NCBI GenBank assembly: GCA_018711135.1
Contig: DVIS01000022.1
Coordinates: 1 to 58,792, forward strand
Reading direction: 5' to 3'
DNA length: 58,792 nucleotides
DNA from: Candidatus Onthousia faecavium
Lineage (GTDB): Bacteria; Bacillota_I; Bacilli_A; RF39; UBA660
In this document: in pieces, positions 1 through 58,792 of the stretch
Position numbering within the stretch: position 1 is the stretch's first letter
Layout: every line of letters starts with the position of its first letter
The notes under the pieces: model-generated
Told to the model about the DNA's origin: nothing
Database searches by the model: none
What the model saw: the letters and a program-made list of their open reading frames with translations, nothing else
Program-made: the position numbers and the translations under genes

Positions 1-42
1 TGTTGGATATAGTCTAAACTTATATGCTTTATATGCTTCCAT
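1..42 (-). mobile_element. tnpB: 5' end of IS200/IS605-family TnpB ORF (runs off the window edge)
   Basis: Minus strand reads ATG at 42: MEAYKAYKFRLYPT, the typical TnpB/OrfB N-terminal motif. SD GGGAGGT lies at 49-55. Only 14 codons are visible. Confidence 0.75.
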
Positions 43-65
43 ATTGATACCTCCCTGATGTAATC

Positions 66-95
66 AGATTAGCATGTAGAACAATAGTTTGTCAA
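66..95 (-). promoter_or_regulatory. sigma-A-like promoter upstream of tnpB
   Basis: Minus strand TTGACA-18 nt-TAATCT, with a TG extended -10. Confidence 0.5.
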
Positions 96-202
96 TAGTT
101 TTTTGACTTTTAAACGCACTTTCCTTATAGATAAAAAAAACACCACCTAAATAAATTATAAGATAGCAAAAAGAATCTATAAAAAGATAGTTTAGTTTTT
201 AA

Positions 203-231
203 AAGAGTGGTTCAAAAACGAATCCACTCTT
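203..231 (-). terminator. intrinsic terminator after the ECF sigma/anti-sigma pair
   Basis: Minus strand AAGAGTGGATTC...GAACCACTCTTTT hairpin. Confidence 0.6.
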
Positions 232-236
232 AATTT

Positions 237-572
237 TTATTCTATACTAGCACTTGTTTTAATATCAAAAGTTGTTTCATCACCTTCGATAGTACACGTA
301 ATTATACCATTTTCATTTTTAATACAACTAGCATTTTTTTCTTCTCCATCAACATTAAAATTAAGTGAAAATATTTCTTTAAAAGTATTACTAATGGCAT
401 TATCAGTTAAAGCGTCTACTGAAAGAGTTCCCATACTTAAAGTGAGTGCTCCTAAGAATACATATAAAACTTTTTTCATTTTCATTTTCTTAATAATCTT
501 CTCCTTTTTAAAATTTTCATAGCCTATCATTTGACTAGTCAAACTCTTTATACGATCAGTATCAATTTTCAT
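237..572 (-). CDS. putative membrane-anchored anti-sigma factor
   Basis: Single TM helix; overlaps the ECF sigma stop codon. Confidence 0.5.
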   Translation of the reverse strand: MKIDTDRIKSLTSQMIGYENFKKEKIIKKMKMKKVLYVFLGALTLSMGTLSVDALTDNAISNTFKEIFSLNFNVDGEEKNASCIKNENGIITCTIEGDETTFDIKTSASIE

Positions 573-1060
573 TATTTTAAATCCTCCTTTAACTTTTTTC
601 TTATTCTGTATAGTCTAACTTTTACAAGATTTATTTTAATATTTAACTTTGAAGCTATCTCTTTTATCTTATAGCCTTCTATATAATATAATCTAAAGAT
701 ATTTTGTTCTTCTAAACTAAGTCTTAGGAGTTTTTGTTTAATTAGAAAAATATCATCAAAGTTGATTTGGTCAGAAGATAAATTATCATTACCTACAAGA
801 TAGTCTTGATATTCTAAAGTGGTTTTTAATGATCTTAATTTACTATAAGAACAGTTTCTAGCAATGACGCTTAAATAAGATTTTAAATCTTTAGTTATAT
901 TATGTTGATGTTTCCATAAAAGATAGAAAACATCTGCTACAATCTCTTCTTTATCTTGATATGGTAAAGAATGCCCAATAATATTATCAACTATTTTAAA
1001 AACATAATTAGAATATTCATCGATAATTATTTCTATATTAAGTTTTATATCATTATGCAA
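572..1060 (-). CDS. ECF-type RNA polymerase sigma factor
   Basis: Region 2 (DKEEIVADVF..LW..LKSYL..IARN) and region 4 (LYYIEGYKIKEIA..VKVRLYRIRKKL). Confidence 0.9.
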   Translation of the reverse strand: MHNDIKLNIEIIIDEYSNYVFKIVDNIIGHSLPYQDKEEIVADVFYLLWKHQHNITKDLKSYLSVIARNCSYSKLRSLKTTLEYQDYLVGNDNLSSDQINFDDIFLIKQKLLRLSLEEQNIFRLYYIEGYKIKEIASKLNIKINLVKVRLYRIRKKLKEDLK

Positions 1061-1169
1061 ATTGATACCTCCTTATTGAACTAGTTCAATATAAAGACGT
1101 TACTTTAAGAAGAAAGGTTACAATAAAGTGTTGTTTATCTAAAACTGAAAACAAAGGACTGTTACGAGG

Positions 1170-3173
1170 TTAAATATTTTTTTTCGTAACAGTCCCTAAG
1201 TCAAAATAAATATTGTTGTAATTAAACTCTTTCTCATCTAGATTAAGTTCATAACTAGAATTAATATGAGTACATCTTCCATCAAAGTAAGTTTTAAATT
1301 TATCATTTTTAACATTAACTAACGTATAAGGAGTATCTTTATCTATATTTAAGACATTACCTTTAATAAGCATAACCTCAATAGGTCCTTTAGTTTTAAT
1401 AATTAGCGGAATATTACCAAATCTTTCTCTAATAGTTTTGATTAAGTTTTTAAGTTCCAAAGTGTTAAGTTCTACTGATAGAGTTATGGCTTTATAACCT
1501 AATTTATAAAGATAATAAGCAGTATAAGAGTTAAAAACATTTAAGTGGTATGAAGAGATAACATCAGTAGTTGGTTTATATAAGTTACTAACGATACTAT
1601 GATCTTTTAAGACATCTTTAATATGAAAAGGATTATGAGTTATTTCTTGATATAAAGATAAATCTAAAGGTTCAGTATCATTTATCTTAGTAAAGGTTAT
1701 ATCATTTACAACTGGTTCTAAATAATTATTAAGTCTTGCACCAACTAGTCTTTCAGCAAGGGTACGTCTTGCTATATTTAAGTCACCTATTCTAATAAAA
1801 ATATCATCATCAATATCTAAAGAAATGTGTTTAGCTTTAAAGGGGGTATTACCTAGTTTTTCTATTTGTAAGACTAATCTTTCTTTAGATAGAGGATTAT
1901 TAAGAGACTTTTCTACTATATCCCCAGTATAAGTTACTTGGTTAGTACCATCATCAAAAGTCAAAGTGAATCTCTCATATTTTTTAGCTTTGATAGTAAT
2001 ATTGATAGGAACTTTTCTTGTAATAGTAAAGTCTGTTATTTCCAATTTCTTATTGGTTGTCTTTCTAACCTCATCATAACTTGTTAAATTAACTTTATTA
2101 TCAATTTCAATAGTCGCTTGAGGGTTAGCTTTGTTAATTAAATTATCCTTAAGATCATATATATAATTAACAATCATACCTTTATTACTTTCCCTAAAAC
2201 GAATACCATCACCTTGGAGTAATTCTTTATCTAGTTTTATTCTAATCCTATCATCAGTAATATTTATAACTTTACCTAAAGAACTACCAAGATGATTAGG
2301 ACTAGTTTTATTAATTAAATTAGGGTCATTAAAAAGATGTCCTTTAGTAAAGCCACGATAGAAGAGGCTTTTTAAGTCTTCTAGATCTTCTTTAGTAATA
2401 TCTTTACCATCTAATATATTACGATAATATCTTGTTATAAAGTAAACATAGGATGGACTTTTCATTCGACCTTCGATTTTTAAACTGGTAATATTTTTAG
2501 GTAAGTCTTTAATGTTAGAACCAACATTTAATTCTTTCATTGATAAGAGATAACCCTCATCTATTAAAGTTTTATCTTTATATAGTTTATAAGGTAAGCG
2601 ACAGCTTCCTACACATTCACCACGATTGCCACTTCTACCACCTAACATAGAACTAAAAAGACAATTACCAGAATAACTGACACATAGAGCACCATGAACA
2701 AAAACCTCTAGTTCAATTGGAATATCGATCTTTTCGATTTCTTCTTTTGTCATCTCCCTAGGTAAAACTACTCTTTTAACGCCAAGCTCTTTTAATAGTT
2801 TAATAGTTTCATAGGAACTACTATTCATTTGAGTTGAGGCATGAATTGTAAGATTAGGATATTTTTCTAAACAAAGGGAAATCATTCCTAAGTCTTGCAT
2901 TAAGATAGCATCAACACCAAGATTATAGAGGAATTCTACCTCTTCTAAAAAAGAAGATACCTCACTTTCTTTAATAAGCGTATTCATTGTTACATAGATC
3001 TTAACTCCATATATTTTACCAAGACGTAAGACTGTTTTTAATTCTTCATTTGTAAAGTTTTTGGCGTAGCTTCTAGCCCCAAAGTTTTTAAAAGCTAAAT
3101 AAATGGCATCGGCACCACCATTTAAAGCTGCATAAAAAGAATTTATATCCCCTGCTGGTACTAATAACTCCAT
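1170..3173 (-). CDS. peptidase U32 family protein with DUF3656 (RlhA-like RNA hydroxylation factor)
   Basis: ELLVPAG, GADAIY, HASTQ, HGALCVSYSGNC..SGNRGEC..CR and LKIEGRMK motifs. Confidence 0.9.
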   Translation of the reverse strand: MELLVPAGDINSFYAALNGGADAIYLAFKNFGARSYAKNFTNEELKTVLRLGKIYGVKIYVTMNTLIKESEVSSFLEEVEFLYNLGVDAILMQDLGMISLCLEKYPNLTIHASTQMNSSSYETIKLLKELGVKRVVLPREMTKEEIEKIDIPIELEVFVHGALCVSYSGNCLFSSMLGGRSGNRGECVGSCRLPYKLYKDKTLIDEGYLLSMKELNVGSNIKDLPKNITSLKIEGRMKSPSYVYFITRYYRNILDGKDITKEDLEDLKSLFYRGFTKGHLFNDPNLINKTSPNHLGSSLGKVINITDDRIRIKLDKELLQGDGIRFRESNKGMIVNYIYDLKDNLINKANPQATIEIDNKVNLTSYDEVRKTTNKKLEITDFTITRKVPINITIKAKKYERFTLTFDDGTNQVTYTGDIVEKSLNNPLSKERLVLQIEKLGNTPFKAKHISLDIDDDIFIRIGDLNIARRTLAERLVGARLNNYLEPVVNDITFTKINDTEPLDLSLYQEITHNPFHIKDVLKDHSIVSNLYKPTTDVISSYHLNVFNSYTAYYLYKLGYKAITLSVELNTLELKNLIKTIRERFGNIPLIIKTKGPIEVMLIKGNVLNIDKDTPYTLVNVKNDKFKTYFDGRCTHINSSYELNLDEKEFNYNNIYFDLGTVTKKNI

Positions 3174-3197
3174 AAATTACCCCTTTCATTATAGATA

Positions 3198-3692
3198 CTA
3201 AGAATTTGTCTTTGTATTTTTCTTTACTAAAGTTCTACCTGCTTCTTCATATAATACTAACTCTATAGAATCCATATCTCTAGCATCTAGTATATTGATA
3301 TTATCAGGACACCCTTTAGTAATATATTCTTTATTACCTAAGAAATATTTCATTTTCATCATTTCTTCTATTTTTTGGTTTTTCGTTCTTTTAGAACTAA
3401 GGTAAGAAGCATAAATTAAAATGGTGTTTGTAAAAACAACTGGAAAAAAGTTTTCAAAGTAATCAAATGCTCCTGCCATAAGTCTAACGAGAGCATTAGG
3501 ATCTAAAGGATTAGGATCAATTCCTAAGAAATTAGCGGCAGCATTGATACTTATCGGAATAGATGCTAAAACAGTACCCGTAATAGCACCTTTGATTGCA
3601 TATTTTTTATTAATTTTATTAACATAATCAGTAATATTAGTAATTCTAACTTTTTCTTCTATTGCTTTTATTTTTTCTTCTTCTGTTTTCAT
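3198..3692 (-). CDS. hypothetical membrane protein
   Basis: 164-aa ORF with SD and two hydrophobic segments. Confidence 0.65.
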   Translation of the reverse strand: MKTEEEKIKAIEEKVRITNITDYVNKINKKYAIKGAITGTVLASIPISINAAANFLGIDPNPLDPNALVRLMAGAFDYFENFFPVVFTNTILIYASYLSSKRTKNQKIEEMMKMKYFLGNKEYITKGCPDNINILDARDMDSIELVLYEEAGRTLVKKNTKTNS

Positions 3693-3801
3693 TATGCACC
3701 TCTTTAAAATTAACTATATTATATACTAGTTTCTTTTTATTAACAATTCTAAATTTAGCGAAAGAAAAAGTACCAAGAATATTTCTTAATACTTAAAGAT
3801 T

Positions 3802-4410
3802 TTATTTATCTTTTATCTCTTGCATCTTTTGATTAATATTTAGCATTTTTTGATCTAAAGTATGGATATCAGTAGCACATTTATGTAAGTAGTCTTTAAT
3901 CTCTTTAGGAACATTACCTTGAAATTTATAGGAAAGTTTGTGTTCTAGACTAGCCCAAAAGTCCATAGCAATCGTTCTTACTTGGATTTCTGCTTCTACT
4001 AAGGTAACACCATCTAACAAGTTTACAGGAACATAAACTAATAGATGATAACTAGAATAACCTGTATCTTTAGGATTTGTTATATAATCTTTTTGCTGGT
4101 GAACCTCGATTTGACTACAGTTTTCAATTAATCTTACAATTTTATAGACGTCAGATAGAAAACTACAAACAATTCTCATGCCAATTAAGTCGTGAACATG
4201 CTTTTCGATATTTTGGATAGTCATAGTGCAACCTTTTTTATTTAGTTTTTTAGCAATACTATCATAACTTTTTATTCTTGTTTTAACATGTTCAACTGGA
4301 TTATAGTTATTTTTGTATTCAAAGTCTTGTAATAAAATACTAATTTGGGTTTCTAATGTTTTTAAAGCAGCTGTATATTTTAGTAATAGCCCTTCAAAGT
4401 CTTCTTCCAT
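3802..4410 (-). CDS. small alarmone synthetase ((p)ppGpp synthetase, RelP/RelQ family)
   Basis: RIKS..SI..K, DLIGMRI, KDYI.NPK.TGYSSYH and EIQVRTIAMDFWASLEH motifs. Confidence 0.92.
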   Translation of the reverse strand: MEEDFEGLLLKYTAALKTLETQISILLQDFEYKNNYNPVEHVKTRIKSYDSIAKKLNKKGCTMTIQNIEKHVHDLIGMRIVCSFLSDVYKIVRLIENCSQIEVHQQKDYITNPKDTGYSSYHLLVYVPVNLLDGVTLVEAEIQVRTIAMDFWASLEHKLSYKFQGNVPKEIKDYLHKCATDIHTLDQKMLNINQKMQEIKDK

Positions 4411-4441
4411 TTATGTTCCTTTCTAAAAGACGAAAACTAGA

Positions 4442-4879
4442 CTATTTTTCATCTAAGTCTAGTGTTTCTATCTCTTCTACTACAGCCATTTGTTGTTCAA
4501 CAATTATTTTGAGTTTTCTTTTAAATATTTTAATATTTCTTTCTAAGGTATCTCTTTCTTCTTCAATGCGTCTTGCTTTTAATAAAGCCTCTCCAACTAT
4601 TCTTGAGGCATTATTTTTAGCTTCTTTAATAATAATATCTGCTTCTTCTCTAGCTAAACTTTTAACGTTGTCAGCAGTTTTTTCAGCATTAATTAAAGAA
4701 TGTTTTAAAGTATCTTCCATATTTTCATAATGACTTAATTTATCTTGTAAGACTTTTATTTCTTTCCTTTGCTCTTGACACTTTTTTATGATACCTTCTG
4801 TTTCTTTAATAACATCATTTACAAACTTATTAACCTCTACTTTATTATAACCATTTGCTTCATAGTTAAATTTATCCAT
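4442..4879 (-). CDS. divIVA: DivIVA family cell division protein
   Basis: N-terminal F...NGY...EV..F motif followed by a coiled coil; follows sepF. Confidence 0.85.
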   Translation of the reverse strand: MDKFNYEANGYNKVEVNKFVNDVIKETEGIIKKCQEQRKEIKVLQDKLSHYENMEDTLKHSLINAEKTADNVKSLAREEADIIIKEAKNNASRIVGEALLKARRIEEERDTLERNIKIFKRKLKIIVEQQMAVVEEIETLDLDEK

Positions 4880-4905
4880 TATCTCACACCCTTCACTGGG
4901 TTATT

Positions 4906-5343
4906 TTACCAATCAAATTCATCGTCTTCTGGATCTTGCTTTTTACCTCTTTTAACTGTTTTCGCAGGAGCAGCATCATCACTTATTTCTCCTTCAACGT
5001 TTACATTGTTTGGAGTACATAGAAAAATTCCTCCTCCTAATTTTTGTAAGTCTCCACCAATAGCGTATAAAGTTCCACTTAAAAAGTCAACTATTCTCTT
5101 AGCCTGATCTGGTGTTACTCTTTTTAAATTAACAACAACTGCATTTCTTTCTTTTAAATAATCTGCTATTTGTTGACTTTCAGAATAAGCGCGGGGCTCT
5201 AATAACATCATTTTACTACCAGCAACCCCATTTTCATAACTATATTCTTCTTTACTCACTTTGTAATACTCCTCCTCTTTAACCTCTTCTTCATCGTTAG
5301 TATCATCACTACCTATTAGTTTTCTTAATTTATCTAAAGCCAC
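4906..5343 (-). CDS. sepF: cell division protein SepF
   Basis: [42 protein letters not shown]. Confidence 0.95.
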
Positions 5344-5408
5344 ATTATCATCCTCCTATTTACTATATATTATAGTAGCATATTTTTTTTATTTAGAAAA
5401 GTGCTATT

Positions 5409-7184
5409 TTAACTATTTTTATACCAAATATTAGTAATATCTACATTATTAGATAGTGGTTCGGGATTAGCTTTTTCAAAATACATATTAATAGGAACTT
5501 TAAAAGCACTACCGAAAGCAATACAATTACCTGGTTTTAAATTTTTAAGTTGATTAGCAACCTCCAAAGAGATACTAGGTACCATTTCTTTAATATAGTT
5601 TAAATCTTTAGGATGTAGTGTTCTTAGAATAATAAAGTTTGAACATTGAGAAATAGCAGTATCAGAAAGTTCACTAGGACGTTGTGTAATTAAACCTAAT
5701 AAGACCCCATATTTACGTCCTTCTTTGGTAATACGATCAAAAATATTATAGCCAAGAATTTCTATATCAGTATCCTTTTGAACATAACGATGAGCCTCTT
5801 CAATAACGATATGATAAGGAACACTACCACGCGCTTCATTACTAACTGCTGTATCAAAGATAAGTTTAGATATAATTTTAGTAATAACTTTAGCCATTCT
5901 ATCTTCAATATAACTAATATTAAAGTTAACTATTTGACATTTAGCACCTAAAGCATTAGTAAATAATTGATCTAAATAAGTATCTCTTGAAATATAGACA
6001 TTGCTATCAAAGAAAACATGACTAGGACTATTAGCAAGAGAATGAAGTCGAACACTTAAAACATTAGCATAGTCATAAACTTTATCACTTTTCAAGATTC
6101 CTTCACTAATTAAAGCAAAGTCCATCGCTGTTTCTAAATCTTTTAGAGTATAAGCAATTAATTTTTGAGGACGATCTAAGACATTTAAATCTTCCATGAT
6201 AAATTGTTTTACAAAATTAACAACAAGTTCCATTTCCATTAGTTTACCAGTCTTATCTATATATAAACACTGTTTAAAAGTTCTAACATAACCAGGTTGA
6301 ACTATTTTAGCATCAAGACTTAAGTCTTTAGTATTGAATTTAGTTAAAACAGCAATGACTTGATCTCTTATTTTAGTAGAACCATGACCGCTTAGAAGAA
6401 TATCTAAAACAGCCCGAGCGATAATATCATTCTTATATTTAATAACCTCAGGATCATCACCAGTTAAGATAGTAACAAGTGAAAGAGCTTTTTCAATAAT
6501 AGGTAACTGATTCGGTGTAGTTACATTAAGAAGTAAAGCTAAGTCATCAACTCCTAATAACCATAAAGGAATATTTAAGATATCACTAGTTGGATCACTA
6601 GGGTTAGGATTTGTGGTATAAGTTTTATAATGGATATTAGGGTTTACTTGATCAATCGAACCTAAAGCCCTTGTATATTCACCATAAGCATCAAACATAA
6701 TGACATTAGCACCTACAGGGCTTTTCTTAGGATCAGCAAAGATATTTTGGAAAATTCTACTAACTGAGAAGGATTTACCAGCTCCACTATTACCTAATAT
6801 TGCAAAATGGTTACTGAAAAAAGCATTGACGTTGACATTTATTTTATAGTTTTGATAAATATTAGAGTAACCTAAAGTAACATCTTCTCTTGTTGGTTCA
6901 TTAGGCCCTAGTATTAAAGCAAGTTCTGCCATATTAACAATTCTAACACTTGATCTAAACGATGGTTTAGCACTAATTCCAGGTAAAAAAACATTGCCTT
7001 TTATTTCTCCTACAATATTAATTTTTAAAGTAGTTTTTGTACTATTAACAATCTCTCCTACTATTTTTGTTTCTCCATCTTCAAAAATAACATGTAAATT
7101 AAGTAAATTTGTCTGCTTTGTTAAATCTATAGTCAAATCTATAGTAACTGTATTATCAATAATCTCTTTAATTGTTCCTAACAT
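5409..7184 (-). CDS. HerA/FtsK-superfamily ATPase (DUF87)
   Basis: N-terminal barrel region, HFAILGNSGAGKS (Walker A), D.YGEY, IEEAHRY, KEGRKYG and ITQRPSEL. Confidence 0.9.
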   Translation of the reverse strand: MLGTIKEIIDNTVTIDLTIDLTKQTNLLNLHVIFEDGETKIVGEIVNSTKTTLKINIVGEIKGNVFLPGISAKPSFRSSVRIVNMAELALILGPNEPTREDVTLGYSNIYQNYKINVNVNAFFSNHFAILGNSGAGKSFSVSRIFQNIFADPKKSPVGANVIMFDAYGEYTRALGSIDQVNPNIHYKTYTTNPNPSDPTSDILNIPLWLLGVDDLALLLNVTTPNQLPIIEKALSLVTILTGDDPEVIKYKNDIIARAVLDILLSGHGSTKIRDQVIAVLTKFNTKDLSLDAKIVQPGYVRTFKQCLYIDKTGKLMEMELVVNFVKQFIMEDLNVLDRPQKLIAYTLKDLETAMDFALISEGILKSDKVYDYANVLSVRLHSLANSPSHVFFDSNVYISRDTYLDQLFTNALGAKCQIVNFNISYIEDRMAKVITKIISKLIFDTAVSNEARGSVPYHIVIEEAHRYVQKDTDIEILGYNIFDRITKEGRKYGVLLGLITQRPSELSDTAISQCSNFIILRTLHPKDLNYIKEMVPSISLEVANQLKNLKPGNCIAFGSAFKVPINMYFEKANPEPLSNNVDITNIWYKNS

Positions 7185-7250
7185 ATAAACACCTTCTTAT
7201 CCTATTAAGATTATACTATAGATTTTTTTAAGGGACAAGCGGTAATATAA

Positions 7251-7274
7251 GAATCTAGTTACTAAACTAGATTC
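7251..7274 (-). terminator. hairpin immediately after the CLec gene stop codon
   Basis: GAATCTAGTT-TAGT-AACTAGATTC, perfect 10-bp stem; weak U tail. Confidence 0.5.
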
Positions 7275-7278
7275 CCTA

Positions 7279-9222
7279 TCATTCCAAAGCTAAGGTGAAG
7301 GGTTGCTCTTTCGTTCCATCACCATTTACAATTTGCACGTTAGATTTTAGATTTAGTGATGGCCAGACGCCGTACGCAATGGACGGACCGTTGACGTTCG
7401 CGTAGCCACCGTTGTTCACGTACCACACGCGAGACACACTATACGGTGTTATGGTCCAATAATATGTATTGTTACCATATCTATCAAATTGTCCTGCCAT
7501 TAATTCTCCTAAGCGTAGTAATCCTACCTTTGCTGTTGTCGTACTTGATGTCAGAATATTATCCGTAGTATTTGTATATTTGGCTAGTTTATATGAGGCA
7601 CCACTTCCCATTGTTCCCAAATACCATGTTGTCGCATCTTCTATCATTGCTATATCTTCATCTGTCATATAGCCATTTTCCGTATTCAAATAGTCATTAT
7701 TCAAAAATGTTCCTATGGTATTACTACTTGAATAATTTACATTTCTATTGCTATCAAAAGTACTTTCTACAAATGTTTCCCCACTCTTTAACGGCTCAGC
7801 ACTCGTTATCTTTGTTCCTGTACCATTTTCATGACTCACTATCCGATATAGATTATTCTCGCCTATTCCAAACCTTATATATTCTCCACTATATCTTGTA
7901 TTTAACATTGTTCCTGAAAGGTCTTTTTCATTATCTCCGTTTAAGCGATATGGGTTATCTGCCGAACCGTCACCATCTACAATTCGAACACTAGATTTTA
8001 GATTTATAGACGGCCGCACGCCAACCGCGTTCGAAGGACTATAGTTGTCCGCGCTGCCACTGCGGTAGACGTAACGCACGTTAGACGAAGAATAAGGAGT
8101 GATACTCCACCAGGAAAGTCCATTATTTAAATAGCCATTACTATAAGTTGTTCCTCTATAGCTCTTTGTATACTCATAAATATTTAATAATCCTACTGCA
8201 GCTGTCACCATTGTTGTTTCAGCTGGCTTACTTGTAGATGTAGTTAATGTAGCATTCCATACGCTATCCATCTTTATAAATTTCTCTGGTTCTCTTAAAT
8301 TACTCAAAAAACCATCCACACTCGTATCATTTAACCACTCTTCCATATAACTACCTGCAAAAGCCGTATTATCATTTGCATTATATGGTATTACACTTAT
8401 ATTCCACTGAGTTACTAACTTAACACTGTTATCACTTGGATCTATTGATACTGCTCTCCACAACTTACCACTATACCAGATATAGTTATTGGGATCTGTT
8501 CCTGTTATAAATGTCTGATCTGGATCTGTTGTATTTATCGCGCCATTTTCTCCTACTCCTGCTAGTAATGTATCTGCAACAGGTTCTCCTTGTGTATTAA
8601 CACCATTAACAACTATCTTACCATGATAATGCTTACCTAAAACATCATTTCCTACCCCTTCTCTTATCCATACATATAAAGTATAAGTAACGCTTTGCCC
8701 TGCTTCTAATGATCCACTAGCAATCTTATAATTAGAACCAGCTACACTAGATAAATTAGTAGGACTACCTGTATCTAATTTATATCTTATATAATCTTTA
8801 TTTAACTGATTATTACTACAATTATCTTGACTTATCATATCAGTATCATCTTGAATATATACCTCATAATCTGCTGCTAAACTACCAGTATTTTTAATTG
8901 AAAAAACATAAGGTGTCAGTTTTAATCCCTCTTCATCACTCATTGGATACTTATCACTTAAATTAATTGTATTACTACTATCTTCTCCAAAATCAATATT
9001 TAAAGTCCCTACTTTTATCACATTATAATCTGCTGATTTTGAAATAGACGTAAAAACAGCATATGCACTACCCAAAGATATAACTGTAACTCCTAATATT
9101 GATAAAAGTGTCACTAAAAGTTGTCTTTTAGCCATCTTTGTTAATGCTGCCTCTTTAAAATTATAACTTTCTTTTTTTTCATCTGTTATTTTTATCTTAC
9201 GGCGTTTACTAAATTTATTCAT
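7279..9222 (-). CDS. surface protein: SipW/TasA-like N-terminus plus two tandem DUF6273-like CLec domains; probable DGR target
   Basis: TM followed by AYAVFT..VGTLNIDF; two repeats of W..TPYS..V.YV..G......P....GV.PS.NLKS.V.IV.GDG....P. Confidence 0.7.
   Translation of the reverse strand: MNKFSKRRKIKITDEKKESYNFKEAALTKMAKRQLLVTLLSILGVTVISLGSAYAVFTSISKSADYNVIKVGTLNIDFGEDSSNTINLSDKYPMSDEEGLKLTPYVFSIKNTGSLAADYEVYIQDDTDMISQDNCSNNQLNKDYIRYKLDTGSPTNLSSVAGSNYKIASGSLEAGQSVTYTLYVWIREGVGNDVLGKHYHGKIVVNGVNTQGEPVADTLLAGVGENGAINTTDPDQTFITGTDPNNYIWYSGKLWRAVSIDPSDNSVKLVTQWNISVIPYNANDNTAFAGSYMEEWLNDTSVDGFLSNLREPEKFIKMDSVWNATLTTSTSKPAETTMVTAAVGLLNIYEYTKSYRGTTYSNGYLNNGLSWWSITPYSSSNVRYVYRSGSADNYSPSNAVGVRPSINLKSSVRIVDGDGSADNPYRLNGDNEKDLSGTMLNTRYSGEYIRFGIGENNLYRIVSHENGTGTKITSAEPLKSGETFVESTFDSNRNVNYSSSNTIGTFLNNDYLNTENGYMTDEDIAMIEDATTWYLGTMGSGASYKLAKYTNTTDNILTSSTTTAKVGLLRLGELMAGQFDRYGNNTYYWTITPYSVSRVWYVNNGGYANVNGPSIAYGVWPSLNLKSNVQIVNGDGTKEQPFTLALE
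7345..7462 (-). repeat. putative DGR variable region VR-2 (C-terminal)
   Basis: 49 of 80 bases are G+C over 7361-7440; many NNC codons (AAC/TAC/GTC/CGC). Confidence 0.65.
7996..8113 (-). repeat. putative DGR variable region VR-1 (internal)
   Basis: 49 of 80 bases are G+C over 8011-8090; collinear with VR-2. Confidence 0.65.
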
Positions 9223-9428
9223 TGCTATAACTCACACCCTATCCTTATACTAAGTATAGTATAACAAATAAGTCTTAATAATGCTAGCCCTTTTTTGCAC
9301 GACTTATATAGATTTAACTAATATAAATATTAACTTATGACGAAGTTCTTTGCCAAATCAAAAAAATTCGTCATAAACTTTTAGTTATTAGTAATAAAAC
9401 AACAAAAAAAGCAGGAACTCCTCCTACT

Positions 9429-11252
9429 TTATTTATTCTTCTTAGCATCAGCTTTTTTTCTTTCTTCTGTATTTAATATTTTCTTTCTTAATCTAATATT
9501 TTCTGGAGTCACCTCAACTAATTCATCAGAATTAATATAATCAAGGGCATATTCTAACGTAATAGGTCTAGGTCTTTTAAGCACAACCGTATGATCACTT
9601 CCTGCAGCTCGCATATTTGTTAATTGCTTTCCTTTTACCACATTAACTGCTAAATCATTCTCTCTATTACATTCTCCTATTATCATACCTTCATAAACCT
9701 CAGTTCCTGGTTCAATAAACATAATACCTCTATCTTCCAAATTACCAATAGAATAAGCGGTTGCACTACCATTCTCAACTGAGACTAATACCCCTAACTT
9801 ACGTTCTCCAATATCTACACTTTCATAAGGTTCATAATCTTTAAAAGTATGATTCATAATTCCATAACCCTTAGTTAAAGTCATAAATATTGTTGAAAAG
9901 CCAATTAAACCACGTGATGGAATTGTATAATTTAATCTAACTTGATTTTCAAAGTTAGTCATATTTTCCATCTTTGCTCCTCTTAAACCTAATTGTTCAA
10001 TTACACTACCAACAACATCTTCTGGAACCTCTATTTGTAACTCTTCAACTGGTTCATATTTAACCCCATCTATTTCTTTAATAATTACTTTAGGTTTAGA
10101 TACCTCAAGTTCAAATCCTTCTCTACGCATATTCTCTATTAAAATACCTAAATGTAATTCACCTCTACCAGATACAAGAAAACTCTCATTACTACTAGGC
10201 TCTACTCTTAAAGATACATCTTTTTGGGTTTCTCTCATTAATCTTTCTTCTATTTTTCTAGCTGTCAATATCTTACCATCACGCCCTACAAATGGACTTG
10301 TATTAGCTCCAAAAGTCATCTGTAAAGTAGGTTCATCAATATGTAAAAATGGTAGTGGCAAATTATTACCCGCTTCACACACAGTCTCTCCTACTGAAAT
10401 ATCACTAAGTCCTGCTATCGCTACAATATCTCCCGCTTCTGCACTTTCTATTTCAACTCTATGATAACCATAAAACCCAAATAGTTTTTGAATTCTAAAA
10501 CTCTTAGTAGTTCCATCAAGTCTAATACAATTAACCATCTCACCTGTCTTAATAACTCCATTATGAACTCTACCAATTCCAATCCTTCCTACAAACTCAT
10601 TATAATCAAGTAAAGCAGGTTGAAACTGTAATGGTTTACTATTATCTCCTTTAGGAGCAGGTATTTTATCTATAATTAGATCAAGTAATGGTTCAAAACC
10701 TTTCTTTTGTGTTGTAATATCATCACTTAAACTACAAGTTTCATTAATAGCACTAGTATAAACAACTGGAAAATCTAATTGATCTTCATCAGCACCAAGT
10801 TCAATAAATAAATCTAACACCTCATCAACAACAGCACTACATCTAGCACTAGGTTTATCCACTTTATTAATAACAACGATAGGTTTAACTTTCGCTTCAA
10901 AGGCTTTCTTTAACACAAATCTTGTTTGTGGCATTGCCCCTTCATAAGCATCTACAACAAGAATAACCCCATCTACCATATTCATAATTCTCTCAACCTC
11001 ACCACCAAAATCAGCATGACCTGGTGTATCCAAAATATTAATACGGTAACCATTATAATCTAAAGCAGTTGTTTTCGCTAATATTGTAATACCACGTTCT
11101 TTCTCTAATGCATTAGAATCCATTGATACATTACTAACATCTTCATTATCTCTAAACATTCCTGATGTCTTTAAAATACCATCAACTAAAGTTGTTTTTC
11201 CATGATCTACATGAGCAATTATTGCCACATTTCTTTTTTTCACATTTATCAC
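9429..11252 (-). CDS. typA: translational GTPase TypA/BipA
   Basis: AHVDHGKTTL, ERGITILAK, DTPGHADFGGEVER, GRGELHL and the conserved C-terminus. Confidence 0.97.
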   Translation of the reverse strand: MINVKKRNVAIIAHVDHGKTTLVDGILKTSGMFRDNEDVSNVSMDSNALEKERGITILAKTTALDYNGYRINILDTPGHADFGGEVERIMNMVDGVILVVDAYEGAMPQTRFVLKKAFEAKVKPIVVINKVDKPSARCSAVVDEVLDLFIELGADEDQLDFPVVYTSAINETCSLSDDITTQKKGFEPLLDLIIDKIPAPKGDNSKPLQFQPALLDYNEFVGRIGIGRVHNGVIKTGEMVNCIRLDGTTKSFRIQKLFGFYGYHRVEIESAEAGDIVAIAGLSDISVGETVCEAGNNLPLPFLHIDEPTLQMTFGANTSPFVGRDGKILTARKIEERLMRETQKDVSLRVEPSSNESFLVSGRGELHLGILIENMRREGFELEVSKPKVIIKEIDGVKYEPVEELQIEVPEDVVGSVIEQLGLRGAKMENMTNFENQVRLNYTIPSRGLIGFSTIFMTLTKGYGIMNHTFKDYEPYESVDIGERKLGVLVSVENGSATAYSIGNLEDRGIMFIEPGTEVYEGMIIGECNRENDLAVNVVKGKQLTNMRAAGSDHTVVLKRPRPITLEYALDYINSDELVEVTPENIRLRKKILNTEERKKADAKKNK

Positions 11253-11326
11253 ACTCCAAAATACGTTCTAAAGTATAACATAAATATGAAAAAAAATCTA
11301 GCTTTTTTGAATTTATCTACTCATAA

Positions 11327-12520
11327 CTAATTCTCTAACAACCACTCTATAATATTTTTATGAATAATTCCATTTCTTGATAGATTATTTTTATCTAAAG
11401 AAAGAACATATTTAGGAAAATCATCATTAAGATCAGCAAAAGCTCCAAATTCTCTTTCTATCACTTTATCACTATCTAAAAAGTAAGCAACTTGAATATA
11501 TATTTTTTCGTCAGTTTTAGTAGCTATAAAATCTATTTCTCCCTTTTTAGTTTTCCCTATATAAACATCATATCCTCTTTCAAGTAATTCATTATAGACA
11601 ACATTTTCTAAAGCAAAACTTTTATTAATTTCAAAATTATTATTTTTAATTTGTGCTATTCCTAAATCAGTCATATAGTATTTATTTAGTGTTTTTAATA
11701 TTGCTTTACCATGAATATCATAACGATAGATTTTTTTTATTATTAATGCTTTACATAAAGCATCTAAATAGACATACAAAGTTTCCGTAGAAATATTTCT
11801 ACCTTCATGTTTTAAAAAGTTCATAGCATTATCTGCAGAAAATTCTCGCCCTGTAGTATCAATAATATATTGTAATAGCAAATTAAACAAAGTAACATCC
11901 TTTAGTCCCAAACGTTCAACTACATCACGTAAAATAATTGAATCAAAAACACTATGAAGATAATCTTTTATATTATTTTCATCGGTAAATTGGACTCTAT
12001 TAGGAAGTCCACCCCATTTTACAAAATTCCAAAATGTTTCTTCTTTTTCTGGATTAAGTGAAGCTAACTCAGTAAATTCTTTATAATTTAAAGGATAAAC
12101 ATTAAATAAAACATATCTACCAGATAAAACTGTTGATAGTTCATCTGATAATAGTTTACTGTTTGAACCAGTTATAAATATACTTACATTAGAAAGAGAT
12201 GCTCTTAATGAATTAACCACTATTTCAAATTTTTCAACTCTTTGTATTTCATCTAAAAATATATAGTAAATTTTATCATCTTTAATATTATCTTTAATAT
12301 ATTTATTTAACTTTTTATAGTCTTGTAACTCTTCAAATTCTACAAGTTCAAAATTAACATATATAATATGATTTTCTAAAACACCTTTATCCTTTATTTC
12401 TTCTACTATCTGATTAAGAATAACAGATTTCCCACATCTTCTTATACCTACAAGAATTTTAACTAAATCTGAATTATAAAATCCTCTTATTCTTGATAAG
12501 TATGTTTCCCTTTTTAACAT
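11327..12520 (-). CDS. AAA_14/DUF4143 ATPase with C-terminal PD-(D/E)xK-like domain (subclass A)
   Basis: GIRRCGKS, LDEIQ, ITGSNS, LSGR, WGGLP and EIDFIA..YIQV. Confidence 0.88.
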   Translation of the reverse strand: MLKRETYLSRIRGFYNSDLVKILVGIRRCGKSVILNQIVEEIKDKGVLENHIIYVNFELVEFEELQDYKKLNKYIKDNIKDDKIYYIFLDEIQRVEKFEIVVNSLRASLSNVSIFITGSNSKLLSDELSTVLSGRYVLFNVYPLNYKEFTELASLNPEKEETFWNFVKWGGLPNRVQFTDENNIKDYLHSVFDSIILRDVVERLGLKDVTLFNLLLQYIIDTTGREFSADNAMNFLKHEGRNISTETLYVYLDALCKALIIKKIYRYDIHGKAILKTLNKYYMTDLGIAQIKNNNFEINKSFALENVVYNELLERGYDVYIGKTKKGEIDFIATKTDEKIYIQVAYFLDSDKVIEREFGAFADLNDDFPKYVLSLDKNNLSRNGIIHKNIIEWLLEN

Positions 12521-12537
12521 TTTTCATCACCAACTCA

Positions 12538-12593
12538 ATTTTAGTACAAAATCGAGGGTTTTGTCAAGTTATTTCGTCAAACCGAAATAACTT
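12538..12593 (-). promoter_or_regulatory. sigma-A promoter with an 11-bp inverted repeat overlapping the -35 box
   Basis: TTGACA-18-TAAAAT; AAGTTATTTCG-N6-CGAAATAACTT at 12566-12593. Confidence 0.6.
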
Positions 12594-13001
12594 TAGATTG
12601 CAACTCATCCACCTAACTAATTACTACTTAACTTATATTAAAAATTTTTTATCTAATACTCTAACATACATAGAATGACACAAACATTAGGATTTTCTTG
12701 CCCATTTTTTAACATTTCTATCTAACCAATAACAATTGCGTTATCAGTGATGTTGCAATAACAATCTCATCATCTTAATCGAATCATTTCCCCTATATTA
12801 TTTATAAAATCTGCCACTTTAGTTATAATTTTATTTCCATAACTGCTACTTTATTTCATATCATATAAATATTTATCAACCCCTAAATATAGTAAGCATA
12901 AAGATTCCTCAATAATCTCATTATACACGAAATCAAAATTTTTCTAACCACAAATTTACACCAAATCAAGATTTTTAAGTATTTATTATCCAAAAAGAAG
13001 C

Positions 13002-13724
13002 CTATTTCCTAGACTTCTCATATTTTTTCATAAATTTCTGATATAATTCTTCACATTTATTAGCATCCATCTCCGGAGTATTTTCTAATGGATTAGGAAT
13101 ATTTAATTTTTTATATTTTTCAAATCCCAAATGATGAAAAGGTAAAAACTCTATCTTTTCAATATTTTTAATTTTCTTTAAATACTCTACTAATTTATCT
13201 AAGTATAGATAATTATCCATCATACCAGGTACAATAACTTGTCTAATCCAAACCGGTTTTCCACTTTTATTTACCTCTTCAATAAACTTTTCTGACTCTT
13301 CTATATCTCTTCCTGTTAGTTCTTTATATCCTTCTTTATCAGCATATTTAATATCTAAAATAACTAGATCAATTAATTCTAATATCTCTTTATATTTACC
13401 AATTCCAACCCCTGCTGTATCTAAAGCGATATGAATACCTTCTTTTTTTAATCTTGCACAGATATCTAATAAAAAGTTTATTTGTAATAACGGCTCTCCC
13501 CCTGAAAAGGTAACTCCACCATTATTACGTTTAAAATATGGTTTATTTCTTAAGATTTTTTGAACCAGTTCATCAGTATCATAGTTTACCTCATTCATCG
13601 CCCATGTTTCTGGATTATGACAATATTTACATCTTAGGCTACATCCATCCAAAAAGATAACGGTTCTAATTCCTGGACCATCAACTAGTCCAAAGGTTTC
13701 TATTGAATCAACACTAGCTTTCAT
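13002..13724 (-). CDS. pflA: pyruvate formate-lyase activating enzyme
   Basis: DGPGIR and the radical SAM motif C..RC.YCHNPETW; follows pflB. Confidence 0.96.
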   Translation of the reverse strand: MKASVDSIETFGLVDGPGIRTVIFLDGCSLRCKYCHNPETWAMNEVNYDTDELVQKILRNKPYFKRNNGGVTFSGGEPLLQINFLLDICARLKKEGIHIALDTAGVGIGKYKEILELIDLVILDIKYADKEGYKELTGRDIEESEKFIEEVNKSGKPVWIRQVIVPGMMDNYLYLDKLVEYLKKIKNIEKIEFLPFHHLGFEKYKKLNIPNPLENTPEMDANKCEELYQKFMKKYEKSRK

Positions 13725-13729
13725 TAATA

Positions 13730-15958
13730 TTACATCTTTTCATGGAAAGTTCTAGCTATAACCTCTTCTTGTTGTTTTCTTGTTAACCGGTTAAATCTAA
13801 CCGCATAGCCAGATACTCTAATAGTTAATAATGGATATTTATCTGGATTATTCATCGCATCAATTAATGTTTCTCTTTGTAAAACATTAACATTTAAGTG
13901 ATGAGCTCCTTGGATAAAATAACCATCTAATAATGTTACCAAGTTATCTATTTGTTCTTCTCTACTATGGCCTAAAGATGATGGCACGATTGAGAAAGTA
14001 TTAGAAATACCATCACGACAACAATCAGCATAATTTAGTTTAGCTACTGAGTTTAATGATGCAATCGCACCACTTGCATCTCTTCCATGCATTGGATTAG
14101 CTCCAGGAGCAAAAGCCACACCTTTTTTCCTTCCATCAGGAGTAGCACCTGTCTTACTACCATAAACTACATTCGAGGTTATTGTTAACACTGATAAAGT
14201 TGGATGAGCTCCCCGATAACATTCATGACGAGATAATTCTTTATACATTTTTTCAAGTATTTCTTTTGCAATAGAATCTACTCTATCATCATCATTACCG
14301 TATTTAGGATAATCTCCTTCTATTTCAAAATCTATTGCAACTCCCTCTTCATTACGAATTGGTTTTACTTTCGCATACTTAATAGCAGACAATGAATCTG
14401 TTGCTACAGAAAGTCCTGCTACCCCATAAGCCATTAAACGATTAACATTAGTATCATGTAAAGCCATCTGTCCTGCTTCATAAGCATATTTATCATGCAT
14501 GTAATGGATAATATTCATCGCATTTGAGTAAACATCCGCAACTTTTTCAATCATTTTAAAATACGCTTCTTTAACTTTATCATAATCAAGGATTTCATCA
14601 GTAATTTTAGGAAAACCTTCTACAATAAGTTCACCCTTAACCTCATCAACCCCGCCATTAATCGCATATAACAATGACTTAGCAAGGTTACAACGTGCAC
14701 CAAAAAACTGCATATCCTTTCCTTCACGCATTGCAGAAACACAACAAGCAATTGCATAATCATCACCATAGATAGGACGCATAACATCATCATTTTCATA
14801 TTGAATAGCATCTGTTTCAATACTCATTTTAGCACAGTACTTTTTAAATGGTTCTGGTAACTTTTCAGCCCATAACACTGTCATATTAGGTTCAGGTGCT
14901 GGATCTAAGTTAGTCAAAGTATGTAAGATACGATAACTTGTCTTTGTTACCATACTCTCTCCTTCATTAGTAACTCCACCAATAGAAGCAGTTACCCATG
15001 TTGGATCTCCTGAGAATAACTCATCATATTCAGGTGTTCTTAAATGTCTTACTAATCTTAATTTAATTACAAACTGATCAATAATTTCTTGAATCTCTTT
15101 TTCTGTAATAAGTCCTAAAGCTAAATCTCTTTCAAAGTAAATATCAAAGAAAGCATCAACTCTACCTAAACTCATCGCTGCTCCATTATTTTCTTTAACA
15201 GAAGCTAAGTAACCAAAATAAGTCCATTGTACAGCCTCTTTCGCATTAGAAGCTGGCTTAGATATATCAAATCCATAACTTAAAGCCATTTTTTTAATTT
15301 CATCTAAAGCTCTAATTTGCATAGAAACATCTTCTCTTAATTGAATAAGATCATTAGTCATTGGTCCTACTAACTCTTTAAGATCACGTTTCTTTTCTTC
15401 TACTAGATAATCCATACCATATAGAGCAATTCTTCTATAGTCACCTATAATTCTTCCTCTACCATAAGCATCAGGTAATCCTGTCAATAATCCTGCATGT
15501 CTTGCTCTTTTAATCTCATCAGTATAAGCATCAAATACTCCTTGATTATGAGTCTTTCTAAATTCATTAAAATATTTATCAACAGTTGGATCTAATTTAT
15601 AGTCATAAGCTTCTAACTCTTGATATACCATTCTAATTCCACCATATGGATTAACTATTCTTTTAAGTGGTGCATCCGTCTGAAGGCCTACAATTACATC
15701 ATCATCTTCATTAATATAACCTGGTTCAAAAGCATTAATCCCTGACATATGAACTACATCAATATCAAGCACATGCTTCTTTAATTCTTCTTTTAATAAG
15801 TCACTACATTTTCCCCAAACTCTATTTGTTTTCTCTGTAGTACCTTCTAGGAAACTTTCATCTCCATCATATCCTTTATAGTTAGTTTTAATAAAGTCAC
15901 TAACATTTATTTCTTTAGTCCAAGCTCCTTCTTTGAAGCCTTTCCATTCTTCTTTCAT
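13730..15958 (-). CDS. pflB: pyruvate formate-lyase
   Basis: [23 protein letters not shown] and the TIRVSGYAV glycyl-radical motif. Confidence 0.97.
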
Positions 15959-16039
15959 TACATATACCTCCTTGCATTCTTATTATACCATTAAATAGAT
16001 AATTTCATTAAAAAAAATACTATTCTTGACAGTATTTTT

Positions 16040-16204
16040 TTAAGCATAAATAGTTGTAATAATAATTGTTATAATTAAGGCCACTAAAAATAAGATTAAA
16101 CTAGTTACCCAAATCTTCTTTCTTTTCTTTTTATAGCCAAAAACAAATAGTAATATCAATGCTATATATAACACAGCAAATAAAATAATCATTCCCAGTC
16201 TCAT
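16040..16204 (-). CDS. small two-TM membrane protein (54 aa; not in the ORF track)
   Basis: MRLGMIILFAVLYIALILLFVFGYKKKRKKIWVTSLILFLVALIITIIITTIYA; SD GAAGGTG; downstream hairpin. Confidence 0.65.
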   Translation of the reverse strand: MRLGMIILFAVLYIALILLFVFGYKKKRKKIWVTSLILFLVALIITIIITTIYA

Positions 16205-16325
16205 TAATAACACCTTCTATTCTATGAGTATTATATCAATATTTTTATAGAGATACAATTGCTAAAATTAATCTAAAATATTTTAGAATTAGCAATTGAC
16301 AAGTATAAATAGTTATCATTTATTT

Positions 16326-17588
16326 TTAATCTTTTAAAGTTCCAATTGATACTACATATATTCCATCATCTCGTTTATATGAATAATCTGCTCCTGTTAA
16401 TACCATTAGAAATGCTGGCTCTTTATATTTATCTGTATCTACATTTTCTTTAAATTTAGTTAAATTGGAAACTGCATCAGGAATTTCTCCTGCTCCTAAT
16501 TTAATTTCAATTGCTCCCCATTTGCCATCAGCTGTTTCTAAAATACAATCTACCTCAAAATTATTTTTATCTCTATAATAAGATAATCTTGCATCAATGG
16601 CATCAGCATATATCTTTAAATCTCTCATACACATATTTTCAAAGATGAAACCTGTAAAATTTAAATCATTTATTAAATCTTCTCTTTTCAAATTTAATGT
16701 TGCTATTACTAGTGATGGATCAACTAATTCTAGTTTAGGCGATACTCTTAAAGGAGTTTTTGATCTTAAATTAAGATTTGTAGCAGGAATATATTCTAAT
16801 ACATATAATTTTTCTAAAGTGTTTAAATAATCATCTAATGTAGGACGAGAAACCTCACTAGCAAATTCTGTTTTAACATCTTCTAAAATAGTACTTTTAC
16901 TTACATTTGTTGATATATTCCTAGAGATACTCTTTAAAACTGCCCTCATTTTTGAAGTATTTCGGAGAGTACCATCTACAGTTTTTATTTCCTCAGTTAA
17001 TAAACTTTGAACATAATCTTTTGAAATTTTATATTTATTTTCTCCATCAATATTTAAAGATTCAGGCCATCCTCCTCTTATCATAGCATTGATTAAGCCA
17101 TCAAAGTCTATTTTTGAGATACCTGAAATATCATTACCATTTATAATATCATTTAAAGACACACTGCCATTAGATTCTAAAGATTCATATAATGACATCG
17201 GTCTCATAAGTAATTTTGTAATTCTTCCAGTTCCAGTATGCATAATGCTATCTTCTTGTGGTCTAGCAGAACCAGTTAAAATATATTGTCCTTTTAGTCC
17301 TGTATGATCAATATCCATTCTTATAGAATCCCAAAGAACCGGATACATTTGCCATTCATCAAATAATCTTGGTTTTTCCCCTTCTAAAAACAATGATGGT
17401 TTAGTTTGATTTGTTTTATCATATTGCATTTTTTTATCAGGATCTTGAAATTCAATATAACTTTTGGCAAATTGTTTTGCGGTAGTCGATTTTCCACACC
17501 ATTTACATCCTTCAATTAAAACTGCTCCCATATATTCGAGTTTATTTTGTAATACTTTATCTACAATTCTAGGTAAATATTTTTCCAT
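16326..17588 (-). CDS. AAA_14/DUF4143 ATPase (subclass B)
   Basis: EGCKWCGKST, DEWQ, LTGSA, RGGWP and EVD....WGAIEIKLG. Confidence 0.88.
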   Translation of the reverse strand: MEKYLPRIVDKVLQNKLEYMGAVLIEGCKWCGKSTTAKQFAKSYIEFQDPDKKMQYDKTNQTKPSLFLEGEKPRLFDEWQMYPVLWDSIRMDIDHTGLKGQYILTGSARPQEDSIMHTGTGRITKLLMRPMSLYESLESNGSVSLNDIINGNDISGISKIDFDGLINAMIRGGWPESLNIDGENKYKISKDYVQSLLTEEIKTVDGTLRNTSKMRAVLKSISRNISTNVSKSTILEDVKTEFASEVSRPTLDDYLNTLEKLYVLEYIPATNLNLRSKTPLRVSPKLELVDPSLVIATLNLKREDLINDLNFTGFIFENMCMRDLKIYADAIDARLSYYRDKNNFEVDCILETADGKWGAIEIKLGAGEIPDAVSNLTKFKENVDTDKYKEPAFLMVLTGADYSYKRDDGIYVVSIGTLKD

Positions 17589-17608
17589 TAATATCCCCTC
17601 CTAAATAA

Positions 17609-17704
17609 ATTATACTATATTTTTAAGTTTTTGTTAAGAATTATTTTACATTTTGGCTCATTTTCACTTTATATTTTGGCTAGTATTCATTTTATATTTT
17701 AAAT
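17609..17704 (-). promoter_or_regulatory. promoter with three direct repeats at 23-bp period
   Basis: TTAACA-17-TATAAT; repeats start at 17644, 17667 and 17690. Confidence 0.55.
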
Positions 17705-17883
17705 CATTATTTGCATAGTCCAACTGATTATATATTAATCAGTCATTTCTTTAGTTTCAAATAAATCTCTATATTTTAAAATCAAATACTAACTCTAATA
17801 ATTTTTGATTTTTAAATATAAATTCCCTATTATACAAGAAAAAAAGACTACATCAAGCAGTCTCTTCATCTTTTATAAGTATA

Positions 17884-19401
17884 TTAATATGATTTTCTTA
17901 GTCTAGAACGTAAACGTAAAGCTGTAAGAGCAACACCTAAAACAGCAATAACAGAAATAGCAACATAAAGAACTATACCATCACTAGTTTCTGGGTTTTC
18001 TACCTCTTCAGTTGGCGTTTCTTCTGTAGGTACATCTGTAACAGGACTAACGATAACATAGTTACCATTTTCATCTTGTTCCATAGTTAAATCATCACTA
18101 ACATAACTAGATACATCACTACTGAACTCTCCACCAGTAATGAATTTTTCTTCTGTTTCTGTTGTAACAACGCTAGCTTCTTTAGATGTAAAGCTTCCAC
18201 CTGCAATAGCTAAATCAGTAACTGTAGATTCATCTGCTACAGGATTACCTAAACCATCTACACCAATACCTTCATAGAAAGCATTACCATTTTCACTTTC
18301 AATTGTACCTCCATTAACAGTAATAGATGTACCATCAGCATAAACAGCACTACTTGTAATACTAATAGCAGCTCCTGTATCATCAGTTCCATCATCACGA
18401 GCTGTAACTACCTCACGGTATTCTCCATTAGCTTTAATAGTACCACCATTAATTGTGATATTACCTTCTTTAATAGAAATACCAGTTTGACCTAAAATAG
18501 TTGGTCCAGTTCCATCAGCATTACCAATAATCAAAGTTCCTGTTTGACCATGATAAATACCAACAGAATCTCCTCCAACCGCTGCAGCACCTTCTTGAGG
18601 TTGAGCAGTAATAGATCCTCCATAGATAGCTATAGTTGTATTTTCAGTTCCATCAGCAGTAGATTGAATAATACCAGAACCAACAGCATTGATAGAACCG
18701 CCATTCATTGTAAGAACAGTCATTCCTTCTTCTCCATTACCATAAAGTCTGATACCATTATAAGCACTGATTTCTCCATTATTAACAACTACATAAGTTC
18801 CAGCCGCATTAGCACTACCTAGATTTATAGCAGCAGAATTTTTTACACTAACTGGTGCAATAATTTTACCACCGTTTACTTCTAAAGCTGCAGCTTCTTT
18901 AACATTATTACCCCAAAGCATAATTGTTCTTGAACCATTTGATTCAATAACTCCACCATTAATAATAGCTTTAGCTTTATCATCGCTATCTACTGGATTT
19001 ATTTGTACAGTACGATCAGCACTATTAATAGTTACTTTATCAATCGTTAAAGTACCATCTGTTACTAATACACCTCTTTGAGCTGTATTAATAATACTAC
19101 CAGCATTAGCAGAACTATCAGTAATAGTAAAGTTTTTGCCATTACCATTAAAGTCAAAGACATATTTAACATCAGCATTAGCTGTAATTGTATTACCATT
19201 TAAATCAATAGTAAGTGCTTTATCAACTGTAATTTGTGAATCTACAGTAACATTACCTATTAATTTAATAGTATCATTTTCTTCTGCAGATGTAATAGCA
19301 TCAGCTAAATCACTGTCAACTTCAATAGTTTTAGCATTAACCATCATTGGTAAGCCTAGCATTGTTACTATACCTACCAAAAACATACTTACTTTTTTCA
19401 T
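17884..19401 (-). CDS. cell-wall-anchored surface protein with beta-helix-like repeats
   Basis: Signal peptide, TIDLNGNTI, repeated INGG.I units, NPETSD sorting-like motif followed by TM and basic tail. Confidence 0.8.
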   Translation of the reverse strand: MKKVSMFLVGIVTMLGLPMMVNAKTIEVDSDLADAITSAEENDTIKLIGNVTVDSQITVDKALTIDLNGNTITANADVKYVFDFNGNGKNFTITDSSANAGSIINTAQRGVLVTDGTLTIDKVTINSADRTVQINPVDSDDKAKAIINGGVIESNGSRTIMLWGNNVKEAAALEVNGGKIIAPVSVKNSAAINLGSANAAGTYVVVNNGEISAYNGIRLYGNGEEGMTVLTMNGGSINAVGSGIIQSTADGTENTTIAIYGGSITAQPQEGAAAVGGDSVGIYHGQTGTLIIGNADGTGPTILGQTGISIKEGNITINGGTIKANGEYREVVTARDDGTDDTGAAISITSSAVYADGTSITVNGGTIESENGNAFYEGIGVDGLGNPVADESTVTDLAIAGGSFTSKEASVVTTETEEKFITGGEFSSDVSSYVSDDLTMEQDENGNYVIVSPVTDVPTEETPTEEVENPETSDGIVLYVAISVIAVLGVALTALRLRSRLRKSY

Positions 19402-19533
19402 TTTTATTCTCTCCTTCCTATCCTGAATATAGCATATTAAATTTTTTATTACAATAGTTTCGAAATATAATTACCTTTTTTTACAATTGCTTTACTTATT
19501 CGACATTTTTCTAATATAGCGGCTTTAATAATA

Positions 19534-19560
19534 ACTTATTTTAAGTTTAATCATAAAATA
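19534..19560 (+). promoter_or_regulatory. possible sigma-K/sigma-E promoter
   Basis: AC-16 nt-CATAAAATA fits the B. subtilis sigK consensus AC-N16-CATA-N3-TA. Confidence 0.35.
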
Positions 19561-19580
19561 TATTGGAAAGGAGAATTATA

Positions 19581-20219
19581 ATGTTTGGAGATTCTTGTAA
19601 TAATAATGCTCATCCTCGTTGTCGTTTTTGTTATGTTCAAGGGCCTACTGGTCCTACCGGACCTGCTGGCCCTGCAGGCGGTCCAACAGGAACTACTGGT
19701 CCAACTGGACCAACAGGTGCTACGGGAGTTACCGGACCTACCGGTGCAACTGGGGCCACTGGAGCAACGGGAGCTACAGGTGTAACACCATCTTTAACAA
19801 TTGGCACTGTTACAACTGGAACCCCAGGAGGTACAGCAACAGCAAGCATCACTGGTACTGCTCCTAATTTTATCTTAAGTTTAAGTATTCCACAAGGTCC
19901 AACTGGCCCTACTGGAGTATCTGGACCAACAGGTGCAAGTGGCGCTACCGGACCAACGGGTGCAAGTGGTGTTACTGGTCCTACAGGTGCAAGTGGCGCT
20001 ACCGGACCAACGGGTGCAAGTGGTGTTACTGGTCCAACTGGTGCAAGTGGTGTTACTGGTCCCACAGGAGCAAGCGGTGCTACCGGTCCAACTGGTGCAA
20101 GCGGTGTTACCGGTCCTACAGGAGCAAGCGGTGCTACCGGTCCAACTGGTGCAAGCGGTGTTACTGGTCCAACTGGTCCTACAGGACCAACCGGTCCAAC
20201 GGGTCCTACTGGTCCATAG
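19581..20219 (+). CDS. BclA-like collagen repeat protein
   Basis: [12 protein letters not shown] triplets; Cys-rich N-terminus; SD AAAGGAG before ATG 19581; no signal peptide. Confidence 0.8.
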
Positions 20220-20224
20220 TGTCA

Positions 20225-20257
20225 AAAACTGTTTTCCTTGACCTGAAAACAGTTTTT
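20225..20257 (+). terminator. intrinsic terminator
   Basis: AAAAACTGTTTTC...GAAAACAGTTTTT. Confidence 0.7.
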
Positions 20258-20364
20258 CTATTTAAAGCCCTAAATTCATTTTTTCACATCTATTCTACAC
20301 TGCTGTTTATAAAAGTTCAATCTTTTATAATATTTTAAAACGGAAAACATTTGTATTTATACTT

Positions 20365-20417
20365 TTTTTCGGCTATAACCGAAAAAGTTTGACAACTTTT
20401 TAATTATCATGTATAAT
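20365..20417 (+). promoter_or_regulatory. consensus sigma-A promoter with an upstream palindrome
   Basis: TTTTTCGG-N6-CCGAAAAA, then TTGACA(20389)-17-TATAAT(20412). Confidence 0.7.
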
Positions 20418-20436
20418 GCAATTAGAGGTGAAACCA

Positions 20437-21636
20437 ATGTTAATAAGAACACAATATCTTAATCAATTAATCAGGAGTAAAGACTTAAATTTAATTAAAG
20501 TAATTACTGGTGTACGTAGATGTGGAAAAAGCACTTTATTATTACAATATAAAGATTACTTAATTTCCCAAGGTATTATTGATAAAAATATAATCTATAT
20601 GAACTTTGAAAGTGCTGACTGGTATAGTATTAAAGATTATAATGACTTATATAAACATATAAGAGAAAGATATAGTAACCAAAAATTATATATTTTATTA
20701 GATGAGGTTCAAAACATTGAGAAATGGGAAAAAGCTATTAACTCACTATTAGTAGATATAGACTGTGATATTTATATCACTGGTTCAAATGCCTATCTAT
20801 TATCTAGTGAACTAACTACATTATTAGCAGGAAGAATATTAACAATTAAAATCTATCCATTTTCTTTTAAAGAATTTCTCTTAGAATACCCATTCAATAA
20901 AGAAGAAGACAAATATGAAAAATTTGATAAATATTTAAAATATGGTGGTATGCCTATGTTAGTAAATATGAATGATAATGAAGAGTTAATGATAAATTAT
21001 TTAAACGATATTAAAGAGGTAGTACTAAAAAAAAATGTTATTAGTAGGAACAATATAAAAGACGTGGTATTTTTAGATAATTTAATCAAATATATGTCAT
21101 CTGTTATTGGAAATTTAACCACCCCTTATAAAATTGCTGAGTTCATGAAAAAAAATGGCAGCAGTATAACAAGTGAAACAGTTGATTCTTACTTAAAAAT
21201 GTTAGAAAATGCTTATTTTATCTATAGAGTTCCAAGATTTGAATTAAAAGGGAAACAATTATTAAAAACCCAAGGTAAATATTATTTCATTGATAATGGC
21301 TTAAAAAATGTAATTGATGGTATTTCATCATATGATAGTGGCAGTAGTCTTGAAAATTTAGTATATATTGAACTATTACGTAGAGGTTATGAGGTATATG
21401 TAGGTAAATATGATGATATTGAAATAGATTTTATTGCTATTAAACCAAATGAAAAAATCTACTATCAAGTATCAAGAAGTATCTTAGACGAAAAAGTAGA
21501 AGAAAGAGAAAAAAAATCTTTACTAGCAATACACGATAATTATAGAAAAGTGATTTTAACAATGGATAATGTCAAAAATAAAGAATTAGATGGAATCCAA
21601 GTAATTAATATTATTGACTTTTTAATGGAGCAATAA
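20437..21636 (+). CDS. AAA_14/DUF4143 ATPase (subclass A)
   Basis: GVRRCGKST, LDEVQ, ITGSNA, YGGMP and EIDFIA..YYQV; start ATG 20437 after GAGGTG. Confidence 0.88.
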   Translation: MLIRTQYLNQLIRSKDLNLIKVITGVRRCGKSTLLLQYKDYLISQGIIDKNIIYMNFESADWYSIKDYNDLYKHIRERYSNQKLYILLDEVQNIEKWEKAINSLLVDIDCDIYITGSNAYLLSSELTTLLAGRILTIKIYPFSFKEFLLEYPFNKEEDKYEKFDKYLKYGGMPMLVNMNDNEELMINYLNDIKEVVLKKNVISRNNIKDVVFLDNLIKYMSSVIGNLTTPYKIAEFMKKNGSSITSETVDSYLKMLENAYFIYRVPRFELKGKQLLKTQGKYYFIDNGLKNVIDGISSYDSGSSLENLVYIELLRRGYEVYVGKYDDIEIDFIAIKPNEKIYYQVSRSILDEKVEEREKKSLLAIHDNYRKVILTMDNVKNKELDGIQVINIIDFLMEQ

Positions 21637-21667
21637 ATATGCTTGTGCAAATATATAATACAATAGC

Positions 21668-21701
21668 AAAAACTGTTTCTAACCAAAGAAAACAGTTTTT
21701 T
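21668..21701. terminator. bidirectional terminator
   Basis: AAAAACTGTTTC...GAAAACAGTTTTTT between convergent genes. Confidence 0.65.
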
Positions 21702-22140
21702 AATTTAAGATAAAAACACCAATATTTAAATAAGTAGCAAATAAGAGCCATAAGAGATAAGGTATCTGTAAATAACCACTCAGTTTTTTAATTCTCAAAA
21801 ATTCTTTAATCATTACAATAACTAAAATTAGTAACAAAATAATCCACAGAAAAGCTGAAAAATACATTTTTAAGACAAAGAAAATAATAGGCCACAAGAG
21901 ATTAACTAACAGTTGCAACAAATAAATCTGATCAAGCTCTTTATCATCACTGTTAGATATGTAATAAGACACTCCCATAAGAATATAAAGAATTGTCCAA
22001 ACAATTGGAAAAATAAATCCAGGTGGTGCTAAAGGTGGTTTAATTAAATCTTGATAATCCATATAACTAGATATAATTAATCCTACTATTCCTCCGCCTA
22101 TTATTGGCACTAAACTATAAATAATCCGTTTATATTTCAC
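21700..22140 (-). CDS. tspO: TspO/MBR family protein
   Basis: L.KPPLAPPG.IFPIVWTILY.LMG, QL..NLLW..IFF and PYLLW..FATYLN. Confidence 0.93.
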   Translation of the reverse strand: MKYKRIIYSLVPIIGGGIVGLIISSYMDYQDLIKPPLAPPGFIFPIVWTILYILMGVSYYISNSDDKELDQIYLLQLLVNLLWPIIFFVLKMYFSAFLWIILLLILVIVMIKEFLRIKKLSGYLQIPYLLWLLFATYLNIGVFILN

Positions 22141-22219
22141 ATTTAACCTCCTTATTATAGTTATATGTATATTATTGCCATTTTATAATTTTTTCATACA
22201 ATATATAGAGGTGTATTTA

Positions 22220-23308
22220 ATGAATAAATATAAAGTTTGCGTTTATGCTATTTGTTTAAACGAAGAAAAATTTGTCGACAGATGGTATGAATCTATGAAA
22301 GAAGCAGATGAAATCGTTGTTCTAGATACTGGTTCAACTGATAATACAGTCGAAAAACTACGAAGTAAAGGTATAAAAGTAGAAATTAAGAAAATCGAAC
22401 CTTGGCGGTTTGATGTTGCTCGAAACGAATCATTAAAATTAGTTCCTGATGATACTGACATCTGTGTTTGTACTGACTTAGATGAGGTTTTCTTACCTGG
22501 CTGGCGTGAAGAATTAGAAAAAGCCTGGACTCCTAATACTACAAGACTAAGGTATATCTACAATTGGTATTTAGATGAAAATAATAATCCTATCATCAGC
22601 TTCTACTACGAAAAAATCCACAAAAAGACAGGTTACTCTTGGTTTCATCCTGTTCATGAGATATTAAAATATGATTGTTTAGAAACCTTTGCTGTTACTG
22701 ATAATATTATCTTAAACCATTATCCAGACAGAACAAAATCACGAAGCAGCTATCTTCCATTACTAGAACTATCCGTTAAAGAAGATCCTGAAGATGACAG
22801 AAATATGCATTATTTAGGCAGAGAATATATGTATTATGGTAAATATAACGAAGCAATCGATACTTTAATCAAACACTTAAACTTAAAAAGAGCCACTTGG
22901 AAAGATGAAAGATGTGCTTCAATGCGCTTTATTGGTAGATGCTATAGAAATCTAAAAAGATACGATGAAGCAAAAATGTGGTTAAAAAAAGCCATTGAAG
23001 AAGCTCCATACTTAAGAGATCCTTACATGGAATTAGCGTTACTTTACTATACTTTAGAAGACTATGATGAGGTAATAAATTATGTTAATAAAGCATTAAA
23101 TATAAAAAGTCACACTAAAAGTTATATTAATGAAACCTTCAGTTTTGACTATACACCATATGACTTATTAAGTATCGCTTACTACAAAAAAGGAGAAATA
23201 GAAGCCAGTAAAGTCTTCTTAGAAAAAGCTTTAAAAATAGAACCAAATGATGAACGCCTTAATAATAACTTAAAAATAATTAATGAAGAACTAGAGAAAA
23301 ATAATTAA
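22220..23308 (+). CDS. GT2 glycosyltransferase with TPR repeats
   Basis: NEEKF, VLDTGSTD, RFDVARN, DLDE, HE.L and C-terminal TPRs; start ATG 22220 after GAGGTG. Confidence 0.9.
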   Translation: MNKYKVCVYAICLNEEKFVDRWYESMKEADEIVVLDTGSTDNTVEKLRSKGIKVEIKKIEPWRFDVARNESLKLVPDDTDICVCTDLDEVFLPGWREELEKAWTPNTTRLRYIYNWYLDENNNPIISFYYEKIHKKTGYSWFHPVHEILKYDCLETFAVTDNIILNHYPDRTKSRSSYLPLLELSVKEDPEDDRNMHYLGREYMYYGKYNEAIDTLIKHLNLKRATWKDERCASMRFIGRCYRNLKRYDEAKMWLKKAIEEAPYLRDPYMELALLYYTLEDYDEVINYVNKALNIKSHTKSYINETFSFDYTPYDLLSIAYYKKGEIEASKVFLEKALKIEPNDERLNNNLKIINEELEKNN

Positions 23309-23350
23309 AAAAAAACATGATTACAAAGTCATAAGTAATCATGTTTTAAT

Positions 23351-24568
23351 TTATTTTTGAACCTTACCTTTCATTCCCTTTAAACCATTTTTAGCAAACC
23401 CTTGTAAAATATTTGTCTTAAAGGAATGAGTCTTACTCTCTCTTCTTTTATAATCTTTAATAGCAATATTAATCATATCATCAAGTAACTCTGTATAATC
23501 CTTTCCCTTTGGATCCCATAAATAGAAAGCTAAAGAACCAGGAATAGAATTAATTTCATTAACATATACTTTTTTTGCTTTTGTATCAATTAACATATCA
23601 ATACGCGCATTACCACTACTTCCTAATGCTTTAAAAACTCTAACTGCTAACTCTTCTACTTCTTTAGTCATCTTATCGGAAATATCAGCAGGTATTTTTC
23701 TATCAGCAGAAGCCATACCTTTAGATCCCTTCACAGCAGACATTTTAGCTCCTAATTTGCCTTTTACTTTAGAACTACCAATATATTTTTCTTCATAAGT
23801 AAGGAAAGAACTCTTTGAAAGAACCTCTTCAATAACACTTGTCTCTTGATGTTCATAATTACCTAAAACAGCAATATTAACCTCCATTAAATTAGGAATC
23901 ATCTCTTCTACTACAATCTTACTATCATAATTTATCGCTTCTTCAATTGCCTCTTTTAGCTTATCTTTATCTTTAGCAACGCCAATTCCGATGCTACTAC
24001 CTGTTGTCGCCGGTTTAACAATAACTGGATAACCAATTTTCTCAATCTTTTTAATAATCTCCTCTTGATTATTTTTAAAGTCACTATCATAAAACCATAT
24101 ATAATTAGGACAATTAATGTCGTTTGCTTTAAAGATATCTCTCATATAAGCTTTATCTTGCCCCACAACTGAAGCATAAACATTAGATCCTACATAAGGA
24201 ATACCAATTGTCTGTAAATATCCTTGCAAGACTCCATCTTCCACATTAGTCCCATGTACAATTGGAAATACCACATCTAAATCTGTAATTATTTTTTTGA
24301 ATAGTCCTTTACTTTGTAACACAAATGAACCATTTTTACAATACAATACTACGTTAGTAGCATATTTTTTTATCAAATCTAAATCTTGATAAACCTCAAC
24401 ATCAGTTAACATTGCTCCTGTATACCATTCTCTATCTTTTGTTATATAGATAGGTACTACCTCATATTTCTCTTGATCTATTTTATTTATCGCTTGAATT
24501 GCCGATATAATACTAACCTCATGTTCAACTGTTTCTCCACCAAAAATAACACCTAATTTAATTTTCAT
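23351..24568 (-). CDS. ddl: D-alanine--D-alanine ligase family protein
   Basis: FGGETVEHEVSI.SA, HG.NVEDG.LQG, VKP...GSSIG and NEINSIPG. Confidence 0.9.
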   Translation of the reverse strand: MKIKLGVIFGGETVEHEVSIISAIQAINKIDQEKYEVVPIYITKDREWYTGAMLTDVEVYQDLDLIKKYATNVVLYCKNGSFVLQSKGLFKKIITDLDVVFPIVHGTNVEDGVLQGYLQTIGIPYVGSNVYASVVGQDKAYMRDIFKANDINCPNYIWFYDSDFKNNQEEIIKKIEKIGYPVIVKPATTGSSIGIGVAKDKDKLKEAIEEAINYDSKIVVEEMIPNLMEVNIAVLGNYEHQETSVIEEVLSKSSFLTYEEKYIGSSKVKGKLGAKMSAVKGSKGMASADRKIPADISDKMTKEVEELAVRVFKALGSSGNARIDMLIDTKAKKVYVNEINSIPGSLAFYLWDPKGKDYTELLDDMINIAIKDYKRRESKTHSFKTNILQGFAKNGLKGMKGKVQK

Positions 24569-24581
24569 TATCTATCATCTC

Positions 24582-26201
24582 CTATTTTTCATTATAAGTA
24601 TCAGGTAAATCATTTTCAAATAAAGCATAAACATCTTTTTTAGCCTTAATTCCTCTTATAAAATTATATGCTTCTTTAACATCATTGTAAACAATTAAAT
24701 TATCTTCATCAAAGTTTCCTTCCATTAACCCTTCTTTAATAGGTAAAGTTCTTTTTTCCCCAATCAAAACAACATAATCTGCTTTTGATAGTGTTGCTAT
24801 TTGTCGACCAAACTCTTTATTAAGTTCTTTTTCTTTATCACCAAGTTCTACCATTCCCGGTGTTACTACTATTCTAACTCCCGGCATCATCGCTAAAACC
24901 TCTAGAGCACTTTTTGCTCCTACCGGATTAGAATTATAAGCATCATCTATTTGATAGAAATAACCAAGTTTCTTAAGTTCTAAACGATGTTCTACCGGTT
25001 TAACCCCTCTAACCGCTTGTTGTAAGGAAATAATTGGTATTCCAAATTCTCTTCCTAAAGCAAGACCAGCAAGAATATTATAGACATTATGTTTACCTAG
25101 CAATTTCGTTTCAAATTGATAAGTTGTATTATCCCCTTTAAATTTAACATCAAAAGTAGTTCCTACATTAGAACATTTTATATTACTAGCTTTAACATCT
25201 ACATCCGCTTCATCAATACCAATCCAAAGAATTTTACATTTATTTTTTAATTTATAACTAACTTGTTTTGGATCATCTCTATTGAGTACTCCTACACCAT
25301 CACGTGGTAATGATTCAATGAGTTCAAATTTAGTCTTTTGAATATTCTCAACGCTTCCAAATGTTTCTAGATGAGCTGTACCAATTCTTGTTAAGATACC
25401 ATATTTAGGATGAACCATATCACATAACTCTTTTATTTCTCCTGGAACGTAAGCCCCCATCTCTGCAATAAAGATATCCGTAAATTTATCTAAATGATTA
25501 TTAATAGTCATAATTAAACCATAAGGTGTATTCAAATTACGTGGTGTAGGTAGCGTTGTATATTTAATATTTAAGATATCTGCTAATATATTCTTACTAC
25601 TTGTCTTTCCATAACTACCAGTTATTCCAATCACTTTTAAATTATTCATATTTCTTATTTTCTTAAGAGCTTTACTTTTAAAATGATGATATACACATTT
25701 TTCAAGCGTATATTTATTAATGAAATTGCCTAAGAAAATAATAATTGTATTTAAATAGACCATTAACATAAAGATAAATAGGATAAAATGATTAATTACA
25801 TTCTGATCTTTATATATATAAAGACAAACTAAAGGTATAAGGTAAATAACAATTATTGTTCCAATTAATCTCTTAATACGTGCTGTAACAACTAAAGGTT
25901 TTTTTACTTGTTCTTTAAGAATACTATTTCTATATAACCATAAATGACAAAGATAAACTAAAATAGCACCCATATTAATAATATTTTTTAGTGTATCATT
26001 ATTGATAAGAAATATATTAGCAAGCGATATTAATAAAAGGCCTAGTATTTCTAATGAAAAGAAATTACTACTATTATTAAAAACCCATTTTATATACCTA
26101 TTATTCTCATTATAAAGGTTTAATTGTAAAATATGTAAATTCTTTTTCGTTTTATAGCAAAGAATTACTATTGCTATTAAAACTAAAACGATTTCTAACA
26201 T
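24582..26201 (-). CDS. murF: MurF-like Mur ligase with N-terminal TM segments
   Basis: GITGSYGKTSSK, EMGA, HLETFG and DDAYNSNP. Confidence 0.85.
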   Translation of the reverse strand: MLEIVLVLIAIVILCYKTKKNLHILQLNLYNENNRYIKWVFNNSSNFFSLEILGLLLISLANIFLINNDTLKNIINMGAILVYLCHLWLYRNSILKEQVKKPLVVTARIKRLIGTIIVIYLIPLVCLYIYKDQNVINHFILFIFMLMVYLNTIIIFLGNFINKYTLEKCVYHHFKSKALKKIRNMNNLKVIGITGSYGKTSSKNILADILNIKYTTLPTPRNLNTPYGLIMTINNHLDKFTDIFIAEMGAYVPGEIKELCDMVHPKYGILTRIGTAHLETFGSVENIQKTKFELIESLPRDGVGVLNRDDPKQVSYKLKNKCKILWIGIDEADVDVKASNIKCSNVGTTFDVKFKGDNTTYQFETKLLGKHNVYNILAGLALGREFGIPIISLQQAVRGVKPVEHRLELKKLGYFYQIDDAYNSNPVGAKSALEVLAMMPGVRIVVTPGMVELGDKEKELNKEFGRQIATLSKADYVVLIGEKRTLPIKEGLMEGNFDEDNLIVYNDVKEAYNFIRGIKAKKDVYALFENDLPDTYNEK

Positions 26202-26203
26202 AG

Positions 26204-26932
26204 TTATCCCTCCATAAATTTATTTATAATATTTATAACTTGATTTAAGTTTTCAAGATAAGCATAATGAGTTCCAGGTAAAATAATTAAAGCCCCATCC
26301 ACAAGTAATTGTTCTAATAGTTTCGCATCTTCTAAAGGTGCTGCTTCATCATTTTCACCCCAAATTAACAAGGTAGGTACTGTTATTTTTTTAGCATACT
26401 CTGATAAATCTTCATTAACAGTTTTAACTAATATTTCTCTCATTCTAGGCGTTGCATTTTTATAATCCTCTGATCCAATATAATTTTTCGCAATCTCAGC
26501 AATTTTTCCCATACCAGGTAGTTTTTTCGCTTGCTTTAACATCTTTTCTTTAAGCGTTAACCCCTTCTTCGTTCTAACACAAGGAGCTCCAAACAAAACT
26601 ACTTTAGAAACATCATATTTTGAAGCATAACAAATAGCAACTCTGCCTCCAAAAGAATGTCCAATTAAAGTAGGTTTTTTTATTTTTAGTTTTTCTACTA
26701 ATTGATGCACCATTAATGCATAATCACTAACACCCCATACACCATCTGGTTCAGCACTCATCCCATAACCTGGAAAATCTAAAATCGTAATATGATACTT
26801 AGAAGATAACAAATTACCAAGAGGTTCCATCATTTGAATATTCTGTCCCCATCCATGTAACAAGATTATATCTTCACCTTTATCATTACCATATTGTATG
26901 TAATTTACTTTATCTAGGTTAATACTCTTCAT
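26204..26932 (-). CDS. alpha/beta hydrolase
   Basis: LLHGWG, DFPGYG, GHSFGG and catalytic Asp/His; start ATG 26932 after GGAGG (ORF track start is too far upstream). Confidence 0.9.
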   Translation of the reverse strand: MKSINLDKVNYIQYGNDKGEDIILLHGWGQNIQMMEPLGNLLSSKYHITILDFPGYGMSAEPDGVWGVSDYALMVHQLVEKLKIKKPTLIGHSFGGRVAICYASKYDVSKVVLFGAPCVRTKKGLTLKEKMLKQAKKLPGMGKIAEIAKNYIGSEDYKNATPRMREILVKTVNEDLSEYAKKITVPTLLIWGENDEAAPLEDAKLLEQLLVDGALIILPGTHYAYLENLNQVINIINKFMEG

Positions 26933-26993
26933 ACATCCTCCTGTACAAATTATAACATAAAAAGAAAAAAGAGTCTTTATTTTATGACTCTTT

Positions 26994-27845
26994 TTATAAT
27001 CTTTTAACTTTTTGGTAATATACCCCTTCAAAATGTCTACCATCTTTTTCTTTAGGGCCTTCACCATAATTATAAACACTATTAGAATAGTAATTACGAT
27101 TAGTTCTCGTATCAGCTTGATTTATAATAAAAGATTCAAACTCTTCTGGATTTAACTGATATAGCAAAGCTTTATCAAGATTAAGTTTAACACCATTTTT
27201 TGTCTCTTCTAAAGCATTAGCTTTTTTATAAAAATCTTCATCAATTCTACTTAATTCATCATTATTAAGCATTTCACTATTAGCATGAGCACCTATATAG
27301 ACATAAATATCTTCTTTTTTACTATCATATCTACTTTGTAAGGTTTCTACTGTTCTTTTAGGTAACCCAAGTCCAATCATTTCTGGACTACATGGTGCAG
27401 CAGCTGTAACACCTTTTCTCAAATCACTAGCAATAACTACTGGATAATCAGCAACAGCAGACCCAATAACAACACTAGGTGTTTTCTTCGTAATAACTAA
27501 GATATCTGCTAATAAACTTGTATCCCAAGCATCTTTATGAATATCAGCTATTTCACGAGTAATCTCAATATAATTACCTTGACCAGTTTGTACTGGCATA
27601 AAAAATTTATAAGGATTAAAGCCATTATTATAATCATCAGCTGCCATTTTTCTATGTTTCAAAAACTCCAACTGTCTTTTAGCTAATGACATTTCTCTAG
27701 GATAACAACTAGTCTTTGTTGTCATACATCCATACTTATTACCCGTATCTAAAATACGCAGATTTTCTGTTTTCATCATACCATTTTTTAAAATAGCATA
27801 ATTTCCCACTTTCATTATATTTTTCTTAAATTTTATATTTTCCAT
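26994..27845 (-). CDS. YfiH/PgeF (laccase-domain) paralog with degenerate catalytic residues
   Basis: Clear paralog of the adjacent gene, but ADC is changed to ADY and AHC to APC. Confidence 0.7.
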   Translation of the reverse strand: MENIKFKKNIMKVGNYAILKNGMMKTENLRILDTGNKYGCMTTKTSCYPREMSLAKRQLEFLKHRKMAADDYNNGFNPYKFFMPVQTGQGNYIEITREIADIHKDAWDTSLLADILVITKKTPSVVIGSAVADYPVVIASDLRKGVTAAAPCSPEMIGLGLPKRTVETLQSRYDSKKEDIYVYIGAHANSEMLNNDELSRIDEDFYKKANALEETKNGVKLNLDKALLYQLNPEEFESFIINQADTRTNRNYYSNSVYNYGEGPKEKDGRHFEGVYYQKVKRL

Positions 27846-27938
27846 TCTTTTATTCCCCCTTTTGAATGTAGCTGTATTATACTACTTTACAGTGAATTTG
27901 TCAAGGAGAAAGAAAAAAAGAGTTTTCAACACCAACTC

Positions 27939-28793
27939 TTATAATCTTTTAACTTTCTGATAATATGCTCCTTCAAAGTGTCTTCCATTTTTTTCTTTAC
28001 GACTATTGTCATTATTATAAACACTATTAGAATAATAATTTGGATTAGTTAATGTATCTGCCATATTTATAATGAATGATTCATATTCTAATGGATTTAA
28101 TTGATATAACAAAGCTTTATCAAGATCAATTTTATATTCATCATCTTTAACTTGTCTAATAGCTCCTGTTTTATCCCAAAAACTTTCTGTTGCAAAACTT
28201 GGTCTTCTATCATAAGTCCAATCACCACTAGCATGAGCTCCGATATGAACATAGATATCTTCTTTTTTACTATCATATTTACTTTGTAAAGCTTCTACTG
28301 TTCTAATTGGTAAATATTTATCAATCATCGCTGCACTACAATGAGCTGTCGCTGTAACACCATTTTTTAAGTCACTAGCAATAACTACTGGACAGTCAGC
28401 AACTGGGAAACCAACAACTACTCTAGGTGTTTTATTAGTAACAATCAAGATATCTCCCTTAATATCTAAATCCCAACCATCTTCACATGCTTCAACCATT
28501 TCTCTTGTTAACTCTACCGCTTTGCCTTCTCCATCTTGACTAGGTACATAGAATTTATATGGATCAAAAGCATAATTATTATCTTTAGCAGCCATTTTTC
28601 GATGCTTCAAAAATAAATTTTTTATTTCCTCATCAGACATTTTCTCATCATAAAAACTAGGTTTCATACTCATACATCCATATTTATTACCAGTATCTAA
28701 AATACGAAAACCATTACCTTTAGCAAGACCATTTTTTAAAATAGCATATTTACCTACTCTCAAAACATTTTTATTAAATTTTATATTTTCCAT
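27939..28793 (-). CDS. YfiH/PgeF (laccase-domain/purine nucleoside phosphorylase) family protein
   Basis: GDIL.T, VADCPVV, TAH, V.IG, IDL and DT......YYS. Confidence 0.75.
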   Translation of the reverse strand: MENIKFNKNVLRVGKYAILKNGLAKGNGFRILDTGNKYGCMSMKPSFYDEKMSDEEIKNLFLKHRKMAAKDNNYAFDPYKFYVPSQDGEGKAVELTREMVEACEDGWDLDIKGDILIVTNKTPRVVVGFPVADCPVVIASDLKNGVTATAHCSAAMIDKYLPIRTVEALQSKYDSKKEDIYVHIGAHASGDWTYDRRPSFATESFWDKTGAIRQVKDDEYKIDLDKALLYQLNPLEYESFIINMADTLTNPNYYSNSVYNNDNSRKEKNGRHFEGAYYQKVKRL

Positions 28794-28844
28794 AATATCC
28801 CCCTATCACAAACAAGAAAAGTATATAATTTTTTCTATAGAAAG

Positions 28845-29792
28845 TCAATTTCTTCCATACTTATCACCATTTATATACTTTTCTCTATCTACTATTGGAA
28901 ACTCTAAATTAATTCCTTCTAATTCAAATCTATTAACTACATAATCCTCATCATCAAATATGATTTGTGTATAATAATCTTTTTGCTTCATACTCTTTCT
29001 ATCCAAATCTTTAAGTGGTATTCCCGCTTTATAGAAAGCCTCACCATATTTTTTAGCATTCTCATCAGTTAATTCTATATATCCATCTTTCATTAAAGTC
29101 TTAGCAAAAAGAGCGTCTTCTACAAAATATCCAGGATCAGGAGCCATCAAAAGTCCTGTATTTTCTTCTTCTGTATAATATCTTCCCTCATTACAACGAT
29201 TAGTAGTAAAAAACTGTCTATAAGTAACATCAATTAGATAAGTTTTAGTCTTAACTGTTTCCGAATCTTGATATGGAAATGATACTGTTCCAAAGACATG
29301 ATTAAAGGGATAATCAAAACATTTACTTGCACTATTTTTAGTAACCTCAAATTCTAATTTTTCAAAAGGCATTATTGTTAAAGCTTGTCCTAATTCACAA
29401 AAACCATTCAATGAGTTTGTTTTTATATCAATTCCCAAACTAGAAAAGGCACTTCTCGCATTACTAACACTATAGTCTAATAATGTCTCAATCTCTTTAA
29501 AAGTTAATCCTTCTTTAAAACCGTTCTTTTTAATATCATTATAATGATTAATAGCATTATCTAATTCTATTCTATCAATTTTTTTACTTTCTGGTTCTTG
29601 ATAGATAATATAACTTTCATTTTCACCTAGTAAATATAAGTTATATGCAAAAGGCAAACTAACATCTAATTCAGATGACAACTTATAGTATTTAGTCCAT
29701 AATGATGATAACAAGTTATGTTTAGTTTCATTATCTAAATCTTGATTATAAACATCCATAATTGCATTCAAAATATCTTTTAAAATATCCAT
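28845..29792 (-). CDS. hypothetical protein, possible papain/transglutaminase-like Cys-His-Asp fold
   Basis: LNGFCELGQ..NHVF..YLIDVTYRQF. Confidence 0.55.
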   Translation of the reverse strand: MDILKDILNAIMDVYNQDLDNETKHNLLSSLWTKYYKLSSELDVSLPFAYNLYLLGENESYIIYQEPESKKIDRIELDNAINHYNDIKKNGFKEGLTFKEIETLLDYSVSNARSAFSSLGIDIKTNSLNGFCELGQALTIMPFEKLEFEVTKNSASKCFDYPFNHVFGTVSFPYQDSETVKTKTYLIDVTYRQFFTTNRCNEGRYYTEEENTGLLMAPDPGYFVEDALFAKTLMKDGYIELTDENAKKYGEAFYKAGIPLKDLDRKSMKQKDYYTQIIFDDEDYVVNRFELEGINLEFPIVDREKYINGDKYGRN

Positions 29793-29801
29793 ATCAACCT
29801 C

Positions 29802-32800
29802 TTAAAATAAACTCAACTGGTTAGAGTCAGGTAACTCACTAACAATTCCCATCTCTACCATTTTATCTGTTAGCGTCTTAGAAACTTTACCCCGTTTTTG
29901 TAAATCTTCTTTACTCAAGAATGGTCCTTTATCTCTTGCTTCAACAATTGTTTTCGCCACTGTAACTCCAAGACCATCTATCGTTTTAAATGGTGGTATC
30001 AAAGTATTTTCATGTTCTGTATCAACAATAAACCTCGTCGCATCACTTTTCTCAAGAGAAATTGGTGCAAATTTAATACCTCTAGCTGTCGCTTCCAACG
30101 CTACATGTAAAGAATCTATAATACCAGTCTCTTTATTAGTCGCTTCAAAACCTTTCGCCATTAAATCTTCATAACGTGTTTTAATCGCATTATACCCTTT
30201 TATCATCGTCTCAATATCAAAATCATCTACTCTAATTGAGAAGAAAGCTGCATAATAGTATAAAGGTTGATAAACTTTAAACCACGCTATTCTAATCGCA
30301 CTCATAACATAAGCACAAGCATGTGCTTTTGGGAACATGTATTTTATTTTATGACAAGACTCAATATACCACTCAGGCACATGAGCTTCTCTCATCTCTT
30401 CAACCATACCTTTCCAAGTTTCTGGATCCTTTGTCGCTTTACCTTTTCTAACATGCTCCATTATTTTAAAGGCTCTAATCGGTTTCATTCCCCAGTTCAT
30501 TAAGTTAACCATAATATCATCACGGCATCCAATAACGTCTTTAAACGGCACAATTTTATTTTTAATTAATTCACTCGCATTACCTGCCCAAACATCAGTA
30601 CCATGTGATAGACCAGATATCTTAACAAGCTCTGCAAAAGTACTAGGTTTTGTCTCTACTAACATCTGAATAACAAACCGTGTTCCTAACTCCGGTAATC
30701 CAAGTGTTCCTGTTGAACACAATATATCTTCTTCACTAACTCCTAAAGCTTTAGGACTAGAAAGAATCGAGAATATTTTTTTATCATCCATTGGTAAAGT
30801 TGTAATATCAATACCTGATAAATCTTGTAACATTCTAAGAACCGTCGGATCATCGTGACCTAGAATATCAAGTTTTAACACGTCTTGATCAATCGCATGG
30901 TAATCAAAGTGTGTTGTCCTCCAAAGCGATGTATTATCATCAGCAGGATATTGGAACGGCGTAAAATCAAAAACATCCATATATCCAGGAATAACAACAA
31001 TACCTCCTGGATGTTGGCCCGTTGTTCTTTTGACCCCTGTACATCCAATAGCAAGACGTTCAATCTCCACGCTTCTTTTATCAGGATTACCATGTTCTTC
31101 AAAATACCCTTTAACATAACCATATGCCGTTTTCTCAGCAACTGTACCGATTGTTCCAGCTCGATAAACATTATCAACCCCAAACAACACTTTTGTATAC
31201 TCATGAGCTTTCCATTGATACTCTCCAGAAAAGTTAAGATCAATATCGGGAACTTTATCAGCATTGAAACCAAGGAAGGTTGCAAAAGGCATATCTTGCC
31301 CTTCCTTACCTAAAGGTTGACCACATTTAGGACATATTTTATCTGGTAAATCATAGCCTGACGAATAATCTTTTCCATAAGACTCCCCATTTTCATCAAT
31401 AAACTCTGAATATTTACACTCTTTATTCCGACACAAATAATGAGCAGGCAATGGATTAACCTCAGTTATACCCATCATTGTCGCGACGAAACTAGAACCA
31501 ACTGAACCACGAGACCCAACGATATAACCATCATCATTAGAGTGTTTAACTAACTTTTGGGCAATCAAATAAATAACATCGAACCCTCCACCAATAACAC
31601 CACCTAATTTTTTCTTCATACTAGCATCAAGTTCTTCTTCACTACTATCTGGATTAGTTATTTTCAAGTTCTCTTTTATTTTCTTTTTAACCTCATCAAA
31701 ACCTGCTAACAACGTCTCATGTAATCGTTTAAATAATTCTATCTTAAAAGCTTCTCCTTCTAATTTACCTTCTCTTTTAAGTTCATCTTCTATCGCCTCA
31801 TAAACCCCATCACCATATAACTCTTTACTAATTCTCTCTTCAATATTATATGGCAATGGATCTCCATACATATCACTAGCTTTAGAAAAAACAAGTTCTG
31901 TAACTGTCTCTACACTTTTATCAATTTTAGGTGAAAAAGGAATACCACCTGTTTCAATAATAACCTCTAATATTTCTGCCATATCAGCTATTTTCTTAGG
32001 ATTATCAATTACAATTAGTTTTCTTGTTGCATCATCTAAGAACGAAAAGTCATTAAGCATTTCTTTAGTAGTCCTAAAATGATTACTTGGAATATTTTTA
32101 ATTCCTCCTCGTGCTAAAGGATGTCTTCCCCCTCCTGGCACTTTTTGATTTATAATTATTTCTCTATATATTTTATCTGCTCTTGTTATATGATGAACAT
32201 CCCCTGTTGCTACAATTAATTTACCCGCTTCTATTGTTGTATTGATAATTTTCTTTATATTAGTAATAATCTCCCCTTCGTTAGCAAAGTCACTGGTATC
32301 AATTAAATGAACATAACACTCTGGTGGTTGTACCTCAACATAATCATAGAATCTAATGATATTAGATAATTCTTCTTCACTCTTACTAGCCGCTTCCCTA
32401 AATACCTCTCCTTCATAACATCCACTACCAATTAAAAGGCCTTCCCGATATTTTTCTACTACACTTCTGGGAATACGTGGTGTTTTATACAAATAGGTTG
32501 TATTAGCATAACTGACGATTTTAAAAAGATTCTTTAATCCCACTTTATTTAAAGCCAAAATATTAATATGATTAGTTCTACCATATTTATATAACTCATC
32601 TGTCGCAACTAAACTCTCTAAAGCATCCATTGTTTCAATATTACGATTATCAAGTTTCTCAAGCATTTTATAAAAGACTAACGCTGTCCCTTCTGCATCA
32701 TAATCTCCTCTATGATGAGATTCTTCATCCCAAGGTACATTATATCTTTTAACTAAAGCCGACAAACTATGTCTTGCATACGTATTATCAAGAGTTCTAG

Positions 32801-34400
32801 ATAACTCCAAGGTATCAATAACAGGATTTTTAAACTCTCCAAGATTATATTTACGATAAGCCATTTCTAAAAAAGATACATCGAATTTCGCATTATGAGC
32901 CACCATTGGTAAATCAGCAAACCACTCTACAAATCTCTTAACAGCATTTTCCTCTGTATCTTTATCTTCAAGCATCGCATCGGTTATATTAGTAATATCA
33001 ATTATTTTACTAGGTAAAGGTCTTCCTGGATTAATAAGTTCATCATAACGCTCTAAAATAACGCCTTCCTTCATTTTAACTGCTCCTATTTCAATAATAG
33101 AATCAGCTCCTCCAGCATTAAACCCCGTTGTTTCAAAATCAAATACTACATAAGTTTCATCAAGTAATTTATGATCATTCGCTCTAATAACGATATCTAC
33201 TTTATCATCAACCATTACAAGCTCTGTTCCATATAAAGCCTTAAATTTCTCATCATCACTTTTACCTTTATTATAGCCTTTAACAAGATTATAAACATGA
33301 GGAAAAGCTTGTACTCCATTATGGTCTGTAATCGCAATCGCTTTATGTCCCCACTCCATCGCTTGTTTAACTATTTTTTCTTCATCCGCAACTCCATCCA
33401 TCTGACTCATCTTCGTATGGACATGTAATTCAATTCTCTTTTCTTCTGCATCATCTATTATTTTTTCTTCTTCATGATCTATTGGCATAATATCTCTAGC
33501 ATTAAGCACCAACTCATCGTGAGAAAAACTATCTTTTTTGGTATTTCCTCTTATCTTAAACCATTTTCCTACTTTTAACTCTTTACATAGTCTTTCATAC
33601 TCTTCATCTTCTTTACAAAAAACTTTACAAGCAATACTATCAGTTTCATCTGTAAATTTTAGAGTAATTATTTTAAAGTTAGATTTATTAGACTCAAAGT
33701 AATCAACTCCAAAGATATATCCTTCTACTGTAACATCATTATCTTCACCTAATAATAGACTCATTTTAATAGGTTCACTATCGATAATTCTACCTAATAT
33801 ACAGCCTTCATCTCTTTTTTTAGAAACTCTTACATAACTACCTTTTGATTTTTCTTTAACCACTGGACTCTTAATCACCTCTGGAATACTAACTGAAGCT
33901 AGTTCTTCTTTAATCTCATTAATAGTCTCATCATCTTCTCTAACTACCACTGGAATATATTCATTATAGCCAATACTATGATAAAAAAGATTAATATATT
34001 TACTAATCCCCTTAAGTCTATCCTCTTCTTTTTTATTAAAAGCTATTAATCTAAGATTATCACCATCAAGTTCTAAAGCTCCAAGATATATCTCTACCAG
34101 ATTTATAACTCCATCTTCTTTTAACTTTTCAAGGATATTATTATAATAACCAAGTAACAAGTTATTATCTTTACTCTTAACCTCAAAGTTAAAACTAACC
34201 TCTTTTCCAAAGACATTTTTATTAGTAAAAAGATTTTCTATCACCTCATAAGGTAAATAACTATTAACAGTAAGCTTAATCAAAACATCTCCCTTATTTT
34301 TATGAATAATAATTTTATCTAAACTAGCTCCCTCAAAGAACGAATAATATTCTTCTTTTAATTTTATTCTCTGTAAAAATAAGGTTAATTTCTCTTTCAT
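29802..34400 (-). CDS. polC: DNA polymerase III PolC-type alpha subunit
   Basis: OB fold, PHP domain (ELHVHTKMS.MDG), exonuclease (VFDFETTG), GSRGSVGSS and KVPDIDLNFSG. Confidence 0.98.
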   Translation of the reverse strand: MKEKLTLFLQRIKLKEEYYSFFEGASLDKIIIHKNKGDVLIKLTVNSYLPYEVIENLFTNKNVFGKEVSFNFEVKSKDNNLLLGYYNNILEKLKEDGVINLVEIYLGALELDGDNLRLIAFNKKEEDRLKGISKYINLFYHSIGYNEYIPVVVREDDETINEIKEELASVSIPEVIKSPVVKEKSKGSYVRVSKKRDEGCILGRIIDSEPIKMSLLLGEDNDVTVEGYIFGVDYFESNKSNFKIITLKFTDETDSIACKVFCKEDEEYERLCKELKVGKWFKIRGNTKKDSFSHDELVLNARDIMPIDHEEEKIIDDAEEKRIELHVHTKMSQMDGVADEEKIVKQAMEWGHKAIAITDHNGVQAFPHVYNLVKGYNKGKSDDEKFKALYGTELVMVDDKVDIVIRANDHKLLDETYVVFDFETTGFNAGGADSIIEIGAVKMKEGVILERYDELINPGRPLPSKIIDITNITDAMLEDKDTEENAVKRFVEWFADLPMVAHNAKFDVSFLEMAYRKYNLGEFKNPVIDTLELSRTLDNTYARHSLSALVKRYNVPWDEESHHRGDYDAEGTALVFYKMLEKLDNRNIETMDALESLVATDELYKYGRTNHINILALNKVGLKNLFKIVSYANTTYLYKTPRIPRSVVEKYREGLLIGSGCYEGEVFREAASKSEEELSNIIRFYDYVEVQPPECYVHLIDTSDFANEGEIITNIKKIINTTIEAGKLIVATGDVHHITRADKIYREIIINQKVPGGGRHPLARGGIKNIPSNHFRTTKEMLNDFSFLDDATRKLIVIDNPKKIADMAEILEVIIETGGIPFSPKIDKSVETVTELVFSKASDMYGDPLPYNIEERISKELYGDGVYEAIEDELKREGKLEGEAFKIELFKRLHETLLAGFDEVKKKIKENLKITNPDSSEEELDASMKKKLGGVIGGGFDVIYLIAQKLVKHSNDDGYIVGSRGSVGSSFVATMMGITEVNPLPAHYLCRNKECKYSEFIDENGESYGKDYSSGYDLPDKICPKCGQPLGKEGQDMPFATFLGFNADKVPDIDLNFSGEYQWKAHEYTKVLFGVDNVYRAGTIGTVAEKTAYGYVKGYFEEHGNPDKRSVEIERLAIGCTGVKRTTGQHPGGIVVIPGYMDVFDFTPFQYPADDNTSLWRTTHFDYHAIDQDVLKLDILGHDDPTVLRMLQDLSGIDITTLPMDDKKIFSILSSPKALGVSEEDILCSTGTLGLPELGTRFVIQMLVETKPSTFAELVKISGLSHGTDVWAGNASELIKNKIVPFKDVIGCRDDIMVNLMNWGMKPIRAFKIMEHVRKGKATKDPETWKGMVEEMREAHVPEWYIESCHKIKYMFPKAHACAYVMSAIRIAWFKVYQPLYYYAAFFSIRVDDFDIETMIKGYNAIKTRYEDLMAKGFEATNKETGIIDSLHVALEATARGIKFAPISLEKSDATRFIVDTEHENTLIPPFKTIDGLGVTVAKTIVEARDKGPFLSKEDLQKRGKVSKTLTDKMVEMGIVSELPDSNQLSLF

Positions 34401-34414
34401 ACTGCACACTCCCG

Positions 34415-35254
34415 TTATATAATTTCTAATTCTCTTATTTTTAATATATATTTTTGATTTCTAATACAAAAATCAATAAAAGTACACAAATCAACTCCTG
34501 CCAATTTTCTTTCAAAAGTATATTTATCCAAATCAAAAGCGATATTATCTACAAGCATTCTATTAAGTATCTCTTCCTTAGAATATCCTAAGTACATAAG
34601 AAAATATGGATATAATTGTCTCTTTAAGTATTTTAACGAATTATCCCCTCTTAAGTAAACACTTTTTCCAAAAGTTCTAGAAGCAAGTTCATTATCAATA
34701 GCAAGTTCAATTATCGCATCTACTATATCTTTATATTCTAGGTTATAATTGTCTAATTCTTTTTTTAATATATAGTGAATTATATTAATAATAGCCAATT
34801 TATAATTACTAACATCACTCCTATTACCCCAAGTAATAGTATTAACTCTTCTATTTTTAGGTACCATCATCCCTATAACATCAAGTCTTTTATCCACAAT
34901 TAAAACATGATATAGTTTAATATCAAATTTTAAGATATCTTTTATATTTTTATATAGATCTTTTTTTATACTATCATAAGTCTTTACTAGTTCTCTTCTA
35001 TATTCTTCTGTATCATTTCTTATTTCTTTATAGATATCACTTTCTTTAACAAGATCAAAAATAGTATCATCATCTGGTATATAGTTTTTAGGATCTTTAA
35101 GTATTTTTGCCTCTTCCCTTCCTAAAACATTGTATAAGTGACGATAATTTTTCCACAGTTTTTGTTTAAATAGTTGTACTTCATTGGAGATAGAAGGTTT
35201 AAATAACAAATTCCAAATCAAAACATAATCGTTTAAAACAAAATTCAAATTCAT
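34415..35254 (-). CDS. hypothetical protein co-transcribed with polC
   Basis: 279-aa ORF ending close to the polC start. Confidence 0.7.
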   Translation of the reverse strand: MNLNFVLNDYVLIWNLLFKPSISNEVQLFKQKLWKNYRHLYNVLGREEAKILKDPKNYIPDDDTIFDLVKESDIYKEIRNDTEEYRRELVKTYDSIKKDLYKNIKDILKFDIKLYHVLIVDKRLDVIGMMVPKNRRVNTITWGNRSDVSNYKLAIINIIHYILKKELDNYNLEYKDIVDAIIELAIDNELASRTFGKSVYLRGDNSLKYLKRQLYPYFLMYLGYSKEEILNRMLVDNIAFDLDKYTFERKLAGVDLCTFIDFCIRNQKYILKIRELEII

Positions 35255-35316
35255 AATTTTCCCCCTAACATTCTATATATCAAGTCTATCACAAATATTT
35301 TAAGATTTAAAGAAAA

Positions 35317-35340
35317 ACTATCAAGAATTCTCTTGGTAGT
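35317..35340 (-). terminator. intrinsic terminator
   Basis: Minus strand ACTACCAAGA-GAAT-TCTTGATAGT followed by TTTT. Confidence 0.65.
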
Positions 35341-35369
35341 CTCTCTCATCTAACGAGGATTAAATTTTA

Positions 35370-37214
35370 TCACATATTAGGACTCATCACGAGGCGGAAT
35401 GAACGGCCACTACCAGCACTACCATTGTAGCTATTAAAGTAGAACACACCAGCATTAATATTTGCATAATCACCACCACGCCCAAACCATGGGAATTCAG
35501 CATCTATCATGTTCTGATAATCACTATACCATCCCGCCGTCTCACTTAAACCATGACTTAAACATTCTCCTCCGTTACATGCTGTACTCACCGTACTACT
35601 TGTATATTTATCATAGTATTTAGATTCAGGCATGCTACTAAATCCGGAACTACCTATTGTATCATTGTAATTACCAATTACATATTCCCAAGCTCCTCCT
35701 GACATATCATATACTCCATATATCGTTCCTGTTGTACTTGCTCCTACGCCTTTTCCTGTTAAACCAGTCTCATCTCTTACATTATTGTCATATGTATATT
35801 GACATCCATAATCTGTATTTCCATTACTCGGGATTCCATAACTACATCCAGTTATATAACTATCTGATTTATTTTGATATATTTCTTTATCTGCACCCGC
35901 AAAATTCTCATTTCCTAACTTGCCATATCTACTTTGTGATAAGTATGCTACTACTCCCCATTCACTGTTCTTCATCGCATGTGAGTTCATGCTTTCACTA
36001 AATCCATATCTATTTCCTGCTGCACTTACCTTTGTTGCTACTGTATGAATATTACTTACATATATATTTCTCCAACTCGTTACGTTTGGTTTAATCATTG
36101 GATCTAAGGTTGTATCGTTGCTTCCTCCAAAACTTGCCAACGGATTAGAACTACTCGTCTCAAATTTTCCAACCCAGATTCCTGGTAACTCTTCTCCATC
36201 ATACGTAAAAGCATCTGGAGTCCGATAGTTCTTTGGTGTCTCTGTGGCAAGATATTTTGCATTACCTGTATCTTTAGTATTAGTATCTATAAACTTAATA
36301 TCTATCTCTCCTGGACGTGAAGCTGAAGGTGTTGTGTCAAGATATATTCCTTTCTTACCATAGTAACTAGCTCCTCCATTTTCACTTGCTATCGTATATG
36401 AGTATCTTGGTATCCATACCCACATAGTTTCTATATCATCCATATTTATTGTTGTTCCAACTGCTGCACTCTGGTATTCTGCTAACTTATCACTTTTTAC
36501 GGTAACAGCATTTGCCCATATTCCCATATCATAGTTATACCAATTATTAGCAGTATCTGTTTTTACCCAGTTATAACCATCATGTTTTACTGCTATCATA
36601 TTATCATCCATTACTGGAGCATTAACATTATCTGTTCCTTGGTCAAAATCAGCATCTGCTACTTGTTGTGATGCAAATACTTTTAATTTTCCTAAAAATA
36701 CTTTTCCTATCGCTTCATTATTCGCATTTATATTAAGCCAAATCCTAAGTTCACAATCTACCTCTTCATCAGCATCTATTATTCCATAACTCATTATATA
36801 TGAATCAGATAATGTTCCTGTAAAAGTCCTATCTCCCATCTTTAATTCATATCTAACATCTCTACTATCTAATAACTCACAGCTTCCCCCACTATCAGTT
36901 TCACAGGCACTTATCGCTTCTTCATCATCAACAACTCCTAAAGTATAATATAAAGGAATAGCGCTATTATTCTTTAATGTAAAAGTATATGGTTCACCTG
37001 CTTTACCTTCATCATCATAAGTGGGTATAGTATTTACTAACTGTATCCCTTCATTCGTTTCATTTAAGACAAGTTCTATATCTCCTACTACTATATTCAT
37101 ATCTTTTTCGCCATACTTAATAACATATAACCACGCATAAGACATTCCTACTAATAATAAAATAATAACTATAACAAGAACTATTATTATTTTTTTCTCC
37201 TTATTCAATTTCAC
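35370..37214 (-). CDS. surface protein: SipW/TasA-like N-terminus plus FGE-sulfatase-type CLec domain; probable DGR target
   Basis: SYAW..VGDIEL, WVWIPRY, GIWVGKFE, ASTTGTIYGVYDMSGGAWEYV and RGG.....AGVF.F....G......SFR. Confidence 0.75.
   Translation of the reverse strand: MKLNKEKKIIIVLVIVIILLLVGMSYAWLYVIKYGEKDMNIVVGDIELVLNETNEGIQLVNTIPTYDDEGKAGEPYTFTLKNNSAIPLYYTLGVVDDEEAISACETDSGGSCELLDSRDVRYELKMGDRTFTGTLSDSYIMSYGIIDADEEVDCELRIWLNINANNEAIGKVFLGKLKVFASQQVADADFDQGTDNVNAPVMDDNMIAVKHDGYNWVKTDTANNWYNYDMGIWANAVTVKSDKLAEYQSAAVGTTINMDDIETMWVWIPRYSYTIASENGGASYYGKKGIYLDTTPSASRPGEIDIKFIDTNTKDTGNAKYLATETPKNYRTPDAFTYDGEELPGIWVGKFETSSSNPLASFGGSNDTTLDPMIKPNVTSWRNIYVSNIHTVATKVSAAGNRYGFSESMNSHAMKNSEWGVVAYLSQSRYGKLGNENFAGADKEIYQNKSDSYITGCSYGIPSNGNTDYGCQYTYDNNVRDETGLTGKGVGASTTGTIYGVYDMSGGAWEYVIGNYNDTIGSSGFSSMPESKYYDKYTSSTVSTACNGGECLSHGLSETAGWYSDYQNMIDAEFPWFGRGGDYANINAGVFYFNSYNGSAGSGRSFRLVMSPNM
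35380..35495 (-). repeat. putative DGR variable region
   Basis: 55 of 120 bases are G+C over 35381-35500; variable codons derivable from AAC/AAT. Confidence 0.6.
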
Positions 37215-37283
37215 TATCTACCACTCCTACCACATTTAGTATATACATTTTACTATCGTTAATACTTTTATTCTTCTATTTAA

Positions 37284-37312
37284 ATTATAGGATAAATACA
37301 TAGGTAATGCAA
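37284..37312 (-). promoter_or_regulatory. sigma-A promoter of the 614-aa gene
   Basis: Minus strand TTGCAT-17-TATAAT. Confidence 0.6.
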
Positions 37313-37388
37313 GTAACTTATTTACGAACAATATAAAAACAGACTGTTAAAAAACAATCTGCACCTATTATAAATCATAAATCTATCG

Positions 37389-38846
37389 TTATAACAATTC
37401 TAATTGATAAGGATCACTAAGACTACCATTTCCATTAGTTATTATTATTTTTTGTTTCAAATAAACAGTAGGAAAAACTGTATCACTATAGTAAGGATAA
37501 GTTGTTGTAAGATATCCTGCATTATTAACATGAAATATTCTATTTACAAACTCAGAAGAAGCCGTAATGGTAACTTTCATATTAGACTCAATCTTATAAA
37601 TCCAATTATTATTATAGCAATCACTTGCCCATGAATATAAATAATTATTATAGCATTCTTCTCTTGAGGTATTAGCTCCACCACTAGTTGCAAAACCATA
37701 ATCAGAAGGATAAATAAGTCCAACTTTTCCTGTCCAGCTTATTTGCCTTTCATTATTATAAGTTAAATTACCACGTTCATAATTATAAAATTCAATTGGT
37801 GTTACATAAATATCAGCCACTCCTCCAAGATACCAAACACTATTATCAATCATTTTTTTAGCATCATCTAGCAACCCTACTGTTGTAAAATCACAAGTAC
37901 TAGTAGCATTATTTATACCATTGTAGCAAATACCACTAGCTCTATTCCAATAAAGACTGCCACCAATCTCTTCATTTTCATGCCCTTCATTTAACAGATG
38001 ATTTAATGAAGAATTAACAAAATCACTATTACCATATTCACCCGTATTATCAAAAGACACCTCATAAATACCCGTATTACTCATTATCTTTAATCGTTCT
38101 TCTTCCTTTCCTGTTCCATCATCAACAGTAAAAACACCTATTATACGCCATAATTCATCATTAAAATATATATAATTATTTGGTTCACTACCAATATAAC
38201 GATAATCAATTATTTGATCTGTTTGCATAGTTTTTTCTTGAGAAAAAAGATATAATTCCTTAGTTCTTAATACATCATCATCTAATGTTGCTTTAATCTT
38301 TAAAGCCTCGTCTGCTAATAAATCATATTTTTGAAACAAATGTCCATCACTAGGTAAACTCAAATTATTATAATCTAGTCCCACTTGCACACCAATTTTA
38401 ATAGTTTGTGTCACCAAAGTAGAATTGAAAACTGTAATTAAATATGTATTAACACTCCCAATCGAATCTTTAGCTGTTAAATTTACTCCTGAAGCATTAG
38501 GAGGAATATTTCTATTATCTCCTTCTAAATACCCCATCTTTACTCCTTCATCTACCTCACCTATATAATAAAAATTAAATCTTGCTATTCTCTCATTAGG
38601 ATTACTTAAAGTAACAGTAAATGTAGCTGTATCCAACGCATTTACTACTATTTCATCTATACTAACTCCATCAATTTTCAAATCATAACTTAATGTCCCT
38701 GTCACAATACTTATCGCATTATTTTTTTCTTTACTTACAGTAAACATCGCATACGAATAATAACTTGCTAATAGTAATAAAGTTATTAGTATTACACTTA
38801 TTATATATATTTTTGATACTTTAGTATTTAATAATAGTCTTTTCAT
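37389..38846 (-). CDS. surface protein: SipW/TasA-like N-terminus plus DUF6273-like CLec domain
   Basis: YSYAMFT..TGTLSY, YRYIG.EPNNYIYF..ELWRIIG, KVGLIYPSDY and VFPTVYLK...GNGS..DPYQL. Confidence 0.72.
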   Translation of the reverse strand: MKRLLLNTKVSKIYIISVILITLLLLASYYSYAMFTVSKEKNNAISIVTGTLSYDLKIDGVSIDEIVVNALDTATFTVTLSNPNERIARFNFYYIGEVDEGVKMGYLEGDNRNIPPNASGVNLTAKDSIGSVNTYLITVFNSTLVTQTIKIGVQVGLDYNNLSLPSDGHLFQKYDLLADEALKIKATLDDDVLRTKELYLFSQEKTMQTDQIIDYRYIGSEPNNYIYFNDELWRIIGVFTVDDGTGKEEERLKIMSNTGIYEVSFDNTGEYGNSDFVNSSLNHLLNEGHENEEIGGSLYWNRASGICYNGINNATSTCDFTTVGLLDDAKKMIDNSVWYLGGVADIYVTPIEFYNYERGNLTYNNERQISWTGKVGLIYPSDYGFATSGGANTSREECYNNYLYSWASDCYNNNWIYKIESNMKVTITASSEFVNRIFHVNNAGYLTTTYPYYSDTVFPTVYLKQKIIITNGNGSLSDPYQLELL

Positions 38847-38869
38847 TTTTTTACTCCTTTCATTTAACC

Positions 38870-38902
38870 AAAAAAAGAACAGAATCCTTCTATCCTGTTC
38901 TT
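38870..38902 (-). terminator. leader (attenuator) terminator directly upstream of the 485-aa gene
   Basis: AAGAACAGGAT-AGAAGG-ATTCTGTTCTT followed by a U-run, ending about 24 nt before the ATG. Confidence 0.75.
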
Positions 38903-38932
38903 ATTCCACGATTAAAGAAAGTACTTAAGCTT

Positions 38933-38983
38933 CTAAAGTCCCCCCCCCCAGGTAACTATTTGTAAACGGATGCTAGCTTGCAT
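38933..38983 (-). CDS. putative leader peptide MQASIRLQIVTWGGGL spanning the G10 tract
   Basis: SD AGAAGGT 7 nt before ATG 38983; stop position depends on G-tract length. Confidence 0.55.
   Translation of the reverse strand: MQASIRLQIVTWGGGL
38940..38949 (-). repeat. poly-G (G10) simple sequence repeat
   Basis: C10 on the plus strand; the only long G/C homopolymer I saw in this AT-rich window. Confidence 0.9.
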
Positions 38984-39065
38984 TTTTCATACCTTCTTTC
39001 TATTTGTTCTATATCAATATTATCATACTAATTACCTAGAATACAAGATTATAATTTTTATTTTT

Positions 39066-40340
39066 CTATGGTCGTAAAGCAGTTATAGGAACAATATATA
39101 TACCTGTTTCTTTATCTTTTACAACAGATGTAAAATTACCTGTTATTATACACATAAATTTAGGTTTTGTTATCATATTATCATAAAATCTTAATAATTC
39201 TTTTTTAGCAGTATCTATAGCATTATATCCCAATTTTATTTCTATCGCTGCATAATCACCATTAGAAAACTCTAAAATCGAATCAACCTCTAAACCTGTT
39301 ACATTGTCTCTAAAGTGATATAAATGTCCACCTAAGTATTCTATATATATCCTTAAATCTCTTTCTACTAATGATTCAAAAAGAAACCCAAATGTTTTTA
39401 AATCTTTAAGTAATTTATCATCATTAAGATTTAAAGAAGCACAAACTAAAGACGGATCTGTTAAATGTCTTTTAGGTGATTTTCCAATTCTTTCTTTAGA
39501 GCGATAATTTTCGCTATAAGCCTCTTGATTCTCTATTATATGTAATCTATCTAATACATCTAAATAGTCTCTTAATGTTATTCTACTTTCAATTAACTCT
39601 TCTCTATTCTCATAATCCTCTATATCTTTTATAAGTGTTTCATTACTAACAACAGTAGATTCATTTCTTGATAATGATTTAAGTAACATTCTCATTTTAT
39701 TTTTATCTCTTTTTTTATCATCATTCATATCTTTATCAAGAATAGATTCTATATAACTTTTAGGTATTAACCCCACTTTATCAGAATCTACTTTTATATT
39801 ACTAGGCCATCCACCTCTAACTATTAAATTAGCAAGTTCTTTTAAAGAAGGTATTTTTACATTAACATTTTTCTGTTTATCTTCCAACATTGCTGTTAAT
39901 GAAGCCTCACCCGTAGAATCTCCAGATTCATAAAGTGACATCGTATACATTTTTATTTTTCCAATTCTTCCAGCTCCCGAATGAAATACCTCTTTCTTCG
40001 CTTCATCATTTAATTCAGTAGAACATGTTAATATATATTTACCTTTGTTAGAATCCTCATCACATTTTCTTCTAACTTTATCCCAAATCTTTGGTACTAA
40101 ATGCCATTCATCAATTAATTCTGGTTGTTCTTCATTTAATACTAGTTCTAAATCAAGCAATGCTTTTTCTTTAGTTTCTTCATCATCAAGATAAACTGCA
40201 CTTTTAGCATGATGTGAAGATGTCCATGTTTTTCCACACCATTTAGGTCCTTCAACAGATAAAGCGCCAAAAACTTTTAAATAGTCATCTAATTTTTTGT
40301 CTATTAATCTTGGCATATATTCGTCTTTATTAAAATTCAT
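39066..40340 (-). CDS. AAA_14/DUF4143 ATPase (subclass B)
   Basis: EGPKWCGKTW, DEWH, HSGAGRI, RGGWP and EVDSI...AAIEIKLG. Confidence 0.88.
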   Translation of the reverse strand: MNFNKDEYMPRLIDKKLDDYLKVFGALSVEGPKWCGKTWTSSHHAKSAVYLDDEETKEKALLDLELVLNEEQPELIDEWHLVPKIWDKVRRKCDEDSNKGKYILTCSTELNDEAKKEVFHSGAGRIGKIKMYTMSLYESGDSTGEASLTAMLEDKQKNVNVKIPSLKELANLIVRGGWPSNIKVDSDKVGLIPKSYIESILDKDMNDDKKRDKNKMRMLLKSLSRNESTVVSNETLIKDIEDYENREELIESRITLRDYLDVLDRLHIIENQEAYSENYRSKERIGKSPKRHLTDPSLVCASLNLNDDKLLKDLKTFGFLFESLVERDLRIYIEYLGGHLYHFRDNVTGLEVDSILEFSNGDYAAIEIKLGYNAIDTAKKELLRFYDNMITKPKFMCIITGNFTSVVKDKETGIYIVPITALRP

Positions 40341-40360
40341 AAGGGTCTCACCTCATTAAC

Positions 40361-40448
40361 AGGATAACATAATTTTATAGATTAATCAAGAATTGATATA
40401 CATTTTTTAATGTTTTTGATATACAAATTTTAAGACATTTGATATACA
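40361..40448 (-). promoter_or_regulatory. promoter with three TTGATATACA repeats at 23-bp period
   Basis: Perfect 10-mers at 40393, 40416 and 40439; minus strand TTGATT-17-TATCCT with a TG extended -10. Confidence 0.6.
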
Positions 40449-40452
40449 ATTT

Positions 40453-41310
40453 TTAAAAATTAGTTATAACGTAATAAACACCAAAACCAACCGCTAAAAT
40501 CAAGATAACAGAAAAAATAAATTTTAAAAAGGTTATTAATTTTGAAGGTTTAGACACAAACTCTTCATCTTCATCTAATTCAAAATCATCTTCACTAAGA
40601 TCTAAGCTTCTTGTATAGAATGATTTATCAATATCTGCTCCAATATTTTTACTAGTATTATTAACAATATCTTTTAATTTATTAGTATCTTCTTCTATTT
40701 TAGCACTCTCTATCTTTGTTGTAATCGGTTTAACCACATCATGAACATTAGTAGCCATTAAATCACTTAATAAGCTTCCTTCATTATCTGTAGCACTATC
40801 TATCTGTTCTCTTAATTCTTTAGAGGTAATAGTATTAATTAACTCTTCTAACTCTTTCTCATTTTCAATAGGTTTATGTTTTAATCTCGTCTCTTCTTTA
40901 AATTTCTCTAAATCTTCTTCACTACTCTCTAATATATTATATTTCTCATTATGTAACTTTCTCTTACTTTCTAAGCTATCCCTTTCTCTTAACTCTTTCG
41001 CTTCTTCCAAGATCTTATTTATATCATGAGTTTTTCTCTCTTCGTTACCATATATATAATTAAATTCATCTAACTCTTTTCTAACTAATGGTTTAGGTAC
41101 TGGAATATCATAGTCTTTTATTTGATGATACCCTTCTCTTGTCCGATAGTTTTTTCGAGCTGCTTCTAATTCAACTGCTTCTATTCTTGAAACATCAGTA
41201 AGGGTGGTCATTTTTTCTAGGTTACCAAGATTATTATATAGTTCTTGATTCCTTGAGGTTCTACTGCCAACTTTTGTTGAAGATTCATTATATCTTTCCA
41301 TCCGCCCCAT
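40453..41310 (-). CDS. hypothetical protein with a C-terminal TM anchor
   Basis: Charged coiled coil, acidic patch, terminal TM helix. Confidence 0.7.
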   Translation of the reverse strand: MGRMERYNESSTKVGSRTSRNQELYNNLGNLEKMTTLTDVSRIEAVELEAARKNYRTREGYHQIKDYDIPVPKPLVRKELDEFNYIYGNEERKTHDINKILEEAKELRERDSLESKRKLHNEKYNILESSEEDLEKFKEETRLKHKPIENEKELEELINTITSKELREQIDSATDNEGSLLSDLMATNVHDVVKPITTKIESAKIEEDTNKLKDIVNNTSKNIGADIDKSFYTRSLDLSEDDFELDEDEEFVSKPSKLITFLKFIFSVILILAVGFGVYYVITNF

Positions 41311-41397
41311 TTTATCACCTACTTTACTATAAATAATCATAACATACTATTAGAAAAAATTAAAGTAGGCAAAATGTTAAAAATACGTTATAATTAG

Positions 41398-41604
<207 letters not shown>

Positions 41605-41660
41605 AAATATAGTTTATATCGATTAGTATTTAGGAAACTTTAGAAGCCCTAAGTCAAAAT

Positions 41661-41692
41661 AAGCTCTACTGCGTAATTCGCATAGAGCTTTT
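41661..41692. terminator. bidirectional terminator
   Basis: AAGCTCTA..GCG-TAATT-CGC..TAGAGCTTTT between convergent genes. Confidence 0.65.
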
Positions 41693-41696
41693 TATA

Positions 41697-42413
41697 TTAT
41701 TTCTTTTCTAGACTATAAACAATCGCTACCTCTTTAGGTGTTAATTTTCTATATTCACCACTTTTTAATCCCGATAAATCAAAAATAAATTCTCTTTCTC
41801 TTTTTAATTTTAAAACTGGAAAACCAACCGCTTCAAACATCTTCTTAACTTGATGATTACGTCCTTCATGAATAGTAACAGTTAAAAATGAGGTATTACT
41901 TTTAAAATCTGTTCTTCTTAGTTTAACTTTTGCTTTTTCAGTTTTAACACCATCTATAACAACCCCATTTTTAAGTTCATTAATACTATCACCTTTAATA
42001 ATACCTCGAACTTTAACAACATAAACTTTTTCTACTTTATCATTAGGATGCATAAGAATATTAGCAAAATCCCCATCATTAGTAAGTAAAAGTACCCCTG
42101 TCGTATCATAATCAAGTCTTCCCACAGGATATATTCTTTCTCTACAAGGTATTAAATCAACTACTGTCTTTCTACTCTTTTCATCATTAACACTTGTAAT
42201 AACCCCTCTTGGTTTATTAAGAAGGTAATAGACTTTATTTTCTTTACTTAATTCCTTATCATCAACTTTTATCTTATCTTTACTACTAACTTTTACACCT
42301 AACTCTCTAACTATTATATTATTTACTTTAACACGTCCTTCTTTGATTAATTCTTCTGCTTTTCGTCTAGAACAAATACCACTATTAGCAATAACTTTTT
42401 GTAATCGTTCCAT
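41697..42413 (-). CDS. rluB: RluB/RsuA family rRNA pseudouridine synthase
   Basis: S4 domain (RLQKVIA..SRRKAE), GRLDYDTTG and EGRNHQVK. Confidence 0.9.
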   Translation of the reverse strand: MERLQKVIANSGICSRRKAEELIKEGRVKVNNIIVRELGVKVSSKDKIKVDDKELSKENKVYYLLNKPRGVITSVNDEKSRKTVVDLIPCRERIYPVGRLDYDTTGVLLLTNDGDFANILMHPNDKVEKVYVVKVRGIIKGDSINELKNGVVIDGVKTEKAKVKLRRTDFKSNTSFLTVTIHEGRNHQVKKMFEAVGFPVLKLKREREFIFDLSGLKSGEYRKLTPKEVAIVYSLEKK

Positions 42414-42452
42414 TATTACACCTCTTTCTTATTATTCATTTAATCTATTATT

Positions 42453-43145
42453 CTACTTTAACTCTTCTAGTCTTTCATCAATGCATTCAAAAAATTTATA
42501 AACTGTAGTGCAACTTTCAGAATCTGATGGTTTATCATTAATATGAGTAAAATGGATTTTTTTTGCATATTTTTTTGCTTCATTTAACGAACCATATTTA
42601 CAAAGCTTAGAAAATATACTTTCATCATTTTTTCTATATTCATACTTAAACCCAGCTTTTTTAAAATACTCATTTATTTTATTTTCATAAGCTTTTCTAT
42701 CCATTTTATTATCTATATAATTAAAATGTAACAAAAACCAAAATTCAATCGCTTGATTTGACCACAGAGCTATATATCCTCTTTTTTCACAAATTGAAAT
42801 TGCCTTATCAAAAGCTTCATTACGAAAACTATCTTTATCAAAAACAATAAATATTTTTTCATATGGTATTGTAGCGGTCTTATACAGATCAACATCACTT
42901 AATAATTTATCAAGTGAATTCACTAAAGATACAGTATTCATTCCCATTCCAACAATTTCAACTTTTAATTTATACTTATAATCTATTTCTTCATTTATAA
43001 CATCAACTGCTTCTTTAAAATAATTTGGTTCTGTTTTTTTCCCTTCACATACAATCAACCATTTACTAGACTTTTGTCTTTTTATATTTTCTTTTCTCTT
43101 TTTTCTTTCTTCTTGCCGCCTCTTAAATAAATTATCACTCCCCAT
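42453..43145 (-). CDS. RloB-family protein (AbiLii-like)
   Basis: LIVCEG.KTEPNYF, VFDKD and SNQAIEFWFLLHF. Confidence 0.88.
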   Translation of the reverse strand: MGSDNLFKRRQEERKKRKENIKRQKSSKWLIVCEGKKTEPNYFKEAVDVINEEIDYKYKLKVEIVGMGMNTVSLVNSLDKLLSDVDLYKTATIPYEKIFIVFDKDSFRNEAFDKAISICEKRGYIALWSNQAIEFWFLLHFNYIDNKMDRKAYENKINEYFKKAGFKYEYRKNDESIFSKLCKYGSLNEAKKYAKKIHFTHINDKPSDSESCTTVYKFFECIDERLEELK

Positions 43146-43152
43146 AACTCAC

Positions 43153-44346
43153 CTACTCATCTTCATAAGGAATTGCCCCAAACTTTCCTGTTAAATATCT
43201 TTTTTCATAATCAGCATCTACTCTTAAATTTCTAAACTCTGATAAAGAATATAATTTTGATTTACCATAAGTATCTTTTTCTATTAAATAAAGTTCATCT
43301 CTTCTTAAGTTTTCACTATTAAATAAGAAGGTTGAATGAGCTGTATAAATTAATTGTGCTTTATTTTTATTTATATTCTTATCTTTATACATATTAACAA
43401 TTTTTTTAAATAATAATGGATGAAATTTAACATCTAATTCATCAATGCACAATAGTCCTCCTACCTCTAAATTATATAGAATTATTGGCATAATATTAAA
43501 TATTTTAATTGTTCCATCTGATTCATATTGTAAAGGCAATAACATATGACTGTTATCATCAATATTTTGATGTATTCCACTAATCTTATAAGATGTACCA
43601 TCACTATTTTTATCAATCTTAATTCCTAATAAACACGGATCAAATTCTCTAATTATATTTTGGAATTTTTCGTATAATAAATTGTTCTTATATAAAATAT
43701 TAAGACTACTTTGTGGTTCAAAAACACTTTCTACTCTAAAATTAAATTTATTAATATAATCATAAATATCTCTTAAAATTCCTTTTTCTTCTTTTATAGC
43801 AACATTACTTAAAATCAACAATTTCTTTGTACTTGAATTAGCATTATTACTGAATAGATTCCAAATTTTTTTATATTCATCATAAGATGAACCAAAATTA
43901 ATATGATCTTTAACTCGTTCAAAGACTATTTTCTGAACTGTTTTCGTTGTCGAAGAGAATTTCTTTTTATATAACCACTCTTCATCAAAACCATCTTTAT
44001 TCATTGAAAAACCATATCTATATTCATAGTCATCTAAACAAATGGATACCTCAAATTCACTATTCTCGTTTTTTTTATTATTAAAAGCAAAAGTAAACGT
44101 AGGTAAATCGTTATTAATATCTATTTTATTAGACATCTTTATAATTTCAAACATAAAATGTAACGCCTCAAGGACACTACTTTTACCTGATGCATTCGCT
44201 CCATGAATTTCTATAACTGGTAAAATTTTATTACCATTAACATCTATAGTAGACTCAAGATGACGTTTTTCTTGTGTTGCTACTAAATCAAGAATTGTCT
44301 CATCATAGAAACATTTATAATTTTTAAATTTAAATTGTAACAACAT
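43153..44346 (-). CDS. AAA_21 ATPase (RloA/AbiLi-like)
   Basis: GANASGKS, ESDGT, IDELD..HP, QLIYTAH, LRRDE and YL.GKFGAIP. Confidence 0.88.
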   Translation of the reverse strand: MLLQFKFKNYKCFYDETILDLVATQEKRHLESTIDVNGNKILPVIEIHGANASGKSSVLEALHFMFEIIKMSNKIDINNDLPTFTFAFNNKKNENSEFEVSICLDDYEYRYGFSMNKDGFDEEWLYKKKFSSTTKTVQKIVFERVKDHINFGSSYDEYKKIWNLFSNNANSSTKKLLILSNVAIKEEKGILRDIYDYINKFNFRVESVFEPQSSLNILYKNNLLYEKFQNIIREFDPCLLGIKIDKNSDGTSYKISGIHQNIDDNSHMLLPLQYESDGTIKIFNIMPIILYNLEVGGLLCIDELDVKFHPLLFKKIVNMYKDKNINKNKAQLIYTAHSTFLFNSENLRRDELYLIEKDTYGKSKLYSLSEFRNLRVDADYEKRYLTGKFGAIPYEDE

Positions 44347-44503
44347 ACTAACACCTCTTTACGCATATATTAACATCTAATTGATACTTTTGCAATATTT
44401 TAAGAGAAAAAATCTCTTACTTTATAATATTATATTGTATTTTATCAAAAAATATACAAAAAAAACAGAACTATTACTAAGTCATAATAATCCTGTTCCT
44501 TAA

Positions 44504-45136
44504 TTATTCTTGTACCATTTCTACTAAAGCTAATTTATTATCTTCATGAACAAATGTAAGTATAGCAGCTGTTTGATAACCTAAATCTTTTTTATAAGTC
44601 CAAGATAAACTAACTTGATAAGCATTATCATCCGTAACATCTGTACCTATTGTATAACTAACTGTTTCTATATTATCAACATTAACAGAATCAACTACAG
44701 GTAACTCTTGATCTCTATTATCATAGATATCACTTTCTACATACTTATAAACTGTATCTTCTGCTTTTTCTAAGAAATTAGTCTTAGCACTACTATATAC
44801 AAAATCAATTCCCCCTACATCAGTATTAGCAAGTTTATCGCTTAAGTTAAAGAAATCATAAACAAACATTTTACTAATCTGTTCAAGATACGCTTCTTCA
44901 TCGACCTCATCACTATTTAAAATGTTTTGTAAATCCTGAAACATATCTTTATAAGTATCATTTCTTGTCGATTTCAACGTATAACCATACTTTTCTATTT
45001 GATTAACCACAGTTGCCGTCTTCGCAGCCTTTTTAGGAGCAAAGCTATCATAAGCAATAAAGAAAAGTCCCGCTCCTATTAATAAAATCGCTACTACTAA
45101 CACTATTTTTACACTTTTTTTAAGTTTCATGCTCAC
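44504..45136 (-). CDS. hypothetical membrane-anchored extracytoplasmic protein
   Basis: N-terminal TM helix and acidic soluble domain. Confidence 0.7.
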   Translation of the reverse strand: MSMKLKKSVKIVLVVAILLIGAGLFFIAYDSFAPKKAAKTATVVNQIEKYGYTLKSTRNDTYKDMFQDLQNILNSDEVDEEAYLEQISKMFVYDFFNLSDKLANTDVGGIDFVYSSAKTNFLEKAEDTVYKYVESDIYDNRDQELPVVDSVNVDNIETVSYTIGTDVTDDNAYQVSLSWTYKKDLGYQTAAILTFVHEDNKLALVEMVQE

Positions 45137-45145
45137 AAATCCCTT

Positions 45146-47206
45146 CTAATTATTCTTACTTACCGCTTCTTCCTCGCTATTTGGATTAAATAAATCAAAG
45201 ACAATCGCCTTATTAGACACATCTAATAATTTTTCTGCATATTCATTATTTAAAAGAATATAGTCATCACTAATAACCTCATCTTTTAAAAGCTTATATT
45301 GTCCTTTCTGACTATTATAATACATTAGATTAGTAACCCAATTACCATTAGGAAAAACAACAATATTATCATCTTTAATTTCAAAAATATCATGTCCTAA
45401 AGCATATTTATTATAAAAGCCTAACATATTTCCTATTGTTGGCATTACATCATACATTCCCATTGTATAATCAACTGTCCCTGTAACCACTTGATCTTTA
45501 GTCCAAATAAGTAAAGGCACTTTCCGATCTAATTCATAATCAAAACTATCATATTCTTCATAAGTAGGATCATCTTTACTCTTAACCTCATTAGTAACTG
45601 GATCATAATTATTCATTAAGATATAATCACTCTTAGGAAGTCTTGCATCATGATCGCCATATAGTATTACCACTGTATTATCAAGTAATCCCTCTTCATC
45701 CATCATGTTAAAGAACTCACCAAGCGCTTCATCTGCATAATGCACAGATTTAAAGTAATTACCAAGTTTTGTTCCTTCCAAGTATGGTGCTTCTATTTCA
45801 CTAGTCGTTCCATCAGGATTTGTCACTGTCGTTTTCATTGTCACACTGAAATCTCCATATTTATCAACATCAGAGAATGGTGTATGATTAGTTAATGTTA
45901 TTAAAAGTCCATAGTATTTATCATGTTCTTCACTAATCTTTTTAATTTTCTCTACTGACTGTTTAAAGAACTCTTTATCAGAAAGACCAAGTCCAATAAT
46001 ATTTTCATCATCAACCTCATAAGTCTCTTTACTATAAAAGTCATCATAACCTAAAGATTTATGCATTGTTCTTCGATTCCAGAAATCTGCATTATTAGCA
46101 TGCATACTGAAAGTATAATAGCCTTTTTCTTTCATTAGTTTAGGTGTAGATATATAAGTTCTATCAAAATAACTTACAAAGGCCGTTCCACTTTGGGTTG
46201 GCATTAGACTAGTATTATAAGTTAATTCTGTATCACTACTAGTTCCAACACTAACTTGCGAATAGAAATTAGAGAAAAATAATCCTTCTTTAATCATTTT
46301 ATTTAAATTAGGAGTAACCTCTACCCCATTAAAGGTTTTATTAAGTGTTAAAGCTTGTAAACTTTCGGCATGAATAACAATAACATTTCTACCTTCAAAA
46401 ATATTTGTATATTCATTAGTATAATCTTGTTCATCACTTCGGTCTTGATAATATTCTGTAAATTCCTTTTTCGCTTCATCATAGCCAAACATCGCTGAAA
46501 TGGTAGGTGTTAAACTTGCTACAAGATCATTACCTTGATATAAATAAATACCAAATCTCATAACAATATATTCTCTATTCCACTGTTTAACAAAACGGCT
46601 AATTTCAAGACTTGATAATGACAAACAAAATGCTACTAAAATAGCTACTCCAAATACTAAGGTATGACGGAATTTCTTTCCTCTAACCTCTTTAGGATAA
46701 TTTTTATATAATCCCCTTTTTTTCAGTCTATAGTAGTAGTAAATAAAGAAAATATATGGGATTAAGTAAAATAAATCTTTTAATTGTAACACATTTTGAA
46801 CAACGGCATCTCCAACCTCACCAATATACTGTGTTAATGATAACATCGAAACACTAGCAAAAGAAGTATAGAAAGTATAATAAACAGAGTTAATCACACA
46901 TATTGTTGTAAAAATAGTAGCCCAAACTAAAAGATATATATATCTTTTTCTATTTTTAAACAGATAAGAAAACGATCCAATTATCACTACAATCGCTGTA
47001 TCAGCAAGAATTGTTTTAATTGATAAATAATTTTCAACCGTTGGCATTGTAAAAAATCTAAGCAATGTTGAATTAACAACACAAACTAAAACAAAAAGAA
47101 GAAATAATCTATTATTTTTGAAATAATTAGATATCATTTTTTCTTTTTTTATTCTTTTTACAAAATTAACAAATTTATCTTTAAGTTTAACAATTGTTTT
47201 TTTCAT
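45146..47206 (-). CDS. ltaS: LTA synthase family protein (sulfatase fold)
   Basis: About five TM helices, NVIVIHAESLQ, GTSSDTE, FWNR, TNHTPF and YGDH. Confidence 0.88.
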   Translation of the reverse strand: MKKTIVKLKDKFVNFVKRIKKEKMISNYFKNNRLFLLFVLVCVVNSTLLRFFTMPTVENYLSIKTILADTAIVVIIGSFSYLFKNRKRYIYLLVWATIFTTICVINSVYYTFYTSFASVSMLSLTQYIGEVGDAVVQNVLQLKDLFYLIPYIFFIYYYYRLKKRGLYKNYPKEVRGKKFRHTLVFGVAILVAFCLSLSSLEISRFVKQWNREYIVMRFGIYLYQGNDLVASLTPTISAMFGYDEAKKEFTEYYQDRSDEQDYTNEYTNIFEGRNVIVIHAESLQALTLNKTFNGVEVTPNLNKMIKEGLFFSNFYSQVSVGTSSDTELTYNTSLMPTQSGTAFVSYFDRTYISTPKLMKEKGYYTFSMHANNADFWNRRTMHKSLGYDDFYSKETYEVDDENIIGLGLSDKEFFKQSVEKIKKISEEHDKYYGLLITLTNHTPFSDVDKYGDFSVTMKTTVTNPDGTTSEIEAPYLEGTKLGNYFKSVHYADEALGEFFNMMDEEGLLDNTVVILYGDHDARLPKSDYILMNNYDPVTNEVKSKDDPTYEEYDSFDYELDRKVPLLIWTKDQVVTGTVDYTMGMYDVMPTIGNMLGFYNKYALGHDIFEIKDDNIVVFPNGNWVTNLMYYNSQKGQYKLLKDEVISDDYILLNNEYAEKLLDVSNKAIVFDLFNPNSEEEAVSKNN

Positions 47207-47240
47207 AACTACCTCGCTTCCTAAACATTATAGCACTCTC

Positions 47241-47819
47241 TTATTTATTTTTCAATTTTTCCCTTTTAACATAACAAAAATGAAATATAACTTTGTAAAG
47301 TACTAAAAGAAGAAAGACTGTTTGGCTAAAAAAGACAATCACAAACATCTCATCATGTCGATAAATAGAAGCTTGATTAACGAGACTAATGTTATTAGTT
47401 ATGGCCATACTAACAAATAATGTATATAAGAACAAATGGAGCAAAGTAAAAGTATAAGTAATTATTTTATTTAACTTACTAGTATTCTCTTTAAACATTG
47501 TATAAATAAGGATAACTAAACTGATTAAAGCTACTAAGTTATAGAAAATAATATTAGGAAAATAAAAAGCTCTAAAGAATGGTTTAATCGTCTCACTAAA
47601 GACTGTCATCATATCATCAAAATAATAGAAGACTAAAAGGAAGAAGAAAAAGATTAAAAGTCCTGCTAAAGCATATTTAACTTTCTTATTTTTTCTTTTC
47701 AAATTATAGATTAGAAATATATAAAGAATAACAAAAATTAATAAAAGTTCAATTGAAAGAAAAGATTGAAAGGGCATTTGTATAAATGTCACTATTCTTT
47801 CAAATAAATTTAAATCCAT
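47241..47819 (-). CDS. hypothetical integral membrane protein
   Basis: About five hydrophobic segments. Confidence 0.7.
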   Translation of the reverse strand: MDLNLFERIVTFIQMPFQSFLSIELLLIFVILYIFLIYNLKRKNKKVKYALAGLLIFFFFLLVFYYFDDMMTVFSETIKPFFRAFYFPNIIFYNLVALISLVILIYTMFKENTSKLNKIITYTFTLLHLFLYTLFVSMAITNNISLVNQASIYRHDEMFVIVFFSQTVFLLLVLYKVIFHFCYVKREKLKNK

Positions 47820-47839
47820 AATTTTCCTCCTTTTTATTC

Positions 47840-48496
47840 TTAAACCTCTTCAAATATATAAATTGATTGATTATAGTCATCATCATGTGTACAAGTAATT
47901 AAGGTTAATGTTTTAATATTAGGATTTCTAAATATAGCCACTTTCCCTGTCTTAGGTTGTGTATAAACTTTAGCTAATTTATAAGTATAGGTTTCTGCTT
48001 CATAACTAACTGTCGCTATCGCTCCTATTTCTAAACGATATAATTTATCAAAGAATGATATATAAGCATTACCTGAATGAGCCATCAAAATAAAGTTTCC
48101 TTTCTCTACATCAGGATAATCTGCTTCTTGTGCAATCGTTATATTATAATTAATATTATTGTATCTAGAATCTTTAGATACGAATCCTCTTTGTAATCTA
48201 ATATCTGGTATACTTAATTCACCAATATATGAATAACTTGGTCTAGAACTAGAAGAATTAGGTTCTTCTTCAATAATTTCTGGTGTTGTAACAACTAGAT
48301 TTTCGGTATCAACATCACTAATAGTTTGATCTTCACTATTTATATCAAGTCTAAATATCGCTAACCGCATCTCTTCAAAGACTTGATCTTTTATTTTGGC
48401 AAGAGGAATACTAAAGAATACTATTCCTCCTATTATAAGTAGGAAAAGACCAACTTTAAAGAGCTGGCCTTTTATTTTTTTATCTTTCTTTTGCAT
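47840..48496 (-). CDS. sortase
   Basis: IGEL.IP.I, GNFILMAHSG and LTLITC. Confidence 0.92.
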   Translation of the reverse strand: MQKKDKKIKGQLFKVGLFLLIIGGIVFFSIPLAKIKDQVFEEMRLAIFRLDINSEDQTISDVDTENLVVTTPEIIEEEPNSSSSRPSYSYIGELSIPDIRLQRGFVSKDSRYNNINYNITIAQEADYPDVEKGNFILMAHSGNAYISFFDKLYRLEIGAIATVSYEAETYTYKLAKVYTQPKTGKVAIFRNPNIKTLTLITCTHDDDYNQSIYIFEEV

Positions 48497-50000
48497 TCTT
48501 TGGTTTCAAAGCCACAACTATTAGTACAATACCGGCAATTACAATTAATGTTCCTATTCCATATATAATACCAGCATCAAGGCCTGTATTAGGAACATCT
48601 ATTTCTGGTGTATTAAGAAGAACTACTGGAGTTGTACCTCCACTAACAACATCAAAGTTAATTGTTGTAACCTCTGCTTGATATCCTTCTGGTATAACAG
48701 TCTCTGTTACAACATAACTACCAACTGGAAGAGTTAAATCAATATCTTCTCCTGTTGTCTCATAACGATATACCTCTTTACCAGTTTTATCAGTTATTGA
48801 TAAAACAGCTCCTTTTATTCCTGCTCCTGTAACAGAATCTTGTTTACTAATAACAACTTTACCTGTAGGTATTTCATATTGAATATTTGTCTCTACTGAT
48901 GTAGTATCACTAACAATTTGCCCAAGTAATGCTCTTTGATATTCACTTGGTTCTTTGCTATCAACATAGAAATAAGCATTATGAACAGAGAAACTACCTA
49001 CAACACTAATATCAAGATTAATTTTAAAATTGACAACCTCAGTCATAGGTATTCTTAACTTAAATCTTTCGTTTGGACTAAAGGTTGTTTGTTCTATACC
49101 ACTTTCATTTAATACTGTTATATTATTGGTATTAGTCTTAACTGTATAACTAATAAAATTAGCACTAGCATTACTTGTAATAGAAATTGGAGACGTTTCA
49201 ATATATTCATCTGTCATTGTATAAGTAATTGTACTTGTATCTACGTTATCTAAAGATGGAGTCATTGTACCAGGATTATATGCCATAGCATTTGTAAGAA
49301 CCTCTGCAATATATGAACTATATCTATCATCATTCATGATAGCAGTTTTTTCTGCTACAGTAAGATTATTTTCATATTGATGACCAGGTCCATCATAATA
49401 GACATCTTCACCAACATCAGTTGGTCCAGATGAATAGCCATTGACAATATCAATATACCACCAAACAATTAATTGATTTATATAATACGTTAAAGTTTCT
49501 TCTTCACCAAGCTGTGTATTTAAAATATTTTCAGGTAACGTATCATGTTCAATAATATAGATTAAACCAGGATACTTTCTTGTTAAAGTTTCGTCAATGA
49601 CAGATTTATCTTTATTATATGTTTTTCCACCAGCCATCCATAACTTTCTATCCATACAGTAAATATTACTAATTTTAGATCCATCAGTTGGTATACCAGA
49701 AAATCTTCTAGGTGTCATAACAATAGTATCTTCATACCTAATATAGCTAGCCATTTCAGTTAGATTTGTTACAGATTCCGGCTCCATTACTGATGTAAAG
49801 CTTGCTGGTAACTCTTCTACTACCGCTGCATAACTTTCATTAGGATCAATGAAAAGACTAACAACAAGCATTATTCCCACTAAACAACAAGATAATATCC
49901 CAATTTTCTTAATATCATCCATCGCTTTATCAAATTTATCAGGTTTCTTTCTTCTATCATCTTTTTTTATCTGTCTTTTCGTACTAAGTCTAGCACCCAT
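48480..50000 (-). CDS. sortase-anchored adhesin with thioester (TED) and SpaA/CnaB domains
   Basis: IYCMD..NQLIVWWY, ISKQD..GA, Y.VTE...PEGY, then VPNTG, TM and basic tail. Confidence 0.78.
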   Translation of the reverse strand: MGARLSTKRQIKKDDRRKKPDKFDKAMDDIKKIGILSCCLVGIMLVVSLFIDPNESYAAVVEELPASFTSVMEPESVTNLTEMASYIRYEDTIVMTPRRFSGIPTDGSKISNIYCMDRKLWMAGGKTYNKDKSVIDETLTRKYPGLIYIIEHDTLPENILNTQLGEEETLTYYINQLIVWWYIDIVNGYSSGPTDVGEDVYYDGPGHQYENNLTVAEKTAIMNDDRYSSYIAEVLTNAMAYNPGTMTPSLDNVDTSTITYTMTDEYIETSPISITSNASANFISYTVKTNTNNITVLNESGIEQTTFSPNERFKLRIPMTEVVNFKINLDISVVGSFSVHNAYFYVDSKEPSEYQRALLGQIVSDTTSVETNIQYEIPTGKVVISKQDSVTGAGIKGAVLSITDKTGKEVYRYETTGEDIDLTLPVGSYVVTETVIPEGYQAEVTTINFDVVSGGTTPVVLLNTPEIDVPNTGLDAGIIYGIGTLIVIAGIVLIVVALKPKNAKER

Positions 50001-50049
50001 ATATAATCACCTTACCTTATTAAGAGTATAACAAATAGGTTATCTTTTT

Positions 50050-51273
50050 TCAAGAAATTTCAAATATTCTTTCTACATTAAAGTCTAACTTGTCAATATT
50101 AGTATATAAGTTAGCTAAAATATCCCCTTCACTAATCTTATCACCAATCTCTTTAGTAAGTACTACTCCCGCATTATAATCGATTTCTTCCTCCTTACTC
50201 GTCCTACCAGCTCCCAAACTCTTAGAAAGTTTTGCAATCTCCAAGGCATCAATATTTTTTAACACTCCACTTTTATTCGCTTTAATATTATATACTTTTG
50301 CATTTATCTCTAATTTTTCTAAATCTCCACCCTGATATTTAACAAATTGTAAAAATTTCTTATAAGCATCTTTATTTTCAATACTACTAACTACCTCTTT
50401 TAAAGCTTCTTTCTCACTAATATTTTTCCCCATACTTACCATCTTACTAGCAATCTCTAAACATGTATCATATAAAGGGCCCTTTACTTTATTTTGTAAC
50501 ACATCTATCGCTTCAAATACCTCTAGTTTATTACCAATACATTTTCCAAGAGGAGTATTCATATCCGAAATAATTGTCCTAACCTCTTTTTGATAATAGT
50601 TACCAATCTTAATAATAATATTAGCAAGTCTCTCTGCTTCTTTTCTCGTTTTAATTAAAGCCCCACTCCCTACTTTTATATCAATAACAATACCATCAGC
50701 TCCCGATGCTATTTTCTTACTCATAATACTACTAGCGATTAAAGGAATGGAATTAGTTGTAGCAGTAACATCTCGTAAAGCATAGACTTTTTTATCAAGT
50801 GGCACTAAATCTTCACTTTGACTAGTAACAACTACTCCAATGTCTAAAGCTTGTTTTTTAATCACATCTTCACTAAGATCAACCTTAAAGTTAGGAATAG
50901 ATTCTAATTTATCAATTGTTCCACCAGTATAACCAAGTCCTCTACCACTCATCTTTACTACCGCTACTCCAAGACTAGCCACTATTGGAGCAACAATTAA
51001 AGTTGTTTTATCTCCAACTCCTCCAGTTGAATGTTTATCAATAACTTTACTAGGCATAAAACTAAGATCAAGAACATCACCACTTTTAATAAAGATATCA
51101 GTTAAAGCAAATATCTCACTATCACTCATATCATTAATACATATAGCCATCAAAAAAGCACTCATCTGATAATCTTTAACCTCATCATGTAAATACCCAT
51201 TAAAAATTGTTTCCAACTCTTCTCTTGTAAGTTCTAAATTACAAGCCTTTTTTCTAATTATATCTAAAATCAT
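50050..51273 (-). CDS. pdp: pyrimidine-nucleoside phosphorylase
   Basis: DKHSTGGVGDKTT, KMSGRGLG.TGGT.DKLESIP and SSIMSKKIA. Confidence 0.95.
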   Translation of the reverse strand: MILDIIRKKACNLELTREELETIFNGYLHDEVKDYQMSAFLMAICINDMSDSEIFALTDIFIKSGDVLDLSFMPSKVIDKHSTGGVGDKTTLIVAPIVASLGVAVVKMSGRGLGYTGGTIDKLESIPNFKVDLSEDVIKKQALDIGVVVTSQSEDLVPLDKKVYALRDVTATTNSIPLIASSIMSKKIASGADGIVIDIKVGSGALIKTRKEAERLANIIIKIGNYYQKEVRTIISDMNTPLGKCIGNKLEVFEAIDVLQNKVKGPLYDTCLEIASKMVSMGKNISEKEALKEVVSSIENKDAYKKFLQFVKYQGGDLEKLEINAKVYNIKANKSGVLKNIDALEIAKLSKSLGAGRTSKEEEIDYNAGVVLTKEIGDKISEGDILANLYTNIDKLDFNVERIFEIS

Positions 51274-51374
51274 TTTCACCATCCTCTCTATCATTTAACA
51301 TTTTACACCATTAACTTAGTACCTGCAACCAACAAAGTATTAAGAAAAATAGACTGAGCATCTCACTCAATCTA

Positions 51375-51731
51375 TTAGTCATTTTCTATTCTTTTACTAA
51401 CAAGTTCTGCTGCAGTTTTAGGATTTTCCAAAAACAAATTATGAATATCCTCAAGTTTTCTTAATTCCATTACAAATTCAATTTCTTCCTTAGCCATTTT
51501 CACAACTTGCTTATGGTGTTTTACTTTTACATCTTCGTCATAACCCATCAAGTAAGAGACTGAAACACCCAAAACCTCTCCTAATTTTGTTAAAGTATCA
51601 AGAGTTGGGCATCTCGTATCATTTTCATAGCAACAAATACTAACTTTAGTAACATTTATCTTCTCGCCCAACTCTCGTTGCGTCATATTATTTTTAAGCC
51701 GCAACTCTTTTAAACGTTTACTTAGTAACAT
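51375..51731 (-). CDS. XRE-family HTH regulator
   Basis: RLKELR...MTQ.ELG..I.V....I..YEN..R.P. Confidence 0.9.
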   Translation of the reverse strand: MLLSKRLKELRLKNNMTQRELGEKINVTKVSICCYENDTRCPTLDTLTKLGEVLGVSVSYLMGYDEDVKVKHHKQVVKMAKEEIEFVMELRKLEDIHNLFLENPKTAAELVSKRIEND

Positions 51732-51824
51732 ATTTGCTTCTCCTTAATAATTTTTTTATAAATAAACTATAAATCTTTTCTTATATAAAAGTCAACACTT
51801 TAGATAAAATAAGGGAAAATTCGA

Positions 51825-52172
51825 CTAAATATCAGTATTTTTGACATTTTCTTGCTTCTTATTTGTCAAGAAAGTAATTCTATCAGCAACAACTTCTAAA
51901 AAATATTTAGACCCATCTTCTGTCTCTACAATCTTACTTTGTAATCTTCCTCTTATCCCAACAATATCTCCTTTCTCACAATATTCTTTTGTAACTTTCG
52001 CTTTTTCTTCCCACAGAGTACAATTTATAAAATCTGTCTCATAAACTCCCTCTGAATTTTTAAAACTTCTAGGAACTGCTAATGACAATGTTCCTACTTT
52101 CTTTCCGGAATCTGTCTCCCGAATTTCAATTTCTTTTGTAAGTCTTCCGACTAAAATTAAACTATTAACCAT
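51825..52172 (-). CDS. ssb: single-stranded DNA-binding protein (short, SsbB-like)
   Basis: LVGRLT, LAVPR, TDFINC..W and GRLQ; lacks the long linker and DDLPF tip. Confidence 0.9.
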   Translation of the reverse strand: MVNSLILVGRLTKEIEIRETDSGKKVGTLSLAVPRSFKNSEGVYETDFINCTLWEEKAKVTKEYCEKGDIVGIRGRLQSKIVETEDGSKYFLEVVADRITFLTNKKQENVKNTDI

Positions 52173-52325
52173 TTAATAACTCCTTTCAAGTTATTAATCT
52201 AACACACTATATTTCTTTTGACAAAAGCCAAAAACTGTTAAATAGCCAAAATTATCTAACAGTTTTTTAATTTTCCCCTAGGGAATTTTCAAAATTGACC
52301 ACTTTTTTTAACTCAAAATTTAAAA

Positions 52326-53636
52326 TTACAAGTTTCTTTTCAAAAGTTGATTTAACTCTACAGCATACTCCATTGGTAACTCTTTTCTAAATTCTTCTAG
52401 AAATCCCAAAATAATTAACTCTTCACATTTTTCTTTAGGAATACCTTTACTTTCTAAATAGAATAGATTTTCATCACTTATTTTTGCTACTGTCGCTTCA
52501 TGTTCTATGGTACTTGTATTATTAAGTACCTCATTAGTTGGTATTGCATCACTCTTACTATATTTATCCAACAAAAGTGTATCACATTTAACCATACTAT
52601 AAGAGTTAGTTGCATCTTTCTTTATTTTAACACATCCTCTATAACTAGCATTACCACCATTCCTAGCAATACTTTTAGAAATAATCTTACTATTAGTATT
52701 CTTCCCTAAATGAATCATTCTCGCCCCTGTATCTTGAACTTGATTATTAGAAGCTACACTAATTGTTATACAAGTACCACGAGAATTATTACCCTTTAAA
52801 ATACAACAAGGATATTTCATAGTCAAGTAACTACCAATATTACCATCAATCCATTCCATAACCCCATCATCTTCAACTAAAGCTCTTTTCGTAACTAAAT
52901 TATAAACATTATGTGCCCAATTTTGTACTGTCGTATAACGACATTTACTCCTCTTACCAACATATATCTCTACTACCGCTGCATGTAAACTAGAGTCTGC
53001 ATATGTAGGTGCCGTACATCCTTCTATATAATGTAGAGAACTATCATCATCTACTATAATCAGCGTTCTCTCAAACTGTCCCATCCCTCTACTATTAATC
53101 CGGAAATAACTTTGTAAAGGTCTATCTAAACTAGTATGAGGTGGTATATAAATAAAGCTTCCCCCAGAAAACACCGCTCCATTTAAAGAAGCATAACTAT
53201 TATCGTCATTTTTAACAATCTTTCCAAAATATTTCTTAACTAACTCAGGATACTTTTTCAAAGCTATATCAATTGAGGTAAAGATAATATTTTTATCTTC
53301 AAGCTCTTTAAGCATATTATGATATATTACCTCACTCTCATATTGTACACCTATCCCATCCATATGTTTTTCACTCTCTAATACTCCAAGCTCATTTAAT
53401 TCACATTTAATTGGTGTTAGTACTTTATTCCAATCATCAACTAAGTCATTATTGACAGATTTATAATAGATTATATCATCAAAATTAATATTAAAGTTAG
53501 GGCCAAACGGTACTTTTCCTTTACTTTTAACAAACTTATCAAAAGAATCTAATCTATATTTAAGGATAGAGTCATCCTCTCTTTTATATTTAGATATCTC
53601 TATTATCTTTTCTTTACTTAATCCCTTTATCTCCAT
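52326..53636 (-). CDS. sufB: Fe-S cluster assembly protein SufB
   Basis: QYESEV, SGGSFIY.P, GQFERTLI, YIEGCTAP and ELPMEYA.ELN.L. Confidence 0.95.
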   Translation of the reverse strand: MEIKGLSKEKIIEISKYKREDDSILKYRLDSFDKFVKSKGKVPFGPNFNINFDDIIYYKSVNNDLVDDWNKVLTPIKCELNELGVLESEKHMDGIGVQYESEVIYHNMLKELEDKNIIFTSIDIALKKYPELVKKYFGKIVKNDDNSYASLNGAVFSGGSFIYIPPHTSLDRPLQSYFRINSRGMGQFERTLIIVDDDSSLHYIEGCTAPTYADSSLHAAVVEIYVGKRSKCRYTTVQNWAHNVYNLVTKRALVEDDGVMEWIDGNIGSYLTMKYPCCILKGNNSRGTCITISVASNNQVQDTGARMIHLGKNTNSKIISKSIARNGGNASYRGCVKIKKDATNSYSMVKCDTLLLDKYSKSDAIPTNEVLNNTSTIEHEATVAKISDENLFYLESKGIPKEKCEELIILGFLEEFRKELPMEYAVELNQLLKRNL

Positions 53637-54066
53637 TATCATCATCCTTTATTTTTGATAATATTTTCTTAATTGTCTCTACTGGTAATAACGCACATTT
53701 CTTTCTATTAGGTTGTAAATAGATTGTATCATAAGCCATTAAATCTTCTAATAAGTCTTGATCATACTCTCTTTCTTCAATTAAATTTTCATAGTTTGTA
53801 ATTAATGTTTCGACCTCTTTTAAACTCTTACCTATTATTTTTCTTAAGAATATTGAAGTCGCTGAAGTTGAAATAGCACAAGCTTCTCCATCAAAATTAG
53901 CATCTTTAATAATTCCATCTTCTATTTTGAGTTCTATATCAATATTATCAATACAAGACTCATTATTAGTATTCGCTTTTACATAACTATTATCATTAAC
54001 TAAACCCTTATGAAAAGGATTCTGATAGTTATCAACAATTATTTCTCTTTTTAATTCTCTATCCAT
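53614..54066 (-). CDS. sufU: SufU/NifU-like protein
   Basis: N.SC.D, GEACAISTSATS and R.KCALLP. Confidence 0.93.
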   Translation of the reverse strand: MDRELKREIIVDNYQNPFHKGLVNDNSYVKANTNNESCIDNIDIELKIEDGIIKDANFDGEACAISTSATSIFLRKIIGKSLKEVETLITNYENLIEEREYDQDLLEDLMAYDTIYLQPNRKKCALLPVETIKKILSKIKDDDNGDKGIK

Positions 54067-54079
54067 TTTATCACTACCT

Positions 54080-55276
54080 TTATATTATTATTTTATAAAG
54101 TTCATCTGTATTTTCCAACACCTCTACAAGTTTATCAATTTCTTCTTTTGTATTATAAAAATACAAACTAAGCCGACATGTATTTCTTATATTTAGCTCA
54201 TCTTTAAGTATTTTCGCACAATGATTACCTGCTCTAACACAAATATTGTAATGATCTAAGTATATAGCTGTATCTTGACTAAACACTCCTTCTAGATTAA
54301 AAGCAAGTATTCCACTTTCAGATTTCTTATTGTAAAGAATCACTTTTTTATTATTTTCTAATTTCTTAACTAAATACTCTTTTAATTCTTTTTCATACTT
54401 ATAAATATTATCCATCCCAATTTCTTCTAAAAAGTCAATCGCTCTACCTAATCCAATAACCTCTGCAATAGGGGGAGTACCTGCTTCAAATAAGGTAGGA
54501 ATACTTTTATATTCTACGGTTCCATCTTCTTCAAAATACTGATTCATTCCCCCTCCAAATAGAATTGGCCTCATCGCTTCTAAATATTTTTCTTTAGCAT
54601 ACAAAACTCCAACTCCTGTTGGTCCTAACATTTTATGAGCAGAAAAAGTTAAGAAATCAACATCTAAATCTTTCACATCTGTTTTTAAATGCGGAACACT
54701 CTGTGCTCCATCAACTACTACCAAAATATTTTTTTGATGTGCTAGTTCTGTTATCTTTTTAATATCTCTAACATCCCCTAAAACATTAGTAATATGTGCT
54801 ACAGCAATAACTTTTGTTTTCTCTGTTATTGTTGCTTCTAAATTTTGGGGGGTAAGTTCATGATCACTTGTAAGAGGAACATATTTAAGAACAAGCTTTT
54901 TCTTCTTCGCAAGTTCCATAAAAGGTAACACCAAAGAAGCATGTTCGCTCTTAGTAAGTAACACCTCATCTCCCTCATTTAAATAATCTTCCATAAATCC
55001 AAAAACAATCATATTAAGAGAAAGGGTATCACCGCCTGTAAAAACAATCTCCCTACTACTATCAGCATTAATAAAACGTTTAACTTTATCTCTTACCTCT
55101 TCATATTTATTACTAGCTTTTAAAGAAATGTCATAATCACCTCTATGAATATTTGCTCCATAATTATAGTAATAATCTTCCATCGCTTCAACCACCTCGA
55201 AAGGCTTTAAAGATGTCGCTCCATTATCAAAGTAAATAATATTCTTTTTAAGAATTGGAAAACTTTCTCTATGCAT
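54080..55276 (-). CDS. sufS: cysteine desulfurase
   Basis: YFDNGATS.KP, DGAQSVPH, SAHKMLGP.G.G and VRAGNHCA. Confidence 0.95.
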   Translation of the reverse strand: MHRESFPILKKNIIYFDNGATSLKPFEVVEAMEDYYYNYGANIHRGDYDISLKASNKYEEVRDKVKRFINADSSREIVFTGGDTLSLNMIVFGFMEDYLNEGDEVLLTKSEHASLVLPFMELAKKKKLVLKYVPLTSDHELTPQNLEATITEKTKVIAVAHITNVLGDVRDIKKITELAHQKNILVVVDGAQSVPHLKTDVKDLDVDFLTFSAHKMLGPTGVGVLYAKEKYLEAMRPILFGGGMNQYFEEDGTVEYKSIPTLFEAGTPPIAEVIGLGRAIDFLEEIGMDNIYKYEKELKEYLVKKLENNKKVILYNKKSESGILAFNLEGVFSQDTAIYLDHYNICVRAGNHCAKILKDELNIRNTCRLSLYFYNTKEEIDKLVEVLENTDELYKIII

Positions 55277-55280
55277 TTAA

Positions 55281-55955
55281 TCACCTCCCAATCACATTTT
55301 TTATTTTCTTATCAAGTAGCTTTTCAAAATCCTTTGGTAAATCATCTAGTTTCATAAATCCCTTAAGTAACAAATTAAAAGCCTTATCTCTACTTATTCC
55401 TTTCGTTTCTAAATAAAACAGATATTTATCATCAAACGGTCCTGTATAAGCCGAGTGATTTGCAACAGAATCAAACTCATCCACATAAAGATTAGGCTCT
55501 ATTACACTAGTACCATTATTTATATTAATTGTTCTACTAACCTGATTACAATTAACCCCTGTCATTCCTTTATTAATATAACTATTAGCAGCTATTTTTA
55601 TATTACCTTCATTATAACTAACACCATAACAATATAAATGACTAACACTATTCTTAGCTTTATGATAAATATTTAACATGTTAACAATTTTTTTATCCGT
55701 TATAGACATATTATAAAGGTTGACCTCAATTTCATCTAAAATCTTAAGATTAACAACAACTCCCTTACTAGTTAAATTATAGATTTTTACATTACTTTCA
55801 GCATTTATATTAATATTAACATTTTTCAAAGTATTTAAATATAACTTAACTAAGGAATCACTCTCAATCTTAATATCTATATCTTTATCTATAGTTAATT
55901 TATAAACTCCACCCTTATTATAATTAACACTACTATCTACTATTATATTATTCAC
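55281..55955 (-). CDS. sufD: SufD (short form)
   Basis: P.L..DE.D..ANHSA..G...D..LFYL..KGI; position within the suf operon. Confidence 0.85.
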   Translation of the reverse strand: MNNIIVDSSVNYNKGGVYKLTIDKDIDIKIESDSLVKLYLNTLKNVNININAESNVKIYNLTSKGVVVNLKILDEIEVNLYNMSITDKKIVNMLNIYHKAKNSVSHLYCYGVSYNEGNIKIAANSYINKGMTGVNCNQVSRTININNGTSVIEPNLYVDEFDSVANHSAYTGPFDDKYLFYLETKGISRDKAFNLLLKGFMKLDDLPKDFEKLLDKKIKNVIGR

Positions 55956-56715
55956 TTATCTTATTCACATCCATTTCATTTATCCCATTATAACCACTTT
56001 TTTCTATTTTCTTAGCAAGAGATATATCTCCACTTTCTACAATTTTACCTTTATTCATTTTATGAACATAATCTGGTTTAATTAAATCTAATATTCTACT
56101 ATAATGGGTAATAATCAAGACACTTGTATCTTTATTTTCATTTAAGTAGTCATTAATATTATTAGCAACCACTTTCAAACTATCAACATCAAGTCCACTA
56201 TCTAACTCGTCTAAAATAATAAAGGATGGTTTTAATATCTTAAGACCTAACACCTCATTTTTCTTTTTTTCTCCTCCAGACATATCTTTATTTATAAAAC
56301 GATGTAAACTGTCTTTTGGTAATCCTAAAGCATCTATTTCTTTATTCATCCTTGTAATAAAGGTATACAAGTTTGTATCTAAACTTTCTCTTTCCCGTAA
56401 AGCTGTTCTTAACGCTTCACTATTACTAACTCCTTCTATCACTGGCGCTTCTTGCATTACGATATAAATACCACATCTTGCAATCTCATCAGTTGTTAAT
56501 TCTGTTAATTCTTTATCATTATATTTAATACTACCAGAAATAACATCATAATGCTTACTCCCCATAATAACTTTAGATAAGGTGCTTTTCCCTACTCCAT
56601 TAGGCCCCATAATTGCATGAATTTCACCGTCATTTATTTCTAAAGAGAAATCATCTAAAATAATATTTTCACTATCTTTTGGCTTTACTTTTAATCTATC
56701 TATAACAAACATCAT
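55948..56715 (-). CDS. sufC: Fe-S assembly ATPase SufC
   Basis: MGPNGVGKST, SGGEKKKNE, LDELDSGLDVD and IITHY. Confidence 0.95.
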   Translation of the reverse strand: MMFVIDRLKVKPKDSENIILDDFSLEINDGEIHAIMGPNGVGKSTLSKVIMGSKHYDVISGSIKYNDKELTELTTDEIARCGIYIVMQEAPVIEGVSNSEALRTALRERESLDTNLYTFITRMNKEIDALGLPKDSLHRFINKDMSGGEKKKNEVLGLKILKPSFIILDELDSGLDVDSLKVVANNINDYLNENKDTSVLIITHYSRILDLIKPDYVHKMNKGKIVESGDISLAKKIEKSGYNGINEMDVNKISE

Positions 56716-56849
56716 ATCACCCTTTCAAATTGTATAAGATTTTTTTCGTAATTTTTGTCAATTTATATGATTTTTCAAGCTATATTGTAACACACATTTG
56801 CATATATTTAAAGGTTAAGGTAAAATAATATAAGGTGGTGTTAGCATTT

Positions 56850-57512
56850 ATGGGAAAAACAAAATTAATTATTGCCCAAGCTCTTCTTTTCGCTATTGTT
56901 ATCATTTTCTTTGGTTTAGTTATTGTTGAAGAGAAATTCTCTCTTAAAGAAAATGATGAAGAAAAAATAGAAAAAGAAATAACAGCATATTATCAAGAAA
57001 AATACCAAGATTTAGATTTAAAAACAGGTACTTTAAATTATGATGATACTAATAAAAGTTATTATATAAGGTATACTGATAAAGAAAATAGTAATCACTA
57101 TTTTACAATCACATATAAAGAAAATAACATAACCGATGATTATGAAGATTCGTATGTCAAAGGTAAAACTGTTCTCACTAAAGCAGAAGAAGAATTAGAA
57201 GCAAAATACCAAGAAATTTTTCAAAATACTAATTATGAGAAGATTGAAGTTATCTTCAATGATTTAGATAGTTACAATGAAGAAGATAGAGAAAAAATAT
57301 TAACCGGTGATTATAGTTCTAATTGTTATAATGTCAGTTTTTATATTGAAATACCTACTTTAGATGATGTATATTTAACTAACCTCATCACCAGTTTTAT
57401 AAATATTTCCAAAGAAAATAATTTAAGTGCCTCTAATTATAGCATTACTTTTAATAATAATGGTATAATAAAGATGGTTAAAGCAGACGAAGGAGGAATG
57501 ATTTATGAATAA
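56850..57512 (+). CDS. hypothetical membrane-anchored protein
   Basis: N-terminal TM helix; overlaps the hit start. Confidence 0.65.
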   Translation: MGKTKLIIAQALLFAIVIIFFGLVIVEEKFSLKENDEEKIEKEITAYYQEKYQDLDLKTGTLNYDDTNKSYYIRYTDKENSNHYFTITYKENNITDDYEDSYVKGKTVLTKAEEELEAKYQEIFQNTNYEKIEVIFNDLDSYNEEDREKILTGDYSSNCYNVSFYIEIPTLDDVYLTNLITSFINISKENNLSASNYSITFNNNGIIKMVKADEGGMIYE

Positions 57513-57900
57513 TGACTGCTTATTCTGTAAAATAATAAAAGGAGAAATACCTTCATATACGGTATATGAGGATGAATCTGTCAAAGTCTTTTTAGATGTT
57601 AATCCTAATACAAATGGTCACTTATTAGTTGTTCCCAAAACACATTATGAAAATTTATTTGATACCCCTAATGAGGTTTTAATTTCTCTACTAGATCTAA
57701 TTAAAACCAAACTTTATCCCCTATTAAAGGAAAAATTAAACATTGATGGTTTGACTATCTCTCAAAATAATTTTTATGGTCAAGATATTAAACACTTGCA
57801 TATTCATCTTATTCCAAGATATCACAATGATGAATTTAAGTTTATGTTCAATAAATATTTACTTGAAGAACTAGAAAACACTTATAATAAATTAAAATAA
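57505..57900 (+). CDS. HIT family hydrolase
   Basis: CLFCKII.GEIP, FLDVNP...GH.LVVPK.H and HLHIHLIPR. Confidence 0.95.
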   Translation: MNNDCLFCKIIKGEIPSYTVYEDESVKVFLDVNPNTNGHLLVVPKTHYENLFDTPNEVLISLLDLIKTKLYPLLKEKLNIDGLTISQNNFYGQDIKHLHIHLIPRYHNDEFKFMFNKYLLEELENTYNKLK

Positions 57901-57920
57901 CTATCAAAATTTAAAGATAG

Positions 57921-58680
57921 TTATTTTTTTAGCTTTCCATAAAGATAATTCAAACTAATAGATGCTAATATCAACATAAAGGCTTGCAATGGATAAGCAT
58001 ACCTAGGCATCACCTCAATTAAAAGATAAACTCCAAAATAAACAAACAAAATCAAGGTAATCAACACTTGAATATTAGAGCGATTCTTTTTAAATAATAA
58101 AGGAACACTTAATAAAGCCAATAAATCCAAAATAATAATAAAAATTTGATTAATAACTGTCAATACATTAACTAACGTCTTATTTTCTAAATAACCAAGT
58201 GACCAACTTAAATCAGAATTAAACCATAGTATTTTTATCTTTTTAAGAAATAACACCGGTATCTTTTCCCATTCACTTAGTCTCTCTTTAACTATTTCCT
58301 TCGCTTTATCTTGATCAATCGCATAAATCTTTGCATCACTACTACTATACATTCCACTAGTTTCATAATTAAAACCTAAAACAAATTTCCAAGTAGGATT
58401 CATATTCTTTAACCCATTAGGACTAATATCTGTTTTCATTAAAGTATAAGAGATTACATTAAATATAGCTAGATATGAACAAACAATTAATATAAAGGTA
58501 ATAGCAGTCTTTTTTATATTAACTTTCCTAATAATTAAATAAAAACTATATAAAAGTAAAGCTGTAATAATAACAATTCCTTAACTCCTAAGAATATTAC
58601 TAATTCCTAAAAGAAGACCAATTATAATTGCTTTTAACAAATATTTTCCCTTATCTAAAGATAGAACAAAGGAAACAAAA
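57921..58680 (-). pseudogene. disrupted GT-C/PMT-like membrane glycosyltransferase
   Basis: The frame continues upstream of the 172-aa ORF (GLLLGISNILRS*GIVII) with an in-frame TAA at 58581-58583; upstream it runs into IS-like sequence; C-terminus EVMPRY. Confidence 0.55.
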
Positions 58681-58684
58681 TAAA

Positions 58685-58792
58685 TTTTGTTTCGCTCCTT
58701 GTCGTTACCTCCAAGGCTTCCTACTTCACAGATAGAGTAACCTCTATTCTCCATAGGCTTAAATTCCGACAGTCGCTACCGTATTTTTTTGT
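58685..58792 (-). mobile_element. probable right end/omegaRNA scaffold of a TnpB element
   Basis: Minus strand ACGGTAGCGACTGTCGGAATTTAAGCCTATGGAGA...GAAGTAGGAAGCC plus hairpins resembles Bacillota tnpB 3' ends (recognised from memory); exact boundary uncertain. Confidence 0.55.

Follow-up and report, generated by a model that had tools for sequence, protein, structure and literature searches.

A surface-protein gene of a small-genome bacterium from the chicken gut very probably encodes a two-headed protein in which each lectin-like head ends in a variable region (VR) written by a chromosomal diversity-generating retroelement (DGR), a hypermutation system built on a reverse transcriptase. The 647-aa ORF lies on contig C54, analysed here as one window (the whole stretch of DNA, 58,792 nt), and its features are collected in Table 1. 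The product would be a surface-exposed binding protein, with a helix serving as signal or anchor, a possibly TasA-like stalk and two DUF6273, C-type-lectin-like heads, and presumably binds variable ligands at the cell surface.

Table 1 The target gene on contig C54 and its predicted parts, in window coordinates
Feature	Position	Strand	Description
Target gene	7279..9222	minus	ORF, 647 aa
N-terminal hydrophobic helix	9052..9138	minus	Residues ~29-57; predicted signal peptide or membrane anchor; helix 22-57 in the structure model
N-terminal beta domain, possibly TasA-like	8590..9009	minus	Residues 72-211
Lectin-like domain 1, DUF6273	7933..8589	minus	Residues 212-430
VR_N	8013..8097	minus	Ends lectin-like domain 1, ~residues 376-403; type-A template signature
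VR_N conserved 3' flank	7993..8012	minus	Putatively IMH-like, by position; holds a 13-nt stretch common to all family VRs
Lectin-like domain 2	7342..7878	minus	Residues 449-627
VR_C	7362..7446	minus	Ends lectin-like domain 2, ~residues 593-620; type-B template signature
VR_C conserved 3' flank	7342..7361	minus	Putatively IMH-like, by position

The original prediction had picked out two collinear cores of 49/80 G+C in an AT-rich gene, and the counts were reproduced. The best 80-nt windows of the gene are 7356-7435 and 8008-8087, with exactly 49/80 G+C each, in a gene of 35.0% and a window of 29.4% G+C. At a threshold of at least 45/80 G+C, just four merged regions occur in the 58.8-kb window, two of which are the VR cores; the other two fall in a collagen-like Gly-X-Y ORF (19563-20219). 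The same threshold yields 28 regions genome-wide, including at least 10 VR- or TR-type segments of the target family (TR, template repeat). The two VR segments align collinearly, in frame and gap-free over the core, and every codon cited in their favour was found, including the invariant codons (TCT, GTG, TAC, GGC, GCG, GCG and GGC, in both segments), the pairs that differ at positions 1 or 2 (CGC/AAC, AAC/TAC, AAC/CGC, GGT/AGT, TAC/AGC, AAC/GAC and GTC/AAC) and the non-A differences at third positions (GTG/GTC, CCG/CCT and TCC/TCG). AT-rich paralogues on contigs C19 and C24 carry the same domains without a G+C spike. An Rfam search at 19000-20800 gave no match, and a poly-G leader switch sought upstream of the target gene was absent.

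The 13-nt stretch that follows the VRs also occurs in AT-rich paralogues that lack a VR. A candidate inverted repeat directly after the VR (CCRTC...GAYGG) looked compensatory at synonymous sites in VR_N; it is missing from several true VRs and present in non-VR paralogues, and as a hairpin it was set aside as inconsistent over 19 VRs and four non-VR segments.

As predicted, the window itself holds neither a reverse transcriptase (RT) nor a template. An RVT_1 search matched contigs C1, C30, C20 and, weakly, C45, with none on C54, where an nhmmer profile found no TR-like copies beyond the two VRs. The DGR RT and Avd sought in the same genome were found on C1, in a cassette where a small accessory ORF precedes Avd and an RT of 316 aa. 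The RT ORF (C1:2772-3722) matches phrog_1423 (E = 9.2e-70) and RVT_1 (4.5e-23) and contains IGNYTSQ, which we take to be a DGR signature. The Avd ORF (C1:2462-2803) matches phrog_3206, ‘Avd protein of DGR’ (E = 3.3e-7), with weak matches to NF033474 (0.088) and PF22296 (0.03). A MutS-like accessory ORF is a lead only: its Atlas look-alikes are mostly MutS_I clusters (score 0.92), but Pfam MutS_I matched 0/6 orthologues at E values up to 10, and the assignment was set aside.

Related genomes provide intact versions of this cassette. Orthologous RTs (73-86% identity) were found in 14 of the 35 same-genus genomes searched, and the order of relatives' intact cassettes is two-VR target, TR, accessory ORF, Avd, RT. 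Avd lies beside the RT in seven of eight cassette stretches fetched from relatives, with no Avd frame of at least 100 aa listed for G012. In four intact cassettes (G015, G012, G001 and G005), each of the two VRs of a gene mismatches its neighbouring TR at 8-16 of 24-25 adenines and at 0-5 of 48-49 non-A positions; one example pair mismatches at 12/24 A and 0/48 non-A positions, and the few non-A mismatches in G015 cluster at the 3' end. The target family itself is large, with matches in 34 of 35 other genomes of the genus and up to 22 matches per genome.

Searching the genome for an AAC-rich template recovered noncoding TR relics on contigs C6, C49, C39 and C55, and the relics differ from the VRs almost only at TR adenines. 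Counts were taken from a fixed-register comparison, as gapped local alignments overran the breakpoints and blurred them. Between VR_N and the C6 relic, 7/14 A and 1/30 non-A positions mismatch (p = 0.0006; 5/10 and 0/20 in the core alone). VR_C differs from the C49 relic at 3/9 A and 1/22 non-A positions (3/8 and 0/16 in the core alone) and from the 3' part of the C39 relic at 2/4 A and 1/21 non-A positions, which sum to 5/13 A and 2/43 non-A; these are short fragments, with p = 0.06 for each test. Cross-type comparisons were unspecific (7/14 A and 7/30 non-A for VR_C with C6; 5/9 and 5/22 for VR_N with C49), so each VR fits one particular template type. The suggestion that the two regions derive from different templates is thus borne out, with VR_N bearing a C6-type and VR_C a C49/C39-type signature, and the two VRs agree at just 39/49 non-A positions. 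Within-gene VR pairs of relatives agree at 47-48/49 non-A positions in six of the eight examined.

A broader comparison gave the same adenine specificity. Of the columns that are A in at least three of five relatives' TRs, 20/24 vary among the four type-A VRs of this genome, compared with 4/49 other columns (p = 1.9e-10); the variation at codon positions 1-2 that had been attributed to A-to-N mutagenesis of AAC/AAT codons therefore coincides with TR adenines. Over 11 VRs, the non-A columns contain 8 A among 539 letters. The non-A core of VR_N matches VRs on C1, C4 and C6 at 46-48/49 positions, while the flanks agree at 15-18/36 and the A columns at 8-11/24; the VR_N flank instead resembles its positional homologues (31-32/36). 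A core that matches while flanks and A columns diverge points to replacement by copies of a common template mutated at adenines, rather than to inheritance or gene conversion. Variation among homologues agrees with this: in five homologues, the framework of the C-terminal domain is 93-95% identical and VR_C 46-61% (p = 3e-5 to 4e-8), and the VR-TR differences of relatives fall nearly all at adenines. Among 10 loci in metagenome contigs, no allele of the target gene above 76% identity was found, too distant for a comparison within the species.

No full-length TR occurs in the 55-contig, 92%-complete assembly, in which all five copies at TR position are broken. The C6 and C49 relics end after ~30 and ~24 nt of core, respectively; the C39 relic is interrupted by an 18-nt internal gap and has also suffered deletions in the spacer and from Avd to RT; the C55 copy is a frameshifted TR/VR chimera; and on C1, ~35 degenerate nt of TR are left, adjoining an IS4-family insertion that cuts the TR beside the RT. 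The assembly is fragmented at the target family, and a TR missing from it may still exist in the real genome.

We propose that both heads end in VRs written by mutagenic retrohoming. A TR transcript would be reverse transcribed with adenine-only errors, and the cDNA would replace the VR; such errors would make the VRs G+C-rich and adenine-poor, save at diversifiable AAC/AAT codons. In this lineage the cassette starts with the target and the TR, continues with a conserved spacer and the small accessory ORF, and ends in Avd and the 316-aa RT. The gene studied here is a target non-adjacent to it, with the RT on C1 and TR copies on C6, C49, C39 and C55; the writing would have used a C6-type template for VR_N and one of C49/C39 type for VR_C. 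The idea of a bivalent remote target accords with the placement of RT, Avd and TR relics on other contigs and with relatives in which a single TR writes two VRs per gene; a C1-type RT would have done the writing in trans. The remote VRs sought in G012 and G001 amounted to two cis VRs and one weak 75% match only, and this pair gives no support to trans-homing. In G015, two-VR genes on contigs C55 and C3 have no adjacent cassette and fit neither assembled G015 TR cleanly (6-17/49 non-A mismatches).

More speculatively, the genus may run a multi-template DGR network, an idea we hold only tentatively. One lineage of RT, Avd and accessory ORF would serve diverged TR copies, whose cDNAs could enter several loci; the first head of the present protein would thus have been overwritten from a C6-type template, the second head being of C49/C39 type. 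IS insertion, deletion and TR/VR recombination would then have dismantled cassettes step by step. Such a network would imply combinatorial diversification of a surface-protein family with at least eight members.

The predicted structure supports the proposed placement of both cores at the ends of C-type-lectin-like domains. A first model, from 42 close homologues, was unusable (mean pLDDT 40.8) and was replaced by one from 70 diverse homologues (mean pLDDT 90.1), in which both domains adopt C-type-lectin-like folds and strands 382-385, 391-394 and 399-402 cover VR_N. Pfam DUF6273 (PF19789) matches residues 279-410 with 25 bits (cut-off 23.5; E = 1.9e-5), and domain 2 has no Pfam match of its own. 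The closest structural match of domain 1 that we cite is the N-terminal DUF6273 domain of the Thomasclavelia ramosa IgA peptidase (9qa6; Z 18.0, rmsd 2.4, 185 residues; VIA-align), for which the passages seen of PMC12402451 state no function; domain 1 also matches Lcl-C (8q4e, Z 7.5) and TvpA (2y3c, Z 6.7). Modelled domain 2 matches C-type-lectin-like domains (LLT1, CLEC5A, CLEC12A and others; Z 5.4-6.7) and Mtd (1yu0, Z 5.5). The C-type-lectin-like matches span residues 245-408 and 449-627, with Z values that are middling and consistent across many matches. On the model, the VRs thus end domains of C-type-lectin fold, and TvpA and Mtd, which these domains match, are themselves variable proteins of DGRs. 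The likeness of the modelled N-terminal beta domain to the TasA fibre (8aur; Z 7.4, rmsd 3.2, 127 aligned) is middling, within the range of chance-level best matches, and serves as a lead only.

Two other accounts of the paired segments were weighed. One dispenses with a retroelement and treats the G+C segments as conserved structural codons of a duplicated lectin domain, altered by diversifying selection or by gene conversion among paralogues. The two domains are indeed paralogous members of a very large family, and even its AT-rich members without a VR keep the 13 nt that elsewhere follow one. The account is nevertheless contradicted, and has next to no probability, given the noncoding AAC-rich copies found between target genes upstream and Avd and RT downstream, and the coincidence with TR adenines of position 1-2 variation in otherwise fixed codons. 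Non-A positions far more alike than the flanks, with A positions scrambled, are a pattern that gene conversion is incapable of producing, and the AT-rich paralogues fold the same domain with no G+C spike.

The other account accepts the retroelement and questions the contig: the N-terminal part with VR_N would belong with a C-terminal domain of C1 or C6 type and form the cis target of the cassette, the VR_C domain would come from another paralogue, and the joining of two templates in one gene would be an artefact. Over residues 1-452 the cluster members P0001, P0123 and P0125 match the window protein at every position, and they then continue into C6- or C1-type C-terminal domains; the switch point coincides with strong conservation among paralogues and with the peak of summed depth; the assembly holds four orphan C-terminal fragments and zero orphan N-terminal ones; and the usual pair in relatives shares one signature. 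Against this, both flanks of the gene have equal depth in public run X1 (~22-28), and mixed VR pairs occur elsewhere, in G015 (C70, 39/49; C3, 31/49) and on C39 of this genome (39/49). Mosaicism between N-terminal part and C-terminal domain is general, with identities of 93% versus 78% in P0004 and 83-86% versus 93-95% in P0002-7, so that real recombination is as likely as misassembly. The family is mosaic and tangles the assembly, and we regard a chimeric contig as a minor, rather improbable rival; either way, both segments are DGR-written VRs.

Whether or not the two heads were joined in this way, DGR activity in the present strain is doubtful, because the TR beside the RT is cut by the IS4-family element and the other TR copies are truncated or deleted; writing may have stopped, with no intact TR in the assembly. 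VR_N is identical to that of the window in 3/3 full-length members of the 90% cluster, which argues against fast ongoing change. Public runs were examined as Logan contigs, in which strains or species other than this one are indistinguishable from alleles and paralogues confound contig-level data. Among the variants listed, all six VR_N positions lie in the core at columns where every covering TR has A, and one of two VR_C variants lies in the core on a TR-A column, the other (7444) being upstream of the core. A contig of run X5 covers unique flank and the whole of VR_N, gap-free and with 17 differences; for the nearest paralogue of this genome the figures are 43 mismatches and five gaps. Public-run contigs end exactly at 7342 in 4/4 runs, beyond which the sequence is common to paralogues; the unitig breaks at 7342 and 8023 arise from paralogue-shared k-mers, so depth and breaks are uninformative on hypervariability.

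A live target would suppose that an intact TR of each type is present and went unassembled or unbinned, TRs and VRs being repeats, and that the C1-type proteins (RT, Avd and accessory) continue to rewrite both VRs in trans. In its favour, none of the RT, Avd and accessory ORFs on C1 is shortened, their lengths being those found in relatives, and the spacer that follows the TR there is nearly identical to that of intact cassettes. The assembly also breaks at the target family, leaving the orphan C-terminal fragments at contig ends, and seven of the eight listed public-contig variants lie on TR-A columns of the cores; the gap-free X5 contig counts in its favour as well. We nonetheless consider a live target unlikely, as all five assembled TR-position copies are broken, each differently, and VR_N is invariant across the full-length cluster members; the listed variants may come from contigs of other strains or species that pass for alleles, and the within-gene VR pairs of this genome (39/49, 39/49 and 28/49 at non-A positions) look like old, drifting VRs.

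The system is real and of a known kind, as two-VR, remote and DUF6273 DGR targets are already in print, and it implies no new mechanism. It adds a well-documented DGR that is cellular, not phage-borne, and that diversifies, in gut Bacilli with small genomes, both lectin heads of a single surface protein, and an example of a VR pair within one ORF marked by two templates. Its within-genome series of differently decayed cassettes, with five broken TR copies, shows the retirement of hypermutation systems. For annotation, a DGR target in an AT-rich genome can be recognised reliably by its G+C spike, adenine-poor and with sharp bounds, even if RT and TR are on other contigs. Papers on DGRs in Mollicutes- or RF39-like taxa were absent from the best matches of a limited literature search, which is not evidence that there are none.

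Among known systems, passages of PMC10743442 describe DUF6273 as a C-lectin-like DGR target domain, and the present protein resembles the DUF6273-type targets of gut Firmicutes phages reported there (tentaclins and Mtd-like proteins of phages nd4 and nd12), which likewise have the VR in a C-type-lectin-like DUF6273 domain, at a beta-hairpin-like tip, with adenine-specific diversification and a cassette of Avd and RT. Unlike those phage targets, as far as these passages describe them, it belongs to a chromosomal, hugely expanded cellular surface family with a possibly TasA-like N-terminal domain rather than to a phage tail, bears two VR-containing domains per polypeptide and is non-adjacent to the cassette. 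The DGR of Bordetella phage BPP-1 (mtd-avd-TR-brt), in the parts of PMC5758913 consulted, shares the TR transcript, the adenine-mutagenic cDNA, a C-lectin fold whose C-terminal VR is replaced, and Avd; its VR 3' end differs from the end of the TR, as IMH does from IMH*, and the non-A mismatches of G015 are likewise 3'. By that same account it differs from the present lineage, where the order is target, TR, spacer, accessory ORF, avd and RT, with a further small ORF that is conserved, no consistent G+C-rich hairpin after the VR and several cassette copies or relics per genome. Published DGRs with chromosome-scattered, non-adjacent targets are similar in having a paralogous target family and more than one VR per ORF; unlike them, this genome joins two template signatures in one gene and carries several decayed TRs, not one TR for all.

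The 647-residue protein gene of the window carries two G+C-rich segments, VR_N and VR_C, variable regions ending its first and second lectin-like domains. The 80-nt maxima of the gene each contain exactly 49 G+C, in a gene of 35.0% G+C and a window of 29.4%; elsewhere in the 58.8-kb window a density of at least 45/80 occurs at two spots only, both inside a single ORF. The segments align in frame and gap-free over the core, confirming the collinearity put forward in the original prediction, and the invariant codons, the codon pairs differing at positions 1 and 2 and the few non-adenine third-position differences that it described are all present. Equally, neither a reverse transcriptase (RT) nor a template repeat (TR) was found in the window, using a genome-wide RT search and an nhmmer profile.

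Parts of a diversity-generating retroelement (DGR) lie elsewhere in this genome (G000; 1.28 Mb in 55 contigs, among which C54 is the window; about 28% G+C, 92% completeness). BLAST and nhmmer profile searches recovered 11 strongly similar G+C-rich VR segments in paralogous genes (two each on contigs C54, C39, C14 and C4, one each on C1, C6 and C10) and AT-rich counterparts in the C19 and C24 paralogues. On C1, a target gene's VR-bearing 3' end is followed by an IS4-family transposase gene, ORFs of 112 and 113 amino acids (aa) and a 316-aa RT. The 113-aa ORF matches phrog_3206, ‘Avd protein of DGR’ (accessory variability determinant; E 3.3e-7), and weakly NF033474 and PF22296; the RT matches RVT_1 (4.5e-23) and phrog_1423 (9.2e-70) and includes the motif IGNYTSQ, which we take to be a DGR-RT signature. 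The AAC-rich template expected elsewhere in the genome is represented by partial noncoding VR copies on C39, C6, C49 and C55, ~100 nt 3' of target-gene stop codons; beyond the C39 copy lies a homologue of C1 cassette sequence. A second, apparently intact DGR, unrelated to the C1 lineage, occupies C30 (locus L023), with an Avd strongly matching NF033474 (E 1.8e-22), a 355-aa RT, a tandem pair of AAC-rich TR copies with the same spacer after each, and a matching G+C-rich VR at the end of an ORF at the contig end.

Positions of features in the window, in other contigs of the genome and in the window protein
Feature	Location	Position	Strand	Remarks
Target ORF	C54	7279-9222	minus	647 aa
80-nt G+C maxima	C54	7356-7435; 8008-8087		within target ORF
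ORF holding the two other G+C-rich spots	C54	19563-20219	plus	218 aa; collagen-like Gly-X-Y repeats (GPT/GAT/GVT)
Putative surface protein	C54	17884-19401		505 aa; neighbour of collagen-like ORF
Second-DGR stretches	C30	about 4700-5140; 3128-4548; 7500-8081	minus	L023
Start of further VR-like stretch	C30	near 7500-7520
TR-adjacent spacer	C1 (L021)	about 1850-2100		aligned with L044, L047 and C39
112-aa accessory ORF	C1 (L021)	2131-2469
TR relic break	C6	about 3940-3975	minus
TR relic break	C49	about 5950-5976	minus
Tyrosine-recombinase-like ORF	C6	3366-3851		near TR relic
Helix	window protein	residues 22-57		from model
TasA-like part	window protein	residues 72-211		TasA fibre 8aur, Z 7.4; lead only
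DUF6273-like domain	window protein	residues 212-430		DUF6273 N-terminal domain, T. ramosa IgA peptidase 9qa6, Z 18.0, rmsd 2.4, 185 aligned; Legionella Lcl-C Z 7.5; DGR variable protein TvpA Z 6.7
C-type-lectin-like domain	window protein	residues 449-627		many such domains, Z 5.4-6.7; Mtd Z 5.5

Orthologues of the 316-aa RT (73-86% identity) occur in 14 of the 35 same-genus genomes searched, which also hold several further DGR-type RT lineages. The four intact cassettes examined (in relatives G015, G012, G001 and G005) share the order target gene, full-length TR, conserved spacer, accessory ORF, Avd and RT, with targets of 610-664 aa carrying two VR-like segments, spacers of ~230 nt and accessory ORFs of ~112-118 aa; for G012, no Avd frame of at least 100 aa was among the frames listed. 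When both VRs of each gene are compared with the TR beside it, mismatches fall on 8-16 of the 24-25 adenines but on 0-5 of the 48-49 remaining positions (G012 VR2: 12/24 and 0/48). The noncoding spacer, directly 3' of the TR, is near-invariant across species whose RTs are 78-86% identical, and is likely a structured part of the DGR RNA serving priming. A conserved accessory ORF separates the spacer from Avd in all cassettes of the C1-RT lineage, the C1 copy having orthologues in the relatives' loci L044, L045, L047, L048 and L050. This ORF has no match in Pfam, NCBIfam or PHROG, small ‘MutS domain I’ proteins predominate among its look-alikes in the Atlas, and it may represent the MutS-like (MSL) accessory class named in passages of PMC5758913. 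At least five two-VR genes were seen on G015's own contigs C70, C55, C23 and C3 (L085, L088, L098 and L099), some with their own TR or TR relic and some without. In most of G015's within-gene VR pairs, the two members have a gene-specific non-adenine signature in common (47-48/49), implying that each gene has one template and that a genome has several cassette copies.

Counted in fixed register and within the true extent of each TR relic, VR_N differs from the C6 relic at 7/14 adenines and 1/30 other positions (p=0.0006; 5/10 and 0/20 within the 73-nt core), and VR_C from the C49 relic at 3/9 and 1/22 (p=0.063; core, 3/8 and 0/16) and from the 3' part of the C39 relic at 2/4 and 1/21 (p=0.057). 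Cross-type comparisons are not specific (VR_C with C6, 7/14 and 7/30; VR_N with C49, 5/9 and 5/22). Each of the two VRs thus matches a template type of its own, as had been guessed from the sequence: VR_N, of type A common to VRs on C1, C4 (37.4 kb) and C6, fits the C6 relic, and VR_C, of type B with the C10 VR nearest, fits C49 and C39. Other VRs of the genome fit the C39 relic in its 5' part (C14b, 8/12 adenines and 0/27 others differing). With adenine in at least three of five relatives' TRs as an outside predictor of variable columns, the four type-A VRs vary at 20/24 predicted columns versus 4/49 others (p=1.9e-10), and VR_N and VR_C differ at 16/24 versus 10/49 (p=1.6e-4); the non-adenine columns of all 11 VRs contain just 8 A in 539 letters. 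The RT and Avd on C1 and the adenine-biased relic mismatches thus support the original prediction of a remote two-VR DGR target, and both VRs were certainly DGR-written.

Inheritance through duplication or gene conversion would not yield homogenised non-adenines with scrambled adenines. With its positional homologues (C39a, C4b and C14b) VR_N agrees at 31-32/36 positions of the upstream flank and at just 33-38/49 of the non-adenine core, versus 46-48/49 for the C-terminal VRs of C1, C4 and C6, with which it shares just 15-18/36 flank positions and 8-11/24 adenine columns. Such a pattern does not follow the phylogeny of the framework, and retrohoming from a shared template would be expected to leave it. 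Five independent homologues (P0002, P0003, P0005, P0006 and P0007) share 93-95% of the C-domain framework with the window protein and just 46-61% of the 26 VR_C residues (p from 3e-5 to 4e-8).

The nearest relatives of the window protein differ by module. Homologues P0001, P0123 and P0125 are 100% identical to it over residues 1-452 and then continue into C-terminal domains of C6 or C1 type (81-85%), and P0002-7 show the reverse (N-part 83-86%, C-framework 93-95%). Either paralogues or strains have swapped domains, or chimeras are frequent in the assemblies. This mosaic would suit a join of the gene's halves at about 7770-7870 by assembly path choice, as would the orphan fragments at contig ends of the genome, four C-terminal and zero N-terminal; we nevertheless regard such a chimera as improbable, given equal depth of the gene flanks in public sequencing run X1 and mixed VR pairs elsewhere, and the join could be a real recombination. 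Identification of either VR is unaffected. Many contig ends carry common repeats (129-175 nt, 95-100% identity, at least 15 copies genome-wide), for example the C54 right end with the left ends of C3 and C43, and the C54 left end with C31, C7 and C8; they represent either overlaps in the assembly graph or a family of short dispersed repeats.

All TR-position copies assembled in the genome are damaged. The C6 copy breaks off about 30 nt into the core and the C49 copy about 24 nt into it, both passing into similar short unrelated sequence (AATTATAAGRCAT), a resemblance that suggests a common breakpoint or element end. On C39 the copy is interrupted by an internal gap of 18 nt, and its cassette lacks the stretch of spacer bounded by two short direct repeats and has the accessory ORF fused to the RT's last residues; the copy on C55 is a frameshifted TR/VR chimera with an end like the C10 gene. 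On C1, site of the sole intact RT of this lineage, about 35 degenerate nt of the TR remain, abutting the IS4-family element, and the spacer hardly differs from the one in intact cassettes. Within-gene VR pairs agree at 39/49 (C54), 39/49 (C39) and 28/49 (C14) non-adenine columns, versus 47-48/49 in six of eight relatives' pairs (the two others, from G015, 39/49 and 31/49), and VR_N is identical to the window's in all three full-length members of the protein's 90% cluster. On the other hand, the VRs have alternative letters in contigs, not reads, from four public chicken-gut runs (four studies), with paralogues and other strains as confounders: all six variant positions listed for VR_N lie in the core on columns that are adenine in every covering TR, as does one of two for VR_C, the other (7444) being upstream of the core. 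A single contig from run X5 spans 7876-8143 gap-free with 17 differences, versus 43 mismatches and 5 gaps for the nearest paralogue in this genome. Continued rewriting of the window VRs in this strain is possible, if somewhat doubtful.

A structure model of the window protein (70 diverse homologues, mean pLDDT 90.1, pTM 0.75) yielded the domain matches tabulated. Viral look-alikes are mainly phage DUF6273 proteins, and family matches extend to 34 of 35 other genomes of the genus (E up to 1e-60, at most 22 per genome); the closest other-species relatives (71-77% identity) include RT-adjacent cis targets in G015, G006, G023 and G005. We infer a surface-displayed, bivalent, variable ligand-binding protein.

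DUF6273 targets, remote targets and multi-VR ORFs are of a kind already known. According to passages of PMC10743442, gut-phage DGRs target DUF6273, a C-lectin-like domain; passages of PMC5758913 document 73 non-adjacent or remote targets among 45 of 372 DGRs, and those of PMC11661182 and PMC6642488 document two or more VRs per ORF as rare. Added here are the two-template signature inside one ORF and a record of five TR copies, decayed in different ways, alongside a single intact RT.

What the first reader, a model, noticed from the sequence alone, without database searches (positions are those of the whole stretch)
38846..39050. Poly-G leader-peptide attenuator: predicted phase-variable ON/OFF switch for a TasA/CLec surface protein
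Seen on the minus strand, in order: a promoter-like TTGTAT..TGaTAATAT, SD AGAAGGT, ATG 38983, a G10 tract, and an intrinsic terminator (38902-38870) just before the SD of the 485-aa gene. With G10 the leader stops early (MQASIRLQIVTWGGGL*, TAG 38935-38933). With G11 it stops at ..GGTLEA*. Only G9 or G12 give ..DFRSLSTFFNRGIRTG*, whose TAG (38892-38890) lies at the top of the terminator 5' arm. Inference: in that frame the ribosome blocks the hairpin and transcription reads through, so slipped-strand length changes switch the gene; this allele would be OFF. Known precedent: repeat-in-leader attenuation controlling the Streptococcus gallolyticus Pil1 pilus. I know of no homopolymer version controlling this gene family.
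Basis: partly seen in the sequence, partly recalled or inferred. Interest (0 to 1): 0.85.

Follow-up and report, generated by a model that had tools for sequence, protein, structure and literature searches.

The report
Poly-G leader switch before surface-protein genes
A tiny upstream reading frame containing a run of G's, repeated before about twenty surface-protein genes of an uncultured chicken-gut bacterium, looks built so that gaining or losing one G decides whether transcription stops before the gene, a likely way to vary the cell surface at random.

Summary
It is one of 19 copies of a ~150-nt leader in this 1.28-Mb, 28% GC genome, and the leader occurs in 18 of 24 same-genus genomes.

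In 97 unique copies the spacer after the G run is open in one frame and closed in the other two, 97 of 97. That frame's stop lies inside the terminator hairpin in 91 of 93 copies. Both other frames stop 16-61 nt upstream in 93 of 93. An in-frame start with a Shine-Dalgarno motif is present in 85 of 94 copies, against 0 and 7 of 94 in the other frames.

Run length varies: G9 59, G10 16, G8 5, others 13 of 93. It sets the frame, and 11 of 93 copies are now in the long frame. Three of four same-species locus comparisons differ in run length, one with identical flanks.

Best reading: homopolymer-driven, leader-peptide transcription attenuation, as in S. gallolyticus Pil1, spread over a multigene family. 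The window allele is predicted OFF. There is no expression or within-sample read evidence. I rate it a new variant of a known kind, confidence 0.65.

The parts
39017..39046 (-). Promoter-like site of the leader: -35 TTGTAT (39046-39041), 18-nt spacer, extended -10 TGATAATAT (39025-39017)
   Evidence: Read. Not listed by the consensus scan. The same TTG..TGnTAnnnT arrangement is found in 53 of 91 copies with at least 150 nt of upstream flank.
38992..39000 (-). Shine-Dalgarno GAAAGAAGG of the leader ORF. It is also complementary to the CU motif downstream.
   Evidence: An in-frame start with an SD-like motif is present in 85 of 94 copies. Duplex with the CU motif: -12.9 kcal/mol.
38933..38983 (-). 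Leader ORF of the present allele, MQASIRLQIVTWGGGL*, in frame state s2 (short, predicted OFF)
38950..38967 (-). Conserved core GTTTACAAnnnGTTACCT just before the run (codons L-Q-x-V-T-W). Its function is unexplained.
38940..38949 (-). G10 tract: the family's G9 plus a T>G substitution at 38940. Predicted slippage site that sets the leader frame.
38924..38939 (-). Variable spacer (15-56 nt across the family). It is open only in the long frame and carries the stops of the two short frames (TAG 38935-38933, TAA 38927-38925).
38913..38923 (-). Invariant pyrimidine motif TACTTTCTTT(A/C), translated only in the long frame (T-F-F). It is complementary to the leader SD, the main-gene SD and the G run.
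38890..38892 (-). TAG that ends the long frame (reached with G9 or G12 in this allele), at the top of the terminator's 5' arm
   Evidence: The equivalent stop lies inside the hairpin in 91 of 93 copies.
38870..38902 (-). Intrinsic terminator: stem-loop 38902-38875 plus a T run to 38870
   Evidence: Across 76 aligned copies, 93.7% of cells are paired and 16 cells have changes on both sides, against 49-76% paired when the partner is slid.
38854..38860 (-). Shine-Dalgarno AAAGGAG of the 485-aa gene, 9 nt after the T run
37389..38846 (-). Controlled gene: a 485-aa protein with an N-terminal signal-anchor, a member of a modular paralogous surface-protein family

Best explanation
This is a phase-variable leader-peptide attenuator.

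Each copy has its own promoter, which makes a short leader RNA. A ribosome starts at an SD and ATG and reads through a G run: G9 in most copies, G10 here. The run length sets the reading frame beyond it.

- Two frames (s2 and s1) meet a stop within a few codons, 16-61 nt before the terminator stem. The hairpin then forms and transcription ends before the surface-protein gene (OFF or low).
- The third frame is reached by one G fewer or two more. It stays open through the spacer and the UACUUUCUUUC motif and ends at a stop at the top of the terminator's 5' arm. A ribosome there covers the hairpin, so RNA polymerase reads through (ON).

Slipped-strand changes of the run during replication would therefore switch each of about 10-20 family genes independently. 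The window allele is in a short frame and is predicted OFF.

Shown here: the anatomy, its conservation, run-length variation among copies and between assemblies.
Inferred: that the leader is translated, that the ribosome blocks termination, and the rate and reversibility of switching.
For: 1. Anatomy is confirmed at the given coordinates.

2. The element is multi-copy.
- 19 copies lie in the 1.28-Mb genome, all upstream of paralogous signal-anchored proteins.
- 18 of 24 same-genus genomes have matches.
- About 10 matches are dispersed around one closed 1.5-Mb relative.

3. Frame design.
- The spacer is open in the long frame in 97 of 97 copies and closed in both other frames in 97 of 97.
- All 11 dissimilar spacer clusters are open, against 4.3 expected from shuffles. 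The product of the chance probabilities is 1.7e-5 if the clusters are independent.
- The long-frame stop is inside the hairpin in 91 of 93 copies, mostly at its apex. The s1 and s2 stops are upstream in 93 of 93.

4. Signals of translation. An in-frame start with an SD-like motif is present in 85 of 94 copies, against 0 and 7 of 94 in the other frames. This holds although the leader 5' parts span 2-29 codons and take several sequence forms.

5. The run is an indel hotspot.
- Lengths among 93 copies: G9 59, G10 16, G8 5, G6 3, G11 3, G7 2, G13 1, interrupted 4.
- G8 copies are in the long frame in 4 of 5; G9 copies are in s2 in 52 of 59.
- 11 of 93 copies are now in the long frame.

6. Same locus, different run length.
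- Own contig C36 has G10 (long frame); metagenome contig L176 has G9. Their flanks are 100% identical over 300 + 400 nt, and the contigs are 99.72% identical over 4332 nt.
- C16 G9 against L175 G6.
- C19 G7 against L187 G9.
- L062 G9 against L131 G11.

7. All 14 G/C runs of 9 or more in the genome lie in these leaders.

8. The terminator hairpin is kept through compensatory changes.

9. The window has no room for a promoter and no promoter-like site between terminator and gene. 61 of 82 copies have the gene start 45 nt or less after the T run.

10. Precedent: in S. gallolyticus Pil1/Pil3, short leaders ending 28 nt or more before the terminator give low expression, and leaders ending in or past the hairpin give high expression. 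The mechanism also works in Lactococcus lactis (PMC3894217, sections 13 and 16).

11. A modal length of nine for phase-variable polyG tracts is reported for C. jejuni (PMC3401435, abstract).
Against: - There is no RNA, Term-seq or reporter evidence.
- There are no raw reads. The four runs laid were assembled contigs, which cannot show within-sample heterogeneity.
- The same-locus differences rest on low-coverage metagenome contigs (record names give about 4x). In two of the three, the leader is also mosaic, so recombination rather than slippage may have changed the run. One of four same-species loci has the same G9.
- G9 is strongly modal, 59 of 93 copies. It is exactly as long as the 9-nt CUUUCUUUC that it can pair with, so a structural constraint could also hold the length.
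- The core GTTTACAAnnnGTTACCT and the CU motif are conserved at the nucleotide level with little synonymous change. The model as stated does not need this.
- MutS and MutL are present, so slippage is not unrepaired.
- 21 of 82 copies have 62-278 nt after the terminator, several with a promoter-like site. There the attenuator cannot be the only control.
- From recall, not checked here: ribosome-polymerase coupling is weak in Bacillus subtilis.
- Copies are related by descent, so the counts overstate independence.
Confidence: 0.65

Rival explanations
1. Programmed recoding rather than DNA switching. G9 is the working allele, and a fixed or regulated fraction of ribosomes (+1 frameshift) or of transcripts (polymerase slippage to G8) enters the long frame. 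This gives graded read-through. DNA length variants would then be incidental.
For: - G9 dominates across species, 59 of 93 copies.
- The run sits in a translated frame behind a strong SD.
- A helix is predicted to start right after or with the run.
- The conserved L-Q-x-V-T-W-G-G context could matter for recoding.
Against: - DNA-level variants G6-G13 exist, and 11 of 93 copies are already in the long frame at the DNA level.
- The same locus differs between assemblies.
- From recall: the long frame needs +1 or -2, not the common -1 slip on a G GGG GGG heptamer.
- There are no data on slippage.
Confidence: 0.12
2. An RNA-structure device that does not depend on the reading frame. The G run pairs in cis with the invariant CUUUCUUUC, or with a trans C/U-rich RNA as in H. 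pylori RepG-tlpB. Run length would tune SD masking or terminator efficiency.
For: - The G run is predicted to pair with the CU motif in 82 of 97 copies when that segment is folded alone.
- Duplex energies of the CU motif: -7.3 kcal/mol with G9, -12.9 with the leader SD, -10.1 with the main SD.
- The motif is invariant at the nucleotide level.
- Length-dependent control through a leader G-repeat is known (PMC8295292, abstract only).
Against: - It does not explain why one frame is open in 97 of 97 spacers while the other two are always closed.
- It does not explain why the long-frame stop sits in the hairpin in 91 of 93 copies.
- It does not explain why a start with an SD is kept in that frame alone.
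- No covariation can test the helix, because both strands are invariant.
- No Rfam family matches at its gathering score.
- It may well coexist with the main model as a second lock.
Confidence: 0.1
3. A stand-alone small gene (small RNA or 16-40-aa peptide) with its own terminator that merely sits upstream. The surface genes would be driven from other promoters.
For: - 21 of 82 copies have 62-278 nt after the terminator, some with a good promoter-like site and an operator-like palindrome.
- The unit has its own promoter and terminator.
Against: - 61 of 82 copies have the gene start 45 nt or less after the T run, which leaves no room for a promoter. The window has 23 nt.
- The element is always oriented towards, and directly precedes, a member of one protein family.
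- The long-frame peptide is not conserved where the RNA is free to vary.
Confidence: 0.05

Closest known systems
Pil1/Pil3 pilus phase variation of Streptococcus gallolyticus (Danne et al. 2014, PMC3894217; abstract and sections 13 and 16 read)
   Same: - The order of parts: promoter, leader ORF holding a simple sequence repeat, intrinsic terminator, then the surface-structure gene.
- Short leaders ending about 28-39 nt before the hairpin give low expression.
- Out-of-frame repeat changes move the stop into or past the hairpin and give high expression.
- The minority state is ON.
   Different: - The repeat is a G homopolymer, not GCAGA units.
- There are exactly three frame states, and the ON stop is fixed at the hairpin apex.
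- The leader is a conserved ~150-nt cassette present about 10-20 times per genome and across a genus, gating a modular protein family rather than one or two pilus operons.
- An invariant CU-rich motif and a conserved core are present.
- Nothing has been tested experimentally here.
PolyG/C contingency loci of Campylobacter jejuni, Neisseria and Haemophilus (C. jejuni: PMC3401435, abstract read; the others recalled)
   Same: - Many G/C homopolymers in an AT-rich genome, with a mode of nine.
- Surface-related genes.
- A gut setting; C. jejuni is also found in chickens.
   Different: There the tract lies inside the regulated coding sequence or in the promoter spacer. Here it lies in a separate 16-codon leader ORF about 95 nt upstream of the gene and would act through termination.
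[quoted passage not shown]
   Same: A variable G run in an mRNA leader, and a C/U-rich partner sequence.
   Different: There a trans small RNA gives graded post-transcriptional control of an untranslated repeat. Here the run is inside a conserved translated frame, the C/U partner is in cis, and a terminator follows.
Variable surface lipoprotein families of Mycoplasma (vlp, vsp, vsa, Vpma; recalled, with PMC2268961 seen only in a search listing)
   Same: A small AT-rich genome, and a large family of surface proteins sharing a conserved 5' region with stochastic switching.
   Different: Those systems use a polyA tract in the promoter spacer, or site-specific recombination that moves one promoter. 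Here every gene keeps its own promoter and a leader attenuator.
pyrBI-type attenuation in E. coli (recalled)
   Same: Translation of a leader ORF that runs into the terminator suppresses termination.
   Different: That system senses UTP-dependent pausing. Nothing mutational sets the frame.

Membership tests
Phase-variable leader-peptide attenuation (Pil1 type) | Leader ORF with start and SD downstream of its own promoter, holding a simple sequence repeat | tested here: met
   a start with an SD in 85 of 94 copies, and a G run in every copy.
Phase-variable leader-peptide attenuation (Pil1 type) | Intrinsic terminator between the leader ORF and the structural gene | tested here: met
   a hairpin plus T run in 93 of 97 copies, with 93.7% of cells paired and compensatory changes.
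Phase-variable leader-peptide attenuation (Pil1 type) | Repeat-number change moves the leader stop from well upstream of the hairpin into or past it | tested here: met
   in silico: the long-frame stop is inside the hairpin in 91 of 93 copies and downstream in 2. Both short frames stop upstream in 93 of 93.
Phase-variable leader-peptide attenuation (Pil1 type) | Repeat number is polymorphic at one locus between isolates or samples | tested here: met
   3 of 4 same-species loci differ, one of them with identical flanks. The contigs have low coverage, so this is weak.
Phase-variable leader-peptide attenuation (Pil1 type) | High-frequency reversible switching within a clone, giving mixed populations | not testable with these tools
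   Only assembled contigs of public runs were available. There is no culture.
Phase-variable leader-peptide attenuation (Pil1 type) | High expression depends on leader translation and on the terminator (ATG, stop and terminator-deletion mutants) | not testable with these tools
   No RNA run is listed. This needs reporters.
Phase-variable leader-peptide attenuation (Pil1 type) | Sequence homology to the pil1 leader (GCAGA repeats) | tested here: not met
   The repeat is a G homopolymer. The resemblance is one of mechanism, not descent.
Classical polyG/C contingency gene | Tract lies inside the regulated coding sequence or between -35 and -10 | tested here: not met
   The tract (38949-38940) lies downstream of the -10 and about 95 nt upstream of the gene's ATG, in a separate ORF.
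RepG-type G-repeat leader | Trans-acting small RNA with a C/U-rich loop that pairs with the G repeat | not tested
   Only the cis CU motif was examined.
Any Rfam family | Match at the family's gathering score | tested here: not met
   the best matches score 15-19 bits against thresholds of 35-59.
TasA/camelysin (Peptidase_M73) for the 485-aa product | Pfam PF12389 or an NCBIfam SipW-type match | tested here: not met
   no hit, even at E up to 10. The Atlas neighbours carry PF12389 on 32% of one cluster and DUF6273 on 18-32% of two others. These are leads only.

The most novel reading that the evidence does not exclude
An uncultured genus of small-genome gut Bacilli runs a combinatorial surface-coat lottery. 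Ten to twenty dispersed genes for modular surface proteins are each gated by the same cassette, in which the length of a G run sets the frame of a leader peptide and thereby whether a terminator forms.

- G9 would be the resting OFF state, one slip away from ON.
- The invariant UACUUUCUUUC would act as a second lock: it masks a Shine-Dalgarno sequence unless the long frame is being translated.

This would be the first homopolymer version and the first multigene version of leader-peptide phase variation.
Probability: 0.5. Interest if true: 0.8.

Novelty: new variant of a known kind. Interest (0 to 1): 0.72.

Why it matters
Among the papers I read, leader-peptide phase variation coupled to attenuation is described for the two pilus loci of one streptococcus (PMC3894217). 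Three full-text searches turned up no homopolymer version, no multigene version, and no such system in gut commensals.

If this reading holds, the mechanism is a general and evolvable design that a whole genus has copied before a family of surface proteins. It would give uncultured, reduced-genome chicken- and human-gut Bacilli a mycoplasma-like capacity for surface variation.

It would also give metagenomics a readable marker: the G count of each leader predicts which surface genes are ON in a sample. The frame geometry is sharp enough to be tested with a handful of reporter constructs.

Tried and rejected
- **Rfam.** Nothing near a gathering score.
- **Consensus folding of the 19 own copies.** No covariation; the copies are too alike. 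The single-sequence fold has z = -1.7 and is not informative.
- **Sequencing runs.** 19 holders in 9 studies, all kept as contigs, and no RNA holder listed.
- **Laying four runs.** Contigs break at the run (ends at 38940/38941). One low-depth contig of a paralog has one G fewer, and one contig has one more. Paralogs pile up on the repeat, so I do not count this as evidence.
- **Locus-specific 34-mer scan of metagenome contigs.** 0 hits.
- **First search for same-locus pairs.** It missed them because my script had removed entries whose flanks were identical. I redid it.
- **Mismatch repair loss as a driver.** Rejected: MutS and MutL are present.
- **SecM-like arrest motif.** The ending ..IRAG* in many long-frame peptides recalled the SecM motif. 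I rejected it as a conserved feature, because the last residues vary (IRAG, IRTG, KRIE, LKE) and follow the stem sequence.
- **Protein identity.** The PDB sequence search gave nothing usable. No structure was predicted, because the switch, not the fold, was the question.
- **DNA search outside the genus.**
  - 0 of 292 genomes in 126 other genera of the order had a match. Only two candidates were scored per genome.
  - 1 weak hit in 16 genomes outside the genus.
  - So the element was not found in those searched, which does not show it is absent.
- **Unavailable sources.** Supplements were not available; Figures S3, S4 and S7 of PMC3894217, which show strain-to-strain leader variation, were not seen.
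Full report
**Observation**

- A promoter-like TTGTAT (39046-39041) and an extended -10 TGATAATAT (39025-39017).
- SD GAAAGAAGG (39000-38992).
- ATG 38983.
- A G10 run (38949-38940).
- TAG 38935-38933, ending MQASIRLQIVTWGGGL.
- A hairpin 38902-38875 with a T run to 38870.
- SD AAAGGAG (38860-38854).
- ATG 38846 of a 485-aa ORF.

The hairpin is the only terminator-like site in 38500-39400, where shuffles give 0.1. With G9 or G12 the leader runs on to TAG 38892-38890, at the top of the 5' arm.

**It is not a single locus**

A search of the window's own genome (1,276,879 bases, 55 contigs, 28% GC) with the 220-nt intergenic region gave 22 matches. Nineteen of these are full copies of a ~150-nt cassette. 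All 19 point at, and directly precede, genes of one paralogous family.
- The proteins begin with a signal-anchor such as MKRILLNTK..SYAMFTV, MEKKKEK..SYAAFSY or ..SYAWLY.
- Their N- and C-terminal modules are shuffled among members.

Every G/C run of 9 or more in the genome (14 of 14) lies in one of these leaders. A/T runs stop at 9.

Most paralogs read G9 followed by T. The window's G10 is that G9 plus a T>G change, so its length and frame are those of the consensus.

**Spread**
- 18 of 24 genomes of the same genus have matches, many with 7-22 each. Of 16 genomes outside the genus, one has a weak match.
- In an even draw of 300 genomes of the order, 4 of 7 other genus members matched. None of 292 genomes in 126 other genera did; only two candidates were scored per genome.
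Many are from MAGs labelled uncultured Bacilli or Tenericutes, and one is from Candidatus Onthousia excrementipullorum. The rest are chance hits in unrelated taxa.
- Candidatus Onthousia is filed under Bacilli incertae sedis.
- A closed 1.5-Mb relative has about 10 matches dispersed around the chromosome.
- Public runs that hold the window are mostly chicken gut metagenomes.

**The frame test**

I collected 97 unique copies: the own genome, relatives, and 17 metagenome contigs. Copies were found with a regex that requires the core, the run, the TACTTTCTTT motif and the start of the stem.

- *Ascertainment.* The scans required at least six G, and the regex requires at least five. One own copy (C17, GTTTGCAA variant, G6) escaped the regex and was read by eye.
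- *Spacer.* The spacer between the run and TACTTTCTTT is 15-56 nt long and falls into 11 clusters that differ by more than 30%.
  - In the frame ACT TTC TTT it is open in 97 of 97 copies. In each of the other two frames it has a stop in 97 of 97.
  - All 11 clusters are open where shuffles predict 4.3. The product of the probabilities is 1.7e-5 if the clusters were independent.
- *Stops.* Of 93 copies with a hairpin and a T run:
  - the stop of this long frame lies inside the hairpin in 91 and downstream in 2, usually at the last base of the 5' arm;
  - the stops of the two short frames lie upstream in 93 of 93, with 16-61 nt (medians 25 and 36) between stop and stem.
- *Start.* An in-frame start codon preceded by an SD-like motif is present in 85 of 94 copies with enough flank, against 0 and 7 of 94 in the other two frames. 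This holds although the 5' part of the leader ORF ranges from 2 to 29 codons and takes several sequence forms.
- *Hairpin.* It is kept across 76 aligned copies: 93.7% of cells are paired and 16 cells changed on both sides, mainly C:G to U:A. When the 3' partner is slid, 49-76% are paired.

**The run varies and sets the state**

Among the 93 copies the run lengths are G9 59, G10 16, G8 5, G6 3, G11 3, G7 2, G13 1 and interrupted 4. The present frame states are:
- s2 in 63 copies (stop two to three codons after the run, ..WGGAV* or ..WGGVL*);
- s1 in 19;
- long in 11.

G8 copies are in the long frame in 4 of 5. G9 copies are in s2 in 52 of 59. The six G10 copies in s2, the window among them, have a G substituted for the next base. 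In the own genome, 12 copies are s2, 3 are s1 and 4 are long (plus C17 by eye).

**Same locus, different run length**

Four metagenome contigs are 97.8-99.7% identical to own-genome loci.
- C36 carries G10 (long frame), and L176 carries G9. The flanks are 100% identical over 300 nt upstream and 400 nt downstream.
- C16 has G9 and L175 has G6. C19 has G7 and L187 has G9. In both pairs the leader also shows mosaic differences, so exchange between paralogs may be involved.
- The C51 locus at 54677 and L179 both have G9.

Separately, L062 (G9) and L131 (G11) share 400 identical bases downstream. These contigs have low coverage by their record names, so each single difference could be an assembly error. 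Together they argue that the run is the most changeable site of the cassette.

I could not test within-sample heterogeneity. All runs were kept as assembled contigs, which break at the run and mix paralogs.

**Mechanism**

The arrangement matches the attenuation-like phase variation shown experimentally for Pil1 and Pil3 of S. gallolyticus.
- There, leaders that stop 28-39 nt before a premature terminator give low expression.
- Out-of-frame changes of GCAGA repeats move the stop into or past the hairpin and give high expression.
- The effect depends on the leader ATG and on the terminator, and it also works in Lactococcus lactis (PMC3894217, sections 13 and 16).

Here the repeat is a homopolymer and the ON stop is fixed at the hairpin apex. 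A terminating ribosome there would cover the loop and part of the 3' arm.

The window has only 23 nt between the T run and the ATG, with no promoter-like site. 61 of 82 copies have the gene start within 45 nt of the T run. Those genes must therefore depend on read-through.

A modal tract length of nine is what was reported for phase-variable polyG tracts of C. jejuni. There G8 tends to gain and G11 to lose repeats (PMC3401435, abstract). A G9 mode therefore does not argue against mutability.

**What the model does not explain**
- The core GTTTACAAnnnGTTACCT and the motif UACUUUCUUUC are almost invariant at the nucleotide level.
- The CU motif is complementary to three partners: the leader SD (-12.9 kcal/mol), the main-gene SD (-10.1) and the G run (-7.3). 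Folding the segment alone pairs the run with the motif in 82 of 97 copies.
- The CU motif is translated only in the long frame. It may therefore be a second lock, masking an SD unless long-frame ribosomes pass over it. Alternatively, it may point to a length-sensing RNA helix like the RepG target in H. pylori (PMC8295292, abstract). No covariation can decide, because both strands are invariant.
- 21 of 82 copies carry 62-278 nt after the terminator. In relatives this stretch holds a good promoter-like site overlapped by a palindrome, and in the own genome a CTGGTTATATAACCAG palindrome and a TATAAT. In those copies the attenuator can only be one of two inputs.
- MutS and MutL are present.

**The gene**

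The 485-aa product has no Pfam, NCBIfam or PDB sequence match. Atlas neighbours carry DUF6273 on 18-32% of members or Peptidase_M73 on 32%. The neighbouring 614-aa paralog has a sub-threshold FGE-sulfatase-like match. 'TasA/CLec' is thus a lead, not a finding. That it is a secreted or anchored surface protein rests on the N-terminal hydrophobic segment.

**Novelty and verdict**

Three full-text searches found the Pil1 paper, polyG contingency loci and RepG. They found no homopolymer-in-leader-ORF attenuator and no multigene version. The library lacks most subscription journals.

I rate this a new variant of a known kind.
- Confidence in the mechanism: 0.65.
- Interest: 0.72.

Noticed in passing
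Own-genome copies C51:60316, C51:38852, C4:20877, C4:372, C39:18855, C45:8484, C45:10550, C36:30329, C2:370 (loci L009-L026); relatives L061:770-870, L154, L143, L038: About half of the own-genome copies carry an extra module after the terminator: the perfect palindrome CTGGTTATATAACCAG, then TATAAT and AATGTCAAAA before the SD. In relatives the same position holds a promoter-like TTGATA-17-TGTTAATAT overlapped by the palindrome TGTCAAAAATATTGATATTTTTGACA. This looks like a second, repressor- or activator-controlled input.
   Followed up: partly
L061:590-655 and leaders of L038, L040, L058, L063, L066, L078, L083, L104, L115, L136, L143, L151, L163: Many relatives have a longer leader ORF whose 5' part holds two or three ~22-nt direct repeats (GGTAAAATAAATCGTCAATT-like). 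Translated, these read QGKINRQFWGKLIRQ. Four own-genome copies instead begin MKMKGINMMVYP... The purpose is unknown.
   Followed up: no
window 35370-37389 (minus strand): The next gene, a 614-aa paralog, is not under the leader. A terminator-like hairpin (37362-37335) follows the 485-aa gene. A good TTGCAT-17-TATAAT site (37312-37284) precedes the 614-aa gene. Read by eye.
   Followed up: partly
G000 contigs: The surface-protein family is modular. The ~174-aa N-terminal module of the 485-aa protein is joined in other paralogs to the ~420-aa C-terminal module of the 614-aa protein, and the reverse also occurs.
   Followed up: partly
G000:C16:1981-2229 versus L175: The own genome has a ~250-nt insertion between the leader terminator and the SD of the C16 gene. 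It is absent from a 99.6% identical metagenome contig. The 3' half of that leader also differs, as if exchanged between paralogs.
   Followed up: partly
G000:C20:10586-10593: This is the only G/C run of 8 or more outside the leaders. It is a G8 inside an intact 343-codon open frame (codons A-G-G-G). From recall, its sequence resembles a PDZ/Lon-type protease. It could serve as a control tract or be another variable site.
   Followed up: no
window 38990-38973 (minus strand): A second ATG lies 7 nt upstream of the leader start, in another frame (MKNAS*). It sits only 1 nt after the SD, so it is probably not used.
   Followed up: no
window 53900-53950 (minus strand): A 26-nt stretch inside a coding sequence (..CIDNIDIE..) is nearly identical to the leader's promoter region, TTGTATTGATAATATTGATATAGAAC. 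It is probably chance.
   Followed up: partly
window 39066-40340 (minus strand): The upstream gene encodes an AAA_14/DUF4143 ATPase. Its stop is 19 nt from the leader's -35, and no terminator-like site separates them in the scan. Read-in from this gene is therefore possible.
   Followed up: no
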